NCBI GenBank assembly: GCA_964291295.2
Contig: OZ219754.1
Coordinates: 2,976,001 to 3,040,000, forward strand
Length of the DNA: 64,000 nucleotides
Origin: an uncultured Candidatus Binatia bacterium
GTDB lineage: Bacteria > Desulfobacterota > Binatia > UBA9968 > JAJDTQ01
Reading direction: 5' to 3'
Shown here: in pieces, positions 1 through 64,000 of the stretch
How positions within the stretch are numbered: position 1 is the stretch's first letter
Layout: each line of letters opens with the position of its first letter
The notes under the pieces: generated by a model
Seen by the model: the letters and a program-made list of their open reading frames with translations, nothing else
The model's database searches: none
What the model was told of the DNA's origin: nothing
Made by a program: the position numbers and the translations under genes

Positions 1-1510
1 CGAGCCAGTCGCGCAGGCCGAGCGTCGAAAGACAGTCGTCGCGGTTGTAGTCCTGCACAACCCTTCGGCTCTCGCCGGTCAAGCCCCCGACATCGGCAAA
101 CTCCAGGCAAGCCTGGACGTGCGCCAGCGCGCGGTTGGCTTCAGGCAGAGCGATGCCGCGCCTGAATTCGTGAAACCGCTCGAGTTCCTTGAGCGAGTAA
201 CTTTCCACGCTGGCGCGAATGCCGCCGCGCACGACGCTGTGGAGATCCACCAGCAAACCCGCGCGAAGCATCCGGTCGATCTCTTCCTCCCGCGTGGCGT
301 ATCGGCCCATCAGACGCTTGAGCGCAGCCGGCTCATACGGAGCGAAGTGATAGACATGCATGTCCGGATAACGCTGCCAGCGCGCGATGATGCCGTCGAC
401 GAACTCCTCGAAGGCAATCTTCTCCTCCTCGCGAGTGAGCGACCACCGAGCCGTATAGTGCGCGGTGCCCTGTTCGCCCAACGCAACATGACCGAACAGA
501 TATTCGAGACCGCCCTCGCCAACGTAGGGATCTCCTTCCAGGTCGAAGAAGAGATCCCCGGCTGACGGTTCCGGCAACCGTGCCAGGCCATGTCCCGCCA
601 AGGGCTCGAGCGGCTCGTAAACGGGCATCCCCTCTTCGCGGGCGGCGACCTGTACCCGGGCCTGCTCGCGGATTCGCTCGTACGTATGGACCGCACCGCG
701 CTCCGGCTTCCACGTCAGCGGCAGCGGTTCGGCGGCAAGCGCCGTCACCGTGGTGATATCGCGCCGTCTCAACTCCCCGATCTGGAGACCGGACGTTCCG
801 GCAACGAGGGACAGATGGTCGTCGGCACGGCGGCGGGCATCGCAGACCCGCCGCCAGCGGCAGACTTCACAGTGCTGTCTGGGATCCGGACAGGTTTGCA
901 CACCCGCATCATCGACCACGGCCGCTTCCAGACTTCGTTTCACGAGCCGGTAATAGGCCAAGTAGTCGTTCGACCGAAAAACCTGCGGCTCGAAGTCCGA
1001 CCCCACGACATGCATGAACTCCGGGACCAGGCCCTGCACTTTCGCGACAAGATCCGTATAGAGACAGAGTTGCAGAACACTCCCGCCTTTGGTTTCCCGC
1101 GCGAGCTTGGTGTCCATCACTTCGTAGGACCATTCGCCAAGGTCGCTCGGCGTATCCACACGCCTCAGGATGTCTGCTCGACCGCCCCACCGCCCGTCCA
1201 GCAGAACGCCCCGGCAGATGACCTCCGCGCCGGCGCTCATGGCGTCCAGGGTCTCCCTGGCCTGCTTCTCTTCCAGCCCTGCACCCTCGATCCGCACGAT
1301 CTCGCGACCCACCCCTTCGAGATGGTCGCGAAAAGCCTGTTCATGCAGGTCGCCCCGCCTGCGGAGAATTTCGAGCAGCCGGTCCCGACGCTCTGGCTTC
1401 GAGCGGGCGCCTCTCGCAACCTCGATGTTCAGTTGGGTGAGGTGATTGCAACTCAAGTGGCCCGCCAGGTCGGTGGCACTCAAGTGGAGGATTCCCTTGT
1501 TGTCCCACAT
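1..1510 (-). CDS. TM0106-family RecB-like nuclease (N-terminal PD-(D/E)XK plus RNase H-like domain); 3' part runs off the window
   Basis: Not in the ORF track (no stop in window). Manual translation from ATG 1510: MWDNKGILHLSATDLAGHLSCNHL...RADILRRVDTPSDLGEWSYEVMDTKLARETKGGSVLQLCLY...HCEVCRWRRVC...GDLFFDLEGDPYVGEGGLEYLFG...HVYHFAPYEPAALKRL...VESYSLKELE, all typical of this family. Confidence 0.88.
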   Translation of the reverse strand, partial: MWDNKGILHLSATDLAGHLSCNHLTQLNIEVARGARSKPERRDRLLEILRRRGDLHEQAFRDHLEGVGREIVRIEGAGLEEKQARETLDAMSAGAEVICRGVLLDGRWGGRADILRRVDTPSDLGEWSYEVMDTKLARETKGGSVLQLCLYTDLVAKVQGLVPEFMHVVGSDFEPQVFRSNDYLAYYRLVKRSLEAAVVDDAGVQTCPDPRQHCEVCRWRRVCDARRRADDHLSLVAGTSGLQIGELRRRDITTVTALAAEPLPLTWKPERGAVHTYERIREQARVQVAAREEGMPVYEPLEPLAGHGLARLPEPSAGDLFFDLEGDPYVGEGGLEYLFGHVALGEQGTAHYTARWSLTREEEKIAFEEFVDGIIARWQRYPDMHVYHFAPYEPAALKRLMGRYATREEEIDRMLRAGLLVDLHSVVRGGIRASVESYSLKELERFHEFRRGIALPEANRALAHVQACLEFADVGGLTGESRRVVQDYNRDDCLSTLGLRDWL

Positions 1511-1665
1511 CAAGCGATTTCTCTTTCTCAATCCCCATGTCACCGCGGGTGCGAAACAGGGCGCATGGCAGGATGCATGGCACATGGCCTGAACCCGGGG
1601 ACAGCCACTCCGGGATCGGACCCGTCACCGGAGCCGCCCTGTTACGCAGTCGCGCGAAAGACAGC

Positions 1666-1815
1666 CTACCGCTTGCGACGGCGGTTGGGCCTCTGGGCCA
1701 GCGCCGAAGCGGCGGCAGTCTTTGCGGCCTTGCTGGACAGTGGGTTCCGCAGGACCTTGGAAGCGGCCGACGCGGCCTTCCTGCTGGCGACTTCGGTGTT
1801 TCTCTTGCGTTTCAT
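1666..1815 (-). CDS. Small basic Ala/Lys/Ser-rich protein (49 aa), hypothetical
   Basis: ATG 1815 to TAG 1666: MKRKRNTEVASRKAASAASKVLRNPLSSKAAKTAAASALAQRPNRRRKR; AAGGA-type SD upstream; below the ORF-track length cutoff. Confidence 0.75.
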   Translation of the reverse strand: MKRKRNTEVASRKAASAASKVLRNPLSSKAAKTAAASALAQRPNRRRKR

Positions 1816-1821
1816 GGCAAG

Positions 1822-1847
1822 GAGTTCCTTTCAAGAGTTCCTTTCAA
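1822..1847. repeat. 13-bp tandem duplication GAGTTCCTTTCAA x2
   Basis: Read directly; duplicates the SD-containing segment upstream of the 49-aa ORF. Confidence 0.85.
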
Positions 1848-1904
1848 GGTTGAGCTTGACCGGACCACGCCGGTCAGATAAGTAGATACACGTATTTGGC
1901 GCCA

Positions 1905-1925
1905 TGTCAATATGCTTTATTGACA
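1905..1925. promoter_or_regulatory. Perfect 8-bp inverted repeat TGTCAATA-TGCTT-TATTGACA: candidate WYL-regulator operator carrying TTGACA on both strands
   Basis: Seen in the AT-rich divergent intergenic region between the small ORF and the WYL gene; operator role is inferred. Confidence 0.65.
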
Positions 1926-1958
1926 GAATAAATCTTCTCTACGGACCGGAGAGCGAGT

Positions 1959-2861
1959 GTGATACAGGAACCTGACACCGGGAATGCGGGAGGCGAGGCC
2001 CGCCAGGCACTGAGGTGGGGCATTGAACAACGGCTCGAGTTCATCGATTTCCGCCTCTTTTGGGACGGCCGCATAAACCGTGGCGACATCACCGAAAAGT
2101 TCGGAATTTCCATTCCCCAAGCGTCAGCCGATCTCGCACGGTACCGGGAGATGGCGCCGGACAACCTCCGCTATGACCTGAGCCTCAAGTGCTATCTGGC
2201 AACGCAGGAGTACCGGCCGGTTTTCGAGGTCGAAGACGCAGGCCAGTATCTGGCACAACTGAAGTCTCTCGGGAGCGGCACGACGGCACGGGAAGAGACC
2301 TGGCTGGCCGAAACGCCCGAGTTCCGGATCGTGCCGACCCCAGGGAGGAATGTGGACAGTCGGAGCCTGAGGGCGGTCTTGCGCGGCATTCGAGATGGCC
2401 TCGCGTTCCACATTCGATATCAGTCGATGTCAAGACCGGAACCGCACTGGCGTTGGATCACGCCGCACGCGCTGGGTTTCGACGGCTTCCGGTGGCATGT
2501 GCGGGCCTTGTGCCACAACGATGATACCTTCAAGGATTTCGTGTTCGCCCGAATTTACGAAATCGGGGAATCCCGGCCCCATGCCATGGATTCAAGGGCC
2601 GACAAAGCTTGGTTCGATTCGGTGACAGTGATAGTCTCTCCCAACCCCGGTCTCTCGGAAAGCCAGTCGAACGCAGTCAAGATCGACTATGGCATGCCGG
2701 AAGGAGTACGGGCGATTACCCTCTCAGGTGCTCTCCTCTACTATTTCCTGAAGCACATGGGACTCCTTGTGGATGCGCAACGACCGCAGGACCAGCAGAT
2801 CGTGCTCGTGAATAAGGCAGAAGTGATGGCAGCGTTGAATCGATCGTGGGGAACGCGGTGA
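1959..2861 (+). CDS. WYL-domain transcriptional regulator (CapW/BrxR-like wHTH-WYL-WCX)
   Basis: LRWGIEQRLEFIDFRLFWDGRINRGDITEKFGISIPQASADLARY wHTH; YQSMSRP..WRWITPHALGFDGFRWHVRALC..FKDFVFARI WYL domain. Confidence 0.92.
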   Translation: MIQEPDTGNAGGEARQALRWGIEQRLEFIDFRLFWDGRINRGDITEKFGISIPQASADLARYREMAPDNLRYDLSLKCYLATQEYRPVFEVEDAGQYLAQLKSLGSGTTAREETWLAETPEFRIVPTPGRNVDSRSLRAVLRGIRDGLAFHIRYQSMSRPEPHWRWITPHALGFDGFRWHVRALCHNDDTFKDFVFARIYEIGESRPHAMDSRADKAWFDSVTVIVSPNPGLSESQSNAVKIDYGMPEGVRAITLSGALLYYFLKHMGLLVDAQRPQDQQIVLVNKAEVMAALNRSWGTR

Positions 2862-3075
2862 CCTGATATCCCGTGCCAGGAGTCTGCGCCGCGGAACAGG
2901 ATGAAAAGAGAAGGCGGGATGGCTTTGAAGGGGATGGATTGCGCAAGGAGACGAGAACATGATGATGGAAGGCAGAGTTGGATGCCGACGACGTTTCGTT
3001 CCTTCCGCATGAGCCGGCAATGATGGTGAAGGTACTGGCTTACATGATGCTCCGGCGCCGCGGGTGGAGAGATCA

Positions 3076-4638
3076 ATGACCCGACGCCGTCTTCCGATCG
3101 GAATCCAGGACTTCCGCACGATCCGGAGCGAGAACTTCCACTATGTCGACAAGACCTGCCTCATCCGGCAACTGGTGTATGAGGGGCGCCACTATTTCCT
3201 GTCCCGGCCACGCCGGTTCGGCAAGAGCCTGCTGCTCGACACGCTGCGGTCGCTGTTTGCCTGTCACGAACCCCTGTTCCGGGGACTGGACATCCACCCT
3301 CATTGGGACTGGTCCTCGCCGCATCCGGTGGTGCGGCTGAGCTTCGACGGGAAATACAATGAACCCGGGGATATCGAGCGCAACATCCTGACCCAACTCG
3401 AATTGATCGAACGCGATGCCGGTCTCCCGCCCGCTTCCTGCAGGACCGGGCCCGAACGCCTTCTCGATCTTCTCCATCGACTCCACGCCGCCGCCGGGCG
3501 GCCGGTGGCAGTGCTGGTGGACGAGTATGACAAGCCCATCCTCGACGTGCTCCACGACCCGGAGCTCGCGGCGGCCAACCGGGACTACCTGCGCGGCTTC
3601 TACGGCATCGTCAAGGGCAGCGCCGCACATGTCCGCTTCGTCTTCGTCACCGGTGTCAGCATGTTCTCCAAGGTCAGCCTGTTCTCGGGGCTCAACAATC
3701 TGAAGGACATCAGCCTTGATCCGCGCTACGCCACCATCTGCGGCTACCGGGACGAGGATCTGGATCGGGTCTTCGGCGCCGAGATGGCCGGGCTGGACCG
3801 CGATGCAATCCGCACCTGGTACGACGGCTATCACTGGCGGGGCGGGGAGCGGGTCTACAATCCCTACGACGTGCTTCTGCTGCTCGACAGCCGCGAGTTC
3901 CGTCCGTACTGGTTCGAGACCGGCTCTCCGAACTTCCTGTTCCGGATGCTGATGGAGAAGTCCGTGAGCCCGATGGAACTGGAGGGCCGGCTGGCGGACA
4001 TGTCGTTGATCTCCAAGTTCGATGTGGGCGATATCGACATCGAGGCGCTGCTCTTCCAGACCGGCTGTCTGACCATTGCGGAGGAAGAGAGGCTGGGCCA
4101 CCGGACCCTGTACCGGCTGGACTATCCCAATCTGGAGGTTCGGCTGAGCTTGAACGACGAGTTGCTTGCCTGGCTGGGCAAGAAGGGGGCCGAGCCGCTG
4201 GAGCGGGGCCGGGAGTTCTGCGCGCTGCTGGAGGCCGGCGACTTCACGGGCTTCGGCGAGAGGCTCCGCGCCTGGCTGGCGGGGATCCCCTACCAGTGGC
4301 ATGCCAAGGGCGATCTGGCGCGCTACGAGGCCTGGTACGCGAGCCTTCTCTACATGTGCCTGCGCTCCATCGGAGCGGACCTCCGGGTGGAAGAGGCCTC
4401 GCATCATGGCCGCGCGGACACGGTGTTGCTTCTCGGCGGGCAGGTCTTCGTGCTGGAGTTCAAGATGGCCGAAGGCGAAGATGACAGCGCTGCCGCACTG
4501 GATGCGGCGCTCGCGCAGATGCGCGAGCGGGGCTACGCGGAGAAGTACCGCGACCACGACGGACCGGTCCATTTGATCGGCGTGGCTTGCGGGCGCGAGG
4601 CGCGGAACCTTCTCGAAGTCCGCGCCGAGCCCGCATGA
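3076..4638 (+). CDS. AAA-ATPase-like protein with C-terminal PD-(D/E)XK nuclease domain (DUF1703 type)
   Basis: LPIGIQDF..YVDKT; SRPRRFGKS Walker A; VLVDEYDKP Walker B; GRAD..VLEFK..ALAQMRERGYAEKY. Confidence 0.92.
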   Translation: MTRRRLPIGIQDFRTIRSENFHYVDKTCLIRQLVYEGRHYFLSRPRRFGKSLLLDTLRSLFACHEPLFRGLDIHPHWDWSSPHPVVRLSFDGKYNEPGDIERNILTQLELIERDAGLPPASCRTGPERLLDLLHRLHAAAGRPVAVLVDEYDKPILDVLHDPELAAANRDYLRGFYGIVKGSAAHVRFVFVTGVSMFSKVSLFSGLNNLKDISLDPRYATICGYRDEDLDRVFGAEMAGLDRDAIRTWYDGYHWRGGERVYNPYDVLLLLDSREFRPYWFETGSPNFLFRMLMEKSVSPMELEGRLADMSLISKFDVGDIDIEALLFQTGCLTIAEEERLGHRTLYRLDYPNLEVRLSLNDELLAWLGKKGAEPLERGREFCALLEAGDFTGFGERLRAWLAGIPYQWHAKGDLARYEAWYASLLYMCLRSIGADLRVEEASHHGRADTVLLLGGQVFVLEFKMAEGEDDSAAALDAALAQMRERGYAEKYRDHDGPVHLIGVACGREARNLLEVRAEPA

Positions 4639-4809
4639 GCCGAACCCGCCAACGCCGGACACCACGACACCGCCGAATCCCTGCCGGAATGCCAACCTCG
4701 GCACCCGGTTCGCCGAACCGTGCGGTCAGGTGAAGAACAGAAAGGACAGTATCCCGGGCGTCGAGCCGGATGCGCTGCGCATGAATGACGGCCACGGCAG
4801 AACGCCGGG

Positions 4810-4843
4810 ATGCCTTGACATGCCTTGACATGCCTTGACATGC
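4810..4843. repeat. 10-bp tandem repeat ATGCCTTGAC x3.4
   Basis: Read directly; each unit yields TTGACA (4815, 4825, 4835). Confidence 0.9.
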
Positions 4844-4863
4844 GCCATAGGGCATATTACGGT
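4835..4863 (+). promoter_or_regulatory. Sigma70-type promoter of higBA (TTGACA-17 bp-TACGGT), probably leaderless
   Basis: -35 at 4835-4840, -10 at 4858-4863, ATG at 4869 with no SD. Confidence 0.55.
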
Positions 4864-4868
4864 CCGCC

Positions 4869-5147
4869 ATGATACGGAGTTTCAGGAGCCGGGCGCTGCG
4901 GCGCTTCATGGAGAGCGGCGATGCGCGGCGCATCCACCCGGAGCACCGAGAGACCGTGCGCGACATCCTGGTGCGTCTCAATGCGTCCGCGGCCCCGGAC
5001 GACATGGCCCTGTCGGGGTTTCGACTGCACCCGCTCAAGGGCATGTATGCCGGCTTCTGGGCGGTGACGGTGCGCGCCAACTGGCGGGTGATCTTCCGGT
5101 TCGAGGACGGCCACACCGCCGATGTCGACTATCTGGACTACCATCAG
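4869..5147 (+). CDS. higB: HigB (RelE/ParE-superfamily) toxin; expected stop after ...DYLDYH is CAG, so the frame runs on to 5888
   Basis: [49 protein letters not shown] is a complete HigB; next codon 5145-5147 is CAG. Confidence 0.85.
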
Positions 5148-5160
5148 GGAGGCAAGGCCC

Positions 5161-5448
5161 ATGCTGATGCACGATCCGCCCCACCCGGGCGCCTTCATCC
5201 GGCGCCAGTGCCTCGAACCCCTCGGCCTGACGGTGACCGAGGCTGCGAAGGGGCTCGCGGTCTCGCGCAACACGCTCTCGCTTCTGCTCAACGGCCGCCT
5301 CGGCATCTCGCCGGAGATGGCGATCCGGCTGTCGGAGGCCTTCGGCGGAAGCCCCGAAAGCTGGTTGACCCAGCAGATGCAGTACGACCTCTGGCATGCA
5401 CAGCAGAGCCGCAACCCGGTCGAGGTTCGCAAATTTGCGGCGACATGA
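5161..5448 (+). CDS. higA: HigA addiction-module antitoxin (XRE HTH)
   Basis: [71 protein letters not shown]; GGAGG SD upstream. Confidence 0.93.
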
Positions 5449-5589
5449 CCGGCGCGCCGCCCTGGACCTGCTCCAGTACCTCGTCGTCCGCGCCAAGGTC
5501 TTCGCCGAGTTGTTGCAGAACAGCCGCCGCGCCCGCGTCCACAGGATCCGTATTGCCGTTGAACACTCCGCTCCGCGCCGAAGAGATCC

Positions 5590-5933
5590 GTTCATCACCG
5601 TGCTCTCTTGCCAACTCGTCCAGGCCATCCGCACTCGCCTGCGTCAGGCACACGAGAACGCCAGCTGGACCACGCTGCGCCGCGTCGTCCAAGGACAGCA
5701 GGCATCACCGGCACATGCCGGCTCACCACCACGTGCCGGCGGGCGCACCCTGCACATGCGCAGGGCGACCCGAGCCGAACCCACCCGGCAGGCCGTCTAC
5801 AAAGCCGTGGACATCAATCCCGTTCCCGGAGGAACCCGCGCGCAGTCAATCCTCATGTAGTGCCACTCGCCGCTTTTGCCCACCATAACCATATGATATG
5901 AAAAGAAATTGTACAGAGGCTGGTAAAGTTGGG
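5590..5933 (+). mobile_element. IS1634-family remnant (transposase C-terminus plus right end)
   Basis: FITVLSCQLVQAIRTRLR..SWTTLRR..GRTLHMRRATRAEP..VYKAVDINPVPGG resembles IS1634 transposase C-termini, with an internal frame disruption; AT-rich tail ending AAAGTTGGG. Confidence 0.65.
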
Positions 5934-6136
5934 CTACGCTCCGCCGAACGTCCAGCCTGGCGAAGCAGTCGTCAATACACCAACATTCGAAGCGGATCCG
6001 TCACCGGGGGAGATCAGGCCCGGCATCGGGGCAGCGCGTCCTTGTCCGGGCGGGAAGCATGCCGCGCGGGCTCCAGGCGACGGAGACGCTCTGAACGGAC
6101 CGGCCGCCACGGGATGCGGCGGCAGTGGAGGGGAAC

Positions 6137-6418
6137 ATGGACGAACGGGATGCGCCGCAGCCGGCATCGTCGGAGGAGGAAGACCGGATCGCCGAGACAC
6201 CAGCGGTCTTCGTCAACAAGGTCTTCGTTTCTCCCATGGCGGACGGCGCGAAGATCACATTTGCCGAGACACGCCGGGCGTCCGGCGAGGACCCAGCGTC
6301 ACCGCGGGTGGCGGTGTTCCTGCAACACGCCGACCTCGCTGCGCTCCGTCGCCTGCTCGACTGGACGGCGCAGGACAGCGAAACGCCGCCGGAGCGCTTC
6401 GGCGGGTCGATGCATTAG
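6137..6418 (+). CDS. Small hypothetical protein (93 aa)
   Basis: GGAGGG SD before ATG 6137; protein-like core TPAVFVNKVFVSPMADGAKITFAE..RVAVFL..DLAALRRLL. Confidence 0.6.
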   Translation: MDERDAPQPASSEEEDRIAETPAVFVNKVFVSPMADGAKITFAETRRASGEDPASPRVAVFLQHADLAALRRLLDWTAQDSETPPERFGGSMH

Positions 6419-6686
6419 GGTCCATGCGTTGCGCCTGCCGACACCCCATATGGTCAGGGTTCGATGCGGGACACACGCGACGGGCGCGCGGGGCAGCGCC
6501 ATTTCCTCGGCCGTGAAGTCGCGCCCGTAATGGCGGCGCTCGACCGCGCCGGGTCGGCGCCGCTATCGCGCACCGATGCGGCGGCGGGTCGTGGGGACGA
6601 CCCTGAAACAGACGGAAATCCGGCTTGCGGTTCCTCAGAATCTTGGCGCGGGATGATCCTGCTTCACCCGTGCTCCGGCGTCCGCA

Positions 6687-9070
6687 TCAGAATTGCTTCT
6701 TCCATGCGGACCGGACCGTCCATTCCGAGGGCGAGTCCGTCCGGTGGCCGGGCTGCCGGCTCCAGACGGACTCGAGGGTGAGCACACCGCCAGCCAGGGA
6801 GTGGTCGATCCGCGCGCTCAAGTCAAGTTGGCGGCCGGTCGGTGCAAGCTCGACGCCGACGGTCTCGCCGGCCACCCGTCCGTCAACGGTACGGCCTGTG
6901 GGCAGATGGAGGAGCGCAACCCCATCCGTGACGCGGATCGGCTGCGCCACGGCGAAGCGCACGGTTGCGCCGGCGGGAGAGAGGATGTGGGCGGCGGCCA
7001 CGCGAAAGGCGCTGGTGCGCAATGTGGAGATATCACGGATGAACGGCCCGCCGATGGAGTCCGGACGCACGGCGCCCAGTTCTCCCTGAGCCGTCAGTCG
7101 CCATCCCGGAGGTCCGTCCGCCTCCAGCCGGGCCGAGAGAAAAGCGGTGTGGCCCGCGAGCCGCCCGAAGGCTCCGGAAGCGGAACTGCCCAGCAGGCTG
7201 TCCGGCTCTGTGAGCCAGCCGGCCTGCAGGGCGACCGCCGACAGGTCGGCGGGCCGCCATTGCGCGGCGAAGCCCGAAAGGGGCTGGCCCCCTCTCTCCC
7301 GCGGTCGCTGGAAGAAGGCGGCGGACCAGTCCCAGGGCGTGGAGAGGTCGAAGCGGGCGGCTCCGTCGGCAAGCGCAAGATGGCCGGGAAATCGGCCGGG
7401 GGGCCGGGCATGCAGTCTCCATGCGCCGTCCTCCGGCCGGGGCTTCCCGGAATCGGCGAAAAGCCGGTCCGGTAGAACGGGCGCGGCGCGTTGCGGGGGC
7501 GGCCGCACAAAGTCGCCGGCCGCGAACCAGAAGGGCGCGCCGGGTTCGTCGAAGGCGGCGACCTCGCGCGGCCCGAGAGCGCGGATGAAGCTGTCCCCCA
7601 GGGCTCGGCCCGGACGTAGCGCCGAGCCCGCGACACCGGCCCGTGCGTCCGGCTGCGCCACGGTCCCGCCGGGTCGTATGAAAGTGGCCGTACCCCACGG
7701 CGCCCAGGTCCAGGAGGCCCTGACCATAGGTGGAGCGGTCGGCATAAATGCCCGTCTTGTTGGCCGTGGCAAACAGGCGGCTCACCAGTTCGGTATTGGA
7801 GAGTTGGCCCCGGAAGATCTGCTTCATGATGGCCAGTCCCCCACTGACCATCGGCGCGGCATAGGACGTTCCACTCACAGTCCTCCAGTTTCGAACACCG
7901 CTCACTCCAAGAAGGTTCCGAAATGGGCGGCCCGGACATACGTACCCGGTGCGGCGATACAGTAATCGGCGGTGATGCCGCAGCGATTGGAGTAATCCGC
8001 AATGGCGCCATCCTCCTCCATGGCAGCGACCGCGATCGAATGACCTCGCAACTCCGCGATGCGAGAGGGCAGACCGGCCCAGAACTTGGGGGAAGAGCCA
8101 ATGACCTTGCCATTGACGCATCGTGCAGCCCCGACTTCAGCCGCGTTGCAGGCGCGTCCATGGTTATTGCCTGCGCTCCAGACAAGGATTGTTTTTTCCG
8201 GGCGTTCTCTTGCGCAAGGACGGAGATGGTTCTGGCGTAATTCCTGCTTATCTGGTTCTTTCTGTAATCTTCAATGTTTCCGTCAAATCGCATGCTGACG
8301 TTCAGGATATCTATCTGCCCTCCCAAAGCTGCCTTGAACAGCTCGGAATCATCGAGGTCCCTGCTGTTCAACTGTTTGAGCGAAGCGGGTTGATAAGAGG
8401 GGGGTCCACTGCTGGACGGGATAGCGAACATGGCGATGTCGGCGCCCCAGGCCACTCCTTAATGGGCCTCGGGATCGGATACCCGGTCGCCGGCTGCAAT
8501 GCTGGCGACCCGGGTTCCGCGGGAGTATTCCTTGGCGCTGGTCTCGTCCGTCGCTCCGTTCAAGAACGTCTCGCTGACATCCGTGTCCGAGAAAGAGGGG
8601 TGGTCCTTGTCGATGCCGGAATCGACAAAGCCAAGGGTGACGCCTTCCCCGGGCTCCGCATCGCCTCCCTTGAGGAGGCGCAGATGGGCATGGGCATGGT
8701 CGGCGCCAATGGTTTCCAGGCCCCATTGATTTCGGAAACCCGCTTCGCTCCTGTAATCGCGGGACCATTCCTTCGCCTTCAGGAGAAATGCCTCCCTTGC
8801 GATGCAGCCAAGTTCAAGGGAAGGGTGGGTGGCAACGGTGTCGGCCGGACAGGATGACGGCGCCCGCGACTCGTCGTCCACGGGATCCGGTGTTTGGGCG
8901 GGCAGCCCGTCGTCCACAGGGTCCGGTGTACCGCCGGACGGACCGCCGCCCGCGGAGCCCCCTCCCCCGCCTCCGCAGCCCGCCAGAGCGAGGGTCGCGC
9001 ACAGGGCCAAGGAGCAGACAATCCCGATCCTCCTCGGCGCCCGACGATTCTCGCGCCTGCCGCGACTCAT
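6687..9070 (-). pseudogene. S8 subtilase lipoprotein with C-terminal beta-barrel-like domain, disrupted
   Basis: Lipobox LAGC; GFVDSGID (Asp); RGTRVASIAAG where HGT is expected; TAA at 8459-8461; SAGN, GTSYAAPMVSG and the C-terminal ..WKKQF lie in different frames. Confidence 0.8.
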
Positions 9071-9659
9071 GATGCCGATGGCTGCACGTCCGGCGTTTCT
9101 GCACCCCGGCAAGTCTTGACCATGACCCACACGCCCCGCCCTCAAGTCATATGGGTCATGTTGCAGCCAGGGCAGGGCAAAGTTGCGCGCACATGAGGCG
9201 GATCGTGTCCCGACCGAACAGCCGCGGCAGATCGTGCATCCCGGATGCGTCCATCGCCGTCGTCATGACCTCATCCCCCGTCCCGAATTTTGCCTCCCGG
9301 TGTCATTCCCGCGCGCCTGCACCCTTCCTGGAATGACGAAAGCCCGGCGAAATTCAGCAACTCTTCTGTTTGATCTTCCGTCTGCAGGGGTCCGTCCAGA
9401 AGTCCACCGAGAGGTGCCTTTGTTCACCATTCAGGGCAAGTCTCGGTGTGCGACGGCTCAAGAGCCTGAGAGGGCTTGGGAACCGGGTGCGCCATGCGGC
9501 ATGTCGGCGCTTCCAATCAACCAGATACCGGAAGTGCCCGATGTCCCTTGATGAGATCCGATGCGATGTGTGGACGTGATTTCAAGGGGAGTTGTTCCCG
9601 AGCCTGGCCGAGGCCATTGGCCCTCCGCGCAAGCGCCACAGCCAGTGCCCTGATCCTCC

Positions 9660-9745
9660 GCGAGGTCGGGGGACACGAGGGCTGGCCATGCGCCGGTCTT
9701 GGTGTCCTCGACCCGGAACACGCTGTTCGGGCCGGTCATCGTTCG
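9660..9745 (-). pseudogene. Possible tyrosine-integrase fragment
   Basis: Short peptide ..SVFRVEDTKTG.. resembles the TKT beta-hairpin of phage integrases; nothing else recognisable. Confidence 0.3.
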
Positions 9746-9787
9746 ATGATTCCGCTCGAATCGGAAAGTGTGCCACCGCGACCGGTT

Positions 9788-11500
9788 TCAGCCGGGAAAA
9801 TCGATACGCCATGCGGCCGCTGCGATTCTTGCCATGGTCTCCTGGCGCGCCTCGATGGTCTCGGGCGTCCATTCCGTGTATTTGCGCGCGATGTCCTGGG
9901 TCGTCTGGAAGCGGCTGTTCGCGAACACTGCCCGCTTGGCTTCATAGTCGGCATTGCCGGCGCCGCGATTCAGGCTCGCTTCCAGCAACGCCATGTTGCC
10001 GAGGCGCGATGTCTGCTCGTCCAGGTCTCCTTCGCCGAATCGGTCCCAGCCGTCTTCAGGATTCAGCGGACAGATATGCTCCAAGGTTATCCGGCTGTCC
10101 TCGAGGTCCAGGCGATTGCCCGAGGCCCGCCGCTCCAATTCGAACAGAATATAGCGGACGACCCGCTTGTTTCGCGTCTGCCCAACGCCGATGGACTTCT
10201 CGGCGAAACTCAGCCGGAACCGCTTGTCATCGGTATAGACCGTTCGCAAGCGGGCCATGATCTCCGAGATCGAGGAAGGATCGCCCCTCGAGATCCTCTG
10301 GGCCTCCGCATGGTAAATCCGCTCCTGCTCGCTTCCGTGAAGGCCGCCGATGACATTATAGCGGAAGGAGATAATGACTACGGAGTGCAGCAGTCTCTCG
10401 AAGTCCGCATCGCCAAGAGAACGCCGGGCAGCCAGCAGCAGCGGGAACGGCTGGCGGACACTGAACATGCGAAGGATCCGGGCATGCTGCTTCCACTCCA
10501 TGGGCCAGTCGGAGCCATCCGGTTGCGTCAACGCCAGATAGGCCTCGATATCGGCCTCGAGCTCCTGCAGGAGCGAAAACGCATCCCCCCTGTCCCGGAC
10601 TTGGGCGCGGACAGTCTTGAAAAGGTCCGACAACCGGACCGTGGTTCTCCGGCTTATCCAGTGGACACGCAGGAAATCCGGGAAACTTTCTTCTCCGAGC
10701 CTTCCTGTGATTCCGTTCCAGCGGCCTTCCAGCGCCTCGGTCTCACGCTCATGTTCACCTTGGCGATGCAGGAGCGAGAACAGGTAGTTTTTCAACAGGT
10801 CGGTCGCCGAGAGCTTCACGCCCCGCGCATTCAGCGTTTCGAATACCCGGTAGGCGTTCAGTTCATCGGTGACTGTGATGACGGTAAAGAGCAGTTTGTC
10901 GCTCATCCCGTCGATCAGCCGCACGACCGCCAGACCGGGGTCTTCCTCTTCGTCCAGATACTCCCGAAAACGACGGTCGAACCACTCGAACGCCTTGCGC
11001 ATATCGTGCTCCGACCTTTTGAATCCCCGTTTCGGCAGAGGCGAGATCAGCGGAACCAGATATGTCTGGAAATAGCGGTCATTGTTCCGGTTCAGTTTCA
11101 GCTTGGGTTCCGATACCAGCGTCACCGGATCCAGGTATCCGATATAGCCCTGCCGCAGGCTCTCAAGCCGCTTGCGGGTGTTTTCGGTATCCCGCCCCTT
11201 TTCCAGCAGAACCTGCAATTGCCGCAAGGCGGCCAGCACGAGAATATTCAGGGTTGTCAGGCGTTGTTGCCCGTCAATGATGTCGAACCTCTTGCCGTCC
11301 TCCGACTGCAGGACGAGATAGCCCATATAATGCGCCGGCTCCCCCTCCGGGCGCATGACCTCACGAATATCGTGCCAGAGGTCGTCCCACTCCTCTTCGC
11401 CCCAACTGTAGTCGCACTGGAACGGCGGCACCCGGTAGAGCAGGCCATTGCCCATCAACTGACGCCAGGTGCTGTTGTTCGTGTTGAAATTCGTAGCCAT
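9788..11500 (-). CDS. DUF262-DUF1524 (GmrSD/SspE-like) ParB/Srx-fold NTPase plus HNH nuclease
   Basis: YRVPPFQCDYSW, IIDGQQRLTT, AYRVFETLNARGVKLS; C-terminal TLEHICP..LGNMALLEASLN. Confidence 0.9.
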   Translation of the reverse strand: MATNFNTNNSTWRQLMGNGLLYRVPPFQCDYSWGEEEWDDLWHDIREVMRPEGEPAHYMGYLVLQSEDGKRFDIIDGQQRLTTLNILVLAALRQLQVLLEKGRDTENTRKRLESLRQGYIGYLDPVTLVSEPKLKLNRNNDRYFQTYLVPLISPLPKRGFKRSEHDMRKAFEWFDRRFREYLDEEEDPGLAVVRLIDGMSDKLLFTVITVTDELNAYRVFETLNARGVKLSATDLLKNYLFSLLHRQGEHERETEALEGRWNGITGRLGEESFPDFLRVHWISRRTTVRLSDLFKTVRAQVRDRGDAFSLLQELEADIEAYLALTQPDGSDWPMEWKQHARILRMFSVRQPFPLLLAARRSLGDADFERLLHSVVIISFRYNVIGGLHGSEQERIYHAEAQRISRGDPSSISEIMARLRTVYTDDKRFRLSFAEKSIGVGQTRNKRVVRYILFELERRASGNRLDLEDSRITLEHICPLNPEDGWDRFGEGDLDEQTSRLGNMALLEASLNRGAGNADYEAKRAVFANSRFQTTQDIARKYTEWTPETIEARQETMARIAAAAWRIDFPG

Positions 11501-11689
11501 TCGCGTGCCGAATTGCCGACAAAGCCGCTTCGGTCCGCGGCTCGAAATTCGAATTATAGCAGGCAGACCGGCCTTTCGCGGCAAGCTTTGCCCGGAAACC
11601 GAAGGCTTGGCCGCATACGGTCCGTCATGCCGGATTCGGGGCGCCTGCGGCGGCGGCCCGGCAGGGAGGCGCTTGGAGGTATGTTACGG

Positions 11690-12330
11690 ACGGCAATGCC
11701 GTGTTCGACGACCCAGGCGAACCGCTTCTCGCCATCCACGAGTGTGATGGGAGCGGCTCCCGCGGCGAAGGCGGCGTCCTGAGTGCCCTTCGAGAACCGG
11801 GAAGTCCTGAAGATAGTTCCACGAACTGCTTCGAAGCGGTACAGGGAACCTCGAAGCGCGTCGAGATCCTTGCGCTGTATCGGGCGGCGGTGGCGCCTGG
11901 CTTGGACTACTTCCCGGATCGAGGTGATACCAACCTTGATGTCGGCGACGACATCGGCTCCGCCATTACCTGACCGGGATGTGGCTTCCACGTTCCGGTA
12001 ATCCATTTCCCCGACAGTCGTTTGATCAGGTGTTCAACTGCGAACGGTTCCATGTCCTGAAGCTGATCATGCAGGCTATCGCGCACCGTTTGGGCGTGCT
12101 GCGGTACCAGTGTCCACACTTGGTTGTGGTTTCCAGCTACGGTATTGCCTTCGTTTTTGTTCTCCTGGAGGTAACGCAAGCCGTTGGGTGTCGCAGAGTA
12201 TAATCTCCCCCTTCGCTCAATCAGGCCACGAGATTGACGAGACGCCGGCCCATCGTGTCCTTGATCACGGACTCGGCGCGGATTGAAGAGCTGCGATTGA
12301 GGTAGTCTGCCCACTGGTCGAGTAGACCTC
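11690..12330 (-). pseudogene. mrr: Mrr-family type IV restriction endonuclease, 5'-truncated and frameshifted
   Basis: LQDMEPFAVEHLIKRL then a frameshift into MDYRNVEATSRSGNGGADVVADIKVGITSIREVVQARRH..GTIFRTSRFSKG..APITLVDGE; DGGxD is NGGAD and QAK is QAR. Confidence 0.75.
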
Positions 12331-12342
12331 CACGTAGGCCAG

Positions 12343-12512
12343 GAGCCTGTGCCGCAGAAAGTTTTCGTGGGACAGAGATCCACCAGAGTCCCACTTGGCG
12401 CCCAATTCATGTCCAATAATGGGACAAGGCTACACGTTTCTGGCATTTTGGACGAGAATCTGGCCATGCTCTCCCACCGGTCACATCCCGGAGCGTCCTG
12501 CAGCACAGGCTC
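12343..12512. mobile_element. 170-bp MITE-like element with terminal inverted repeats
   Basis: GAGCCTGTGCCGCAG...CTGCAGCACAGGCTC (14/15 IR), flanked by CCAG and CTAG; no transposase inside. Confidence 0.7.
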
Positions 12513-13673
12513 CTAGGGCCACAGGGTGTTATCGGCGAGTGCCTGTTGCAACCGGTCGGTGGACCAGACGTCGATCCCGTCCCCGGTCCGGAACGACCGC
12601 TTGCCGCCGTAGGCCAGCACGCGCCGCGCGATTCCCGGAAGCTCCGCGATCGCGCGCAATCCCGGCAGCATTCCGGTGTGATAGCGCGGCTGCGACTTGA
12701 CCTCGATCGCCGCCAGCTCGCCGCCCCGGCGCAGCAGAAAATCGACCTCGGTGCGGTTCGCCGGGTGCGGCGCCCAGTAGTGCATCTCGTCGAACAGCCC
12801 ACCCTGCTCACCGTGCGCCCGCAGGAGGTGCAGGACCCAGCCTTCCAGGAGCGCGCCGCGTTCCTCGGGTGCGATCGGCCCGTGGAGCCTCTTCACCGCG
12901 CGGACCAGGCCGGGATCGACCCAGTAGAGCTTCGGATGGCCGCGCTCGCGCGTCCGCAGCCGCGGCTGGAACGCGGGCAGGCGGAACGCGAGCAGCGTGT
13001 CCTCGAGGATGTCCAGATAGCCCTGCACGGTGGTGCGCGCGACACCGCAGTCGCGCGCGATGCCGGATATGTTCACAACCTGGCCATGACAAAGCGCGGC
13101 GATCGGCAGGAAGCGCGCGAACCCCGGGAGATTCCGGACAAGACCCTCGGCCCGGACCTCCTCGCGGAGATAGAGCCGGACATAGCTCTCGAGAACCGCC
13201 CGCCGTTCCTCGGCGGCCCAGACCAGGGGGATGGTCCCGGTATCGAGGGCGGTATCAAGGTCGAAGTCGCCGCCGAGCTCGGCCGGGGTCAGGGGGTGCA
13301 TGGTCTTGTGCAGCGCCCGGCCAGCGAGCAGATTGACGCCGGCCGCCTTGAGCTTTCGCGCGCTCGATCCGAGCAGGGCGAAGTTGAGACGCCGATCCTC
13401 GATATGCCGGTGCACTTCGTTGAGCAGATTGGGCAGGCGCTGGATCTCGTCCACCACCACCCAGCTCCCGGGAGGCACGGACTGGAGATCCGCGGCGAAG
13501 AGGGACGGATCGGCGAGGTAGTCCTGGTAGCGGGCCTCGTCGAGCAGGTCGATACGCGGCGCATCGGGAAACTGCGCTCGCGCCCAGCTGCTCTTGCCGG
13601 CCCCGCGGACGCCGAGCAGAAAGAAGCTCTGCGCGGGCGGGCGGATCAGCCGGGGATAGGTCGTTCCCGCCAT
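12513..13673 (-). CDS. AAA_14 ATP-binding protein with DUF4143 and C-terminal PD-(D/E)XK-like motif
   Basis: GVRGAGKS; VVVDEIQR; LGSSARKLK..NLLAGRA; HPKLYWVDPG; EVDFLL..AIEVK. Confidence 0.92.
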   Translation of the reverse strand: MAGTTYPRLIRPPAQSFFLLGVRGAGKSSWARAQFPDAPRIDLLDEARYQDYLADPSLFAADLQSVPPGSWVVVDEIQRLPNLLNEVHRHIEDRRLNFALLGSSARKLKAAGVNLLAGRALHKTMHPLTPAELGGDFDLDTALDTGTIPLVWAAEERRAVLESYVRLYLREEVRAEGLVRNLPGFARFLPIAALCHGQVVNISGIARDCGVARTTVQGYLDILEDTLLAFRLPAFQPRLRTRERGHPKLYWVDPGLVRAVKRLHGPIAPEERGALLEGWVLHLLRAHGEQGGLFDEMHYWAPHPANRTEVDFLLRRGGELAAIEVKSQPRYHTGMLPGLRAIAELPGIARRVLAYGGKRSFRTGDGIDVWSTDRLQQALADNTLWP

Positions 13674-13854
13674 GGTGCCATCATATTTCGAAGAAAGATG
13701 ACGATATATTGTCAGTCGGGCATCGGCGAGTCAAGGACGCGGCGCAAGCACTTCTTGCCGGTAACCCATTCCTCCCGGCTGCGCGCCGCAACGAATGCCA
13801 CAGCCGCTGCGCCTGGCTCGGCGAGATGGAGGAGCGGCTGCGCGGCGAGCGGGG

Positions 13855-14520
13855 TCAAAGGGCTGTGGGTACGGCCAGGATCTTCGTCTGGAGCCAGTTC
13901 GACAAATCCTCGAGGCTCCGGGAACTGATCTCGTGTCCCATGTCGTATTCGCGGTACTCCACCGGAACCTGCAGCTTCTCGAGCAGCGTCAGGGAATGTC
14001 TGGCCCGCGCCAGCTCGATGAGTTCGTCGCGCTTGCCGTGCTGCACCAGGGTGGGCAGCGTGTCCACCCGCTGGGCCACGCCCATCGCCGACAGCGTACC
14101 CTCCCGCAGCCAGGAACTCAGGATGCACATGCCCGCGAAGCGGTCCGGCTGGGAAAGCCCGAGGCTGCAGGCCATGCCGCCGCCCTGGCTGAAGCCCAGC
14201 AGCACGAGCCTGCGGCGGTCCAGCGGATATCGCTCGTGGCATTGGTCCACGAACGTCCGCAGCCGGTCCCGTGCGGCAAGGAAGGCGCCGGTATCGATGT
14301 CGCCGCCCAATGACATGGGGAACCAGGCGTAACCGGTCACGCCCGGGCCCAACGGCACTTCCAGGGGGGCCTGCGGGCAAAGGAACCGGAACGCCCCGCC
14401 GCACAGGTTGGGGGCCAGACCCAGCAGGTCGGCGGCGTTGGCGCCTCGACCGTGCAGGGCCAAGATGGTCGGATGGGGCCCCTCTCCTTCTGGTTCGTAC
14501 ATGCAGTGCAGCAGTTCCAT
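13855..14520 (-). CDS. Phospholipase/carboxylesterase (alpha/beta hydrolase)
   Basis: LHGRGAN, PQAP, GFSQGG, HGKRDELI, MGHEI. Confidence 0.9.
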   Translation of the reverse strand: MELLHCMYEPEGEGPHPTILALHGRGANAADLLGLAPNLCGGAFRFLCPQAPLEVPLGPGVTGYAWFPMSLGGDIDTGAFLAARDRLRTFVDQCHERYPLDRRRLVLLGFSQGGGMACSLGLSQPDRFAGMCILSSWLREGTLSAMGVAQRVDTLPTLVQHGKRDELIELARARHSLTLLEKLQVPVEYREYDMGHEISSRSLEDLSNWLQTKILAVPTAL

Positions 14521-14522
14521 GA

Positions 14523-15470
14523 CTATTCCATCGCCGCCCTGAGATCCTTGACGTAGTCTTCGATAGCGGCATCCATGGTGTATTGCGGTTCCCAGCCCAG
14601 GTATTGCCTGGCCCGCGATATGTCCAGCGGCACGCTGACCGCCACATCCGGCGGCCTTCCGGGAATCACTTCCACCTCCAGCCCGGGGAATTGCCGCTCC
14701 ACGGCAGCCACGAGGTCGTCGAAGGTCGTCACCTGTCCGACGCCGATGTTGAAGGTGGTCTTCTCGGGCACCGGCACCGTCGCCGCCAGGTCCACGGCAC
14801 GCCCCATGTCCTTGGCGTAGACGTACTCGAAGGTCATGGTCTGGGCTTGGGGGATCCTCGCCACCTCGCCGCGGATCCCCGCCTCCAGCAGCATCTGCAC
14901 CTTCTCGCCGCCCCCGGAGCCGCCCCAGAAGTGGCCGAGTCCGTAGGCATTGGCCAGCCGCAGAGTCAACAACTCGAAACCGTAGAGGCGCTGGTACGCT
15001 TCCGCCAGCAGCTCCTTGGTGGCCTTGGAGTTGCCGTAGCCGGCCCCCGGGCCCCGCGGCATCTCCTCGTGGGTGGGGTGGTCCCCGGCGCGCCGCCGAT
15101 CATAGGCGCCGAAGGTGCTGATCAGAACGAAGCGCTTCACACCCGTGAGCCGGGCCGCCTCAAGCACGTTGAGGGTTCCCTCCACGTTGATCTGGAGCCC
15201 GCTGTAGAGGGACTCCACCACGCGCCCGCCAATGAGTCCGGCGGTGTGCACCACCGTCTCCGGCCGGTAGCGCTGCATGGTCTCCGTCAGCGCCGGCAGG
15301 TCCCGGATATCCTTTTGCACCACCTCCACGTCCGCCGTCCCCAGCTTCCGGTGCAGGTATTCGGTGCGCGGCATGAAGTCATAGAAGACCAGCTTCTCGC
15401 GGCGCTTCAGCGCGCACTGCGCAAAGGATGTACCCACCAGCCCCACTCCCGTCACAAGCGTCGTTCCCAT
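14523..15470 (-). CDS. NAD-dependent epimerase/dehydratase
   Basis: LVTGVGLVG, VVHTAG, YGNSK (YxxxK), FNIG. Confidence 0.9.
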   Translation of the reverse strand: MGTTLVTGVGLVGTSFAQCALKRREKLVFYDFMPRTEYLHRKLGTADVEVVQKDIRDLPALTETMQRYRPETVVHTAGLIGGRVVESLYSGLQINVEGTLNVLEAARLTGVKRFVLISTFGAYDRRRAGDHPTHEEMPRGPGAGYGNSKATKELLAEAYQRLYGFELLTLRLANAYGLGHFWGGSGGGEKVQMLLEAGIRGEVARIPQAQTMTFEYVYAKDMGRAVDLAATVPVPEKTTFNIGVGQVTTFDDLVAAVERQFPGLEVEVIPGRPPDVAVSVPLDISRARQYLGWEPQYTMDAAIEDYVKDLRAAME

Positions 15471-15561
15471 GATCGTCCAACTCCTCTCCTTGCAGCCGTT
15501 CTCCCGCCGGGCGCGGCCCCGGGGCCGTTATCGGGCGGCCGTTCCAGGCCCGTTGCGGAGC

Positions 15562-16641
15562 TTATCCCCGCAACCGCGGCATCACGCTGTCCGCCAGCAT
15601 GTGGATCGCCTCTTCGTAGTCCGGGCCGAGCTTGGCGAAGGCGATCTCGTCGTAGCCCATCTCACCGGCCTGCCTGGCGATGTCCACGATCTGATCGGCC
15701 ACCTCGTCCGGACGCCCGGCAACGTAGTAGTTGAGGACCATCTCCTCGGTCACCCGGGCCGCAGCCTCCTCCACGGTGGCGCCTCTGGCGAACGCCTCCT
15801 TGAGTTCCAGCACCCTTTCCCGCTCCACGTTGAGGCGGCGGTATTCCTCGACGGTGAACTGGAGCGCTTCCCATTGCAGGATTGAATGGGACACCTGACG
15901 CTTGGGAAACTCGATGGCCGCCTCACGGTCCCGCGACACCGACACATTGAGTTCGACCATCTTGCGCAGGCTCTTTCCGGGATCGACGCTGCGGGCGCCG
16001 GCCTCGGCCATCGCATGCATCTCCTTCAAGCGGCCCGCGCGCAGCATGGGGATGAAGGTCCCCGAACTGATGAGCCCGTCCATGACCTGGCCCCCCATGC
16101 GCAGCGACCGGGGGCCGTTGCCGCCGGAATAGATCGCCACCGGGGATGCGGGCTTGAAGGCAAGTTCGAAGCCTCGAGCCGGATTCAGGTGGAAATATTC
16201 GCAGAGCACGGGGAACTCGCCATACGGAACGCGCGCACCCTCAAGGGCGCGGCGTGTAAAGACCGCCAGCTCCCGCACCAGCGCCAGGGGCCTGTGCACG
16301 GAAACGTTCTGCGGCGTCTGCGCCAGGTCGCCGCGGGCGATCCCGAAGCCGATCTCCCGCCCTTCGGCCAGCTCGGACAGGGTTGCCAGCGAGTCCACCA
16401 CCTCGATGGGATGGTGCAGGTACGGCACCAGGACCGCGGTGCCGATGCCGATGGGAACGCGTGCGGCGATGGCGGCAAGCAGCACCACCTGACTCCGGTA
16501 GCGCGCATTGTCGTTGACCCAGATGCGTTCGAACCCCCGCCGCTGAGCCAACCCGGCCAACTCCACGAGCTGATTCGCGGTGTAACGGTTGGCCAGGTGG
16601 GTCACGAACTGGAGCCCGAGCTTGCCTTCGAATGCCGCCAT
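15562..16641 (-). CDS. LLM-class flavin/F420-dependent oxidoreductase (Mer-like)
   Basis: GFERIWVND, IGTAVLVPY..HP, ATLSELAEGR..GIARG, GPRSLRMGGQVMDG. Confidence 0.85.
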   Translation of the reverse strand: MAAFEGKLGLQFVTHLANRYTANQLVELAGLAQRRGFERIWVNDNARYRSQVVLLAAIAARVPIGIGTAVLVPYLHHPIEVVDSLATLSELAEGREIGFGIARGDLAQTPQNVSVHRPLALVRELAVFTRRALEGARVPYGEFPVLCEYFHLNPARGFELAFKPASPVAIYSGGNGPRSLRMGGQVMDGLISSGTFIPMLRAGRLKEMHAMAEAGARSVDPGKSLRKMVELNVSVSRDREAAIEFPKRQVSHSILQWEALQFTVEEYRRLNVERERVLELKEAFARGATVEEAAARVTEEMVLNYYVAGRPDEVADQIVDIARQAGEMGYDEIAFAKLGPDYEEAIHMLADSVMPRLRG

Positions 16642-16929
16642 CATCCTCCCTCGCGACCTTGCACGGTGTGTTCAAGCGCGTTCATTCTCATCCTCCCCAC
16701 GACCGGCGTCAACCGCACCGGGGTGTATCTTCAGTGGCCGGTCCGCCCCGGCGACTCCTGCCCGCGCCCCGCGTCCCACGTCCCACGTCCCCGCGCTCCC
16801 CGACCCGCCTTCCGGCGACGAACCGTGGCCGCGGCGGTTTCGTCGCACGGCGGTTTCATAGTAGATTCAGGGCATCGCGTCGGACCGGCCGCGGTCCGGC
16901 AGCCCCAACCTTTCACCCGACGAGGAAGC

Positions 16930-17739
16930 GTGACTCCCACGACGACTCTTGCAGCGCTTGGCCTGCTGCAGGGGCTCACCGAGTTCCTGCCCGTCAGCAG
17001 TTCCGGACATCTCGTCCTGCTCCAGTCCTGGCTGCCCGGGTTCCGGGAGCCCGGGGTCCTGTTCCATGCCACGGTGCACGTGGCAACGCTCGGGGCCGTG
17101 CTGCTGTACTTCCGCCGCGACGCCGCGGCGCTGGCCCGGGCCGCGGTCCGGCCCCGGCGCTCCGACGCCGCTTCCGTCCGCATCCTCGGGCTCGTCATCA
17201 CCGGCACCGTTCCCACCGCCTTGATCGGCCTTCTCTTCAAGGACACGCTGGAGAGCCTTTTCGCCAGCGCCTCCACTGCGGCCGGCATGCTGCTGGTGAC
17301 CGGCGCATTGCTCGTCGCCACGGACCGCGTGCGCGCGCGCGCCGCCGGCATACGGGACATGCGCGTCCGGCACGCGCTCCTCATCGGCATCGCCCAAGGC
17401 CTGGCCATCGTGCCCGGCCTGTCGCGGTCCGGCGCCACGGTTGCGACAGGGGTGTTCTGCGGCCTCAAGCGCGACCTTGTCCTGCGCTACTCGTTCCTGC
17501 TCTCGGTACCCGCGATCCTCGGAGCCTTTGCGCTCCAACTCCTGACTCACGGAATCCCCAGGATGCAAGAAATCAATGCGCCGGGTTACGCGCTGGCCTT
17601 CCTTGCCGCCTTCGCCGCCGGATACTGCAGCATCGGCGTGCTCTTGAGAATGTTGCTGTCGCGCCGGCTCACGTGGTTCGCGCTCTATTGCTGGGCGGTG
17701 GGCCTCGCCGTGCTCATCGCATCGGGTCTTGCCGCGTAG
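16930..17739 (+). CDS. uppP: Undecaprenyl-diphosphate phosphatase (UppP/BacA)
   Basis: GLLQGLTEFLPVSSSGH and PGLSRSGAT motifs; GTG start after GAGG. Confidence 0.93.
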   Translation: MTPTTTLAALGLLQGLTEFLPVSSSGHLVLLQSWLPGFREPGVLFHATVHVATLGAVLLYFRRDAAALARAAVRPRRSDAASVRILGLVITGTVPTALIGLLFKDTLESLFASASTAAGMLLVTGALLVATDRVRARAAGIRDMRVRHALLIGIAQGLAIVPGLSRSGATVATGVFCGLKRDLVLRYSFLLSVPAILGAFALQLLTHGIPRMQEINAPGYALAFLAAFAAGYCSIGVLLRMLLSRRLTWFALYCWAVGLAVLIASGLAA

Positions 17740-18619
17740 GCTGCGGGTCCAGACGCCGGGCCTGCTCAAGGAACCGCCGAAGCCGCCGCACCGCGGCAAC
17801 CCCGCTCCCGGTCGCCGCCTCCATCACGCGCAGGATGATGCGGCGGATGCCCGCAGCGCGATACCGGACCATGTCCTCCAGGGCAGGGAAGCTCCCGTCG
17901 GGGGTCAGCACCACGGAAAACTCCATGCCGCCGGCATCGCGTCCGCGCGCTTCGGCAGCCCGGCACACGCTGGCAACGGCGTCGGCGGCCTCATCCACCG
18001 GCAGGTCGCCGGGACACCAGCCGTCAGCGTAACGGGCCACCCGGGCCGGAGCGTAGCGCGGATCGTGAATTCCCAGAACGACCGGCGGATGGGGTTTCTG
18101 AAGCGGCTTGGGGAAGAGCCGGACCGGCGGAAAGCGCACGAACTCCCCATCGTAGGCGGCCTCCTCCATGGTCCACAGCACCTTCAACGCCTCCACCCCC
18201 TCGCGCAGAGCCTTCCACCGGCGCTTGAACGGGACCCCGAGGATCTCCGCTTCTTCCGGGAACCAGCCGGCCCCCACGCCCATGATGAACCGGCCGCCGC
18301 AGTGCCGGTCCAGGGTGGCCGCCGCCTTGGCCGTGGCGATGATGTCGCGCTGCGGCAGGATGCAGATGCCGGTGGCCACCCGCAGATGGTCGGTGGCCTG
18401 GGCCGCCATGGCCGCGGCGATGAAGGGGTCCGGCAGATGCGCGAACGACTCGGGCACCTTGCCGTCCGGGGCGCGCTTGTAACGGGACTTGTAGCGAACC
18501 GGAATGAGCATGTGCTCCGGAAACCACAGCGACTCGAAGCCCAAGCGTTCCACCTCCCCGGCGATGTCGCCGACCCGACCCGACTGTTCCGTCGAAAACA
18601 GGGACAGACCCAGATCCAT
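17714..18619 (-). CDS. LLM-class (probably F420-dependent) oxidoreductase, Rv2161c-like
   Basis: GFESLWFPEH, DPF, TGICILPQRD..AK..ATLD..GGRFIMGVGAGW, PKPLQKPHPP. Confidence 0.9.
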   Translation of the reverse strand: MDLGLSLFSTEQSGRVGDIAGEVERLGFESLWFPEHMLIPVRYKSRYKRAPDGKVPESFAHLPDPFIAAAMAAQATDHLRVATGICILPQRDIIATAKAAATLDRHCGGRFIMGVGAGWFPEEAEILGVPFKRRWKALREGVEALKVLWTMEEAAYDGEFVRFPPVRLFPKPLQKPHPPVVLGIHDPRYAPARVARYADGWCPGDLPVDEAADAVASVCRAAEARGRDAGGMEFSVVLTPDGSFPALEDMVRYRAAGIRRIILRVMEAATGSGVAAVRRLRRFLEQARRLDPQPTRQDPMR

Positions 18620-18813
18620 GATGCGCTCGAGACCTCCGCGTTGTCTTTCGTCGCCGTTCCCGCTATACGCTACGAACGTTCCGCCGGCCGCGTCCTTCGA
18701 TGCCGATCCGCCACGCCCGGAACCCGCAGCCGCGGCACCGGAACCCTTGCGGAACCCCCTGTGGAACTGTGTGGCGGAAGCCCGCCATGCCGCCTGCTCC
18801 GGAGGAGGATAAC

Positions 18814-19995
18814 ATGCCCGAACCACCGGCCGGAACCCGGGCCTTCACCCGTGCCCTCGAGAGCGACGCCGTCCTGGTTGCCATCGGATGGGACCAGTGG
18901 CTGGCGATGCCGCCGCCCCGCGGCGACGGCGCCTATGCCGTCACCGAGGTGGTCGAGCGCTACCGGCGCAACGGCTACGAGTGGGACATGCACGGCTCCC
19001 TCTACACGCCGGCGAAGGAGCGGGATGACCGGCCGGCTTTCGTGATGTTCCACGGCGGCGGGGCCAACGAGACGGTGATGGACCTCACCCCGGACGGCCG
19101 CCCGGGACTGGCCCGACGGCTGGCCGCCCAGGGCCACACGGTTCTGGCCTTGAGCTACCCGGGGCTGTGGCCGCCGGGCGGGCAATGGGACAGGCCCATC
19201 GCGGAACGGATGCCGGTGTACCTGCTGGACACCGCGACCCGCGAAGAGGAGCTCCGGGACCGGCTGCTCAAGTGCACGTTCAACGTGATTCTCCAGGGCG
19301 CCGGACAGCTGGTCGACCGGCACCTGCGGGGCCGGCGGCTCATCTCCTTCGGCCATTCCACCGGCGGCCCCATGGCCGCGCATCTGACCCGGTTCACCCG
19401 GGAGGCCGAGGTTGTCGGCGTGGCGGGCTGGGGCAGCGGCGGGCCGGACGGCTGGCGCCGGGAGTGGCGCGAGGCCACCGGGATGGAGTCCCCCAGACCC
19501 CACGGACTCACGCAGATCTCCCGGCGCACGGTGGAAGCGTACCGGAGGTCCCACTACGAGGACCTGCCGGAGCTGACCCCCTGGGGCCGGATGGAAGACT
19601 TCTTCCGGCTCACCGAAAGAACCCGGCCGCAGATCAAGATCGGCCTGCGCGACAACCAGCACAATGTGTCGCCCGAACGGCTGGAGGAATACGTCCGGGT
19701 CACCGGCCTGCCGCGGGAGGAGTACTTCGACCACCTGCAGGATCCGCCTTCGGAATGGCTCGCCGGCATCAAGGTCCTTCTCATGGTGGGCGAGAACGAC
19801 CACGGCCATTGGGTCGGCGGTGGGAGCCTGGGCGACAAGCGCGAGATGTACATGGCCGGGAAGTACCTCGAGGCCGGGGCGGTGGCGCACGTGGGACTGG
19901 TGCCGAAGTACACGCACATGGGCCACTGGGCGCTGCACAACGAGAATATCGCCTACGCCTGGCTGTGGGCCCTGGAGACCGGCTACTTCGACTAG
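18814..19995 (+). CDS. Alpha/beta-hydrolase-fold hypothetical protein
   Basis: FHGGG, GHSTGG nucleophile elbow, VGEND, C-terminal His (THMGH); GGAGG SD. Confidence 0.75.
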   Translation: MPEPPAGTRAFTRALESDAVLVAIGWDQWLAMPPPRGDGAYAVTEVVERYRRNGYEWDMHGSLYTPAKERDDRPAFVMFHGGGANETVMDLTPDGRPGLARRLAAQGHTVLALSYPGLWPPGGQWDRPIAERMPVYLLDTATREEELRDRLLKCTFNVILQGAGQLVDRHLRGRRLISFGHSTGGPMAAHLTRFTREAEVVGVAGWGSGGPDGWRREWREATGMESPRPHGLTQISRRTVEAYRRSHYEDLPELTPWGRMEDFFRLTERTRPQIKIGLRDNQHNVSPERLEEYVRVTGLPREEYFDHLQDPPSEWLAGIKVLLMVGENDHGHWVGGGSLGDKREMYMAGKYLEAGAVAHVGLVPKYTHMGHWALHNENIAYAWLWALETGYFD

Positions 19996-20027
19996 CGGCG
20001 CCGCGCCGAAACAACTCCGGAGGTTCC

Positions 20028-20882
20028 ATGCCCCTGCTCCGAGTCGACGATACCGAACTGTACTACGAGATCCACGGCGAGGGGCGGCCTTTGCTCTTTC
20101 TCAGCGAGACCCACTGCGACGGGGAGGTATGGAAGATCCATCAGGTGCCGGAGTTTTCCCGGGACCACCGGGTGATCCTCATGGACTACCGCGGCACCGG
20201 GCGGTCCGGCAAGCCGTCGATCCCCTGCACGACGCGGCTGTTCGCCGACGATGCGGTGGCGCTGCTGGATCACCTGAAGGTTTCCGAGACCATCGTCTGC
20301 GGCCATTCCATGGGCGGCCGGGTAGCACAGATCATGGCGCTGGACCATCCCTCGCGGGTCACGGCCCTGATCCTGGCATCCACCGGCGCGTCGTTCCCCG
20401 ACACCCGGGGGATACCCCTGAAGATCGCCACCGAAATGGTGGAGTGGGGATACGAGAAGTACGTCCGCGACCATTCCATCCTCGTGGGCTTCACCGAGGA
20501 ATTCGCCGCGCAACACCCGGACCGGGTGGAGCACTATCTGCGCGTGCGCATGGCCAACATGGGGCCGGTGGAGTTCTACTTTCGTCACCTGCTCGCCCGG
20601 CAGGGACACGACACCAGCGGCCGCCTGGGCGAAATCCGGACGCCCACCCTTATCCTCGTGGGAGAGGACGACCGCAACGTCACCAGCGACATGTCCCACC
20701 GCACGTCGTCGGATATCCTTGAGAAGGGCATACCGGGCGCCAGGCTGGTGGTGCTTGCGGGAGAGCGGCACAGCTATTTCTTTGCCAATCCGGACGCCGC
20801 CCACCGCGCCATGCGGGACTTTCTGGCGCAGGTCCGGGAAGGGGGCGCGCGGGTTCCTGATCCGTCCGGCGGCGGGCCGTGA
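20028..20882 (+). CDS. Alpha/beta hydrolase (enol-lactone hydrolase-like)
   Basis: LYYEIHGEG, DYRGTGRS, GHSMGG, PTLILVGEDD, GERH. Confidence 0.9.
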   Translation: MPLLRVDDTELYYEIHGEGRPLLFLSETHCDGEVWKIHQVPEFSRDHRVILMDYRGTGRSGKPSIPCTTRLFADDAVALLDHLKVSETIVCGHSMGGRVAQIMALDHPSRVTALILASTGASFPDTRGIPLKIATEMVEWGYEKYVRDHSILVGFTEEFAAQHPDRVEHYLRVRMANMGPVEFYFRHLLARQGHDTSGRLGEIRTPTLILVGEDDRNVTSDMSHRTSSDILEKGIPGARLVVLAGERHSYFFANPDAAHRAMRDFLAQVREGGARVPDPSGGGP

Positions 20883-21068
20883 AGGCCCTGCGGCGGAAAA
20901 AGCTGCCCGTCATCGTGAATTTTACGCCGTCGGGTCTTGACTCCGCACGATCAGAATTGTTGAATGCCGCCTTTGTACGGTCCTTCGGGAGGGAGACCTG
21001 CGGGATACACAGACTCGTGCCGGCTCGAAGCAAGGCTTCGTGCCATGCACGCCAGTGATGAGGATGCC

Positions 21069-21545
21069 ATGGCGCAACGCGTACGACCGAAAATCTTGAT
21101 TGCGGACAGCTACAAGAGCCACACCGAAACGCTGACGGGATATCTGAAGGAACTCACGCCCGCCATCGAAGTGTTCAGCGCGGCGGAGGGCCGCGGTGCC
21201 TTGTCCGAAGCCGCCGCGCGGGACATCCACCTGTTTCTTGTCAACGGCTTTCTCAAGGGTCCGCTGAACGGTTTCGATCTCTGCCGGGGCATCCGCCAGC
21301 TGGACGCCCACCAGCGGACGCCGATCATACTGCTGCTCTCGGGCCATCTCATGTCCTATCATCAAAGGGGCCTCAACGCGGGCGCCGACCTGTTCCTGCA
21401 CCAACCGGTGGAAAAACAGGAGTTGTGGCGGATGGTGGTGCTGCTGCTGAACGAGTTTTCCCGGAGGCGGAAACAGGACAAGGCGGTGGACACCAAGAAC
21501 ACGGACCTCATGGAGATCAAGCCCTTCGTGCGCACCCTGCACTGA
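21069..21545 (+). CDS. Single-domain atypical response regulator (pseudo-receiver)
   Basis: KILIAD..NGFDLCRGIR..TPIILL..GLNAGADLFL receiver pattern; phospho-Asp site is N, conserved Lys is Q. Confidence 0.8.
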   Translation: MAQRVRPKILIADSYKSHTETLTGYLKELTPAIEVFSAAEGRGALSEAAARDIHLFLVNGFLKGPLNGFDLCRGIRQLDAHQRTPIILLLSGHLMSYHQRGLNAGADLFLHQPVEKQELWRMVVLLLNEFSRRRKQDKAVDTKNTDLMEIKPFVRTLH

Positions 21546-21575
21546 CCGGTCCGGTCGGTCCGCGCACGGACGCGG

Positions 21576-22514
21576 CTACAGCCCCACGATCTCGTTGACC
21601 TCGGCCAGATCCGACGCCGTCAACTCCCATTCCGCCGCCTTGGCGTTGTCCTGGAACTGACTCAGGCGCGTGGCGCCGGAAATGACCGAACAGACCCGCG
21701 GCTGCGCCAGCAACCAGCACTGCGCCAGTTCGTGCACCCCCCGTCCCCGGGCCTCGGCCCACGCCGCCAGGCACTCCACGATGTCGTGGTTGGCATCGGT
21801 CATGTACTGCCGGACATAGTCATGACTCTCGCCGCGGGAGCCGGGTGGCGGCGGCTGCCCCTTGACGTACTTGCCGGTCAGGAAGCCTCCCGCCAACGGG
21901 AAATAGGGAACGAAGCCAACGCCGTGGGCGCGGCAATAGGGCAGCACCTCCCGCTCCACCTCCCTTTCCAGCATATGGTAGTGGGATTGCATCACCGCAA
22001 AGGCGGTCCAGCCGCGAAACTCGGCCAGGACGTTGGCGTGCGCCAGTTGCCACGCGGCAAAGTCCGAGCCGCCGATGTAGCGGACCTTCCCCTGCCGGAT
22101 GAGGTCGTCCAGCGCCCGCAGGGTTTCCTGGATCGGCGTCGCGTCGTCCCACCGGTGAATGTAGTAGACGTCGATATGGTCGCTCTGAAGCCGCCGGAGA
22201 CTCCCATCCACCGCGTTCATGAGATGATAGCGTGACGTGCCCCGGTCATTGCTGCCCGGGCCGGTGGGAAAGAAGAACTTGGTGGCCACCACGAAGCGGT
22301 CCCGGCGCCCCTTGAGAGCATTGCCCAAGGTTTCCTCGGAGCGGCCCCCCTGGTAGCTGTTGGAGGTGTCGATGAAGTTGATGCCGAGATCCAGGGCGGC
22401 GTCGATGATGGCGGTCACCTGATCCTGCGGCAACGCCGGCGAGCCGAACCGGTTGGTTCCCAGACCGATGGCGGAAACGCGAACACCAGACGATCCAAGC
22501 TGGCGATACTGCAT
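21576..22514 (-). CDS. Aldo/keto reductase
   Basis: YRQLGSSGVRVSAIGLG, GINFIDTSNSY, VVATK, SLRRLQSDHIDVYYIHRWD, PLAGGFLTGKY. Confidence 0.95.
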   Translation of the reverse strand: MQYRQLGSSGVRVSAIGLGTNRFGSPALPQDQVTAIIDAALDLGINFIDTSNSYQGGRSEETLGNALKGRRDRFVVATKFFFPTGPGSNDRGTSRYHLMNAVDGSLRRLQSDHIDVYYIHRWDDATPIQETLRALDDLIRQGKVRYIGGSDFAAWQLAHANVLAEFRGWTAFAVMQSHYHMLEREVEREVLPYCRAHGVGFVPYFPLAGGFLTGKYVKGQPPPPGSRGESHDYVRQYMTDANHDIVECLAAWAEARGRGVHELAQCWLLAQPRVCSVISGATRLSQFQDNAKAAEWELTASDLAEVNEIVGL

Positions 22515-22874
22515 GGACAATCCTCCCGTCGACCCCGGTGTGCGGTTCCGTCGATCCGCATGAGAGCCTGTGGATTCGACGGCTCGGCAAAGTTACCAGA
22601 TCGGTACCGGATGCGCGACCGGATACCGGAGCACCCCTGGAACAGTTTCCGTGGCCGCCGGCGTTGCCCTCCGATGGCGCCTCCTCAAGGCCGAATCCGG
22701 CACGCCGGCAATGAAATCGACTTCCCTTACGGGCTCCCGGCGTCGGCTCCCCATGGACCGCCGGCGTCGCCCCCTCGCCGGCCACGAGCCCGGCACGGGC
22801 GCCCGGCCGATTTGACCGGTTCGGCGCACGGGTGCTAGTTTCCAGCCCTCGACAACGCAACCCCGGAGGTGGTC

Positions 22875-23639
22875 ATGCAGTGGGACATGGAGGGTGACAG
22901 CGCATTCGTGACCGGCGGCGGCAGTGGCATCGGCCAGGCCATCGCCCTCAAGCTCGGTGCGGCGGGAGTCCGGGTGGCGGTAGCCGACGTGGACGCGGCC
23001 ACGGCGCGCGGCACCGCCTCCCGCATCACCGGGGATGGCGGCACCGCCCTGCCCCTGGAACTGGACGTCACCCGCTCGGACCAGGTGAATCACGCCGTCG
23101 CCCGGGCTCACGCCGAGTTCGGCGGTCTCGCCTACCTCATGAACGTGGCCGGCATCTCGCAGCAGAAGCCGGTGCACGAGATAAGCGACCCGGACTGGGC
23201 GCGCATGATCGACGTGCACCTGAACGGCACCTTCTACTGCATCCGCGCGGTTCTGCCGTTGATGATGGAAGCGGGATTCGGGGTCATCGCGAGCCTGTCG
23301 TCCATGCACGGCCTCAAGGGCCAGGAGCAGGCATCCCACTACTCCGCCGCCAAGGCCGGCATCGCCGCCCTTACCAAGGCGGCGGCCAGGGAGGTGGCCG
23401 GTCACGGCATCCGCATCAACGCGCTGGCGCCGGGGCCCATCGACACACCCATGTGGCGCCGGGGTCTCACCGGCGAGGCCCTGGAGCGGCGCAAGTCGGA
23501 CCGTTCCAGGATCGTGCCCATGGGGCGGCTCGGCGAAGCCGGGGAGGTGGCCGACCTGGCGATGTTTCTGCTGAGTTCCGCCAGCACCTACATGACCGGC
23601 CAGATCGTCGGGGTGAACGGCGGCGAATTGATGCCGTGA
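22875..23639 (+). CDS. SDR-family oxidoreductase (FabG-like)
   Basis: TGGGSGIG, NVAGI, YSAAK, NALAPGPIDT. Confidence 0.93.
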   Translation: MQWDMEGDSAFVTGGGSGIGQAIALKLGAAGVRVAVADVDAATARGTASRITGDGGTALPLELDVTRSDQVNHAVARAHAEFGGLAYLMNVAGISQQKPVHEISDPDWARMIDVHLNGTFYCIRAVLPLMMEAGFGVIASLSSMHGLKGQEQASHYSAAKAGIAALTKAAAREVAGHGIRINALAPGPIDTPMWRRGLTGEALERRKSDRSRIVPMGRLGEAGEVADLAMFLLSSASTYMTGQIVGVNGGELMP

Positions 23640-23702
23640 GGCGGCGCCCGGGGCCGCCCCGCGGAACGGGCGGTGCGGCTGGACTGCCTCGCGCGCCCGC
23701 CG

Positions 23703-24752
23703 CTAACCACCCCGGAACAGCGGCAACTGGCCGGTCCCGGCCCGAAACGATGCGGTCGACAGGTTCCGGCTCCGGCGCGGCAGCGCCAGCTTCCGGCATG
23801 TGGCGTGAAACAGCGCCTCCACCTGCCGGGCGAAGATCCCCTGCCCTTTCATGCGGGTCTTGAAATCCGAGTCGTTGAGCTTGCCGCCGCGAATTTCCCG
23901 GACGCGGTTCAACACCTTCTCCTTGCGATCCGGAAAGTGCTCTTCCAGCCATGTCTTGAACAGCCCGCTGACGCCCAGCGGCAGACGCAGGAGCGAGTAG
24001 CCGGCGCACCCGGCTCCGGCCTCGGCCGCCGCCGCCAGGATCGCCGGCATCTCGTGATCCGTCAGCGCCGGGACCACCGGCGCCACCAGCACCCCCACCG
24101 GGATACCCGCCGCACTCAGGGCGCGAATCGCGTCGAGGCGCCGGTGCGGCTGCGAGGTCCGCGGCTCCATGCGGCCGCAGAGGTCCCCGTCCAGCGTCGT
24201 CACCGAGATGAACACCATCGCCGCATCGTGGGCCGCCAACTCCCGCAAGAGGTCCACATCCCTGGTCACCAGATGGTTCTTGGTGATGATGGCCACGGGG
24301 TTGCGGAATGCTGCGAACACCTTCAGACAGCCGCGGACAAGCTCCAGCCGGCGCTCCACCGGCTGGTACGGATCGGTCACGCCGCACAGGGCCACCACCT
24401 GGGGATTCCAGCGGGACGACGACAGCTCCTTTCTCAGTAGCTCCGGCGCCTCCTCCTTCACCAGGATGCGGGACTCGAAGTCGAGCCCGGCGGAGAAGCC
24501 CAGGTACTCGTGGGTGGGCCGGGCGTAGCAGTAGATGCAGCCGTGTTCGCAGCCTCGGTACGGATTGACGCTGGCGTCGAAACCCACGTCGGGACTGTCG
24601 TTGTAGGCGATGATGGAGCGGGAGCGGTCCTTGAAGAACCGCGTGGAGGGTCCCGCGGGAGCGCCGTCCGGGACAAAGGCAAAAGGTTCGAAACGGTTAC
24701 GGGGGTTGTGGCTGCTCCCCCGACCGGCGATGCCGGTCTTCGGTTCACTCAT
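23703..24752 (-). CDS. PA0069-family radical SAM protein (SplB-like)
   Basis: NPYRGCEHGCIYCYARPTHEYLGFSAGLDFE, TDPYQPVE, MEPRT. Confidence 0.93.
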   Translation of the reverse strand: MSEPKTGIAGRGSSHNPRNRFEPFAFVPDGAPAGPSTRFFKDRSRSIIAYNDSPDVGFDASVNPYRGCEHGCIYCYARPTHEYLGFSAGLDFESRILVKEEAPELLRKELSSSRWNPQVVALCGVTDPYQPVERRLELVRGCLKVFAAFRNPVAIITKNHLVTRDVDLLRELAAHDAAMVFISVTTLDGDLCGRMEPRTSQPHRRLDAIRALSAAGIPVGVLVAPVVPALTDHEMPAILAAAAEAGAGCAGYSLLRLPLGVSGLFKTWLEEHFPDRKEKVLNRVREIRGGKLNDSDFKTRMKGQGIFARQVEALFHATCRKLALPRRSRNLSTASFRAGTGQLPLFRGG

Positions 24753-24776
24753 GGTCCGGGCCGGGTGCCTCCCCGG

Positions 24777-25391
24777 TCAGCGCGCGGCGTCCCGGATGCG
24801 CCACTGCTTGAACCTCGCGTCGGTGGACGCGCAGGTCGCGAGCACGAGACTGCGAGACATGAACGGCCCGGCCGACCGGCTTTCCAGGCCCGCCGCCAGA
24901 CAGAGCGCCCGATGGCCACCCGGCCGGAACTCCATCGTCGCGCCGTCGTAGTCGAACACCTGGCCGGGGGCGTCCTTCGCGCAATCCACCAAGCCCAGGG
25001 AGACCCCGGCGGCGGCCGGTGCCACCAGCGCGGCACACTTCCCGGAAAAGGCGACCGACGCGATCCGCCGCGCCGCCCTGTCGTAGAGGAACTGTACGTC
25101 ACCGCCCCGCGGCTTGCACGAGTGTGCATGCAACCGCTCGCCGAACCCTCGTCCGACGGTATCGATGCACCACCCCAGCCGGTCCGGCTCGTCAAGATTG
25201 TCCGCCAGGTGGATTACCGGCGCCGGGGTCTGCAACTCCGGCGGTGCCGGGTGCGCCGCCACCGGTATCCACAACAGCAGGAGAACCATCCACGAGGACA
25301 CCTTGACGACTGGCGCGACCGCATCCGGAGCGCCGGGGACGCCCGTACACTCATCCCGGGAACTGGCGGTGGGCATGTTCATCCTCTCCAT
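24777..25391 (-). CDS. Secreted ricin-type beta-trefoil (lectin-like) protein; start uncertain
   Basis: Hydrophobic signal-like stretch; LGWCID..HSCK..QF, CAA..DC..QVF, LCL..TC..QW repeats. Confidence 0.7.
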   Translation of the reverse strand: MERMNMPTASSRDECTGVPGAPDAVAPVVKVSSWMVLLLLWIPVAAHPAPPELQTPAPVIHLADNLDEPDRLGWCIDTVGRGFGERLHAHSCKPRGGDVQFLYDRAARRIASVAFSGKCAALVAPAAAGVSLGLVDCAKDAPGQVFDYDGATMEFRPGGHRALCLAAGLESRSAGPFMSRSLVLATCASTDARFKQWRIRDAAR

Positions 25392-25641
25392 CTCCTGTCC
25401 TCCTGTCTCGTGTCCCGCTTCCACAAGACACGCAAGGAACGGGGCCGCCAGAGCGGCAGCTGGCGGACAACTCCGCGCAGATGGCGCCGGCGGCGAGTCC
25501 GGGCGGTCAGAACCTGCCGCACCCCCGGTCCCGCGGCCGGCAGCGGCGGCTTCCGGGCCAGCCCCCTTCCCCGGGGGAGAGAGGGCTGGCGGACCACGAT
25601 CCCCGTCCTCGCCGCCCGGCGAGATCGTTGCCCGGGAGCCA

Positions 25642-25682
25642 CGCATCGAACCGCCGCGTATCGAACCCCGCGTATCGAACCG
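25642..25682. repeat. Short imperfect direct repeat (CG)CGTATCGAACC x3
   Basis: cgcatcgaacc / cgcgtatcgaacc / cgcgtatcgaacc in intergenic DNA. Confidence 0.6.
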
Positions 25683-25777
25683 TTGGCGGCGCATCGGCGG
25701 GACGGCATGGAGAACGGCGGCGGGACGGCCGCGGGGCCACGAGGCTCCGTGGCCGTGGTTCGACGATCGCGGCAGTG

Positions 25778-26011
25778 TCAGAGACCGAGCAGCGAGTCGA
25801 TCCGCTCCTGGTCGAAGCCGACGACCGCCTCCCCGTCAATGATGACAACGGGGGTGCTCTGAAACCCCCGCGCCAAGAGATCCTTCAGAGCCTCCTGGTT
25901 CTCGCGAATGTTCTTCTCCACGAAATCGACGCCTTTTTGAGAAAGATACTCCTTCTCTCGATGACAAGGCGGTCAACCGGGCTGGGTGAACAGGATGATG
26001 GAATCGGCCAT
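25778..26011 (-). CDS. Glutaredoxin/NrdH-like selenoprotein (77 aa, UPPC active site)
   Basis: MADSIILFTQPG-TGA(25973-25975)-PPCHREKEYLSQKGVDFVEKNIRENQEALKDLLARGFQSTPVVIIDGEAVVGFDQERIDSLLGL; GGAGG SD; TGA sits at the first Cys of CxxC. Confidence 0.88.
25930..25972 (-). promoter_or_regulatory. Bacterial SECIS-like hairpin 3' of the Grx UGA
   Basis: Lower stem CGCCUU/AAGGCG; upper stem GAGAAGG/CUUUCUC; loop AGUAU 22 nt after UGA. Confidence 0.75.
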
Positions 26012-26146
26012 GTGTACCTCCGTTTCGGTTTCTCATAGCATCCGGCGGAAGGTTTCTCAAAGCGCGTCTTGACACCACTGCCTCACTTCTGTAGCGAAGG
26101 GTCTCGGCGTCGACGACGCCGACAAAACAAGGACGGGGGGACATCC

Positions 26147-27187
26147 ATGACACGCAGGCGCATATCCTTTCTGGCCGCGGCCGCCATCTTGGGCACCGGG
26201 CTTCTGACGGCTCCCGGGGCCCGCGCCGATGACTTCTACAAGGGCAAGACGTTCCGCTTCATTGTCGGGTTCTCGCCCGGCGGCGGCTACGACACCTACA
26301 CGCGGCTGGTGGCCCGCTACTTCGGCAAGTACGTTCCCGGCAATCCCACCACGCTGGTGCAGAACATGACCGGAGCCGGCAGCCTGATCTCGGCCAACTA
26401 CATCGGCCGCCGGGCCAGGCCGGACGGTCTCACCGGCGCGGTCTTCAACAACTCCCTGATCGTGCAGAAGGCATTGGGCGACAAGAAGGCCGGGGCGGTG
26501 CCGTTCGAGAAGATGGAGTGGGTGGGCGCCCCCAGCAAGGGCGAGATCGTGTGCATGATGATGGCCTTCACCGGCAAGACGACGTGGAAGGACGTCATCC
26601 AGTCCAGGGAGCCCATCAAGATGGGCGCCACCCGGGCGGGTTCCACCGGCTACGACATCCCGATGATCCTGAACAGGAGCATGGACACCAACTTCGATAT
26701 CATCAGCGGATACCGCGGAACGGCCACCATACGGCTGGCGCTGGAGAGCCGCGAGGTGGACGGCTTCTGCTCCCAGTGGGAGTCCATGCGGGTCACCGCC
26801 CGAAGCATGCTGGACGCCGCGGGCGGACAGAAGCTCGTGCCCTTCATCGTCGACAGCCACAGCTATCCCGATCCGGAGATCCAGGGTCTGACGCTGTTCA
26901 AGGATGTCCTCAACAAGGAAGGCCTCCAGATCTACAACTCGTGGGCGTCCCAGATGGCGTTCCAGCGCATGCTGGCGCTGCCGCCGGGCACCCCCGGGGA
27001 CCGGCTGGAAATCCTGCGGAAAGCCTACGACGCGACCCTGAAGGATCCCGACCTGCTGGCCGAGGCCAGGAAGGCCAAGCTCGTGGTCACCCACGTCCCG
27101 GGACCGGAGGTGGAGCGGTTCGTGAACGGGATCCTCGGCATGCCGCAACACGTCAAGGAGAGCCTCTCCTTTCTGACAAGGAAATAA
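26147..27187 (+). CDS. Tripartite tricarboxylate transporter substrate-binding protein (TctC/Bug family)
   Basis: Signal peptide; FYKGKTFRFIVGFSPGGGYDTYTRLVA, QNMTGAGSL, PDGLT, LPPGTP. Confidence 0.9.
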   Translation: MTRRRISFLAAAAILGTGLLTAPGARADDFYKGKTFRFIVGFSPGGGYDTYTRLVARYFGKYVPGNPTTLVQNMTGAGSLISANYIGRRARPDGLTGAVFNNSLIVQKALGDKKAGAVPFEKMEWVGAPSKGEIVCMMMAFTGKTTWKDVIQSREPIKMGATRAGSTGYDIPMILNRSMDTNFDIISGYRGTATIRLALESREVDGFCSQWESMRVTARSMLDAAGGQKLVPFIVDSHSYPDPEIQGLTLFKDVLNKEGLQIYNSWASQMAFQRMLALPPGTPGDRLEILRKAYDATLKDPDLLAEARKAKLVVTHVPGPEVERFVNGILGMPQHVKESLSFLTRK

Positions 27188-27191
27188 CGGT

Positions 27192-27217
27192 CGCCGCTCC
27201 CCGGAGAGGGAGCGGCG
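27192..27217. terminator. GC-rich hairpin between convergent genes
   Basis: Perfect 10-bp stem CGCCGCTCCC/GGGAGCGGCG, 6-nt loop. Confidence 0.65.
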
Positions 27218-27218
27218 C

Positions 27219-28652
27219 TTACGGCTCCTCTCCATCCCTTGCCCGGGACTGCCAGGCCGCGGTCAGTTCCCCCTTCAGCACCTTCCCGGTGGCGCCCTTG
27301 GGCAGCTGCGCCAGGAAGCGGATGTGCCGCGGGTACTTGAACCGGGCGAGCCGCTCCCTGCAATGGGCCGCCATGACCTCCGGGCCAGCCCTCGCCCCCG
27401 GCTTCAGGACCACGAAGGCGGCCACCTCCTCGCCGAGATCGGCATGGGGTACGCCCACCACCGCTGCCTCGGCGACAGCCGGGTGTGCCGCCAGCACCGC
27501 CTCCACCTCCTGAGGGAAGACCGAGTAACCGCCCCGGAGGATACGCTCCCGCAAGCGGCCGGTGATCTCCACGAATCCGCGGCCGGAGATGCGGGCCAGG
27601 TCGCCAGTGCGGAACCAGCCGTCCTTCAACACTGGTGCGGGGTCGTTCCAGTAGCCCTGGAGCGCTGCCGGCGTCCTGATCCACAGCTCCCCCGAACCCG
27701 CCTCCACCCCCGACGCTCCGGCCCCTTCGCCCACAACTCGCGCCTCGACGCCCGGAACCGCCCGTCCGATGAACCGCGGATGGTCGGCCTCTTCCCGGGC
27801 CAGGTACGAGATGGGCCGAAAGAGTTCGGTCATGCCGTATCCCCGGAGAATGCGATGGCCGGCGCGCAGGCGCCATTCCGCCGCCAGTTCCCACGGACAC
27901 GGCGCGGCTCCCGACACCGAGAGGCGGAGCGGCGAAAGGTCCGCGGCGGCAAAGGCCGGCGACGCCAGCAGGCGCTGGAACATGGTGGCGACGCCGAGGA
28001 ACAGGCTGACGCGGTGTTGCCGCACGGCGTCGAGGACCGCCTCCGGCGTGAATCCGTCAAGCAGCACCACCGTGGCGCCCCGCAGCAGGGGCGCCAGCAG
28101 CGAGCCGTGCATGCCGAAGGAATGCGGCAGGGGCAGCGCCGACAGGACCACATCGGCGGAGGCCAGCGCCATCATGTCGGCCCAGGAGCCGTCCGCGAAG
28201 GTCAGCGCGGCATGCGTGAACACGGCGCCCTTGGGCTTGCCGGTGCTGCCGGAACTGTAGCCGACCAGAGCCGGCGCCGCACACGCCGCGGGCGCGTTCC
28301 AGCCACCCGCCCGGGTCTCCACACGCCGGAGAGTGGCGGCCGGATCGACGTCGGCGAGGATGGCTTCCTGCTCTTCGGGCTTGAGCAGCGGGCTCAACGG
28401 CACGGCCACCGCGCCGAGCTTCCAGATGCCCAGCAACGCCACCGCGAAGGTCCAGTGGTTGGGCAGCACCACCGCGACCCGATCGCCGGGCCCGACGCCG
28501 TCGGCGGCCAACCGCCGGGCGAGTCCCGCGGCCCGGGCATGAAGCTCGCCGTAGCTGAGAGTGGCGTCTTCGCAGATCAGCGCCGGCTTGGCGGGGTGCC
28601 GGCCCGCGGTCTCCTCCAGCAGGCGGACGAAGTTCGTCGCGGGTGATCTCAA
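27219..28652 (-). CDS. AMP-binding acyl-CoA synthetase
   Basis: YSSGSTGKPKG, GYGMTE, WFRTGDL, PKGATGKVLK. Confidence 0.92.
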   Translation of the reverse strand: MRSPATNFVRLLEETAGRHPAKPALICEDATLSYGELHARAAGLARRLAADGVGPGDRVAVVLPNHWTFAVALLGIWKLGAVAVPLSPLLKPEEQEAILADVDPAATLRRVETRAGGWNAPAACAAPALVGYSSGSTGKPKGAVFTHAALTFADGSWADMMALASADVVLSALPLPHSFGMHGSLLAPLLRGATVVLLDGFTPEAVLDAVRQHRVSLFLGVATMFQRLLASPAFAAADLSPLRLSVSGAAPCPWELAAEWRLRAGHRILRGYGMTELFRPISYLAREEADHPRFIGRAVPGVEARVVGEGAGASGVEAGSGELWIRTPAALQGYWNDPAPVLKDGWFRTGDLARISGRGFVEITGRLRERILRGGYSVFPQEVEAVLAAHPAVAEAAVVGVPHADLGEEVAAFVVLKPGARAGPEVMAAHCRERLARFKYPRHIRFLAQLPKGATGKVLKGELTAAWQSRARDGEEP

Positions 28653-30002
28653 TCAGAGCCCCAGCGCATCAAGGTCGATGCGTTCCATGACGTCCCGGGG
28701 AATGCGGTTGCGCGGCGTGTACTCGGCGAGAGAAGGCTTGGCGGTGGCGTCGACCCCCCACTTGGCGGTGTGGCCGTCGGAGTCCGTGGAGGGATCCAGG
28801 TCCGAGCCCCGGGTGTTGGAGATCACCGTGATGTCGCGGTCGGCCTGACAGCGGGTGCCCAGCGCCCACGCCACTTCCCGGTCATCAAAAATGTCGACGT
28901 CGTGGTCCACCACCACGACGCGCTTGATGTACATGTCGGCGCCCAGTACCGCCAGGATCGCGTTCTTGGCCTGCCCCGGAACCCGCTGGCGGATGGCCAC
29001 GTAGCAGCTGTAGGGCGCCGGCACCCGCACCGCCGTCACCGAAGGGACCATGGCGCGCACGGCGCGGTAGAGGTTGGATTCCATGGGAATGGTGGACAGC
29101 AGCAGGTGGTCCACCTGGGCCACGGCGATGTCGTGGAACAGCGCACCCCGCCGCATGGTCACGGCGTGGTAACGCACCACCTCCCGTTGCCGCTCGCCCA
29201 GGCTGTAGCCGGTGAACTCGCTGAACGGCCCTTCCGGCGTCCTTTCGCCGGGCAGGATCTCGCCTTCCAGGATGATCTCGGCGTGGGCCGGCACCAGCAG
29301 GTCGGAGCTTTCGCATCGTACCAGCTCCAGGGGTTCCCCCAGGATACCGCCCATGATCGCGCGCTCGTCCTCGTCGATGGAGCCAATGGCCAGGGCGCCC
29401 AGGCCCAGGGCGGGATGGACCCCCACGGCAAAGGCCACCGGCAGTGCCTCGCCCCGGGCCTCCGCCTTCTGGTAGAATTCCCAAAGGTGTTTCGACGCGG
29501 TGATGTGGATGGAGGTGCGGTCCCGGCCCATGATCATCAGGCGGTTGTAAGCGCAGTTCCAGGTGCCCTCCTCCGGATCCTGCGCGAACGAGATGGCCGC
29601 GGTGATGTACGGACCGGCGTCCGCGCCGTGATGCACGATCTGCGGCAACGCCAGGAGATCCACATCGCTGCCGGCCCAGGACAGCTCCTTCACCGGTCCG
29701 CTGTCCACCACCACCGGCGGCACTGGATGCTCCATGGCCTTGAGGAACGCCTGCCGGACCCCGTGCGGCTCCGCCTTCATGGCCAGCGCCAGGCGGTGCC
29801 GGCTGGCGTGGAGGTTGGTCACCACCGGCAGCGCGCTGCCCTTGACGTTCTCCAACAGCAGAGCCGGGCGCCGGCGGCGCTCCCGCGCCAGCTTGGCCAC
29901 CAGCGCGGTGATCTCGTGGAGCGGGTCCACGGGACCGGCGATCCTCACCAGCTCGTCCTTCGCTTCCACCAGATCGAGATAGCTCCTGAGGTCCTGCGCC
30001 AT
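28653..30002 (-). CDS. UbiD-family (prFMN) decarboxylase
   Basis: DLRSYL, DAGPYIT, YNRL, VPAHAEIILEG, EGPFSEFTGY, VVVDHDVDIFD, DLDPS..GVDAT. Confidence 0.93.
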   Translation of the reverse strand: MAQDLRSYLDLVEAKDELVRIAGPVDPLHEITALVAKLARERRRRPALLLENVKGSALPVVTNLHASRHRLALAMKAEPHGVRQAFLKAMEHPVPPVVVDSGPVKELSWAGSDVDLLALPQIVHHGADAGPYITAAISFAQDPEEGTWNCAYNRLMIMGRDRTSIHITASKHLWEFYQKAEARGEALPVAFAVGVHPALGLGALAIGSIDEDERAIMGGILGEPLELVRCESSDLLVPAHAEIILEGEILPGERTPEGPFSEFTGYSLGERQREVVRYHAVTMRRGALFHDIAVAQVDHLLLSTIPMESNLYRAVRAMVPSVTAVRVPAPYSCYVAIRQRVPGQAKNAILAVLGADMYIKRVVVVDHDVDIFDDREVAWALGTRCQADRDITVISNTRGSDLDPSTDSDGHTAKWGVDATAKPSLAEYTPRNRIPRDVMERIDLDALGL

Positions 30003-30195
30003 GAGTCACCCATCCATCGGAGAGATTTTGGCACGCAGTGCCGCCCGTCGGGTGCGCCAAGGCCACACGTTAATCGAAAATCCGGCGGATTTTAAGATCC
30101 CGTGGAATCCGCTGCACTGGCGACGCGCGTACGCGGCGGCTTGACACCGGATCGCCTTTCCGGCGAAGAATCGGAGACCGACACGAGGAGGACGC

Positions 30196-30780
30196 ATGAC
30201 CACCACGGACCGGACCACCACGGACGAAACCGGCAACCCGGGCTGCTGCGCCATCGACTACAGTCACCACAAGGCTGTCTTCGAGCGCCGCCAGAAGGCA
30301 TATCGGGAGGACCCATCCAGGGCGGTGGCGGTACACGAGGCCAAGGTACGCTTGGTCAACGACCACCTGAAGGAGGCCACAACCTCCGAGGGCCACACCC
30401 TGCTCTGCGACGAGCCGGCGTCCCGTGGGGGCACCGGCAGGGGCGCGGCCCCGCTCCAGTATTTTGTCGCCTCGGTAGGATTCTGAATGCTCAGCCAGGT
30501 GACGCAGTTGGCGTCATTCATGGACATCCGCATCGAACGCGCGGAGATGTCGGTGCGGGGAGAATTCGACCAGCGGGGGAAATTCGGGTTGTCGGACGTG
30601 CCCTCGGCGTGCACGCGCCTGACCTATCGGCTGGACCTGCAGAGTCCGGACGACCCGGATCGCATCGCCGCGTTCGCCGAGGCCCTGGAACGCTCCTGCT
30701 ACACCACCAACACCTTGCGCCGCCCGGTGGAGGTGGTGCCGGAACTCACCCTGAACGGTGTCGATGTGCCGCTGGGCTGA
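30196..30780 (+). CDS. OsmC/Ohr-family selenoprotein (194 aa; UGA at 30484-30486)
   Basis: DEPASRGGTGRGAAPLQYFVASVGF-TGA-MLSQ..ERSCYTTNTL: two in-frame ORFs join into one OsmC domain with TGA at the first catalytic Cys. Confidence 0.85.
30495..30523 (+). promoter_or_regulatory. Bacterial SECIS-like hairpin 3' of the OsmC UGA
   Basis: Stem (GG)UGACGC/GCGUCA(UU), loop AGUUG 19 nt after UGA; lower CCA/UGG pair. Confidence 0.75.
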
Positions 30781-30879
30781 TGCCCCGCCGCACGACTCGC
30801 GCTGTCGAATCGGCCGGGCGGCATGCACGCACGCCGCGGTTTGCGGCCGCACCCTCTTCCGCCCGCGGGAACGGCCCCC

Positions 30880-31704
30880 CTACGACCCCGCACCGGTCCA
30901 GCCCCGCTCCAGCACCCACCGCGCCACCTCCTCGTGACGCGCGAACCACACCCGGGAGAACCCCTTCATGTAACGCAGGATCTCCGTCAGCATCGCCGCC
31001 ATCATGGGGCGGCCGCCGAAGTGGGCGTGGACGGTGAGATTGATCATCTCCGGGGCATCCGACCGGTAGAGGAAGTCGAAGGTGTCCTTGTACACGTTCA
31101 GGAAGTCGCGCGGGCTGCCCCGCAGCACCCGGTTGTCGGCGAAGTCGCTGTGGGGGATGGCGACGATGTCACCCGCCCCGGCCGCCAACCGACAGGGAAG
31201 ATCGGTGTCGTTGTAGTCCCCGTGCCACAGGCAGCCCGCCTCCGCCAGATACCCCGCGGTATGCTCGGTGGCTGTCGCCCTGGGACTGAGCCAACCCGCC
31301 GGACGCACTCCCGACACGCCCTCGAGAAGGTCGAGGCAACGGCCGATGACGGCCTTCTCCTCCTGGGCGGAAAGGTCGGCAAGAAAGGTATCCTGCGTGT
31401 ATGAGTGGCCGGCCAGCTCGTGCCCGTCGTCGTGCAGGGCCTTCACCGCCTCCGGAAACATCTCCACCGAGCGGCCGCTGATGCACACCGTGGCTGGCAG
31501 TTCGAACTCCCGGAAGATCTTCATGAACCGCCAGATTCCGGTACGACCGCCGTATTCCGACCACGAAACCCCCAGACGGTCCACCACACCGGGCTTCAGC
31601 GGCGACGACATGGGCGAATACGACGGTGCGTTTCCCACGGACCAGGTCTCGAACATCGGGGTCACCAGCACCGCCACCTTGGCGTCGTTGGGCCATTTAT
31701 CCAT
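30880..31704 (-). CDS. Polysaccharide deacetylase family (PuuE/allantoinase-like)
   Basis: WPNDAKVAV, EYGGRTGIWR, GHELAGHSY, GWLSP, HAHFGGRP, VWFA. Confidence 0.88.
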   Translation of the reverse strand: MDKWPNDAKVAVLVTPMFETWSVGNAPSYSPMSSPLKPGVVDRLGVSWSEYGGRTGIWRFMKIFREFELPATVCISGRSVEMFPEAVKALHDDGHELAGHSYTQDTFLADLSAQEEKAVIGRCLDLLEGVSGVRPAGWLSPRATATEHTAGYLAEAGCLWHGDYNDTDLPCRLAAGAGDIVAIPHSDFADNRVLRGSPRDFLNVYKDTFDFLYRSDAPEMINLTVHAHFGGRPMMAAMLTEILRYMKGFSRVWFARHEEVARWVLERGWTGAGS

Positions 31705-31938
31705 GGTTGACTTTTCCTTCCCTTGATTCATGCCCGCGGCGAACCGGCGGCGTGTCCCTCTTTCCACCGTCCCATGAACCGCGCTGCCAGCGGCCTCGTC
31801 CGGTGCTTGAAGAACAGAGTGCCGCCGTGTCCAACCGACGGGCCTGGAAATCCACCCATCCGGCAGGTCGGCCGGGTGGAACCGGCCCGTCCAGGGCTTG
31901 TACGCCCACGCCCGCGACACTCATCAAGGGGACACTCC

Positions 31939-33111
31939 TCAAGGGAGGTCGTTCCAGAGATGGGGATACCTGAGACCGGATCCGGTGATCACCAGCACCA
32001 CCTCTTCCTCCCGGTCCACCGCGCCGCGCTCCAGCAGCCCATGCAGCGCCGCCACGCACGCGCCGGCCTCGGGCGCCGCGAAGACCCCCTCGGCGGAAGC
32101 CAGCTCCCGCACGCTTTCCAGGATCTGCTCGTCGGACACGCTCACCGCGGTGCCGCCGCTCTTGCGCAGAATGTCCAGGATCATGAAATCACCGATGGCC
32201 ACCGGGACGCGCAGACCCGCGGCCACGGTGACCGGTTGGGCCACCGCTTCCGCCGTGGCCGCTCCGGCCATGAACGCATTGACAATGGGCGCGCAGCCTT
32301 CGGCCTGCACCGAAACCATGCGCGGCCGCTTCGAGCCGATCCATCCCAACTCCTGCATCTCGTCGAAGGCCTTCCACATGCCGATCAGACCCGTGCCGCC
32401 GCCGGTTGGATACAACACCACGTCCGGCAGGGTCCACTCCATCTGCTCGGCAAGTTCGTAGGCGATGGTCTTCTTGCCTTCGGCTCGATAGGGCTCCTTC
32501 AGGGTGGATACATCGAACCATCCCTCGCGTTCCTTCCGCTCGGCAATGATACGGCCGCAATCGTTGATGAAGCCATCCACCAGCACGACCTGGGCGCCGT
32601 ACTGCCGGCATTCCACGACGCTCGCCCGGGACGCATCCCGGGGCATGTAGATGTGGGCCTCCAGACCGGCGCGCGCCGCGTAGGCGGCCAGTGCTCCCGA
32701 CGCGTTGCCGGCCGAGGGCACCGCCAGACGCTCCGCCCCCAGCTCCTTTGCCATGGACACCGCCGCGGTCATGCCGCGAGCCTTGAACGAGCCGGTGGGA
32801 TTGATGGACTCGTCCTTGAGACGGAGCCGCGGCATGCCCAGCCGCCCGCCCAGCCGGCGGGCCTGGACCAGCGGCGTCCATCCCTCTCCCAAGGTCGTGA
32901 TGAAGGCGGCGTCGGCGACCGGGAGCACCTCGCGATAGCGCCACAGGCTTGCCACCCGCCCCGGGAGGCTGCCGCGGGTGAGGGTCTGCGCCGCATGCCC
33001 CAGATCGTAACGAACCAGCAGCGGACGGCCGCACTCCCGGCAAAGGTTGTGGAGTCTGGCACGTTCGTGACGCACCCCGCAACGTGCGCATTCCAGAAAC
33101 GTCACATGCAT
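31939..33111 (-). CDS. thrC: Threonine synthase (PLP fold type II)
   Basis: TLGEGWTPL, KDESINPTGSFKARG, PSAGNA, EGKKTIAYE, YPTGGGTGL, ITGSGL. Confidence 0.88.
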   Translation of the reverse strand: MHVTFLECARCGVRHERARLHNLCRECGRPLLVRYDLGHAAQTLTRGSLPGRVASLWRYREVLPVADAAFITTLGEGWTPLVQARRLGGRLGMPRLRLKDESINPTGSFKARGMTAAVSMAKELGAERLAVPSAGNASGALAAYAARAGLEAHIYMPRDASRASVVECRQYGAQVVLVDGFINDCGRIIAERKEREGWFDVSTLKEPYRAEGKKTIAYELAEQMEWTLPDVVLYPTGGGTGLIGMWKAFDEMQELGWIGSKRPRMVSVQAEGCAPIVNAFMAGAATAEAVAQPVTVAAGLRVPVAIGDFMILDILRKSGGTAVSVSDEQILESVRELASAEGVFAAPEAGACVAALHGLLERGAVDREEEVVLVITGSGLRYPHLWNDLP

Positions 33112-33291
33112 GAAGCGAACCTCCGCGAGCCGCTGTGCGACGCCGCCGCGCCGCGCAGGCCCAAGCTTGTCAAGAAGGTCGGTTCAACCGGGTGACCTCC
33201 ATGCCGACTTTCGGATCAGGAATACCGGGAAGATGTGAATAGTACACTTCCCATGCGGCGGCAACGGCTTCCACACCGCCAGGCGTTGCCC

Positions 33292-34389
33292 TCACCTACG
33301 CGGGTCCCACACCCGGCTCGGCACGTAGAGTTGGCCCTGGAACAGCTTCCGGGCGGTGCGGACCACGCCCGCCTTCTCCAGCCCGAACTCCTCCCCCACC
33401 CCGCTCAGTTCGAACGCCACGGTGATGGAGCCGCTGGGGTGCTCGATCGCCACCCGCTCCGACAGCGCACCCGTGGTGACGGCGATGCCGTCCGCCACGG
33501 TCCCGGGCACCAGGGCGCAGCTGCCGACACAGATGGCGCCGGACACCGCGTGGGCGGCGTGACAGTCGGTGGGCACGAAGTAGCGTGAGGTGAGCGCACC
33601 GCCACGGCGCGGACGGGAGAGGATGCCGAACTTGGGAATCACCCGGCCCCGGACGTCGCCCAGCCCCATCTTCTCGCCGGCGGCCACGCGGACGGCCTCC
33701 AGCCGCTCCAGCAGTCCCTGGTCGGCGTCCAGTTCCGCCTTGCTTTCGTCGCCCCGGATGCCCATGCCCGCGGCCGTCGCCAGCACCATGGGCATGGCCA
33801 CGTCCACACAACTCACCTCGACGCCCTCGATGACCTCCCTGCGTTGGCCGGTGGGGAACAGCGCTCCGGTCTTGGAGCCGATGACGTCCATGAAGTTGAG
33901 CAGGATCGGTGCCGCCGTGCCGGGGACTCCGTCGATGGCGGTGTCGCCGTCGTACTCGACGCGGCCGCCCGGAGTTTCCAGCACCGCCTCGATGAGGGCG
34001 CCGGTGTTGACGTTGTGGATGTGCACCACGGTCCTGGCATCATCCGGAGACACCAGTCCGCGATCAATGGCGAAGGAGCCGACGCCCGCCAGCATGTTGC
34101 CGCAGGTGGGACCGTAGTCGACCAACGCCTGGTCCACCGAGACCTGGGCGAACAGATAGTCCACGTCCGCCCGCGGGTGGTCCGACGGCGAGACGATGGC
34201 GACCTTGCTGGTAAGGGTGGTGGCACCGCCCAGGCCGTCGATCTGACGGTGGTCGGGGGAGCCCATGGCCGCCAGCAGGACGCGGTCGCGGGTCGCGTCG
34301 TCGGCCGGCAGCTCGCCGGCCAGGAAATACGGGCCACGTGAAGTCCCGCCGCGCATCAGCGTGCAGGGGATCGCGGTCTGGTGAGTCAT
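33292..34389 (-). CDS. 4-oxalomesaconate tautomerase-like (PrpF/FldA family)
   Basis: MRGGTSRGPYF, QIDGLGGATTLTSKVAIV, CGNMLAGV, IEHPSG, RTARKLF. Confidence 0.88.
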   Translation of the reverse strand: MTHQTAIPCTLMRGGTSRGPYFLAGELPADDATRDRVLLAAMGSPDHRQIDGLGGATTLTSKVAIVSPSDHPRADVDYLFAQVSVDQALVDYGPTCGNMLAGVGSFAIDRGLVSPDDARTVVHIHNVNTGALIEAVLETPGGRVEYDGDTAIDGVPGTAAPILLNFMDVIGSKTGALFPTGQRREVIEGVEVSCVDVAMPMVLATAAGMGIRGDESKAELDADQGLLERLEAVRVAAGEKMGLGDVRGRVIPKFGILSRPRRGGALTSRYFVPTDCHAAHAVSGAICVGSCALVPGTVADGIAVTTGALSERVAIEHPSGSITVAFELSGVGEEFGLEKAGVVRTARKLFQGQLYVPSRVWDPRR

Positions 34390-34528
34390 GGCGTATCTCC
34401 TTTCCCGCAGGGTCGGGCCCGGCTGCCCGATGCGGCCGCCGGCACCGGTCCGTGTCACGCCCGACGATCCTGCGGTCCTTGTACAACCGCACCCCGCGGC
34501 GGCGGGGACGCCGCTTCACGCGCGGACT

Positions 34529-37500
34529 TCAACTGCGCGGCACCGATGCCGCGGACGACGCATGGACCGGCCCGGTCACCTTGGCCGTCCATCCGTAGTC
34601 GTCCACGATGGCATACAGCGCCGGCACCAGAAACAAGACCTGGAACGTGGCCGCCGCCAGCCCGAAGGCGAGGCTGGTGACCAGCGGCACCAGAACCTGG
34701 GCCTGGAGACTGGTCTCCATGAGCAGGGGCAGCACTCCGGCCACCGTCGTCAACGAAGTCAGCAGAATGGCGCGAAAGCGCTGTCGGGCCGCGCGGCACG
34801 CGGCTGCTACCGCCGGTGCGCCGCTGCTTCGATGAATCTTGATGAAGGTCACCATGACAATGGCGTTGTTGACAACGATGCCCGCCAGAGAGGCGAATCC
34901 CACCATGCTCGGCATGGAAAACTCGATATCCAGAGCCAGATGTCCGATGACCGCGCCCACCAGACCCACCGGGATGGCGGCCATGACCACCAGGGGCTCG
35001 ATGTAACTGCGGAACTGAAAGCTCAACATCAGGAAGACGGCGGCCAGCCCGACCAGGAAGTTCCGTCCCACCGAGGCCCCGGTCTCGGCCGACGCCCGGG
35101 CCTGGCCCTCGAGCTGCAGGCGGATGTCCGGATACCGGGTGCGGAGGTCCGGAAGAAACCGGGCCCGGGTGTCGGCGACGATCTCCGCCGCATTGGCCTG
35201 GCCGGAATCCAGGTCGCCCTGGATGGTGACGGCGCGGCGACCGTCGATGCGATGCACGCGACCGTAGCCGCGCTGGATGCTCACCGTGGCCACCGCGTGC
35301 AACGGTACCTGCTCCCCGGTTGGCAGGGTGATGGTGAAGCGGGCCAGGTCGGCGAGGCTGTCCCGATCCCGGCCGGACAGCCGGATGTCGATCTCGTAAC
35401 CCTCCGCCCCGATCTGGAACTCGCCCGCGCGGTGGCCGTGGAACGCCGCACGCAGTTGCCGTGCCACCTCGGAGGCGGTGAGTCCCAGCACCAGGGCCCC
35501 CTCGCGCAGACGCACGCGCAACTCCGGTTTGCCCAGACGCAGGTCGTCGTACAGGTCGAACACCCCGCGGTAACCGCGGAGCCACTCCAGCATTTCCGTC
35601 GAAGCGGCCTTCAACGCATCCAGGTCCGTGCCCACCAGACGGAGGTCGATGGGTTTCCCCGCCGGCCCGAAGCCGGGCTCGCCGAAGTTCAGCACGACGA
35701 CGTCCGACGGCATCCCCACCTCGGCCCGCCAGCGGCTCATGATGGCGTCCAGCGAGGCGTAGCGGGAATCGGGGCCCGCCAGGTCGACGGTAACGGTGGC
35801 CAGGTGTTCGCCCGATTCATTCGCGTCCTGGTTGCGGTTGAACTGGACCCCGATGTTCCGCACCATTGGCCGGCGGCCCGGCTTGGCGGCGGCGTACTGC
35901 TGGTCCACCGTCCGGATGGCCGCGACGAGCCGGTTCACCACCGCCTCGGTGCGGGCCAGCGGCGTCCCCTGCGAAAGCAGCAGGCGCGCTTCGATGACGT
36001 TCCCTTCGATATCGGGGAAGCTCCTGAACTTGAGGATGCCGCCGGCCATCACCGCCACCGACAGGAACAACAGACCCATGGTCACACCCACCGTGAGATG
36101 GCGCCAGGAGACCGCCGCATCCACGAAACGGCCCACGACCCCTTCGGTGAAGCGCGCCAGGCCCCTGTCGAACCGGCGGCGGATGCCGCCGCCCTGCGCG
36201 TGCAGGGTTCCCATCAAATGGTGCGGCAGGATCAGGAATGCCTCCACCAGGCTGAAGGACAACGTCAGGATCAGCACCACCGGCAAGACCTTCATCACCG
36301 CGCCGATGTCCCCCTTGAGAAACGCCAGGGAGCCGAACACGCCCACCGTGGTGAGGAACGACGCCAGCACCCCCGGCGCCACCTCCCGGGTTCCCTCCAC
36401 CGCCGCATCCACGACGGAGCGTCCGGTGGCGCGGTGGCGCGCGATGTTCTCCGCGATGACGATGGCATCGTCCATCATCAGGCCCACGGCGATGAGCAGC
36501 GCCACCATGGTGATCATGTCGAACGAGTAGCCGATGGCCGCCATGCCGGCGATGGTGCCCATGAAGGCCACCGGCAGGCCCGCGGCCACCCAGAACGAAT
36601 AGCGCAACCCGAAGAACAACCACATGACCAGGAACACCAGCGCGAGGCCCTGGGCGCCGTTGCGCAACAGCATGGTCAGGCGATCCCGCACGATGGAGGC
36701 GACATCGCGGGTAATCTCGAATACCATGCCCGGCGGTGCGTGGCGGCGCTGCTCGTCGAGGTAGGCCCGCAGCGCATCGATGACGTCAAGGGTATCATGC
36801 CACCGGGCCTTCTCCACCCGGAGATAGGCGGCCCGCTGACCGTTGAAGAGGTTCTTGTCCTCGGCCCGTTCGAAGCGGTCGGTGATGATCGCGATATCCC
36901 CCAGCCTGACCACGGCGCCGCTGTTCGAAGCCACCACCACCAAGCCCTCGAAGGCACGAGGACTCCGCCGTTCGTCCGCGAAACGGATGAGCACCGTCGA
37001 GTCCCGCGTCTCCACCGCGCCGGCGGGCAGCGTCAGGCTCTGACCCGCCACGGCCGCGGCCAGATCACGCACACTGATGCCGAACTGACGCACGGTGGAT
37101 GCCGGAATCTCGATTCGGATCTGGCGCTGGGAAAAGCCCTGGACCTCCACCCGGGCGACCCCCGGTATCGCCAGCAGGTCGTCTTTCATGCGCTCCGCGT
37201 AAGCCTTCAGCCCCTCGGGCCGCAACGGCCCGGCCACGGCCACCGACGCCACCAGATCCACGCCCCCCAGTTCCCGCACCACCGGCGGCTCGGCCTCGTC
37301 CGGGAGATCCTGGATGGCGTCGATCTGGCTCTTCACGTCGTCGAGAAAACGGTCGAAGTCGCCGCCCTCCCGCATCGACAGGGTGGCCACGGCCAACCCT
37401 TCCCGGGCCTCGCAACGGGTCTCCTCCCGGTTGTCGATGCTGTCCGCCGCCGTCTCGATGCGCAGGCAGATGCCATCCTCCACGTCCCGGGCCGTGGCCC

Positions 37501-37651
37501 CGGGATAAGGCACCCGAACCTCCACCGAGTCGGCGGGAATGTCGGGAAACGTCTCGCGCTTGACGCTGCCGGCGAACACGAGGCCCAACAGCAACAGCGA
37601 GATCATCAGGAGGTTTGCGGCCGTCGGGTGGCCGGCGAAGAAACGGATCAT
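34529..37651 (-). CDS. RND efflux permease (AcrB/AcrD/AcrF family)
   Basis: 1040 aa; HPTAANLLM, GLMMDDAIVIAENI, GIVVNNAIV, RFRAILLTSLTT. Confidence 0.95.
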   Translation of the reverse strand: MIRFFAGHPTAANLLMISLLLLGLVFAGSVKRETFPDIPADSVEVRVPYPGATARDVEDGICLRIETAADSIDNREETRCEAREGLAVATLSMREGGDFDRFLDDVKSQIDAIQDLPDEAEPPVVRELGGVDLVASVAVAGPLRPEGLKAYAERMKDDLLAIPGVARVEVQGFSQRQIRIEIPASTVRQFGISVRDLAAAVAGQSLTLPAGAVETRDSTVLIRFADERRSPRAFEGLVVVASNSGAVVRLGDIAIITDRFERAEDKNLFNGQRAAYLRVEKARWHDTLDVIDALRAYLDEQRRHAPPGMVFEITRDVASIVRDRLTMLLRNGAQGLALVFLVMWLFFGLRYSFWVAAGLPVAFMGTIAGMAAIGYSFDMITMVALLIAVGLMMDDAIVIAENIARHRATGRSVVDAAVEGTREVAPGVLASFLTTVGVFGSLAFLKGDIGAVMKVLPVVLILTLSFSLVEAFLILPHHLMGTLHAQGGGIRRRFDRGLARFTEGVVGRFVDAAVSWRHLTVGVTMGLLFLSVAVMAGGILKFRSFPDIEGNVIEARLLLSQGTPLARTEAVVNRLVAAIRTVDQQYAAAKPGRRPMVRNIGVQFNRNQDANESGEHLATVTVDLAGPDSRYASLDAIMSRWRAEVGMPSDVVVLNFGEPGFGPAGKPIDLRLVGTDLDALKAASTEMLEWLRGYRGVFDLYDDLRLGKPELRVRLREGALVLGLTASEVARQLRAAFHGHRAGEFQIGAEGYEIDIRLSGRDRDSLADLARFTITLPTGEQVPLHAVATVSIQRGYGRVHRIDGRRAVTIQGDLDSGQANAAEIVADTRARFLPDLRTRYPDIRLQLEGQARASAETGASVGRNFLVGLAAVFLMLSFQFRSYIEPLVVMAAIPVGLVGAVIGHLALDIEFSMPSMVGFASLAGIVVNNAIVMVTFIKIHRSSGAPAVAAACRAARQRFRAILLTSLTTVAGVLPLLMETSLQAQVLVPLVTSLAFGLAAATFQVLFLVPALYAIVDDYGWTAKVTGPVHASSAASVPRS

Positions 37652-37658
37652 GCGGATG

Positions 37659-39014
37659 TCACCGCAGGGGCACCCTGCCCCCGGCTTCGGCCGCGAGTCG
37701 GGCCGTGGCCGCCGGATCCGCTTCGGGAACCAGCAGCATTCCCGCGGCGGCGAAGGGCAGGTCCGAGATCACCACCCGCTCGCCCGGACCAAGCCCCTGG
37801 CGCAGCACCACGAAGTTGGCCTGGGCGAAGTCCACTTCCACCGCGCGGATTTCCAGCCGGTCGTCCGGCCCCGCCACGTAGACGCGGCCGCCCCGCAGCG
37901 CCGCGCGTGGAATCACCAGCGCATCGGGCCGGGGCGGTCCCCGGAGTTCGACCTCGACGTACATGTTCTTGACCAGCGGCGGCCTGCGGCCCGCCCGGGC
38001 CTGCCGATAGGGTTGGTCCACGGCGACGATGACACCCACGGTGCGGGTGCGCGGATCCACCGTGTCACTCATCCGCGAGAAGCGCGCCGGCCACTCGACA
38101 ACCACCTCGCCCGAATGCAGCCGCACCACGGCCCGGATATCCTCGCGCAATTGCGGTATGGCCGTGCGTGCTTCCGGCGGCGGTCCGGCACGGGATTGCA
38201 GGAGCGCCAGTACCTTGCTCATGGGCACCTGGGCGATGACCTCCGCCACATCCAGGCTGTCGGCTTCCACCAGCACCTGTCCCCTGGCGGCGAATTGCGC
38301 CACCGCGACATTCACCGCGGCGATGCGGCAGGTGAACGGCGCAACGATGGTGGTGCGGCTCAGATTTCGCCGGGCCGTCTCCAACTGCGACATCAACCGA
38401 TCACGTTGCGCGCGCTGCGCCGCGCGTTCGGCGGGAAGCAGCCGGACCGCGTTCCGGAGGTTCTGCACTGCCTGCTCGCCAGCCAGCACCGAGCGTTCTT
38501 CCCGGTCCGCCTCGGACTGGGGCACGGCGCCGCGGCGCAGCAGCTCCCGGGTCCGCTTGAGCTGCGTGCGGGCGAGGGCGAGGCTTCGTTCCTCGATGGC
38601 CAGAGATCGCTTCGTGTTGTCGGCGCGTACGTCCAGCAACGCGATCTGGGCGTTGACGGCGCGAATGTTGGCTTCGATCTCGGCCACCGCCAGGCGGTAG
38701 TCCGCGGGGTCGATGCGCAGGAGTTCGGTGCCGGCCGGCAGGATGGTGCCCCGCTGCAACTCGGGATGCCGGAAGACGACGGTACCGCTCACCTCCGCCA
38801 CCGCCTCCCAGGCCTTTCCGGGCGTCACGTTGCCGTGGCCCACCACCCGGGGCACCACCGCCACCGAGGCTGCCCGCACCACCCGCACGGCGGTCGCCCG
38901 TTCCTCGGCCGGGAGCCGCTCCGGACCCTCCCGCGATCTTGCCGCGTACAATACCGCCAGCAGGCCAAGGCCCACGGGAATCCAGAAAAGGAGCTTCTTG
39001 AGGAATCCGGCCAT
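37659..39014 (-). CDS. RND periplasmic adaptor (membrane fusion protein)
   Basis: N-terminal TM, AEVSGTV, coiled coil, IVAPF, VDPRTRT, GLGPGERVV. Confidence 0.92.
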   Translation of the reverse strand: MAGFLKKLLFWIPVGLGLLAVLYAARSREGPERLPAEERATAVRVVRAASVAVVPRVVGHGNVTPGKAWEAVAEVSGTVVFRHPELQRGTILPAGTELLRIDPADYRLAVAEIEANIRAVNAQIALLDVRADNTKRSLAIEERSLALARTQLKRTRELLRRGAVPQSEADREERSVLAGEQAVQNLRNAVRLLPAERAAQRAQRDRLMSQLETARRNLSRTTIVAPFTCRIAAVNVAVAQFAARGQVLVEADSLDVAEVIAQVPMSKVLALLQSRAGPPPEARTAIPQLREDIRAVVRLHSGEVVVEWPARFSRMSDTVDPRTRTVGVIVAVDQPYRQARAGRRPPLVKNMYVEVELRGPPRPDALVIPRAALRGGRVYVAGPDDRLEIRAVEVDFAQANFVVLRQGLGPGERVVISDLPFAAAGMLLVPEADPAATARLAAEAGGRVPLR

Positions 39015-39017
39015 GAT

Positions 39018-41006
39018 TCAGATAGGCCCCAGGGGCCATGGCAGACCGGCGACGGTGTGCTGCAGCAGACCCTCGGGAAGATCCAGCGTCATCAACCACG
39101 ACAGGAACATCAGCATCAGGTCGGCCATGCCCGTCAGCAACACGGCCCGGGTCCATCCCACCCTGGCTTCCTTTCGCAGGAACGCGATGAAGAAGAGGTT
39201 CAGGGAGATGAAGAATCCAGCCAGCGCGGTCACCCCCAACAGCGCGAGCAGCCAGTTGAGGTAGTACCAGATTCCCTTGTCGGGAGGCCGGTGCCCTTCC
39301 ACCCCTGGGCGTTCGCCATCCTCGTTGTAGGCATTGGGGCCGCCCATGCTCTGGCGGATGCCGCGCAGCACCACGAGGCTCGCCCCGAGCATCACGACTC
39401 CCACACTGGCCGGGAAGACTGCGCCCAGCAGACTGTGCCGGAGCGAGTCGCCCAGCGAAAGGACGAATACGGCCGTGACGAAGCCGGCGAACAGCAGTTG
39501 CGGTGTCAGGTTCCGGGCATCGCGCCGGGGCGCATCGGCGTCGGACTCGCCCCGCGGCCGGTTGCGCGCGCCGAGCCAGATGGAGGCGACGATGATGGCG
39601 GCGATGATCAGGACCCCCGGACGGGTGGCGAACCCCCACTCATGGAACTGGATCGCCTGGTAGAGGTAGGTCTCCACCTGGTCCGCCAGCACGAAGCCGA
39701 TGAGCATGGCCGGCCGCGACCAGCCGAAACGCCTCATGCCCACACCCAGCAGGCCGACCGCCACCAGGGCGACGAAGTCCATGAGGTCGCGGCTCGCCTG
39801 AAACGCGGCGAACGAGATCACCATGAGCATGAACGGGGCCAGCAGATGGTAGCGCAGGGTGGTCAGCCGCGCGATGGCCGGAGACAGCAGCAGGCACAGG
39901 CCGGCGCCGACGACGTTGGCCAAGGCCAGGCTCCAGACGATGGTGTAGGTGGTGGACAGTTCGGCGGTGAGGAGCCTCGGGCTGGGTTCCAGGCCGATCA
40001 GTACCAGGCCGCCGATGAAGACCGCCATGCTGCCGCTTCCCGGGATGCCGAACAGCAGCGTGGGTATGAGCCCGCCCCCCTCCTTGGCGTTGTTGGCCGA
40101 CTCCGGCGCCAGTACGCCGCGGATGTCGCCGCTGCCGAACTGCGATTTGTCCCGCGCGGTCTGGACCACGTGGCCGTAGGCGATCCAGTCCACCACCGAG
40201 CCGCCGAGGCCGGGAATGGCGCCGATGAGGGTGCCGATGCCGGCGCACCGCAGGCACAGCCAGCGGTAGCGGATCATGTCCCGGAGACCGCCCAGCCAAC
40301 CCGTCCCCAGCGCGTGGGCGCGGGAGATGGCGCCGGCGCCGCGCAGGAGATCCACTACCTCCGGCAACGCGAATATCCCGAGGCCCACCACCACCAGGGG
40401 AATGCCGTCCCCCAAGTAGTCCACTCCGAACACCAGCCGCTCCTCACCGGTGGCCGGGGCGCCGCCGATGGAGCCGACGACCAGTCCCAGCCCGCAGGAG
40501 GCCACCCCCTTCCAGATGCACCGGCCCGAGAGCACCCCCACCATGGAGATGCCCAGCACCGCGAGCATGAACAGCTCCGCGGTGGTGAAGAACAGGATCA
40601 CGGGCCTGGCGATGAGGACGAAGAAGGTCAGGATGACGGCGCCGAACAGACCGCCCAACAGCGAGGCGGAGAACGCGGCGCCCAAGGCGCGCGCCGCCTC
40701 GCCCTTCCGGGCCAGCGGAAAGCCGTCCAGCACCGTGGCTTGGGAGGCGCTGGAGCCTGGAATACCCATCAACACGGACGTGAAGGTATCCGAGGTGGGA
40801 ATGACCGCCACCAGGCCCACCAGCATGGCCAACGCCGAAACCGGGTCCATGCCGTGCAGGAAGGGGATCAGCAGCGACAGGCCGACGATGCCCCCCAACC
40901 CCGGGAAGATGCCCACCACCAGACCCAGCAGCACGCCCACCACCAGGAAGACCATGTGCTGTGCCTGCAACAGGGTCGAAAAGGCTTCGATGAGCGCATC
41001 CCACAT
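39018..41006 (-). CDS. tctA: TTT large permease TctA with fused TctB-like C-terminal TM region
   Basis: GIPGSSASQATVLDGFP, GVLAPESANNAKEGG..PTLLFGIPGS; 662 aa with about 4 extra TM helices ending ..LPEGLL. Confidence 0.88.
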   Translation of the reverse strand: MWDALIEAFSTLLQAQHMVFLVVGVLLGLVVGIFPGLGGIVGLSLLIPFLHGMDPVSALAMLVGLVAVIPTSDTFTSVLMGIPGSSASQATVLDGFPLARKGEAARALGAAFSASLLGGLFGAVILTFFVLIARPVILFFTTAELFMLAVLGISMVGVLSGRCIWKGVASCGLGLVVGSIGGAPATGEERLVFGVDYLGDGIPLVVVGLGIFALPEVVDLLRGAGAISRAHALGTGWLGGLRDMIRYRWLCLRCAGIGTLIGAIPGLGGSVVDWIAYGHVVQTARDKSQFGSGDIRGVLAPESANNAKEGGGLIPTLLFGIPGSGSMAVFIGGLVLIGLEPSPRLLTAELSTTYTIVWSLALANVVGAGLCLLLSPAIARLTTLRYHLLAPFMLMVISFAAFQASRDLMDFVALVAVGLLGVGMRRFGWSRPAMLIGFVLADQVETYLYQAIQFHEWGFATRPGVLIIAAIIVASIWLGARNRPRGESDADAPRRDARNLTPQLLFAGFVTAVFVLSLGDSLRHSLLGAVFPASVGVVMLGASLVVLRGIRQSMGGPNAYNEDGERPGVEGHRPPDKGIWYYLNWLLALLGVTALAGFFISLNLFFIAFLRKEARVGWTRAVLLTGMADLMLMFLSWLMTLDLPEGLLQHTVAGLPWPLGPI

Positions 41007-41086
41007 CTGCCGGCCCCTACGCTTCGGCCCGCCGCCCGCGGTGGCTCATTGTCAGGAACATGGTACCGCCTCGGCATCCGAAACAA

Positions 41087-41117
41087 GCGAGGGCGGCGCG
41101 AGACCCGCCGCCCTCGC
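41087..41117 (-). terminator. Intrinsic terminator/stabiliser hairpin between tctC and tctA
   Basis: Perfect 12-bp stem GCGAGGGCGGCG/CGCCGCCCTCGC followed by TTGTTT on the minus strand. Confidence 0.65.
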
Positions 41118-41182
41118 CAACGGGCAGGACGCCCTTCGGAGTGCGCTCACATCACTCCGGACATGCGCCAGCAGGCCGGCCG

Positions 41183-42283
41183 TCAGAACACGACGCTGTA
41201 CTTCGTCGTCAGCCAGTTCCGCACCCATGCCCTGGCCTCGGGCGGAACCCGGGTGGCCGCATTGAACTTGAGCTCGGCCGCCGCGCCGGTAACCTGGTCG
41301 TAGTTGCCGATCTTCTTGCCCTTGGTGGCCCTGTATTCGGGGTCCGCGAACATCCGGGTGAACGCCGCCTGGTAGGCCCGCACCACGTCTTCGGGTGTCT
41401 CCTTGGGAACCACGATGAACTTCTGTGCCGGAAATCCCGCGGTGAAGAAGGCCTTCCACGCGTCGAACCAGGTGCCGGACGGCTTCTCGCCCTTGACCTG
41501 CGCGTACACCTCCGCGAAGTGCGGCAGGTCCGGGAAGTTCGGGTCGCGGACCAGGTTGCCCTTGGCGTCGAGGGCGCCCCAGGACATGACGGGTATGGCG
41601 CTGCCCTCCTTCACCAGCGGCGTCACCTTGGACAGGTAGGCCGCGGAGGTCTGGTAATCGATGCTGGTCTCGCCGGTCATGAACGCCTTGCGGCCGGCCG
41701 AGCGGCCCTTCATGCCGAATACCGCCTTGACGTTCAGACCGAGCATCTCGAACGCCAGCAGCGGAACCAGGTCCAGCGAAGTGGCACCCTGGGAGCCGTA
41801 CTTGAGGGGCGGGTTCTTCCGGACCAGCTCGGCGGCGGTCCTGACGCCGAGCTTCGGCGTGATGTAGACGACGCCGCCCGTGGCATAGGCCAGCAAGGGC
41901 CGCCACTTGCCGTAGTCGTACTTGACCCGCTTGTCCCCCAGCAGGAAAGGGAACTGGGTCGAGCCCGAGGTGCCGAACAGGTGCAGACCGTCGGGCCTGG
42001 CGCGTTTGGCATACAAGTTCGCGCCCTTGGTGGAGCCGCCGCCCGGCACGAACTTGAGCCGGATGTCGGCACCCGAGTGTTTGCGGAGAAACGGTTCCAC
42101 GAAACGGGCCCAACGGCCGGAACCACCACCCTCCTTGAAGGGAATGGTCCAGGAAACGGTCTTGCCGGCGAGGTCGGCCGCGGCAACGTTGAACGCCGGC
42201 CATGCCAGGGCCAGCGCGATGACCGCCACCATCCCGTTGACGAAACAACCAAAACGTCTCTGCATTCTGTCACGTCTCTGCAT
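41183..42283 (-). CDS. TTT substrate-binding protein (TctC-like)
   Basis: Signal peptide; AGKTVSWTIPFKEGGGS..WAR, PGGGSTKGAN, PDGL; GGGAGG SD. Confidence 0.88.
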   Translation of the reverse strand: MQRRDRMQRRFGCFVNGMVAVIALALAWPAFNVAAADLAGKTVSWTIPFKEGGGSGRWARFVEPFLRKHSGADIRLKFVPGGGSTKGANLYAKRARPDGLHLFGTSGSTQFPFLLGDKRVKYDYGKWRPLLAYATGGVVYITPKLGVRTAAELVRKNPPLKYGSQGATSLDLVPLLAFEMLGLNVKAVFGMKGRSAGRKAFMTGETSIDYQTSAAYLSKVTPLVKEGSAIPVMSWGALDAKGNLVRDPNFPDLPHFAEVYAQVKGEKPSGTWFDAWKAFFTAGFPAQKFIVVPKETPEDVVRAYQAAFTRMFADPEYRATKGKKIGNYDQVTGAAAELKFNAATRVPPEARAWVRNWLTTKYSVVF

Positions 42284-42289
42284 TCTGTC
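42254..42289. repeat. 18-bp tandem duplication ACGTCTCTGCATTCTGTC x2 spanning the start codon
   Basis: Read directly; gives MQRRDR-MQRR. Confidence 0.9.
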
Positions 42290-42468
42290 CGTCCTCCCTT
42301 GGGCAACTGACGATTCAACCGACGGTCCGGTCGGAAATGGTTCGTGGCAACTTAGTAGAACCCGTCGTCTTCCGCAAGCTCGACGATTCGCACCGCAGCC
42401 GGGCGCGGTGGACAGCCGCGAGAGAAAGCTGCTAGCACTTGAGGATCTCACGCCGCCGGAGAATCCGC

Positions 42469-43530
42469 ATGCCGCTGATGATCGACAACAGCATTGCCGA
42501 GCGGGCGCTCGACATGAACGACGCCATCGACGCCATGGAAAGCGCGCTCAAGCAGCTCGCGGCAGGTGACGCCGTCTACCAGCCACGGACCGACCTGTGG
42601 TCGCCCACCGCCACGGTGGGCGACTACTTCCGCTGGGGCTCGCTCCTGGGCGCCATCAAGGAGCCGCCGATCCTGGCTTTCCGCTTCAAGCTGGACATCA
42701 TGACCTGGCAGGAGTACAGCGGCGCGGTCACGGAGCACTGGTTCAACGTGGAGCCGGGCAAGTACTGCGGCATCATCCTGCTGGTGGACACCCGCACCGG
42801 CGAGCTGCTGTGCATCATGAACGACGGCTATCTGCAGAGCTATCGCGTGGGCGCCACCGCGGGCGTCGGGGTCCGGCACCTCTCCCGGCCCGACTCCAGG
42901 GTCATGGGCGTTCTGGGTTCCGGCGCCATGGCCCGCACCTACGCCATGGCCACCTGCGCGGTCCGGCCCATCGAGCACATCAAGATATTCAGCCCCACCC
43001 GGGCCAACCGGGAAGCCTGGGCCACGAGGATGGCGGAGGTGCTGAAGATCAGGGTGACGGCGGTGAACACGGCCCGGGAGGCCATGAGCGGCGTCGACAT
43101 CGGCGCCACCTGCACGGACTCGCGCGTCCCGCTGTTCCAGGCCGACTGGCTGCAGACCGGCATGCACGTGGTGGACGTGCGGCCCGAGGAGCTGGAGGGG
43201 GAGACCTACGAGAAGGCCGACGTCGTCATCGGCACTTCCAACCAGGCGGTCCTCAACTACGCCTTGGGCACCCGGGAGGAACGCGACCGGCGCCCCATCG
43301 ACGACAACTATCGCCGGCGCTACACCAGCCGGAATCACACCACCCTGTCCGAGCTGCTCAACGGTGACAAGCCCGGCCGGGAGAATGACTCCCAGACCAC
43401 CCTCCACCACAACTTCTCCGCCGGCATCCAGTTCGCCGCGGTGGGCTACCTCGTCTACCGTTACGCCAGGGACAACGGTCTCGGCCGCGAACTGCCGCTG
43501 GAGTGGTTCCAGCAGGACATTCGAAACTGA
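42469..43530 (+). CDS. Ornithine cyclodeaminase/mu-crystallin family
   Basis: YRVGATAGVG..LSRPDS, GVLGSGAMA, FSPTRANRE, GIQFAAV. Confidence 0.9.
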   Translation: MPLMIDNSIAERALDMNDAIDAMESALKQLAAGDAVYQPRTDLWSPTATVGDYFRWGSLLGAIKEPPILAFRFKLDIMTWQEYSGAVTEHWFNVEPGKYCGIILLVDTRTGELLCIMNDGYLQSYRVGATAGVGVRHLSRPDSRVMGVLGSGAMARTYAMATCAVRPIEHIKIFSPTRANREAWATRMAEVLKIRVTAVNTAREAMSGVDIGATCTDSRVPLFQADWLQTGMHVVDVRPEELEGETYEKADVVIGTSNQAVLNYALGTREERDRRPIDDNYRRRYTSRNHTTLSELLNGDKPGRENDSQTTLHHNFSAGIQFAAVGYLVYRYARDNGLGRELPLEWFQQDIRN

Positions 43531-43621
43531 CGGTCCGGCGGGTCGATGAGTACGCGCCGGATCGATTGCCGTTGGCGAGACGGCATGCCCCGGTCGAGGA
43601 CCGGGGCGTGATCCCGCGCCC

Positions 43622-44497
43622 ATGACACTGCTGCCCCAGGCCCTGGGTCTGCTGACGGCATGGACCTACGGCGCCAGCATCATCTCGGCGCGCCGGGGTC
43701 TTCAGTATTCCAACGCCAGCACGGTCACCCTGCTCTCGCTGATCTCCCAGACCGTGCTCCTGTGGAGCCTCGTGGCGGCCTTCACCGGCGTCCCGGACAT
43801 CGGCACGGACTTTCTTCGGGCGGCCATTGCGGCGGGAGTCCTGATGCCGGTGGTGCGCTGGCTCACCTATACGGGGATCTCGAAGATCGGCGCGGCTCGG
43901 GGCACGGCGTTGCGCTCCACCCATCCGCTCTTCAGCGCCCTGCTGGCACTGACGTTTCTGGGCGAAACCGCCGTCACCCCGGTGTTGGCCGGAATCGTTC
44001 TGATCGTGGCGGGCATCGCGCTGCTCTCCTGGCGGGAAGAGAAAACGGTCACTCCGGCGCGCTGGTGGCACGGCGTCTACTCGCTTTCCGGGGCGGTGTC
44101 GGCCGCGGCGGTGCACAACATCGCCCGCTTCTCGCTCAAGACCGCGGCCTTCCCGATCCTGTTCTGCGCCATCGTCGGCGCCGTGTCGCTGACGACCTTC
44201 GCCGCCTGTCTGGCGTTGGCCGCCACCCCCCATCGACCCTCCTGGGACCGGCGGGCCGTGAGGCCGTTCCTCGCCGCGGCGTTGCTGGAAAACCTCGGTT
44301 TTCTTCTGTTCAACACCGCCCTCAGCGTGGGGCCCGTGGTGGTGGTGACCCCCCTGGTCGCCACCCAGCCCATGTGGGTGCTGGTCTTCACCATGGCATT
44401 TCTTCGCAGCGTCGAAATGGTGACGCTTCGGACCACAGGCGGCAGTCTCGCGGTGGTGGCGGGGACGCTGGCCATCACCCTGGGAGCCGCCTCGTAG
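43622..44497 (+). CDS. EamA/DMT family transporter
   Basis: Two 5-TM repeats; GAARGT..PLFSALLA..FLGE. Confidence 0.88.
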   Translation: MTLLPQALGLLTAWTYGASIISARRGLQYSNASTVTLLSLISQTVLLWSLVAAFTGVPDIGTDFLRAAIAAGVLMPVVRWLTYTGISKIGAARGTALRSTHPLFSALLALTFLGETAVTPVLAGIVLIVAGIALLSWREEKTVTPARWWHGVYSLSGAVSAAAVHNIARFSLKTAAFPILFCAIVGAVSLTTFAACLALAATPHRPSWDRRAVRPFLAAALLENLGFLLFNTALSVGPVVVVTPLVATQPMWVLVFTMAFLRSVEMVTLRTTGGSLAVVAGTLAITLGAAS

Positions 44498-44561
44498 CGG
44501 TTCCGAGCCAGCCCCGACGATGGCGCGCAAAGGAAACCGAGGAGGAAGCAGCGGCGGTGTC

Positions 44562-45815
44562 ATGGATGCATCAATGAGACCCAGGGCCAAGCCCGCGCTG
44601 CTGGCACCCCGCGTGCTGCGCAACTTCCTGCTGCTGTACGGCGGCACGCTCCTTTCGGGTCTGGGCTGGGGCATGGTGCTGCCCACCCTTCCGGTGCTGG
44701 CCGGATCCTTCGACGTCTCACTGGGCGCCGCGGCCCAGACGGTTACCGCCTGGGCCGCAGGCCGGTTCTTCGGCACCCCGGTGAGCGGCATCCTGCTCGA
44801 CCGGACCGGACCGCGGGTGATGATGGTGGGAGGCGCGGCCGTCACCAGCGTGGCCGCCGCGGGCGCCTTCGCAAGCCCCGCCTTCGGCTGGCTGCTGCTG
44901 GCGGCCTTCGTCATCGGCGCCGCCGACGCGGTGTGGAACCTGGGCCGCGAGGTGGCGGGCATCGACCTCACCACCCGGAACCAGCGGGGACGGGTCATGA
45001 GCGGCTTTCACGGCGTCCATAACGCCGGGCTCACCTTGGGACCGCTGGCGGGCGGTCTCCTCACCGTGGCCGCCGGTTTCCGCTACGTGTTCGTCGCCTA
45101 CGCCCTGTTGGCGGCCATGGCCGCCCTGTGCGGCCTGGCGGTGGATCGGCCCGCTCACGCGGGCGGCCCCATGCCGCAGCCGCCCGTCCGCAGCCCCTTC
45201 CGGGGCTTCGGGATCCGTGGCCGGATCGTCGCGTTGTACCGTGAGGTGGCACCGCCGCTTCGCCGCACCTACGCGGTCCTGGTGGCCGCCACCAGCGCCA
45301 GCCTGATGTGCCGGCTCACCCTCCAGAGCATGCTGCCCCTCTATGCCGGCGGCCATCTGGGTTTCAGCCCGGTGGAGGTGGGCACCCTCTTTTCCATCTC
45401 CGGAGTGGTGGTCTTCTTCATGATCGTGCCGGCGGGATTCGTCCTCGACAAGGTGGGAAGGAAGTGGGCCACGGTGCCCAGCACCGTGATTCCGGCCGTG
45501 GTCTTTCTCATGATCCCGCTGGCTGACACCTTTTCCCAACTGGCCGTGCTGGTAGCGCTGATGGGGGTCGCCAACGGGCTCTCCCTGGGCTGTCTCGCCA
45601 CTTCCACCTATGACGTGGCGCCGCGGCACGTACGGGGCCGCCTTCAGGCCATGCGCCGGACCCTTGCCGACCTGGCGGGTCTGGGGGCGCCGCTGGGCGG
45701 CGGCATGCTCGCCAACGCGTTCCACCCCGGAGTCCCGTTCGTGGCCCTGACCCCGGTCCTGTGGTTGTCGGCGCTGCTGCTGGCCTTCGTGGCCAGGGAG
45801 ACGCTGGAGCGTTGA
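44562..45815 (+). CDS. MFS transporter
   Basis: GILLDRTGPR and GFVLDKVGRK motif A; about 12 TM. Confidence 0.9.
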   Translation: MDASMRPRAKPALLAPRVLRNFLLLYGGTLLSGLGWGMVLPTLPVLAGSFDVSLGAAAQTVTAWAAGRFFGTPVSGILLDRTGPRVMMVGGAAVTSVAAAGAFASPAFGWLLLAAFVIGAADAVWNLGREVAGIDLTTRNQRGRVMSGFHGVHNAGLTLGPLAGGLLTVAAGFRYVFVAYALLAAMAALCGLAVDRPAHAGGPMPQPPVRSPFRGFGIRGRIVALYREVAPPLRRTYAVLVAATSASLMCRLTLQSMLPLYAGGHLGFSPVEVGTLFSISGVVVFFMIVPAGFVLDKVGRKWATVPSTVIPAVVFLMIPLADTFSQLAVLVALMGVANGLSLGCLATSTYDVAPRHVRGRLQAMRRTLADLAGLGAPLGGGMLANAFHPGVPFVALTPVLWLSALLLAFVARETLER

Positions 45816-45998
45816 ACCCGCGGCCAGCGTCCTTCCGCCACGGGTTGCGCGCGGCGACATCGTCACTATATTGAGAGCATCCGGGCGCGACTCCGTCGTC
45901 GCCACCCCGCGCGCCCCGGCAATGGCACGGAGGCGCCATTTCGGTGAGACCATTTCGGAGGCGACGTGTCGCACACGCCGCTCTCAAGGGAGAAACCC

Positions 45999-46451
45999 AT
46001 GCGCGTACAACTGGCCCTCAATGTCGCCGACCTCGAACAGGCCATCACGTTCTATTCCAGGCTGTTCGGAACGCCCGTCCACAAGCGCAGGCCGGGCTAC
46101 GCCAACTTCGCCATCGACGATCCACCGCTCAAGCTCGTCCTGTTCGAGCGCGCCGGGGCCGAGGAACGGCTGAACCACCTGGGCGTGGAGGTCTTTCGGG
46201 ACGAGGATGTCTCCACCGCGACGGAGCGCTTCAAGGCCGCCGCCATCGACCATCGGGTCGAAGGCGAGACGCACTGCTGCCACGCCACCCAGAACAAGGT
46301 ATGGGCCAGGGAGCCTGAAGGGTTGCGCTGGGAGTGGTACCGGATCACCGACGACACCGATGCCCTTTTTCCCGAGCCGGAGCCGCCCGCGGAGAAACGG
46401 CGGCCCGCGGACTGCTGCGCGCCCGCCGGACCCGAGCGGCCCGGGGCCTGA
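45999..46451 (+). CDS. ArsI/CadI-like VOC (glyoxalase) protein
   Basis: VQLALNVADLE..FYSRLFG..KRRPGYANFAI..PPLKLVL..LNHLGVEV..THCCHATQNKVW..WEWY. Confidence 0.88.
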   Translation: MRVQLALNVADLEQAITFYSRLFGTPVHKRRPGYANFAIDDPPLKLVLFERAGAEERLNHLGVEVFRDEDVSTATERFKAAAIDHRVEGETHCCHATQNKVWAREPEGLRWEWYRITDDTDALFPEPEPPAEKRRPADCCAPAGPERPGA

Positions 46452-46463
46452 ACGGGCTTCGGC

Positions 46464-47237
46464 TCAGAGCAAGGTCGGCTCGTCCGAGCCGGCAGGTCCG
46501 CCCGGCAGGTCCGCCGTCTCCAACTGGTCGCGGAAGCGTTGGGTGGCGGCCCAGGCCGCCTCGTATCGGTCCTGACCGATACGGCCCCGCATGAGTTCCA
46601 CCCGGAGCAGGACGAAATAGGTCTGGATGACGTCCTGGCGGCAGTAGTCGTGGATCTCCGCCAGTCGGCCCGCCTCCCAGAACTCCTGGACCCGGGAGCC
46701 GTCAATGTCGCCCTTGCCGCGCAGGCCGATGAGCTTGCAGAGCAGGTCGAAGCCGCCGTGGAGGCGGTGAACGCCGTAATTGTTGATGAACTCATAGAGG
46801 TCGTAGTGGCCTTCCTCCGAGTACCGGTAGCGGTGTCCGAAGCGCTGATTGAAGTAGCGCGGTGCCCGGCAGCCGTATTTGAACGCCTGCAACTCCAGCA
46901 CCGGCAGGTCGAAGTTGCGCCCGTTGAAAGAGACCAGCGTGCCGTTGAACCGCTCCACGCGTTCCCAGAAGTCCCGGACGATGCCCTCCTCGCTGTAGTC
47001 ATCGGCGCACAGGGACTCGACGTTGGCCAGCACGACGTCGCTGTTCACGATGCCCACGGCGATGGAGACCGGCACGTGGAAGGAAACGGGGAGAAAGTCG
47101 CTGCGGGTCTCCGCCACCCGCTCGGCGCGAAGCCGTTCATAGGCCTGCCGCTCGGAGATATCCTCCCCGGGAGCACGGACCGACTTGACCAGCGCCTTGT
47201 CGATGCGAGTCTCGATATCGAAGATGGCGTACTGCAT
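46464..47237 (-). CDS. PolB-related 3'-5' exonuclease (DEDDy)
   Basis: FDIET, SFNGRNFDLPVL, YRYSEEGHYDL, DYCRQDV. Confidence 0.9.
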   Translation of the reverse strand: MQYAIFDIETRIDKALVKSVRAPGEDISERQAYERLRAERVAETRSDFLPVSFHVPVSIAVGIVNSDVVLANVESLCADDYSEEGIVRDFWERVERFNGTLVSFNGRNFDLPVLELQAFKYGCRAPRYFNQRFGHRYRYSEEGHYDLYEFINNYGVHRLHGGFDLLCKLIGLRGKGDIDGSRVQEFWEAGRLAEIHDYCRQDVIQTYFVLLRVELMRGRIGQDRYEAAWAATQRFRDQLETADLPGGPAGSDEPTLL

Positions 47238-47252
47238 CGCACCGGGCGGCGG

Positions 47253-48299
47253 CTACTCCGGCCGTACCAGCAGCACCCGGTCGGCCGGCAGTTCCAGCGG
47301 CAGGCGCACCCAGGACTCGCCTTCATCCTCGGAGACGAGAATATCGCCCTTCCCCTTCTGGTTCGCATCGCTGGAACGGCCCCGGGACACCGCGCCGAGG
47401 CCGGCGTAGACGCGCCCGGGCGCGTCCGGGTGTTGGGCCAGCGCCCAGACCATCTGCGGCATGTCATCCGGCAGCCCCCGGCCGACGCCCACCCGTTCCC
47501 AGCTCGAACCCAGGTCACGGCTGCGGAAGAGCGCCCCCCGGGCCTTCTCGGGGCGGTCCCAATAGCCCGGCGACTTGTCCGCGGCGGCCACCAGCACCAC
47601 CGGTGGCGTCCCGGGCAGGAAGACGAAATCGTGGAAATAGTCCCGGGTCATGCCGCTCTCCGCGCGCCGCCAGCCGGTGCCCGGGTCATCGCTGCGAAAG
47701 AAGCCCCGGGCGGTGGCCACGAACAGCGGCCCCGCCCCCGCCGGGGTGGTGCGGAGGTGGTGGATGTCGAGATAGTCGATGCCGCCGCTGACATCCTCGA
47801 AGGAAGCGCCGCGGTCGAAGGTGCGCACGATGCCGCCGTGCTCCAGGCAGACATGGAGCCGGCGGGGGTCGTCGGGCGACACGAAGATGTGCCGGACGTG
47901 CTCCCGATGCGGCGGGCGCGGATAGGTCCACTTGGCGCGTACCTCCGCCGGCAGTTGCTGCAAGGCCGACAACTCCTCCCAGCTCGCGCCGCCGTCCTCG
48001 CTCCGGTGGAGGTGTATGGGTTCGGTGCCCGCGTAGACCACGTCCGGGTTGCCGGGGTCCACGGTCACGGCCCGGACATTGCCGGAGAACACCGTGCGCC
48101 AGCGTTGACCGCCGTCGTCGCTGCGACAGAGCCCCGCGTCCGCCACGCTGGCGTACACCGTCTCCGGCCTCTGGACAGGGCCGTCGATGGCATCCACCGT
48201 GCCGGCCGGGAGGGTCACCGCCAGTTCCTCCCAGGTGTGCCCGCCGCCGCGCCACACCCGCAGGCCCTCCTGCGTTCCCGCCAGTATCCGTTGGGTCAT
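47253..48299 (-). CDS. BNR/Asp-box beta-propeller protein
   Basis: Repeated RSDDGGQRW, RSEDGGASW, TFDRGASF, RSRDLGSSW, SEDEGESW. Confidence 0.85.
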   Translation of the reverse strand: MTQRILAGTQEGLRVWRGGGHTWEELAVTLPAGTVDAIDGPVQRPETVYASVADAGLCRSDDGGQRWRTVFSGNVRAVTVDPGNPDVVYAGTEPIHLHRSEDGGASWEELSALQQLPAEVRAKWTYPRPPHREHVRHIFVSPDDPRRLHVCLEHGGIVRTFDRGASFEDVSGGIDYLDIHHLRTTPAGAGPLFVATARGFFRSDDPGTGWRRAESGMTRDYFHDFVFLPGTPPVVLVAAADKSPGYWDRPEKARGALFRSRDLGSSWERVGVGRGLPDDMPQMVWALAQHPDAPGRVYAGLGAVSRGRSSDANQKGKGDILVSEDEGESWVRLPLELPADRVLLVRPE

Positions 48300-48335
48300 T
48301 GCCGTTCCTCCCTGGACGCGGCCCGCGGTACTCGG

Positions 48336-48800
48336 TCAAGCCCTGGCGGTCAACTCCTTGATGGCCGCCATCACCTCCACGTAGGTGCCGCAGCGGCAGA
48401 TGTTGCCCGAAAGGTAGTCCCGCACCTCGGCCTCGTCGGGATTCGGATTCTCGTTCAGGAGTCCCTTGACCGCCATGATCATGCCCGGGGTGCAGAAGCC
48501 GCACTGGAAGGCCTGATGGTCCAGGAACGCCTGCTGCACCCGATCGAGCCTGCCGGCGTGGCCGAGGCCCTCGATGGTGAGCACCTCCCGTCCTTCCGCG
48601 TTGCTGGCCAGCATCAGGCAGGAACTCACCGGCTTGCCGTCCACCAGCACCGTGCAGGCGCCGCACACCCCCACGCTGCAACCCTCCCGGGTGCCCTTGA
48701 GCCGCAGGTCGTCGCGCAGCACCTCCAGCAGCGTCTGGTGGGACCTGACCGACAGTTCCCGCTCCCGCCCGTTGACCCTGGCGGTGATCAGGTGTCTCAT
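48336..48800 (-). CDS. Xanthine dehydrogenase-family 2Fe-2S subunit (CoxS-like)
   Basis: GCSVGVCGACTV..SCL, QCGFCTPG, GNICRCGTY. Confidence 0.95.
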   Translation of the reverse strand: MRHLITARVNGRERELSVRSHQTLLEVLRDDLRLKGTREGCSVGVCGACTVLVDGKPVSSCLMLASNAEGREVLTIEGLGHAGRLDRVQQAFLDHQAFQCGFCTPGMIMAVKGLLNENPNPDEAEVRDYLSGNICRCGTYVEVMAAIKELTARA

Positions 48801-51124
48801 GACCGCTTCTCCTTGGCTTCGCGCTCGGCCAGCGCCGCCACGATGCGCTCGGGGCGAAGCGGCAACTCGGTGATGTGGATGCCGCCCAAGGCATTGGCCA
48901 CGGCGTTGCCGATGGCCGGGGCCACCGCCGGGATCACCGCCTCCCCCACCCCCTTGGCACCGAACGGGCCGTCCGGATGCGGATTTTCCACCAGCAGCGA
49001 GCGGAACCGATCCGGGTGGTCCTCCATGGACGGCAGCATGTATTCGAGCAGGCTGCCGTTCACGGGCTGGCCCTGCTCGAACACCATCTCCTCGAAGAAG
49101 GCCGCTCCGAGGGCCTCCAGCATGGAGCCCTCGTTCTGAAGCCGGCACTGGAGCGGATTGATGGCCTTGCCCGCGTCCACCGAGGTGACCACGTTGAGGA
49201 GGCGCACCTTGCCGGTCTCCACGTCCACCTCCACCTCCGCGCCGCAGGCCGAGAAGAACCAGAAGGCGGCGGCCTTGCCCTTGCCGGTCTTGGGGTCGAG
49301 GCCGCCCTGGACCTGGAAATTGCAACTCCCGAAGATGCTGCCCACCGCATCGCCGTACTTCACCCGCAGGAGCTGCGGCACGGTGAGGCTCCGGTCGGGA
49401 ACACCCCGGACCCGGACGCCGCCGGCGCCGAGTTCCAGATCCTCCCTGTCCACTTCCAGCGCCTGGGCGCCGGCCTCCAGCAGTTGCGCGCGCACATCTT
49501 CCGCGGCCCTCAGCGCGGCGTTGCCCATGTGGAACGTGGTACGGCTGGAACTGGTGGACTTGTCGTAGGGGGTCACGTCGGTGTCCGGTGCGGACACGGT
49601 CACCCGCTCCACCGGAATGCCGAGCCGCTCGGCGACGATCTGCGCCAGACAGGTGCGCACTCCCTGCCCCATCTCCGTGCTGCTGGTCAGGAGCATCACC
49701 GAGCCGTCGCCGTTGAGCCGCACGCTGGCGGCCGACGCCGTGGGCGTGGTGGTGCTCTTCATGATGACCGCCAGGCCCCGGCCGCGCCTCGACGTCCCCT
49801 GGCCGGCGCCGGCCTCCTGTTCCGCGGCACCGCGCCAGCCGATGCTCGACGCCACCTGCCGGAGGCAGTCCGCGGCGCCCACCGACACCAGGGATTCGCC
49901 GGTGACGAAGACGTCGCCTTCCCGGACCAGGTTCTTGAGCCGAAGCTGCAGCGGATCCATGCCGAGATGCCGCGCGATGCGGTCCATCTCCGACTCGCAG
50001 GCCCAAGCCACATGGGACACCCCCACGCCGCGGTAGGGGCCTGCCGGGGGAAGGTTGGTGTAGACCGCATGGGTGGTCATGCGGCAGTGGGGCACTCGGT
50101 ACGGGCCGCTGGCCACGTAGGAACCGGTCTTGGCGTTGGCCGGACCGGAGAGGGCGTAGGCGCCAAGGTCGTAGAAAACCTCCACCTCCCGCGCCACCAG
50201 GCTGCCGTCGCGCTTGAACCCGGTCCTGATCCGGATGAATCCCCCGTAGCGGCGTCCGGTGAGAAACACCTCCTCCCGGGTCAGCACCCACTGGACCGGC
50301 CTTCCGGCCTTGCGCGCCAACAGCGCGGTCACCGGTTCCAGGCGGGCATGGGTCTTGCCGCCGTAACCGCCGCCCACATGGGGCACCACCACCCGGACGC
50401 CGCTCTCGGGCAGTTTGAAGATCCGCGCCAACTGCTCCTGGAGCCCCACCGCGTTCTGGCACGGAGCATGCACCCGCAGCCGGTTGGGCGACTCCCACGC
50501 CGCCGTGGCCACATGGGGCTCGATGTGGCCGTGCTGTACCGGCGGCATGCGGTAGGTGTTCTCCAGGATCTCGTCGGCCTCGGCGAAGCCGGCGTCGAGG
50601 TCGCCGTCCGCGGCGCGGAACACGCTGCAGACATTGCCGCCGGCGTTGAGATTGAGCTGCTCGCGGAAGATGGCGGCCCGGGTCTCGAAATGCTCCTCGT
50701 GGATCACCGGCGCATCGGGCCGGGCCGCCTCCACCACGTCGAAAACCGCGGGCAGGGGTTCGTACTCCACCTCCAGCAGCTCCACCGCCTCCTCGGCGAT
50801 CTCCCGCTCCTCCGCCGCCACCGCGGCCACGATATCGCCGACGCAACGCACCCGGTCCCGGGCCAGCACCGGCTGGTCCTCCACCACCGGGCCATAGCAG
50901 GGGTTCAGGCCCTGAAGATCGTCCCGGGTGACGATGGCGATGACACCGGGCAGAGCCGCGGCCCGGCTCACATCGATGCGGAGGAGCCTGGCATGGGGGT
51001 GCGGGCTGCGCAGCGCCCTGGCATGGAGCATGCCCGGCAACTCGATGTCGGCGGTGTACTGCGCGGTGCCGGAGACCTTGGCGTTGCCGTCCACCCGCGG
51101 GGTGTCGCTGCCGACCGCGTTCAT
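48797..51124 (-). CDS. Xanthine dehydrogenase-family molybdopterin subunit (CoxL-like)
   Basis: KVSGTAQYTADI, VGGGYGGK, GPYRGVG, EMGQG, SSSRTT, GPFGAKGVGE; ATGA overlap with small subunit. Confidence 0.95.
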   Translation of the reverse strand: MNAVGSDTPRVDGNAKVSGTAQYTADIELPGMLHARALRSPHPHARLLRIDVSRAAALPGVIAIVTRDDLQGLNPCYGPVVEDQPVLARDRVRCVGDIVAAVAAEEREIAEEAVELLEVEYEPLPAVFDVVEAARPDAPVIHEEHFETRAAIFREQLNLNAGGNVCSVFRAADGDLDAGFAEADEILENTYRMPPVQHGHIEPHVATAAWESPNRLRVHAPCQNAVGLQEQLARIFKLPESGVRVVVPHVGGGYGGKTHARLEPVTALLARKAGRPVQWVLTREEVFLTGRRYGGFIRIRTGFKRDGSLVAREVEVFYDLGAYALSGPANAKTGSYVASGPYRVPHCRMTTHAVYTNLPPAGPYRGVGVSHVAWACESEMDRIARHLGMDPLQLRLKNLVREGDVFVTGESLVSVGAADCLRQVASSIGWRGAAEQEAGAGQGTSRRGRGLAVIMKSTTTPTASAASVRLNGDGSVMLLTSSTEMGQGVRTCLAQIVAERLGIPVERVTVSAPDTDVTPYDKSTSSSRTTFHMGNAALRAAEDVRAQLLEAGAQALEVDREDLELGAGGVRVRGVPDRSLTVPQLLRVKYGDAVGSIFGSCNFQVQGGLDPKTGKGKAAAFWFFSACGAEVEVDVETGKVRLLNVVTSVDAGKAINPLQCRLQNEGSMLEALGAAFFEEMVFEQGQPVNGSLLEYMLPSMEDHPDRFRSLLVENPHPDGPFGAKGVGEAVIPAVAPAIGNAVANALGGIHITELPLRPERIVAALAEREAKEKRS

Positions 51125-51963
51125 GGGGAGGCCGCCTGCCACGCCGCGGCCAAGGCACGGCGGCCAAGGACGCGCACCAGGTGGCGCTTGTAATCCGCCG
51201 AGCCGCGGAGGTCGGGGATGGGATCGATCTCCCCGGCGGCCCGTTCGGCGAGCCTTGCCGGCGTGCCCTCGGACGGATCGGCTTCGCACAGGAGCAACGG
51301 CCTTGCCGCCACCGCTCCCACCGCCAGACGCGCCTCCACCGGACGATGGCCCTGAAGCCGCACCAGCGCGGTGATCCCCGCGCACGGTCGCTCCTCCGAG
51401 GAGCCGGTGGTGAACTTGACGTAGTCGCCCACGAGGCGGCCCCGCACCGGCGGCACCGTCACCGCGGTCACCATCTCCCCCGCCGCCAGCGCGGTCTCGT
51501 AGGTGCCGCGGAGAAAGTCCGCCAGCTTCATGGCGCGGGTGCCGCGGACGCCGCTCAGCTCCACATAGGCGTCCAGCGCCACCAGTACGGCCGGCGGGTC
51601 CGACTGGTGGTCGCCATGGGCCAGATTGCCGCCGATGGTGGCGAGATGGCGTATGCGAATGTTGGCCACCTGATGACAGGCCCGGGCCAGCACGGGCAGA
51701 TGCTGCCGCACCACCGGCGCGGTCTCCACCTCGTGAAGGGTCGCCATGGCCTCAATGCGGATGGCCCCGGCGTGGTCGCGGGTGATGGCGCTGGCGCCCT
51801 CCAGCTTCCCGAGGTTCACCAGGGTCACGGGCCGCAAGAGTCCCTGCCGGACCAGAATCAGAAGCGCGGTGCCGCCGCTGACGGGACGGACATCCTCGCC
51901 AGCGTCGAGCATCCGGCATGCTTCGGCAACGGTCCTGGGTTCCAGTAGATCGAAAGGGTGCAT
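51121..51963 (-). CDS. Xanthine dehydrogenase-family FAD subunit (CoxM-like)
   Basis: SGGTALL, IRHLATIGGNLAH..SD, DLRGSADYKRHL. Confidence 0.93.
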   Translation of the reverse strand: MHPFDLLEPRTVAEACRMLDAGEDVRPVSGGTALLILVRQGLLRPVTLVNLGKLEGASAITRDHAGAIRIEAMATLHEVETAPVVRQHLPVLARACHQVANIRIRHLATIGGNLAHGDHQSDPPAVLVALDAYVELSGVRGTRAMKLADFLRGTYETALAAGEMVTAVTVPPVRGRLVGDYVKFTTGSSEERPCAGITALVRLQGHRPVEARLAVGAVAARPLLLCEADPSEGTPARLAERAAGEIDPIPDLRGSADYKRHLVRVLGRRALAAAWQAASP

Positions 51964-52117
51964 GATTCCCGGGATTCGACGGCTGGCCGGCGCCCGCGGC
52001 GGGATGCGACACCAGGCATGGACGCCACGCGTGCCGAAACCCTCCGGGCAGCCGTCAACCGGCCACTGGTAGCGTGCATAACACCGGGCCGGAGCCATTG
52101 CAACGTACCCCGTCCCG

Positions 52118-53305
52118 CTATCGCGCCGCCTCCCGTTGCCGCCGGAACAGCCCGGCCACGCCGGCGCCGATGGCGAAGGAGATCAGTCCCAAGGCGATGA
52201 AGCCCGAGTGGAAACCCAGGTCCGCAACCAGGACGCCCGCGATGAGGGGTCCAAAGGTTCGGCCCATGGAGCTGCCGCCGCGGATCAGTCCCAGGGCGAC
52301 ACCCTTGCCGGAGTCGTCGGCGAGTTGCAGGGCAAGGGTCGTGGAACCCACGTTGGAGAGGCCGAAGCCGGCGGTCATGAGGCACAGGGGCAGCAGCAGC
52401 GCGAGGTAGCCGTGACCCACCACCTGAAGAACGAAGGCGGGAACCGTGACCAGGACGCCCAGGAGGATCACCGTGCGGGCACCGATACGGTCGCACAGCC
52501 AGCCGCCGCCCAGCCTTCCGGCAGTGTCGGCCAGACGGGAGATGCTGACCATGGTGCCGATGATGTCCAGGGTCAGGCCCCGCCGCACCGCCAGGAAAGG
52601 GAAGGCGATGCGAGTGACGCCGACGAGACAAAGGAACGATTGAAAGATGGCGAGCATGGCGCCGAGAAAACCGCGCTGGCTCAACAGCCCCGTTCCCACC
52701 CGCCAGAGCGGAAGGGGGCTCCGCTCCACCGGCTTCTCGGTCCGATGCCCCCGGGCCAGCAGGATGAAGAGCAGGCCGGCGCTCTGCGGCACCGCCACCA
52801 GGAGAAACAGCTTGTCGAGGCCCCACCACTCGCCGACAAACCCGCCCAGGGTCGGACCCAGGGCGAAGCCGAGACCCAGGGCAGCCGCCACCTGACCCTG
52901 CGCCCGGCCTTGCCGGGCGGGCGTGGACTGCACGAAAACGATGCGCCGGATGGCGAGACTGAACATCGCCTCGGTCAGGCCGAGAATGGCGAAGGCCACC
53001 AGAAAAACCGCCAGGCTGTCCTGGAACGCGAAACCCAGAAGCGCCGTCACCACGGCGATGCACACCGACGCCAGCAGCAGAAAGCTCGAACGGAAACACG
53101 ACGCCAGCGTGCCGGACACCACGTCGGAACAGAGGGCGCCGACACCGTTGAGCAGCAGCGGCATGCCCACCACCGCCAGGGGGAACCCCTTGGCATCCAT
53201 GTAGAAGGGCGCCAGCATGGAGGCGCCAATGGCACCCGCAGCCATGCAGATGGCGGCCAGCGCATAAAGCAGGTTCGACGAGACTCCGATCCGCCGGCGC
53301 ATCAC
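52118..53305 (-). CDS. MFS transporter
   Basis: About 12 TM; GWLCDRIGAR motif A. Confidence 0.88.
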   Translation of the reverse strand: MMRRRIGVSSNLLYALAAICMAAGAIGASMLAPFYMDAKGFPLAVVGMPLLLNGVGALCSDVVSGTLASCFRSSFLLLASVCIAVVTALLGFAFQDSLAVFLVAFAILGLTEAMFSLAIRRIVFVQSTPARQGRAQGQVAAALGLGFALGPTLGGFVGEWWGLDKLFLLVAVPQSAGLLFILLARGHRTEKPVERSPLPLWRVGTGLLSQRGFLGAMLAIFQSFLCLVGVTRIAFPFLAVRRGLTLDIIGTMVSISRLADTAGRLGGGWLCDRIGARTVILLGVLVTVPAFVLQVVGHGYLALLLPLCLMTAGFGLSNVGSTTLALQLADDSGKGVALGLIRGGSSMGRTFGPLIAGVLVADLGFHSGFIALGLISFAIGAGVAGLFRRQREAAR

Positions 53306-53468
53306 TGTTACCCCCGCAAGCCGGCCTCACCCACAACGTCACCGCCAGGGAACCGGAAAGCGCCCGAGGAAAGACTGGCCGGCACCGGAGAACTACGGTC
53401 CGGTCCTGGGAGACTCGAGGGGTGGGCGCCCGCCGCTCCCGCCGGAAGGAAGGCCCGCGGAACCTCCT

Positions 53469-54341
53469 TCAGTCTTCCGGGGTGACTCCCTTGACCACGT
53501 AGTCGCCGGACTTTTCGTCCGCCTCGAGGTCCAGCAACTGCTGAGCCTGAGCCTCCTCCAGGAGTTTCCCGAAGGAGCGAAAGCCGTGGTAGCGCTCGTT
53601 GAAGCCGGGCTTGCGCCGCTTGAGCGCCTGCTTGACCATGGAGCCCCAGATCTTGTCCTTCGCACCGCGCTCGTCGAAGAGGTGGGTGACGGTCTCGACC
53701 ACCAGATCCAGGGCCTCCTGCGCCTCCTTCTTCTCCTCCCTGTCCTCCTTCTCGTCCTTCTCCTTGTCCTTCTCCTCCACCGGAGCGACGGTCTTGCGCG
53801 GGCTGCGCGCCGCGGTCTTGACGCGCCGGGTTCCGCTGCGGCGCCTGGAGTCGCGCACCAGGTCGTCGTAGTAGATGAACTCGTCGCAGTTGGCGATGAG
53901 CAGATCCGAGGTGGAGTTCTTGACCCCTACGCCGATGACGACCTTGTTGTTCTCCCGGAGCTTGCTGACCAGCGCGGAAAAATCGGAGTCGCCACTGATG
54001 ATCACGAACGTATCCACGTGGGATTTCGTGTAGCACAGGTCCAGCGCATCCACGACCATGCGAATGTCCGCAGAGTTCTTGCCCGACTGGCGCACGTGCG
54101 GAATCTCGATCAACTCGAAGGAGGCCTCGTGCATGGCGGGCTTGTACTCACGGTAGCGTTCCCAGTCGGAGTAGGCCTTCTTGACCACGATCTTGCCCTT
54201 GACCAGCAACCGGTCCAGAACCTTCCGCATGTCGAAACTGGCGTACCGCGCATCACGGACGCCAATGGCAATGTTCTCGAAGTCGCAATAAAGCGCCAGA
54301 TTCTCGGTGGGCGCCGTGTTCTCGTTCTGTGGTGTTGTCAT
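53469..54341 (-). CDS. NYN (LabA/DUF88) domain protein with C-terminal OST-HTH
   Basis: DFENI, GKNSADIRMVVDA, SGDSDFS, CDEFIYYD; PGFNERYHGFRSF. Confidence 0.92.
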   Translation of the reverse strand: MTTPQNENTAPTENLALYCDFENIAIGVRDARYASFDMRKVLDRLLVKGKIVVKKAYSDWERYREYKPAMHEASFELIEIPHVRQSGKNSADIRMVVDALDLCYTKSHVDTFVIISGDSDFSALVSKLRENNKVVIGVGVKNSTSDLLIANCDEFIYYDDLVRDSRRRSGTRRVKTAARSPRKTVAPVEEKDKEKDEKEDREEKKEAQEALDLVVETVTHLFDERGAKDKIWGSMVKQALKRRKPGFNERYHGFRSFGKLLEEAQAQQLLDLEADEKSGDYVVKGVTPED

Positions 54342-54365
54342 TTTCCCGTTTCCGTGCCTTCCCGG

Positions 54366-55325
54366 TCACCCCTTGATGACGTTTACCGGTGCGCCGTCGA
54401 GATAGCCTCGGATCGCCGCGACATAGCCGTCGAAGTAAGCGCCCAGGTTGGCCTGCTCCACGTAGCCCAGGTGCGGCGTGACCACCGTGTTGTCACACTG
54501 CCGCAGAGGATGGTCCACCGGCAGCGGCTCGGTATCGTAGACGTCCAGACCCGCGCCGGCGATGGTGCCATCCCGCAGCGCCTCCACCAGCGCCCGCTCC
54601 TGGACGATCGGACCCCTCGACGTGTTGATGAGCACCGCCGTGGGCTTCATCATCGCCAGCTCGGCGGCACCCAGCAGCCCCCGGGTACGGCCGCTCAGAA
54701 CCAGATGGATCGTCAGGATGTCGGAACGCGACAGCAACTCCTCCTTGCCGACCCGCGCCACTCCCACCTCCCGGCAGCGCTCCCCGGTCAGATTCTGGCT
54801 CCAGGCGATGACCTCCATCCCGAAAGCCAGCCCGACGCGGGCCACCCGGGCGCCAAGCTTTCCCAGGCCCGCCACTCCCAGGGTCTTGCCCGACAGGCCT
54901 TCGCCCACGGTCTCCTGCCAGCGGCCCTCGCGCATGGCCCGGTCCTCTCGCGGGATATGCCGGAGCAGCCCGATGATCAGCCCCCAGGTCAGTTCCGCGG
55001 TGGGAGCGCCGACACTCGGAGTGCCGCAAACCGTTACGCCGCGCTGCCGGGCCGCGGCCATGTCGATGGAGGCGTTGCGCATGCCGCTGGTCACCAGCAG
55101 CCGCAAGTCGGGCAGCCGCTCCAGCAGACCGCGGCGAAACGGCGTGCGCTCGCGCATGACGCAGATGATCTCGAACGGCGCCAACCGCTTCGCCAAAGCC
55201 TCCTCGTCATCCAGGTGGTCGTGAAATACCGTAACGCCGACGTTCCCGGCCACCTCCCTGGCGTCCAGCAGGGAGCGGGCCACATGCGAATAGTCGTCCA
55301 GAAATGCGGCCCGGGGCTTGCTCAT
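54366..55325 (-). CDS. D-2-hydroxyacid dehydrogenase family protein
   Basis: LDDY, MRERTPF, GLGKLG, INTSRGPIV, GLDVYDTEPLP, TPHLGY. Confidence 0.93.
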   Translation of the reverse strand: MSKPRAAFLDDYSHVARSLLDAREVAGNVGVTVFHDHLDDEEALAKRLAPFEIICVMRERTPFRRGLLERLPDLRLLVTSGMRNASIDMAAARQRGVTVCGTPSVGAPTAELTWGLIIGLLRHIPREDRAMREGRWQETVGEGLSGKTLGVAGLGKLGARVARVGLAFGMEVIAWSQNLTGERCREVGVARVGKEELLSRSDILTIHLVLSGRTRGLLGAAELAMMKPTAVLINTSRGPIVQERALVEALRDGTIAGAGLDVYDTEPLPVDHPLRQCDNTVVTPHLGYVEQANLGAYFDGYVAAIRGYLDGAPVNVIKG

Positions 55326-55360
55326 GCGGTTCCTTTCGGGGGCTCTCTCACTGCGCCTGG

Positions 55361-55459
55361 GGAAGGTCTGAACAACCCCGAGTGCGATGGGGCTGCATCC
55401 GTACAATCAATGGGCTGCGAGCAGCTCGCTGTTGTGCCATCGCCTTGTTCGGACCTTCC
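55361..55459. mobile_element. 99-bp IS5-type MITE
   Basis: GGAAGGTCTGAACAA...TTGTTCGGACCTTCC (14/15 IR), resembling IS5 ends (GGAAGGTGCGAA); flanked by CTGG and CCGG. Confidence 0.75.
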
Positions 55460-55536
55460 CCGGGGAAACGTGCGCACCGCCCTGCCGGCGGCGGGTCCGA
55501 ATCCGCCGTCCCCCGGGAACTGCGTATCGCGGGCTC

Positions 55537-56160
55537 TCAAGAGTCCAGGTCGCGGAGTATCGCACGGCACGGAGCACCGTCCGCGCCGGCGATGCACACG
55601 GGGAGGCAGATCAACTCGTACCAGCCGGGTCGGATATCCGTCAGATCGACCCCCTCCAGCAGCGCGAAGCCGTGATCCAGGAAGGCCCGGTGGACCGCCA
55701 CCTGCTCGTCGGCGTGGGCCACCGAGAGATAATCGAGTCCCACCAGCTGGTAACCTCTGGCCACCAGCGCCTCCGCCGCCTCCACCGAGAAGGCCGTGAA
55801 GTCCGGGTCGTAGACGGCGCGCCGCAGCAACTCCGAGTTGCGGGTCTTGAACAGGATCCGCTCACCCGGAGGAATCACGGCGACATGCTCCGCGGTGATG
55901 TAGCGATGGGCGTCCACCGCGTGCACCCGCGCCGGCCCGATGAAGCGTTCCAGCGGCAACTGGTCGATGGCCGCCCCATCGGGTACGAAGTGAAACGGAG
56001 CGTCCACGTGGGTGCCGCTGTGAACGCTCATGTTCACGCTCGACGAGTTGTTGGGATCCCCGCGCCGCATCCGCCGCCGCTCCAGCAGCTCGAAGGGTGC
56101 GGCCGTCACCCAACGTGCGGTGGCGGTGCCGAGCTTGAGTGAAATGTCGTAGTACCGCAT
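55537..56160 (-). CDS. Cyclase family (kynurenine formamidase-like)
   Basis: HSGTHVDAPFHF, LVGLDYLSV, LLEG, DGAPCRA. Confidence 0.9.
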   Translation of the reverse strand: MRYYDISLKLGTATARWVTAAPFELLERRRMRRGDPNNSSSVNMSVHSGTHVDAPFHFVPDGAAIDQLPLERFIGPARVHAVDAHRYITAEHVAVIPPGERILFKTRNSELLRRAVYDPDFTAFSVEAAEALVARGYQLVGLDYLSVAHADEQVAVHRAFLDHGFALLEGVDLTDIRPGWYELICLPVCIAGADGAPCRAILRDLDS

Positions 56161-56181
56161 GCGGCTCCCGCGCCACGACGC

Positions 56182-57021
56182 TTACAGATCCCGGCAGATG
56201 GCGGATTGCGGCACCTCGGCGCAAAAGGCCAACAGCCGTTCCCGTTCCGCTTGCGCATCCCGCCGCGGCGAGCCGGTCCGCGGTGGATTCGCCGGCGCCC
56301 GCGCCGCGCTCTGACGATCCAGGCGAGCAGCGAGTTCGGCATAGCGTTGCTGCAGGGCTTCCTTGTTCTCCCGCAGCGACAGGAGCACTTCCTTCCAGCG
56401 CTCGTCGTCGCGCGCGTTCCGCTGAGCCAGCGACTCCCGCCCGCTCTCCGCCGCTTTCAGAACCGCATCCAGACGCTTCTCGAGACTTGCCAAGGCGGCG
56501 GCCTGCTCGTCGGAGCGGGACGATCGGGCGAAAGCCTCGTCCAACTCCTCCAATCGGGAGGTCAGGCTCTCCTGATTCCGCTCCACCAGCGCCTTCAACT
56601 CGGCTTGGCGCCGGTCCCCTTCGCGGGCCTCGGCGGCGCTGCGACTCAGCTTCTGCTCGAGACTCTCACGCAACCCGACCAAGGCCTTTTCCCGCCGCTC
56701 TTCAAGGCGCCCGGCCCACCGGGTCAGTTCCTGCTGGAGGAGTTCCGTTTGCGTCGCCGTCACGATGGCGGCGAACTTTTCTTCCAATGACTCGGAATCC
56801 TGCGCCCTCCCGTCGCCGCCATGCAGCTCCAGAGTTTCCCGAATTCTCGCAAGCTGGTCTTCGGCGTGGGTCATGGAGAACATCATCTCGGTGACGCCGG
56901 TTTCGTTCCCGGCAGCCATCCGGTCCACCACGGCCCTGAGGTTTCGGGTCTCCCACGCCGTGTACCCCACGCTCACACCGGCCGCCAGAAGGGCCAGAAA
57001 TGCCAAGGTCTTGCCGATCAA
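56182..57021 (-). CDS. Membrane-anchored coiled-coil hypothetical protein
   Basis: N-terminal hydrophobic segment, long E/R/L/A heptad region, C-terminal C-x7-C. Confidence 0.65.
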   Translation of the reverse strand: MIGKTLAFLALLAAGVSVGYTAWETRNLRAVVDRMAAGNETGVTEMMFSMTHAEDQLARIRETLELHGGDGRAQDSESLEEKFAAIVTATQTELLQQELTRWAGRLEERREKALVGLRESLEQKLSRSAAEAREGDRRQAELKALVERNQESLTSRLEELDEAFARSSRSDEQAAALASLEKRLDAVLKAAESGRESLAQRNARDDERWKEVLLSLRENKEALQQRYAELAARLDRQSAARAPANPPRTGSPRRDAQAERERLLAFCAEVPQSAICRDL

Positions 57022-57048
57022 TGAAATCGTCCAACCAGCCCCAACCCG

Positions 57049-57795
57049 TCAGTTCGAGGTGGCTTCCGGTGGACCCACCGCCTCCGGGCCGAGTCGGGGG
57101 CGAACGAAAGTCTGATAGATGGATTCGTTCTGCAGCCACATGATGTCCACGCGTGTCCGCACCGCCGCCCGCATCTCCTCCTGGAGCCCCGCATCCATGA
57201 TGTGTTCCTTGATCACGTCCACGATGAAGTTGCCGTGCCCTTCGTCATGGTACTCGTGGGCCCGGAAGAACGCCAAGGAGTCGGACGGAATCCATGAATA
57301 GTGCGTCTCGAGGGCCTGGCGCTCCTCGCCCATGCGCCGGGGACCCTCGCCCTCGAAGACCAGGCCGGTGCCGATGGCCACGGCCCAGTGGCTCTGTTGC
57401 ACCAGCTGGACGTACATCTCAAGCGCCGCCCTGATTCCCGGCAGCGGCTCGCAGCCGTGCATCTCTTCACGCGAGATGCCCAGTCCCTCACCAAAGCGGG
57501 TCCACAACTCGGCGTGGCTGGGGTACTCCCCTCCGAACAGATCCTCGCCTTCCTCCTCCACCATGTTTTCCAGCAGCATGCGTCGCAACGCCTGGATGGG
57601 ACACTTCTGGTAGCGTATGCCGAAGAAGCGGTGGATGTTGCGGAATTCGTGAAACTGGTTCTTGGCCCACTCCCGCAACTGTTCGCGCGTGAGCGCACCC
57701 TCCAGCAGCATGCGCCGCAGTGGATGCACTGGATGCCGGCCCCGCAGAACGCCGCGGAGATCGTCGATGAAAGCTTCCGGCGACAGGCTTGCCAT
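57049..57795 (-). CDS. Heme-oxygenase-like diiron enzyme (CADD/PqqC/TenA-like)
   Basis: ENMVEEEG..SHAELW, FEG, FFRAHEYHDEGHG metal-ligand pattern. Confidence 0.85.
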   Translation of the reverse strand: MASLSPEAFIDDLRGVLRGRHPVHPLRRMLLEGALTREQLREWAKNQFHEFRNIHRFFGIRYQKCPIQALRRMLLENMVEEEGEDLFGGEYPSHAELWTRFGEGLGISREEMHGCEPLPGIRAALEMYVQLVQQSHWAVAIGTGLVFEGEGPRRMGEERQALETHYSWIPSDSLAFFRAHEYHDEGHGNFIVDVIKEHIMDAGLQEEMRAAVRTRVDIMWLQNESIYQTFVRPRLGPEAVGPPEATSN

Positions 57796-57815
57796 GCGTC
57801 CCGCTCCCCTGCCGG

Positions 57816-59489
57816 CTACTGCCGGGCCGTGAAGAGTTGCTGCCGCCGTACCTTTCCCGGGAAGACATCCCTGCACTCGCCGTCTTCCAGGACGACCTCG
57901 CCGTTGACGACCACGGCGCCGATTCCCGGCGGATGGCGATGGATCTCTTCTTCGTCGAGCTTGGCCGGCATGCGCTTGCTGACGAGGTCATCGATCTTGT
58001 CCGGATCGAAGATCGTCATGTCCGCCGGCAAACCGGTTTTCAGAAGGCCCCGGTTCATCCCCAGCCTGGCCGCGGGATGGCCGGTCACCTTGTGCACCGC
58101 CTCCTCCAGATTGAAGAGCTTCTTCTCGCGCCGCCAGTAACCCAGCACACGGGTGGGCGCGCCATGCCAGAAGAACCGGTCCAGATGCGCGCCGGCGTCG
58201 GTGCCGATGAGCCCTTCGGTAGTCTTGATCATCTCGGCCAGCAGGTCCATGTGGCCGTTGGCGAAGCCCTGGTAGTAAAGCCTGGAGGCCAGCCCGTCGT
58301 CGAGCCACGTGTCGAAGAAGGCGTCCACCTCGGACTTGCCGCTGGCCCCGGCGATCTCCGCGACGCTCTGTCCCTCGCGGGACTTGAGATCCTCCCGCCG
58401 CATCACGTCAAAATACACGCCGCCCCATCCCAGCCATTCGGGATAGGCCGGCTGGCCCGCGTTCTCACGCCGCTGCGCGTCGAGCCGCCGCCGGATGTCG
58501 GGATCCCCGAGCCTGGCCGCGAGCGCGCCCCGGTCGTGCCGGATCTCTTCCCACAGGGGCAGGCCGTCCAGAATGAAGCAGTCTTCGAGATCGAAGCGCC
58601 GGATGTGCGCGTAGGGGATCACCACGCCATAGATGTTCTTGCCCCGCTCCCTGGCCTCCTTCATGAGTTCGATGGCCCGGACGCCGTCGTCCTTCTCGCC
58701 GGGGCGCACCCGGAACTCATTGCCTATCATCGGCACATGGATCTTCTCCACCAGTTCGGGGAACCCGCTCTCCGGCTTCAACAGATTGCCGAAGCCGTTG
58801 AACTGGAAGCAGCCGCCGTACTCTCCGGCGACGTTGGCAAGGACCGCCATCTCTTCCTGGCTGGCCAGGGTGCTGGGAGTGCCGGCGTGGATGGCGGGGC
58901 CGCCGCGCGGGCTGGAGGAGAAGCCGATGCCGCCGGCCTCCATGCCCTCCCGGACCATCTGCTTCATGGTCTCCAGCTCCTCCGGGGTGGACTCCCGCCG
59001 GCAGGCCGCCTCGCCCATGACCGTGAGCCGCACCGGAGAGTGGGGAACCAGGGCGGCCACGTTCACGCCCACCCGGCCCTCGAGCCGGTCGAGGTATTCG
59101 GGAAAGGTGGTCCAATTCCAGTCCTTGTCCTCGACATAGTCGTCGAGAACCCTGCGCAGGTAGTGGATCAGCACCTCCCGCGGCTCTCCCGCGGGCGGCA
59201 CCGGCGCGATGGAGGCGCCGCAGTCACCGATGACGATGGAGGTGACGCCGTAGTTGACCACCGGGTTGCCGTGGGGATACTGCACGATGAAAAGGTCCAT
59301 GTGGGTGTGGGAATCGATGAACCCCGGCGCCACCACCTGGCCGCGGGCATCGAACTCGGTCCGGCCCGGCCCCAGGTTCTTCCCCATCGCCGCAATGACT
59401 CCCCCATCCACCGCCACGTCCGTTTCGAAACCGGGGCTGCCGGTGCCGTCCACCACCAAGCCGTTTTTCACAAGCAGATCATGCGCCAT
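57816..59489 (-). CDS. Amidohydrolase (N-acyl-D-amino-acid deacylase family)
   Basis: VVDGTG, APGFIDSHTHMD, GVTSIVIGDCG, GTDAGAH, EEAVHKVT, ADMTIFDP. Confidence 0.9.
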   Translation of the reverse strand: MAHDLLVKNGLVVDGTGSPGFETDVAVDGGVIAAMGKNLGPGRTEFDARGQVVAPGFIDSHTHMDLFIVQYPHGNPVVNYGVTSIVIGDCGASIAPVPPAGEPREVLIHYLRRVLDDYVEDKDWNWTTFPEYLDRLEGRVGVNVAALVPHSPVRLTVMGEAACRRESTPEELETMKQMVREGMEAGGIGFSSSPRGGPAIHAGTPSTLASQEEMAVLANVAGEYGGCFQFNGFGNLLKPESGFPELVEKIHVPMIGNEFRVRPGEKDDGVRAIELMKEARERGKNIYGVVIPYAHIRRFDLEDCFILDGLPLWEEIRHDRGALAARLGDPDIRRRLDAQRRENAGQPAYPEWLGWGGVYFDVMRREDLKSREGQSVAEIAGASGKSEVDAFFDTWLDDGLASRLYYQGFANGHMDLLAEMIKTTEGLIGTDAGAHLDRFFWHGAPTRVLGYWRREKKLFNLEEAVHKVTGHPAARLGMNRGLLKTGLPADMTIFDPDKIDDLVSKRMPAKLDEEEIHRHPPGIGAVVVNGEVVLEDGECRDVFPGKVRRQQLFTARQ

Positions 59490-59717
59490 GGTTCTCCCTC
59501 CGTGCGGTCGCCCGCAGTCGAAGCTCCTCGCCGCAGTCGAGGTTCGCCGCCGGGATTTGTCGCCGGCTCGCCGCCGAGACTCGCTGTCCGACTGTCATGA
59601 CCGGATTTTCCTAGTTAGACCAAAAGCCCTTGCCGCGTCAAGGAAAGAGCCGCCGCCGAACGGCCTCCCCGCAGCCCGGTGCTGGACGGGTTTGGCGCTT
59701 TGGACTAGAGTCTCCCC

Positions 59718-61394
59718 GTGACCCATCTGTCGACAGACGTGCTGGTGGTGGGCGCGGGCGGCGCCGGCATGTATGCGGCCATCGCCGCGGCCAGAGGGGG
59801 CGCCTCCGTGCTGTTGCTGGACAAGTCCCTGGTGGGCCGCGGCGGCGCCACCATCATGGCGCAGATGACCGTTGCCGCCGCCATCGGCCACGAAGAGCCC
59901 GACCACTGGACCGATCACCTCCGGGACACCCGGGCCGCGGGCCGGGAGCTCTGCGACGAGGGGCTGGCCCGGCTCCTGTGCGAGAACGGCCCCGCCAGGA
60001 TCTTCGAAATGGACGGCTGGGGCGCCCACTGGGCGCGCGGTGACGACCATCGCATCCGCCAGGTGAAAGCGCCGGGACACGGCCGGGCGCGCTGCTGCTA
60101 CGTGGACTTCCTGAATACCGGACCGGGCGTGGCCGGCACCCTGCGGCGGCAGGTGAGCACGCTGAGCCCGGTGCGGCGGCTGAGCAACGTCACGGTCACC
60201 GATATCGTCGTCAGCGGTGGCCGCGCCCGCGGCGCGGTGGGCGTCGACGTGGTGTCCGGCGGCGTGGTCACCTTCGCCGCCAGCGCCGTCATCCTGGCCG
60301 CCGGCGGCCTCACCAAGCTCTACCGCCGCAACAGCGCCTCCACCAACATGGGCGGCGAGGCATACGCCCTCGCCCTGTGGGCCGGGGCCGAACTCATCGA
60401 CATGGAATTCGTCCAGTTCTTTCCCATCGCCCACCTGGCCCCGCGCCTGGTGGGCATGGACCCGATCATGTGGGATCCGTTCCGCTACAAGCTGGGAGGA
60501 CGCCTGCTGAACGGGAACTTCGACGAGTTCATGCACCGCTACGGCGGCCAGGACCGCGGCACCTACACCACCGTGCGCGACCAGGCCTCCTACGCCATCC
60601 TGAAGGAAGTCGAAGCCGGCCGCGGTTCGCCGCACGGGGGCGTCTACCTCGACTTCCGGCACCTGTCCGACCAGACCCTCCGGGGCGCCTTCGGCCCGGT
60701 CATCGACCGCCTGGAGGACAACGGCATCGATCTTACCCGCACGCCCGTGGAGGTGGCGCCCGCCGCACACTACCATATGGGCGGCATTCGCGTGGACGGC
60801 CGCATGGAAACCCGCGTTGCCGGACTCTACGCCGCCGGCGAGGCGGTGGGCGGCGCCAACGGCGCCAACCGGCTTTCCGGCAACGCCATCACGGAGGCGC
60901 TGGTGTTCGGCGAATGCGCCGGGCGGGAGGCGGCCGCGGCCGTGGCCGGCACCTCCATCGGGTGGGATCCGGCGGCTGCCCGCGATGCGGGGGAACGCAT
61001 CCGGAGCGTCCTGGCCGCGCAGACTCCGGGCGGTGCCCCCGCCAACGTGCTGGAACGGAAACTTCAGGATCTCATGTGGGAGAAGGCCGGACCCTTTCGC
61101 ACCGGGGGACAGCTACGGCAGGCCCTCGACGGCATCCACGAACTGCGGAAGACCCCGGTGGCCGTGCCCCCCGCCGAGGGCTTCAATCTCGACCTCCAGG
61201 ACCGGCTGGAACTCCAGGCCATGCTGACCACCGCCGAGGCCGTGGTGCGAAGCGCGCTGGGCCGCACCGAGAGCCGCGGCGCCCACCAGCGCCTGGACTT
61301 TCCCGACAGCGATGCGGCGCTCGTGCGCAACCAGTTCGTCGGCATGACCGGCGATGAAGTCACCGCGCGGTGGCCGGACGCCCCCGGGTCGTGA
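59718..61394 (+). CDS. SdhA/FrdA/NadB-family flavoprotein, non-canonical
   Basis: VGAGGAG, DMEFVQFFP, HYHMGG, GANRLSGNA, RTESRGAH. Confidence 0.88.
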   Translation: MTHLSTDVLVVGAGGAGMYAAIAAARGGASVLLLDKSLVGRGGATIMAQMTVAAAIGHEEPDHWTDHLRDTRAAGRELCDEGLARLLCENGPARIFEMDGWGAHWARGDDHRIRQVKAPGHGRARCCYVDFLNTGPGVAGTLRRQVSTLSPVRRLSNVTVTDIVVSGGRARGAVGVDVVSGGVVTFAASAVILAAGGLTKLYRRNSASTNMGGEAYALALWAGAELIDMEFVQFFPIAHLAPRLVGMDPIMWDPFRYKLGGRLLNGNFDEFMHRYGGQDRGTYTTVRDQASYAILKEVEAGRGSPHGGVYLDFRHLSDQTLRGAFGPVIDRLEDNGIDLTRTPVEVAPAAHYHMGGIRVDGRMETRVAGLYAAGEAVGGANGANRLSGNAITEALVFGECAGREAAAAVAGTSIGWDPAAARDAGERIRSVLAAQTPGGAPANVLERKLQDLMWEKAGPFRTGGQLRQALDGIHELRKTPVAVPPAEGFNLDLQDRLELQAMLTTAEAVVRSALGRTESRGAHQRLDFPDSDAALVRNQFVGMTGDEVTARWPDAPGS

Positions 61395-61417
61395 CGCCAG
61401 TCCCGCGAAAGAATCGC

Positions 61418-61789
61418 ATGACCGCCGACGATACCCGGACAGACAAGGAAATCACCGAATTGCGCGTGTGGCGCGGATGCGCCCCGGAGCAGGGCCGCCA
61501 CGAAGTGTACCGGGTCCCCTGGGACGAGGGCATGTCCGTACTGGATGCGCTGCTGTGGATACGCGCCCATGTGGACTCGAGCCTCGCGTTCCGTTACGGG
61601 TGCATCAACGCCAACGCGTGCAAGACCTGCATGGCGCTGGTGGACGGCCAGGTGGCCTACCTGTGCACGGCACGGCTGGCGCCCGCCGGGGGCCGGGTCG
61701 AGCCGCTGCCCAAACGGCCGCTGATCCGGGATCTGGTGACCGACACGGTGCCCGACGACGAGAAGCTGACGCCGCCCCGGCGGGAATGA
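61418..61789 (+). CDS. SdhB/FrdB N-terminal-like 2Fe-2S protein
   Basis: SVLDALLWI..DSSLAFRYGCINANACKTC..YLC..VEPLP..IRDLV; no 4Fe-4S/3Fe-4S domain. Confidence 0.88.
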   Translation: MTADDTRTDKEITELRVWRGCAPEQGRHEVYRVPWDEGMSVLDALLWIRAHVDSSLAFRYGCINANACKTCMALVDGQVAYLCTARLAPAGGRVEPLPKRPLIRDLVTDTVPDDEKLTPPRRE

Positions 61790-61793
61790 GGAC

Positions 61794-63185
61794 ATGGACG
61801 GCAACGCCTTCGACCTGGTCGTCATCGGCAGCGGCCCGGCCGGCCAGAAGGGCGCCATCGCGGCCGCCAAGATGGGCAAGCGGGTCGCCGTCATCGACCG
61901 CCGCGACATGATCGGCGGCGTGTGCCTGCACGCCGGCACCATTCCCAGCAAGACCCTGCGCCTGGCGGTGCTCTACCTGACCGGTTTTCAGCAGAAGTCC
62001 TTCTATGGCCAGGCCTATTCCCCGACCCCCCAGGTGACCGCGGACGACCTGATGTTCCGGGTCCGCACCGTCATCGATCGGGAGCACGCCACGATCACGG
62101 ATCAGCTCCAACGCAACGGCGTGACCCTGGTGAACGGCTGGGCCCGGTTCGTGGACGCCCACACGCTCCGGACCGACAGCGGCCAACAGGTCCGGGGAGA
62201 CCACATCCTTGTCGCCTGCGGCACGCGCTCCGTGCGCGATCCGGCGATTCCCCACGACGGCCGCAAGATCATGGTGGCCGAGGACTTCGGACGCAACGGC
62301 CAGAAGATCCCCCGGAGCATCATCGTGGTGGGCGCCGGGGTCATCGGCCTCGAGTACGCCTCGATGCTGTCGGCCCTGGGCGTGCGGGTTACCGTCATTG
62401 AACGGCGGGACACCATGCTGGGCTTCGTGGACCGGGAGGTCATCGAGGCGCTCCGGTATCACATGCGCCGACGGGGAGCGATCTTCCGGCTCGGCGAACA
62501 GGTGGTCGGCGTGCGGGTACAGGGAAACGGTCTGGTCCGGGCCGAACTGGAGAGCGGCAAACGTGTCACCGCGGACGCCCTGCTCTACACCGTGGGCCGG
62601 CAGTCCAACGCCGACCAGCTCCATCTCGACCGGATCGGCATCGACACCGATCCACGGGGCCGTATCGCCGTGAACGGGAACTTCCAGACCGCCCGGCCGC
62701 ACATCTACGCGGTGGGAGACTGCATCGGCTTTCCGGCGCTGGCCTCCACTTCCATGGAGCAGGGCCGCCTCGCGAGCACCCACATGTTCGACGGCCCGGC
62801 TCTCGAATCCGCGCCCTTCTTTCCCTACGGCATCTACACCATCCCCGAAATCTCCATGGTGGGCCGAACCGAACAGGAACTGACCGGCGAACGCATCCCC
62901 TACGAGGTGGGCAAGGCCCTCTACGAAGACGTCGCCAAGGCCCAGATGGTGGGCGAACGCGGCGGCATGCTGAAGCTGCTCTTCGATCCCGATACCCTGA
63001 AGCTGCTGAGCGTCCACGCCGTCGGCGAAGACGCCACCGAGATCATTCACATCGGCCACGCCGTGATCGCCCTCGGCGGCACCGTCGAGTACTTCCGGGA
63101 CAACGTCTTCAACTACCCCACCTTCGCCGAAGCCTACAAGGTGGCGGCCTACGACGGCTTCAACAAGATCGCTGCGCTGCGGTAG
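61794..63185 (+). CDS. sthA: Soluble pyridine nucleotide transhydrogenase
   Basis: GSGPAG, GGVCLHAGTIPSK (single Cys), GAGVIGLEYAS, GIYTIPEIS, FNYPTFAEAYKVAA. Confidence 0.92.
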   Translation: MDGNAFDLVVIGSGPAGQKGAIAAAKMGKRVAVIDRRDMIGGVCLHAGTIPSKTLRLAVLYLTGFQQKSFYGQAYSPTPQVTADDLMFRVRTVIDREHATITDQLQRNGVTLVNGWARFVDAHTLRTDSGQQVRGDHILVACGTRSVRDPAIPHDGRKIMVAEDFGRNGQKIPRSIIVVGAGVIGLEYASMLSALGVRVTVIERRDTMLGFVDREVIEALRYHMRRRGAIFRLGEQVVGVRVQGNGLVRAELESGKRVTADALLYTVGRQSNADQLHLDRIGIDTDPRGRIAVNGNFQTARPHIYAVGDCIGFPALASTSMEQGRLASTHMFDGPALESAPFFPYGIYTIPEISMVGRTEQELTGERIPYEVGKALYEDVAKAQMVGERGGMLKLLFDPDTLKLLSVHAVGEDATEIIHIGHAVIALGGTVEYFRDNVFNYPTFAEAYKVAAYDGFNKIAALR

Positions 63186-63192
63186 CGGGCGG

Positions 63193-64000
63193 TCAGGTGA
63201 ACCGCGGGATGACTTCGGTGCCGAAACACTCGAGCTGGTGGGGGATGGCATCCGGGGCGCAGGCGGGGCGGGCGATGAACTTGGAGGCGCCGGCGTCGAT
63301 GAAACGCTGGATCGTGTCACCGATGTCCCGGGCGGTTCCCAGGGCCGAGGTCTCGACGAAATCGATGTCGTTGCGGTTGCGGAGGGCGTGGGGGCGGGCC
63401 GTCCGGGAGGCTTCGGCGGAATCCTCGGCGACACAGAAGTTGAGCAACACGCCGAAATGGTCCTCGTCGATGCGGCGGCCGCAGTCGGCGGCGTATCCCC
63501 GGATGCGGGCGATGGCCACCGCCACCTCGGCCGGAGTCATCTGGGAGCCCAGCCAGCCGTCGGCCAGGCGGGCGGTGCGCCGGAAGGCGGCGCCGCTGCG
63601 GCCACCGATCCAGATGGGCGGGGCGGCCTGCGCGGGCTTCGGGGCGACGGTCACGTCCCGGAACCGGTAGTACTTCCCGTCAGCGTGGACGCCGTTCTCC
63701 GACCACAACGCCCGCAGCAGGTGGACCATCTCCTCGGTGCGGCCGGCCCGCTCGGAGCGGTGGATGCCGCATGCCCGGAGTTCCGTGTCGTCGTCGCGGC
63801 CCAAGCCCACGGCCAGCAGCAGGCGCCCGCCCGAGAGAAAATCCAGGGTGGCGAGCTCCTTGGCCAGCACCGCGGGGTTCCTCAACGGCAAGGCCAGGAC
63901 GCTGGTGCCGAGCTTCATCCTGCGGGTGCGGGCGGCCGCCCACGAAAGGGCCACCACGGGTTCGAGACTCGGAACCTCGGAGACCACCCGGTCACTCAGC
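63193..64000 (-). CDS. LLM-class flavin-dependent oxidoreductase (5' end outside window)
   Basis: KLGTSVLALPLRNPAVLAKELATLDFLSGGRLLLAVGLG, PKPAQ..PPIWIGG..ADGW. Confidence 0.9.
   Translation of the reverse strand, partial: LSDRVVSEVPSLEPVVALSWAAARTRRMKLGTSVLALPLRNPAVLAKELATLDFLSGGRLLLAVGLGRDDDTELRACGIHRSERAGRTEEMVHLLRALWSENGVHADGKYYRFRDVTVAPKPAQAAPPIWIGGRSGAAFRRTARLADGWLGSQMTPAEVAVAIARIRGYAADCGRRIDEDHFGVLLNFCVAEDSAEASRTARPHALRNRNDIDFVETSALGTARDIGDTIQRFIDAGASKFIARPACAPDAIPHQLECFGTEVIPRFT

Follow-up and report, generated by a model that had tools for sequence, protein, structure and literature searches.

Bacterial immune and stress operons can be switched on after DNA damage by adjoining controllers, among which the available portion of one report places CapW/BrxR, CapH with CapP, and CapK with CapS (PMC13373217). 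In the accessible text of PMC9122588, CapW is described as a homodimer, encoded on the strand opposite to its operon and upstream of it, that binds imperfect palindromes of 19-24 bp overlapping the promoter. Binding of single-stranded DNA (ssDNA) to the WYL domain causes CapW to leave its operator, as reported for CapW of E. coli upec-117 in the accessible part of PMC11662680. Protection by CBASS did not need CapW-dependent induction (available text of PMC9122588); control by CapW therefore does not in itself prove a role in defence.

This study describes a CapW-type locus from an uncultured Candidatus Binatia bacterium (GenBank assembly GCA_964291295.2, contig OZ219754.1). The window, the whole stretch of DNA that was analysed, comprises 64,000 nucleotides (positions 2,976,001 to 3,040,000). 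At its left end, a capW gene is divergent from genes for a 49-aa micro-protein and for a COG2251/TM0106 nuclease-helicase. The original prediction had read this trio as a conserved, unnamed defence unit. Its account of the parts, of the divergent geometry and of a helicase holds, whereas a conserved three-gene unit does not; the recurring unit comprises capW, the micro-protein gene and the promoter/operator region that they share, followed by cargo that varies. The CapW-type switch is thus a known element, and what is new is its candidate COG2251 cargo and a previously undescribed small component.

The CapW repressor and its control region

The protein encoded on the plus strand at 1959..2861 has 300 aa, contains a WYL domain (E 1.2e-9) and matches over its full length three CapW proteins in the PDB (7tb6 from S. 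maltophilia, 5.5e-68; 9c5g, 9.3e-62; 7tb5, 7.4e-56) and two BrxR proteins (7t8k, 5.8e-42; 7qfz, 5.8e-26), in agreement with its predicted type. Residues 16-290 align to residues 7-284 of 7tb6. Precomputed annotation of the protein and its homologues gave PF26109, PF13280 and PF26107, and the protein has the three-domain wHTH-WYL-WCX architecture of about 300 aa that aligns along its entire length with solved CapW/BrxR members. Judged by these sequence features, the gene encodes a full-length CapW/BrxR-family repressor. CapW proteins of this subfamily occurred in 6 of the 401 class genomes and in none of the 26 genus-mates.

The gene arrangement is likewise of the CapW type, with capW on the plus strand, the basic 49-aa ORF and the TM0106-family nuclease gene divergent from it on the minus strand as originally predicted, and 143 bp between the two transcription directions. 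This shared control region (1816..1958) contains conserved boxes and has a G+C content of 47%, compared with 67% for the window. It bears out the expected AT-rich palindromic character with two perfect-arm inverted repeats: a 20-bp palindrome, TGACCGG-N6-CCGGTCA (1857..1876), which is a candidate CapW operator, and a 21-bp palindrome, TGTCAATA-N5-TATTGACA (1905..1925), also a candidate operator. Both lengths fall within the range reported for CapW operators. A promoter for the micro-protein gene was assigned by eye from the conserved alignment, with a proposed -35 element, TTGACA (1905-1910, minus strand), in the left arm of the 21-bp palindrome and, after a spacer of 16 nt, a proposed -10 element, TATCTA (1883-1888, minus strand). 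The 20-bp palindrome covers the likely leftward transcription start, immediately downstream of the proposed -10 element, and is retained in part in L045 and L046, the closest loci. The architecture of the region, with three boxes (AAACTATATTGACAT, one resembling CGTATAGTT, and CGGTCAA), is common to 11 aligned CapW/micro-protein loci in which CapW identity ranges from 44 to 100%. A consensus scan of 1400-2100 called no sigma-70-like promoter, and a terminator scan of the same interval returned a single terminator-like site, on the plus strand only, with none on the minus strand over 1666-1510.

A conserved micro-protein companion

The first gene on the minus strand (1666..1815) encodes a strongly basic, Ala/Ser-rich micro-protein with 16 K/R and one E among its 49 residues. 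Database searches recovered 127 homologues of similar length and 1534 representative clusters at E <= 0.001, phrog_5079 matched with an E-value of 2.9e-13, and a search of its own genome gave 1.5e-23. A core domain of about 47 aa (EVTSKRAASAASKVLRNPxSSKAAKTAAASALTQRPN) places the protein in a phrog_5079-like family. Across 48 aligned sequences, 14 columns are invariant and 15 nearly so; over 2124 sequence pairs, third codon positions hold 58.8% of the differences, and 43313 synonymous codon differences stand against 24462 non-synonymous ones. The gene is under purifying selection, and the homologues, clusters and codon-position bias together identify the micro-ORF as a real gene rather than a chance reading frame.

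An AlphaFold2 model (mean pLDDT 76.7) predicts two helices, at residues 12-23 and 29-40, with basic tails. Searches of Pfam, NCBIfam and PADLOC returned nothing for the micro-protein, a PDB profile search yielded only designed helical repeats and S14 (E >= 0.012), and an Atlas search only unnamed clusters of 46-47 aa. Phage and plasmid collections searched by tblastn gave no match. This result does not argue for absence: the low-complexity filter had very probably masked the Ala/Ser/Lys-rich query, given that 41 viral loci emerged from pattern scans.

The census comprises 80 metagenome loci and these 41 viral loci, and the family is present in phages; tandem forms occur, and in some cases the micro-protein is the C-terminal part of a fusion with an XRE or HicB-like DNA-binding (antitoxin HTH) protein. 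Genes of the XRE/M78-like type lie divergently upstream of the micro-protein gene in 13 of the 80 metagenome loci, 7 of them with a pair, and in 3 of the 41 viral loci, 2 of them with a pair; some of these pairs, together with the micro-protein gene, precede DUF6791-ThiF/DUF6527 (Bub-like) operons. Temperate-phage regions with XRE/ImmA-like genes carry the micro-protein as well. About 100 of the 121 loci have neither regulator type divergently upstream, 21 of the 121 having less than 1 kb of upstream sequence. Within the class, 10 of 401 genomes encode the micro-protein; five further loci from this sample, two of them in genus-mates, showed no WYL and no XRE/M78-like neighbour in local searches. 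The micro-protein is specific neither to COG2251 cargo nor to WYL regulators.

The micro-protein is a widespread, previously undescribed companion of CapW-type switches. Its gene is not mentioned in the available text of PMC9122588, PMC11662680, PMC9122601, PMC13373217 and 10.1101/2024.11.21.623953; the locus lists published with the papers on CapW, BrxR and Bub may include the micro-ORF or cargo of the COG2251 type.

The nuclease-helicase

The minus-strand stretch at 1..1585 holds the 5' part (first 528 codons; open-ended ORF, 2-1585) of a gene for a COG2251/TM0106 nuclease-exonuclease-SF1B helicase. The gene extends about 1.9 kb past the left edge of the window, and the entire ORF has 1156 codons (G000:C1:2974115-2977585; L002:12115-15585, minus strand). 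TIGR03491 (TM0106 family) matches with E 4.5e-77 and 260 bits, above the curated cut-off of 97.45, which makes the enzyme a family member. Pfam detected RNase_H_2 (7.8e-15) and PDDEXK_1 (4.2e-5) in the part within the window; the full ORF contains PDDEXK_1, RNase_H_2, AAA_11 and AAA_12 (1.5e-22), and the SF1 helicase domains at its end, AAA_11/AAA_12, are those that the original prediction had expected beyond the edge. The likely start codon is the ATG at 1510 (M26); homologues are 1131-1135 aa long, with alignments that begin around residue 20-33.

Invariance or near-invariance among 21 homologues extends to the Cas4-like nuclease residues D138, E155, D158-T159-K160 and Q172/Y176, the four cysteines C46/C239/C242/C248, the exonuclease residues D348/E350, and, in the helicase, the Walker A sequence GPPGAGKT (778-785), D888/E889 and motifs V and VI. 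By this motif content, comprising Cas4-like PD-(D/E)XK motifs with four cysteines, an RNase-H-like domain and C-terminal SF1 helicase motifs, the enzyme can be described as a Cas4-like Fe-S PD-(D/E)XK nuclease joined to an RNase-H-like 3'-5' exonuclease and a Upf1/Dna2-type SF1B helicase, and the conservation of its catalytic residues makes it look active. In a PDB sequence search the helicase part matched DNA2, Upf1, Sen1 and IGHMBP2, and the nuclease part gave no match. The COG2251/TM0106 family has at least 7573 database proteins at E <= 1e-50 (8000 scored), and our literature search for the family found no experimental function. One bacterial family has the enzyme almost as a core gene, in 36 of 55 genomes, with conserved flanking genes (7 and 6 loci), and there it looks housekeeping.

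A recurrent cassette with variable cargo

Cargo was compared across ten other loci with a divergent capW and micro-protein gene, nine of which could be judged; in the tenth (L132) the contig ends and the cargo is unreadable. The genes behind the cassette encode a CBASS cyclase with a SAVED-2TM effector (L045), an E2-E1-JAB fusion with a 394-aa protein (L046), an OLD/GajA-like ATPase-nuclease (L057 and L138), an 884-887-aa PD-(D/E)XK protein with an AddA/UvrD-like protein of 1131 to about 1150 aa (L072, L120, L125 and L139, the AddA/UvrD-like gene of L120 being interrupted by the contig end), or an SF2 helicase (L114). The cassette's cargo elsewhere is mostly of the defence type, and in five of the nine loci it is a helicase or nuclease, the same functional class as the window enzyme. 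Throughout all 11 CapW-linked loci, the micro-protein is the sole constant product downstream of the regulator.

The combination with the COG2251/TM0106 enzyme was found in this genome alone among those sampled. No WYL or micro-protein gene lies near the nuclease-helicase at any of 46 loci elsewhere, for which the flank was mostly 1.5 kb and at least three (L029, L030 and L044) had almost no upstream DNA; no nuclease-helicase occurs at 124 micro-protein loci; and none of the three genomes holding the closest CapW relatives has the trio. A weak proxy for co-location, the longest contig per cluster among the listed close homologues, paired CapW with the micro-protein and never with the enzyme. 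The trio is therefore a one-off combination and not a conserved defence system.

The G+C content of the cassette (0.58-0.61) is lower than that of its flanks (0.64-0.72), which, together with the rarity of both CapW and the micro-protein in class genomes, points to a foreign origin. A search of 16 kb for the borders of the island returned no att-like direct repeats. The only tRNA call near the island, a tRNA-Ser at 7149-7224, lies within long ORFs and is probably false for that reason.

Proposed mechanism and alternative explanations

We lean towards an interpretation in which the locus unites a portable controller cassette with a Dna2-like enzyme, which thereby becomes inducible by damage or infection. 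The cassette consists of the gene for a CapW-family ssDNA-sensing repressor, a divergent promoter/operator, and the micro-protein gene, which would be the first to be transcribed. A CapW dimer bound to the two palindromes of about 20 bp, over the -35 element and the transcription start, would keep the leftward promoter shut. CapW would be released once its WYL domain binds ssDNA arising from DNA damage, from the induction of a prophage or from phage replication, and the micro-protein gene, followed through read-through by the nuclease-helicase gene, would be transcribed. The nuclease-helicase, as the presumed regulated cargo, would then unwind and degrade DNA ends, in defence or in repair. On this last choice the balance is close: that the enzyme is a defence-like or stress-induced processor of DNA ends, as opposed to a plain repair enzyme, seems to us slightly short of an even proposition.

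The main competitor, possible in our estimate but rather unlikely, is that the genes are chance neighbours. The cassette would then regulate nothing beyond itself and the micro-protein gene, whether because earlier cargo was lost or because there never was any, and the enzyme would serve independently in repair or replication restart from its own transcript. Spacing speaks for this view, since 155 nt separate the stop codon of the micro-protein gene from the likely start of the enzyme (80 nt if the first ATG is taken), which leaves room for a separate promoter and compares with 1-20 nt in five other cassette loci; yet gaps of 84 and 170 nt precede clear cargo in two more, and both genes are on the same strand with no terminator-like site in between. 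The 166-nt stretch between the two genes has no special RNA structure (z-score 0.21). Similarly, the absence of WYL or micro-protein neighbours at the 46 enzyme loci and the near-core status of the enzyme with stable flanks in one family fit an independent enzyme, as does the difference in G+C between the enzyme gene (0.63) and capW (0.59), which may reflect separate arrival. The copy in the window, however, looks imported and not like the resident copy of the genus, because it is only 59-60% identical to the copies of genus-mates, lacks their flanks and has an EamA neighbour that their enzyme loci do not have. The helicase or nuclease cargo at five of the nine judgeable cassette loci also argues against coincidence.

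The two remaining alternatives concern what the functional unit is. Adjacency and suitable orientation in this genome, and the absence of a matching named PADLOC system, would fit the originally predicted three-gene system of WYL protein, micro-protein and TM0106 nuclease-helicase, but given the counts of 0/46, 0/124 and 0/3 and a co-location signal that links CapW to the micro-protein and never to the enzyme, we consider that system extremely improbable. The micro-protein could instead be the payload, a DNA-damage-induced peptide that binds nucleic acid or modulates the regulator, with the downstream genes as interchangeable passengers. Its constancy in all 11 CapW-linked loci, its position behind divergent XRE/M78-like genes in 13/80 metagenome and 3/41 viral loci (pairs in 7 and 2), its extremely conserved core and its fusions to XRE and HicB-like proteins are in keeping with such a role; structure and family searches gave no lead, neither regulator lies divergently upstream at about 100 of the 121 loci in the census (21 with less than 1 kb upstream), and we regard this explanation as improbable.

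Returning to the cassette interpretation, a broader version of it can be offered only tentatively, as one that we doubt more than we believe. The micro-protein, a basic protein of 47-49 aa with a predicted helical hairpin, would be an unrecognised, widespread module and the first product induced in DNA-damage-responsive cassettes. It would target nucleic acid or the damage signal itself; binding of ssDNA or of DNA ends and adjustment of derepression are possible modes of action. Its regulators would be of the CapW/BrxR and XRE/ImmA types (CapH/CapP-like), its cargo would include CBASS, OLD, AddA-like, Bub-like and other operons, and the COG2251 enzyme would be one more recruited inducible immune or stress effector.

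As candidate cargo of CapW, the COG2251/TM0106 nuclease-exonuclease-helicase gains a lead to its function, namely that it acts when ssDNA accumulates. In many unrelated cassettes a tiny, extremely conserved protein is encoded between the controller and its cargo. Should it have a part in signalling, present models of such switches miss a component; should it have none, it is still, among unannotated small proteins associated with defence loci, one of the more widespread.

Comparison with known systems

The closest relatives of the locus are those controlled by CapW (S. maltophilia C11, E. coli upec-117 as well as P. aeruginosa PA17) and by BrxR of BREX, with which it shares the wHTH-WYL-WCX protein over its full length and the divergent layout with palindromes of about 20 bp in the putative common promoter region. 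Close relatives of the window CapW precede CBASS in L045 and L055 and adjoin BrxA-like genes in L072 and L114. The window differs in that its cargo is a COG2251 nuclease-helicase instead of a named immune system, and in that a conserved micro-protein gene, not mentioned for CapW/BrxR loci in the available texts, stands between promoter and cargo. With CapH and CapP, an XRE repressor and an ImmA/IrrE-type peptidase, the connection is the micro-protein itself, which follows XRE/M78-like genes at 16 loci, in 9 as pairs that are candidates only for CapH/CapP identity; the window has no XRE/peptidase pair.

Among defence systems, the original prediction had recognised no named one, and the locus indeed has no complete match in PADLOC-DB v2: no signature matched over its full length together with partner genes of Mokosh, Dpd or Druantia. 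Mokosh has the Upf1-like helicase core in common with the enzyme (PADLOC MkoA, 9.6e-37 over residues 952-1117), but only helicase-domain pieces of Mokosh MkoA/MkoC and Dpd DpdJ match, and a PLD nuclease is absent both as a partner and as a domain. The N-terminal two thirds of the enzyme matched no PADLOC defence model except DruK, at 0.0058. Nhi, which we take to be a single- or two-protein nuclease/helicase defence system, presumably offers a comparable case; the hits included no Nhi model.

The enzyme itself is a member of COG2251/TIGR03491, the "TM0106 family RecB-like putative nuclease", for which Majorek et al. 2014 (PMC3985635, available part) described the PD-(D/E)XK (DUF83), RNase-H-like and tandem AAA architecture; for this family, the link to a CapW cassette is seen only in the window. 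Like Dna2 and AddAB/RecBCD, it joins an Fe-S-type PD-(D/E)XK nuclease and an SF1 helicase in one chain, and AddA-like cargo lies behind the same cassette in four loci. Unlike all of these, the window enzyme has an additional RNase-H-like exonuclease domain and, in contrast to the two- or three-subunit complexes of AddAB and RecBCD, it is a single polypeptide.

A CapW-type regulator and its control region

Within the window, positions 2976001-3040000 of the contig, all three open reading frames of the original prediction were recovered in place: the WYL gene capW on the plus strand at 1959-2861 and, on the minus strand, a micro-protein gene at 1666-1815 and a TM0106-family nuclease frame at 2-1585. 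The 300-aa WYL protein is aligned over its whole length by solved CapW structures (7tb6, 5.5e-68; 9c5g, 9.3e-62; 7tb5, 7.4e-56) and by BrxR structures (7t8k, 5.8e-42; 7qfz, 5.8e-26), so that its predicted CapW/BrxR type holds; these alignments place it in the wHTH-WYL-WCX repressor family, a known kind of regulator. CapW is described as a homodimer that binds imperfect palindromes of 19-24 bp overlapping the promoter and whose gene lies upstream of the operon, transcribed from the other strand (PMC9122588), and as being released by the single-stranded DNA (ssDNA) formed after DNA damage (PMC11662680). The subfamily is rare in the class, occurring in 6 of 401 genomes and in none of 26 genus-mates. 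In one extracted locus (L047, 5849-7001), an insert of ~1.15 kb splits a 76%-identical capW homologue between alignment residues ~105 and 96.

The 143-bp control region (1816-1958) has a G+C content of 47%, compared with 67% for the window, and the AT-rich palindrome noted there proved to be two, of 20 and 21 bp, each with perfect arms. Alignment with the control regions of ten other CapW/micro-protein loci revealed three common boxes: box 1, AAACTATATTGACAT, containing a perfect TTGACA that faces the micro-protein gene; box 2, CGTATAGTT-like, 15-17 nt beyond box 1; and box 3, CGGTCAA. From these shared boxes, we read a putative -35 element at 1905-1910 and a putative -10 element (TATCTA) at 1883-1888, both on the minus strand. 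This leftward promoter is our reading of the alignment; a consensus promoter scan called no promoter in the control region. One candidate-operator palindrome covers the putative -35 element and the other the likely start site. The leader of the micro-protein gene also carries two direct copies of GAGTTCCTTTCAAG (1821-1848), which are not present in the ten other aligned loci.

A widespread micro-protein family

The micro-protein (49 aa, with 16 K/R residues and one E) is the product of a real, widespread small gene. Homologues of comparable length number 127, at 57-87% identity (one outlier, 27%), and phrog_5079 matches it (E 2.9e-13); a profile built from 48 members retrieved 1534 representative clusters at E <= 0.001, including 261 at <= 1e-10. 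The core EVTSKRAASAASKVLRNPxSSKAAKTAAASALTQRPN is nearly invariant. Across 2124 non-independent ORF pairs, 58.8% of nucleotide differences fall at third codon positions, with 43313 synonymous versus 24462 non-synonymous codon differences. An AlphaFold2 model (mean pLDDT 76.7) comprises helices at 12-23 and 29-40 with basic tails. Searches of families, structures and literature returned no function.

In many relatives the domain is repeated in tandem, two or three times. The domain also occurs as two C-terminal repeats behind an XRE-type HTH (homologues P0333 and P0351) or a HicB-like antitoxin (P0377), and joined to a protein anchored by a membrane helix (P0316). In 12 loci (L068, L090, L099, L102, L107, L151, L153, L156, L158, L173, L179 and L180), a convergent gene encoding 92-97 aa with an HExxH-like motif, without a Pfam match, shares 14-17 nt with the 3' end of the micro-protein gene; integrase and XRE/ImmA-like genes are often present there.

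A divergent CapW gene lies upstream in 7 of 80 metagenome loci (at least 1 kb of upstream sequence in 60), and divergent XRE/ImmA-like cluster genes in 13, as pairs in 7 of these. The corresponding counts among 41 viral loci are 0 and 3, and neither regulator type was seen at many other loci, viral above all. Pfam assignments for 97 divergent upstream neighbours were HTH_3 (13), Peptidase_M78 (9), WYL (7) and BrxA (2).

A cassette with changing cargo

The cassette, comprising capW, the control region and the micro-protein gene, recurs with the same divergent arrangement in L045 and L046 (CapW identity 76-77%) and in L057, L072, L114, L120, L125, L132, L138 and L139 (44-50%), the two coding starts lying 90-131 bp apart. 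The cargo behind it varies: a CBASS CD-NTase with SAVED-2TM in L045; a 394-aa protein with an E2-E1-JAB fusion in L046; OLD/GajA-like ATPase-nucleases in L057 and L138; and, in L072, L120, L125 and L139, an operon for an 884-887-aa PD-(D/E)XK protein with an AddA/UvrD-like protein of 1131 to ~1150 aa (incomplete in L120). An SF2 helicase comes next in L072 and L139, and a helicase of that type is the only cargo in L114 before the contig ends. The recurrent three-gene operon of L072 (8161-16134) and L139 (4560-12539), encoding PD-(D/E)XK (~885 aa), AddA/UvrD-like (~1131 aa) and SF2 ResIII/DEAD (~630-680 aa) proteins, may be a helicase-nuclease module for defence or repair that has no name yet.

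The COG2251 enzyme

The frame at 2-1585, open at the window edge, scores 260 bits (cut-off 97.45; E 4.5e-77) against TIGR03491, "TM0106 family RecB-like putative nuclease", and also matches RNase_H_2 and PDDEXK_1. Reading leftward past the window extends it to 1156 codons (minus strand, 12115-15585 of locus L002), ending in AAA_11/AAA_12/AAA_30 domains; the C-terminal SF1 helicase anticipated beyond the edge is thus present. The ATG at 1510 (M26), which follows a purine-rich stretch, is the likelier start, because close homologues are 1131-1135 aa long and align from about residue 20-33. Among 21 homologues (36-83% identity), the RecB/Cas4 nuclease residues (D138, E155, D158-T159-K160, Q172, Y176), four cysteines in the Cas4 pattern (C46, C239, C242, C248), the acidic D348/E350 pair of the exonuclease, both Walker motifs (A, 778-785; B, D888 and E889) and later helicase motifs are invariant or nearly so. 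No experimental study came to light in literature searches for TM0106, TIGR03491, PF13482 and COG2251.

The enzyme was matched (E <= 1e-40) in 60 of the 401 sampled class genomes, a tally that includes one unpublished genome (G393), patchily in most families and in up to 36 of 55 genomes in one; within this tally, the window's genus accounts for 4 of 26. Full-length copies in three genus-mates are merely 59-60% identical and fragments occur in two more, all in surroundings unlike the window's, and the copy in the window looks imported. In the order holding the closest CapW relative, 15 of 301 sampled genomes carry the enzyme. Neighbours are conserved in a clade of ~37% identity (7 and 6 loci), and none were found conserved in one of ~50%; part of the family looks like housekeeping genes. 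To the left, the enzyme gene adjoins EamA transporter and amidohydrolase genes.

A stand-alone paralogue, 25-28% identical to enzyme residues 112-520, occurs in genus-mates (L016, 17227-18384; L017, 17028-18185; L018, 159-1316; L019, 1839-2996). It is the best match of its kind in 18 of 24 searched and lies 6-16 kb from the enzyme orthologue or fragments in five carrying both; the same query found none in the window's own genome.

Right-hand neighbours

Directly right of capW lies a plus-strand gene (3064-4638) whose 524-aa product combines AAA-ATPase_like (2.6e-56) and PDDEXK_9 (7.6e-15) domains; PADLOC gave it no match of note. A HigB-like ORF follows (4869-5888; 4mct_B, 1.5e-15), which has no stop at the usual HigB end and continues to 339 codons, with a HigA-like antitoxin at 5164-5448 (2icp_A, 1e-12). 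Three tandem copies of ATGCCTTGACATGC, spaced by 10 bp, just upstream of the HigB-like gene (window 4810-4843; L181, 10810-10843) are probably its promoter/operator. G+C falls to 0.58-0.61 over the cassette, and searches around it found no island borders. A tRNA-Ser(gct) called by ARAGORN (7149-7224, minus strand) lies inside long G+C-rich ORFs, is probably false and is unusable as a border.

Cassette and enzyme: a unit or chance neighbours

The observations behind the original prediction are confirmed and its interpretation is supported in part: the regulator type stands, the three genes as one system do not. Tblastn or profile searches found no WYL or micro-protein gene in the flanks of 46 enzyme places (0/46; mostly 1.5 kb of flank, 9.7-20 kb in five, almost no upstream DNA in at least three). 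The enzyme was absent from 124 micro-protein loci (80 metagenome, 41 viral contig and 3 genome) and from the three genomes with the closest CapW relatives found among genome contigs. Among the matches listed, micro-protein and CapW clusters have longest contigs of the same size (e.g., 1826715, 65718, 31208, 11678, 7770 and 6035) and CapW and enzyme clusters have none, a weak proxy for co-location. The three genes do not form a conserved "system". Since the micro-protein stands behind CapW, XRE/ImmA-like genes or neither, and in none of the 124 loci with the enzyme, it is not the nuclease's partner; it is often the first gene behind damage-responsive regulators.

We slightly favor a model in which the controller cassette has been joined to the COG2251 enzyme. 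CapW would keep the leftward promoter shut until ssDNA opens it, allowing expression of the micro-protein and, through read-through, of the nuclease-exonuclease-helicase, which would process DNA ends. Less likely, the enzyme is a chance neighbour of the cassette. Against its being real cargo, the 155-nt gap before it exceeds the 1-20 nt of five other cassette loci, its G+C content is unlike that of capW, part of its family looks housekeeping-like and no second cassette-enzyme example was found. Two other loci are also gapped (84 and 170 nt). In favour of real cargo, the enzyme shares the strand of the micro-protein gene, a terminator scan found no terminator-like site between them, five of the nine other loci that can be judged have a helicase or nuclease behind the cassette, and the copy looks imported. 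Within the cassette-cargo model, a defence-like role as opposed to repair falls just short of an even call.

Comparison with known systems

The helicase part of the enzyme is alike by sequence to Upf1, Sen1, IGHMBP2 and DNA2, and the COG2251 domain combination is already described (Majorek et al. 2014, PMC3985635). As for BREX, a BrxA-like gene follows the WYL gene on the same strand in L072 and L114, the classical position of BrxR; as for CBASS, a CapW relative in L055, without a micro-protein gene, precedes a type II system. The cargo of the micro-protein loci L100, L108 and L110 (85-aa, DUF6791-ThiF and DUF6527 proteins, one of each) has the domains of Bub operons, described as often linked to CapW or CapH+CapP (10.1101/2024.11.21.623953, PMC13373217); L097 has ThiF-family and DUF6527-like genes only. 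The parts of the CapW, BrxR, CapK and Bub papers covered here mention neither COG2251 cargo nor the micro-protein. Set against these systems, a COG2251 enzyme as cassette cargo would be new, as is the recurrent micro-protein.
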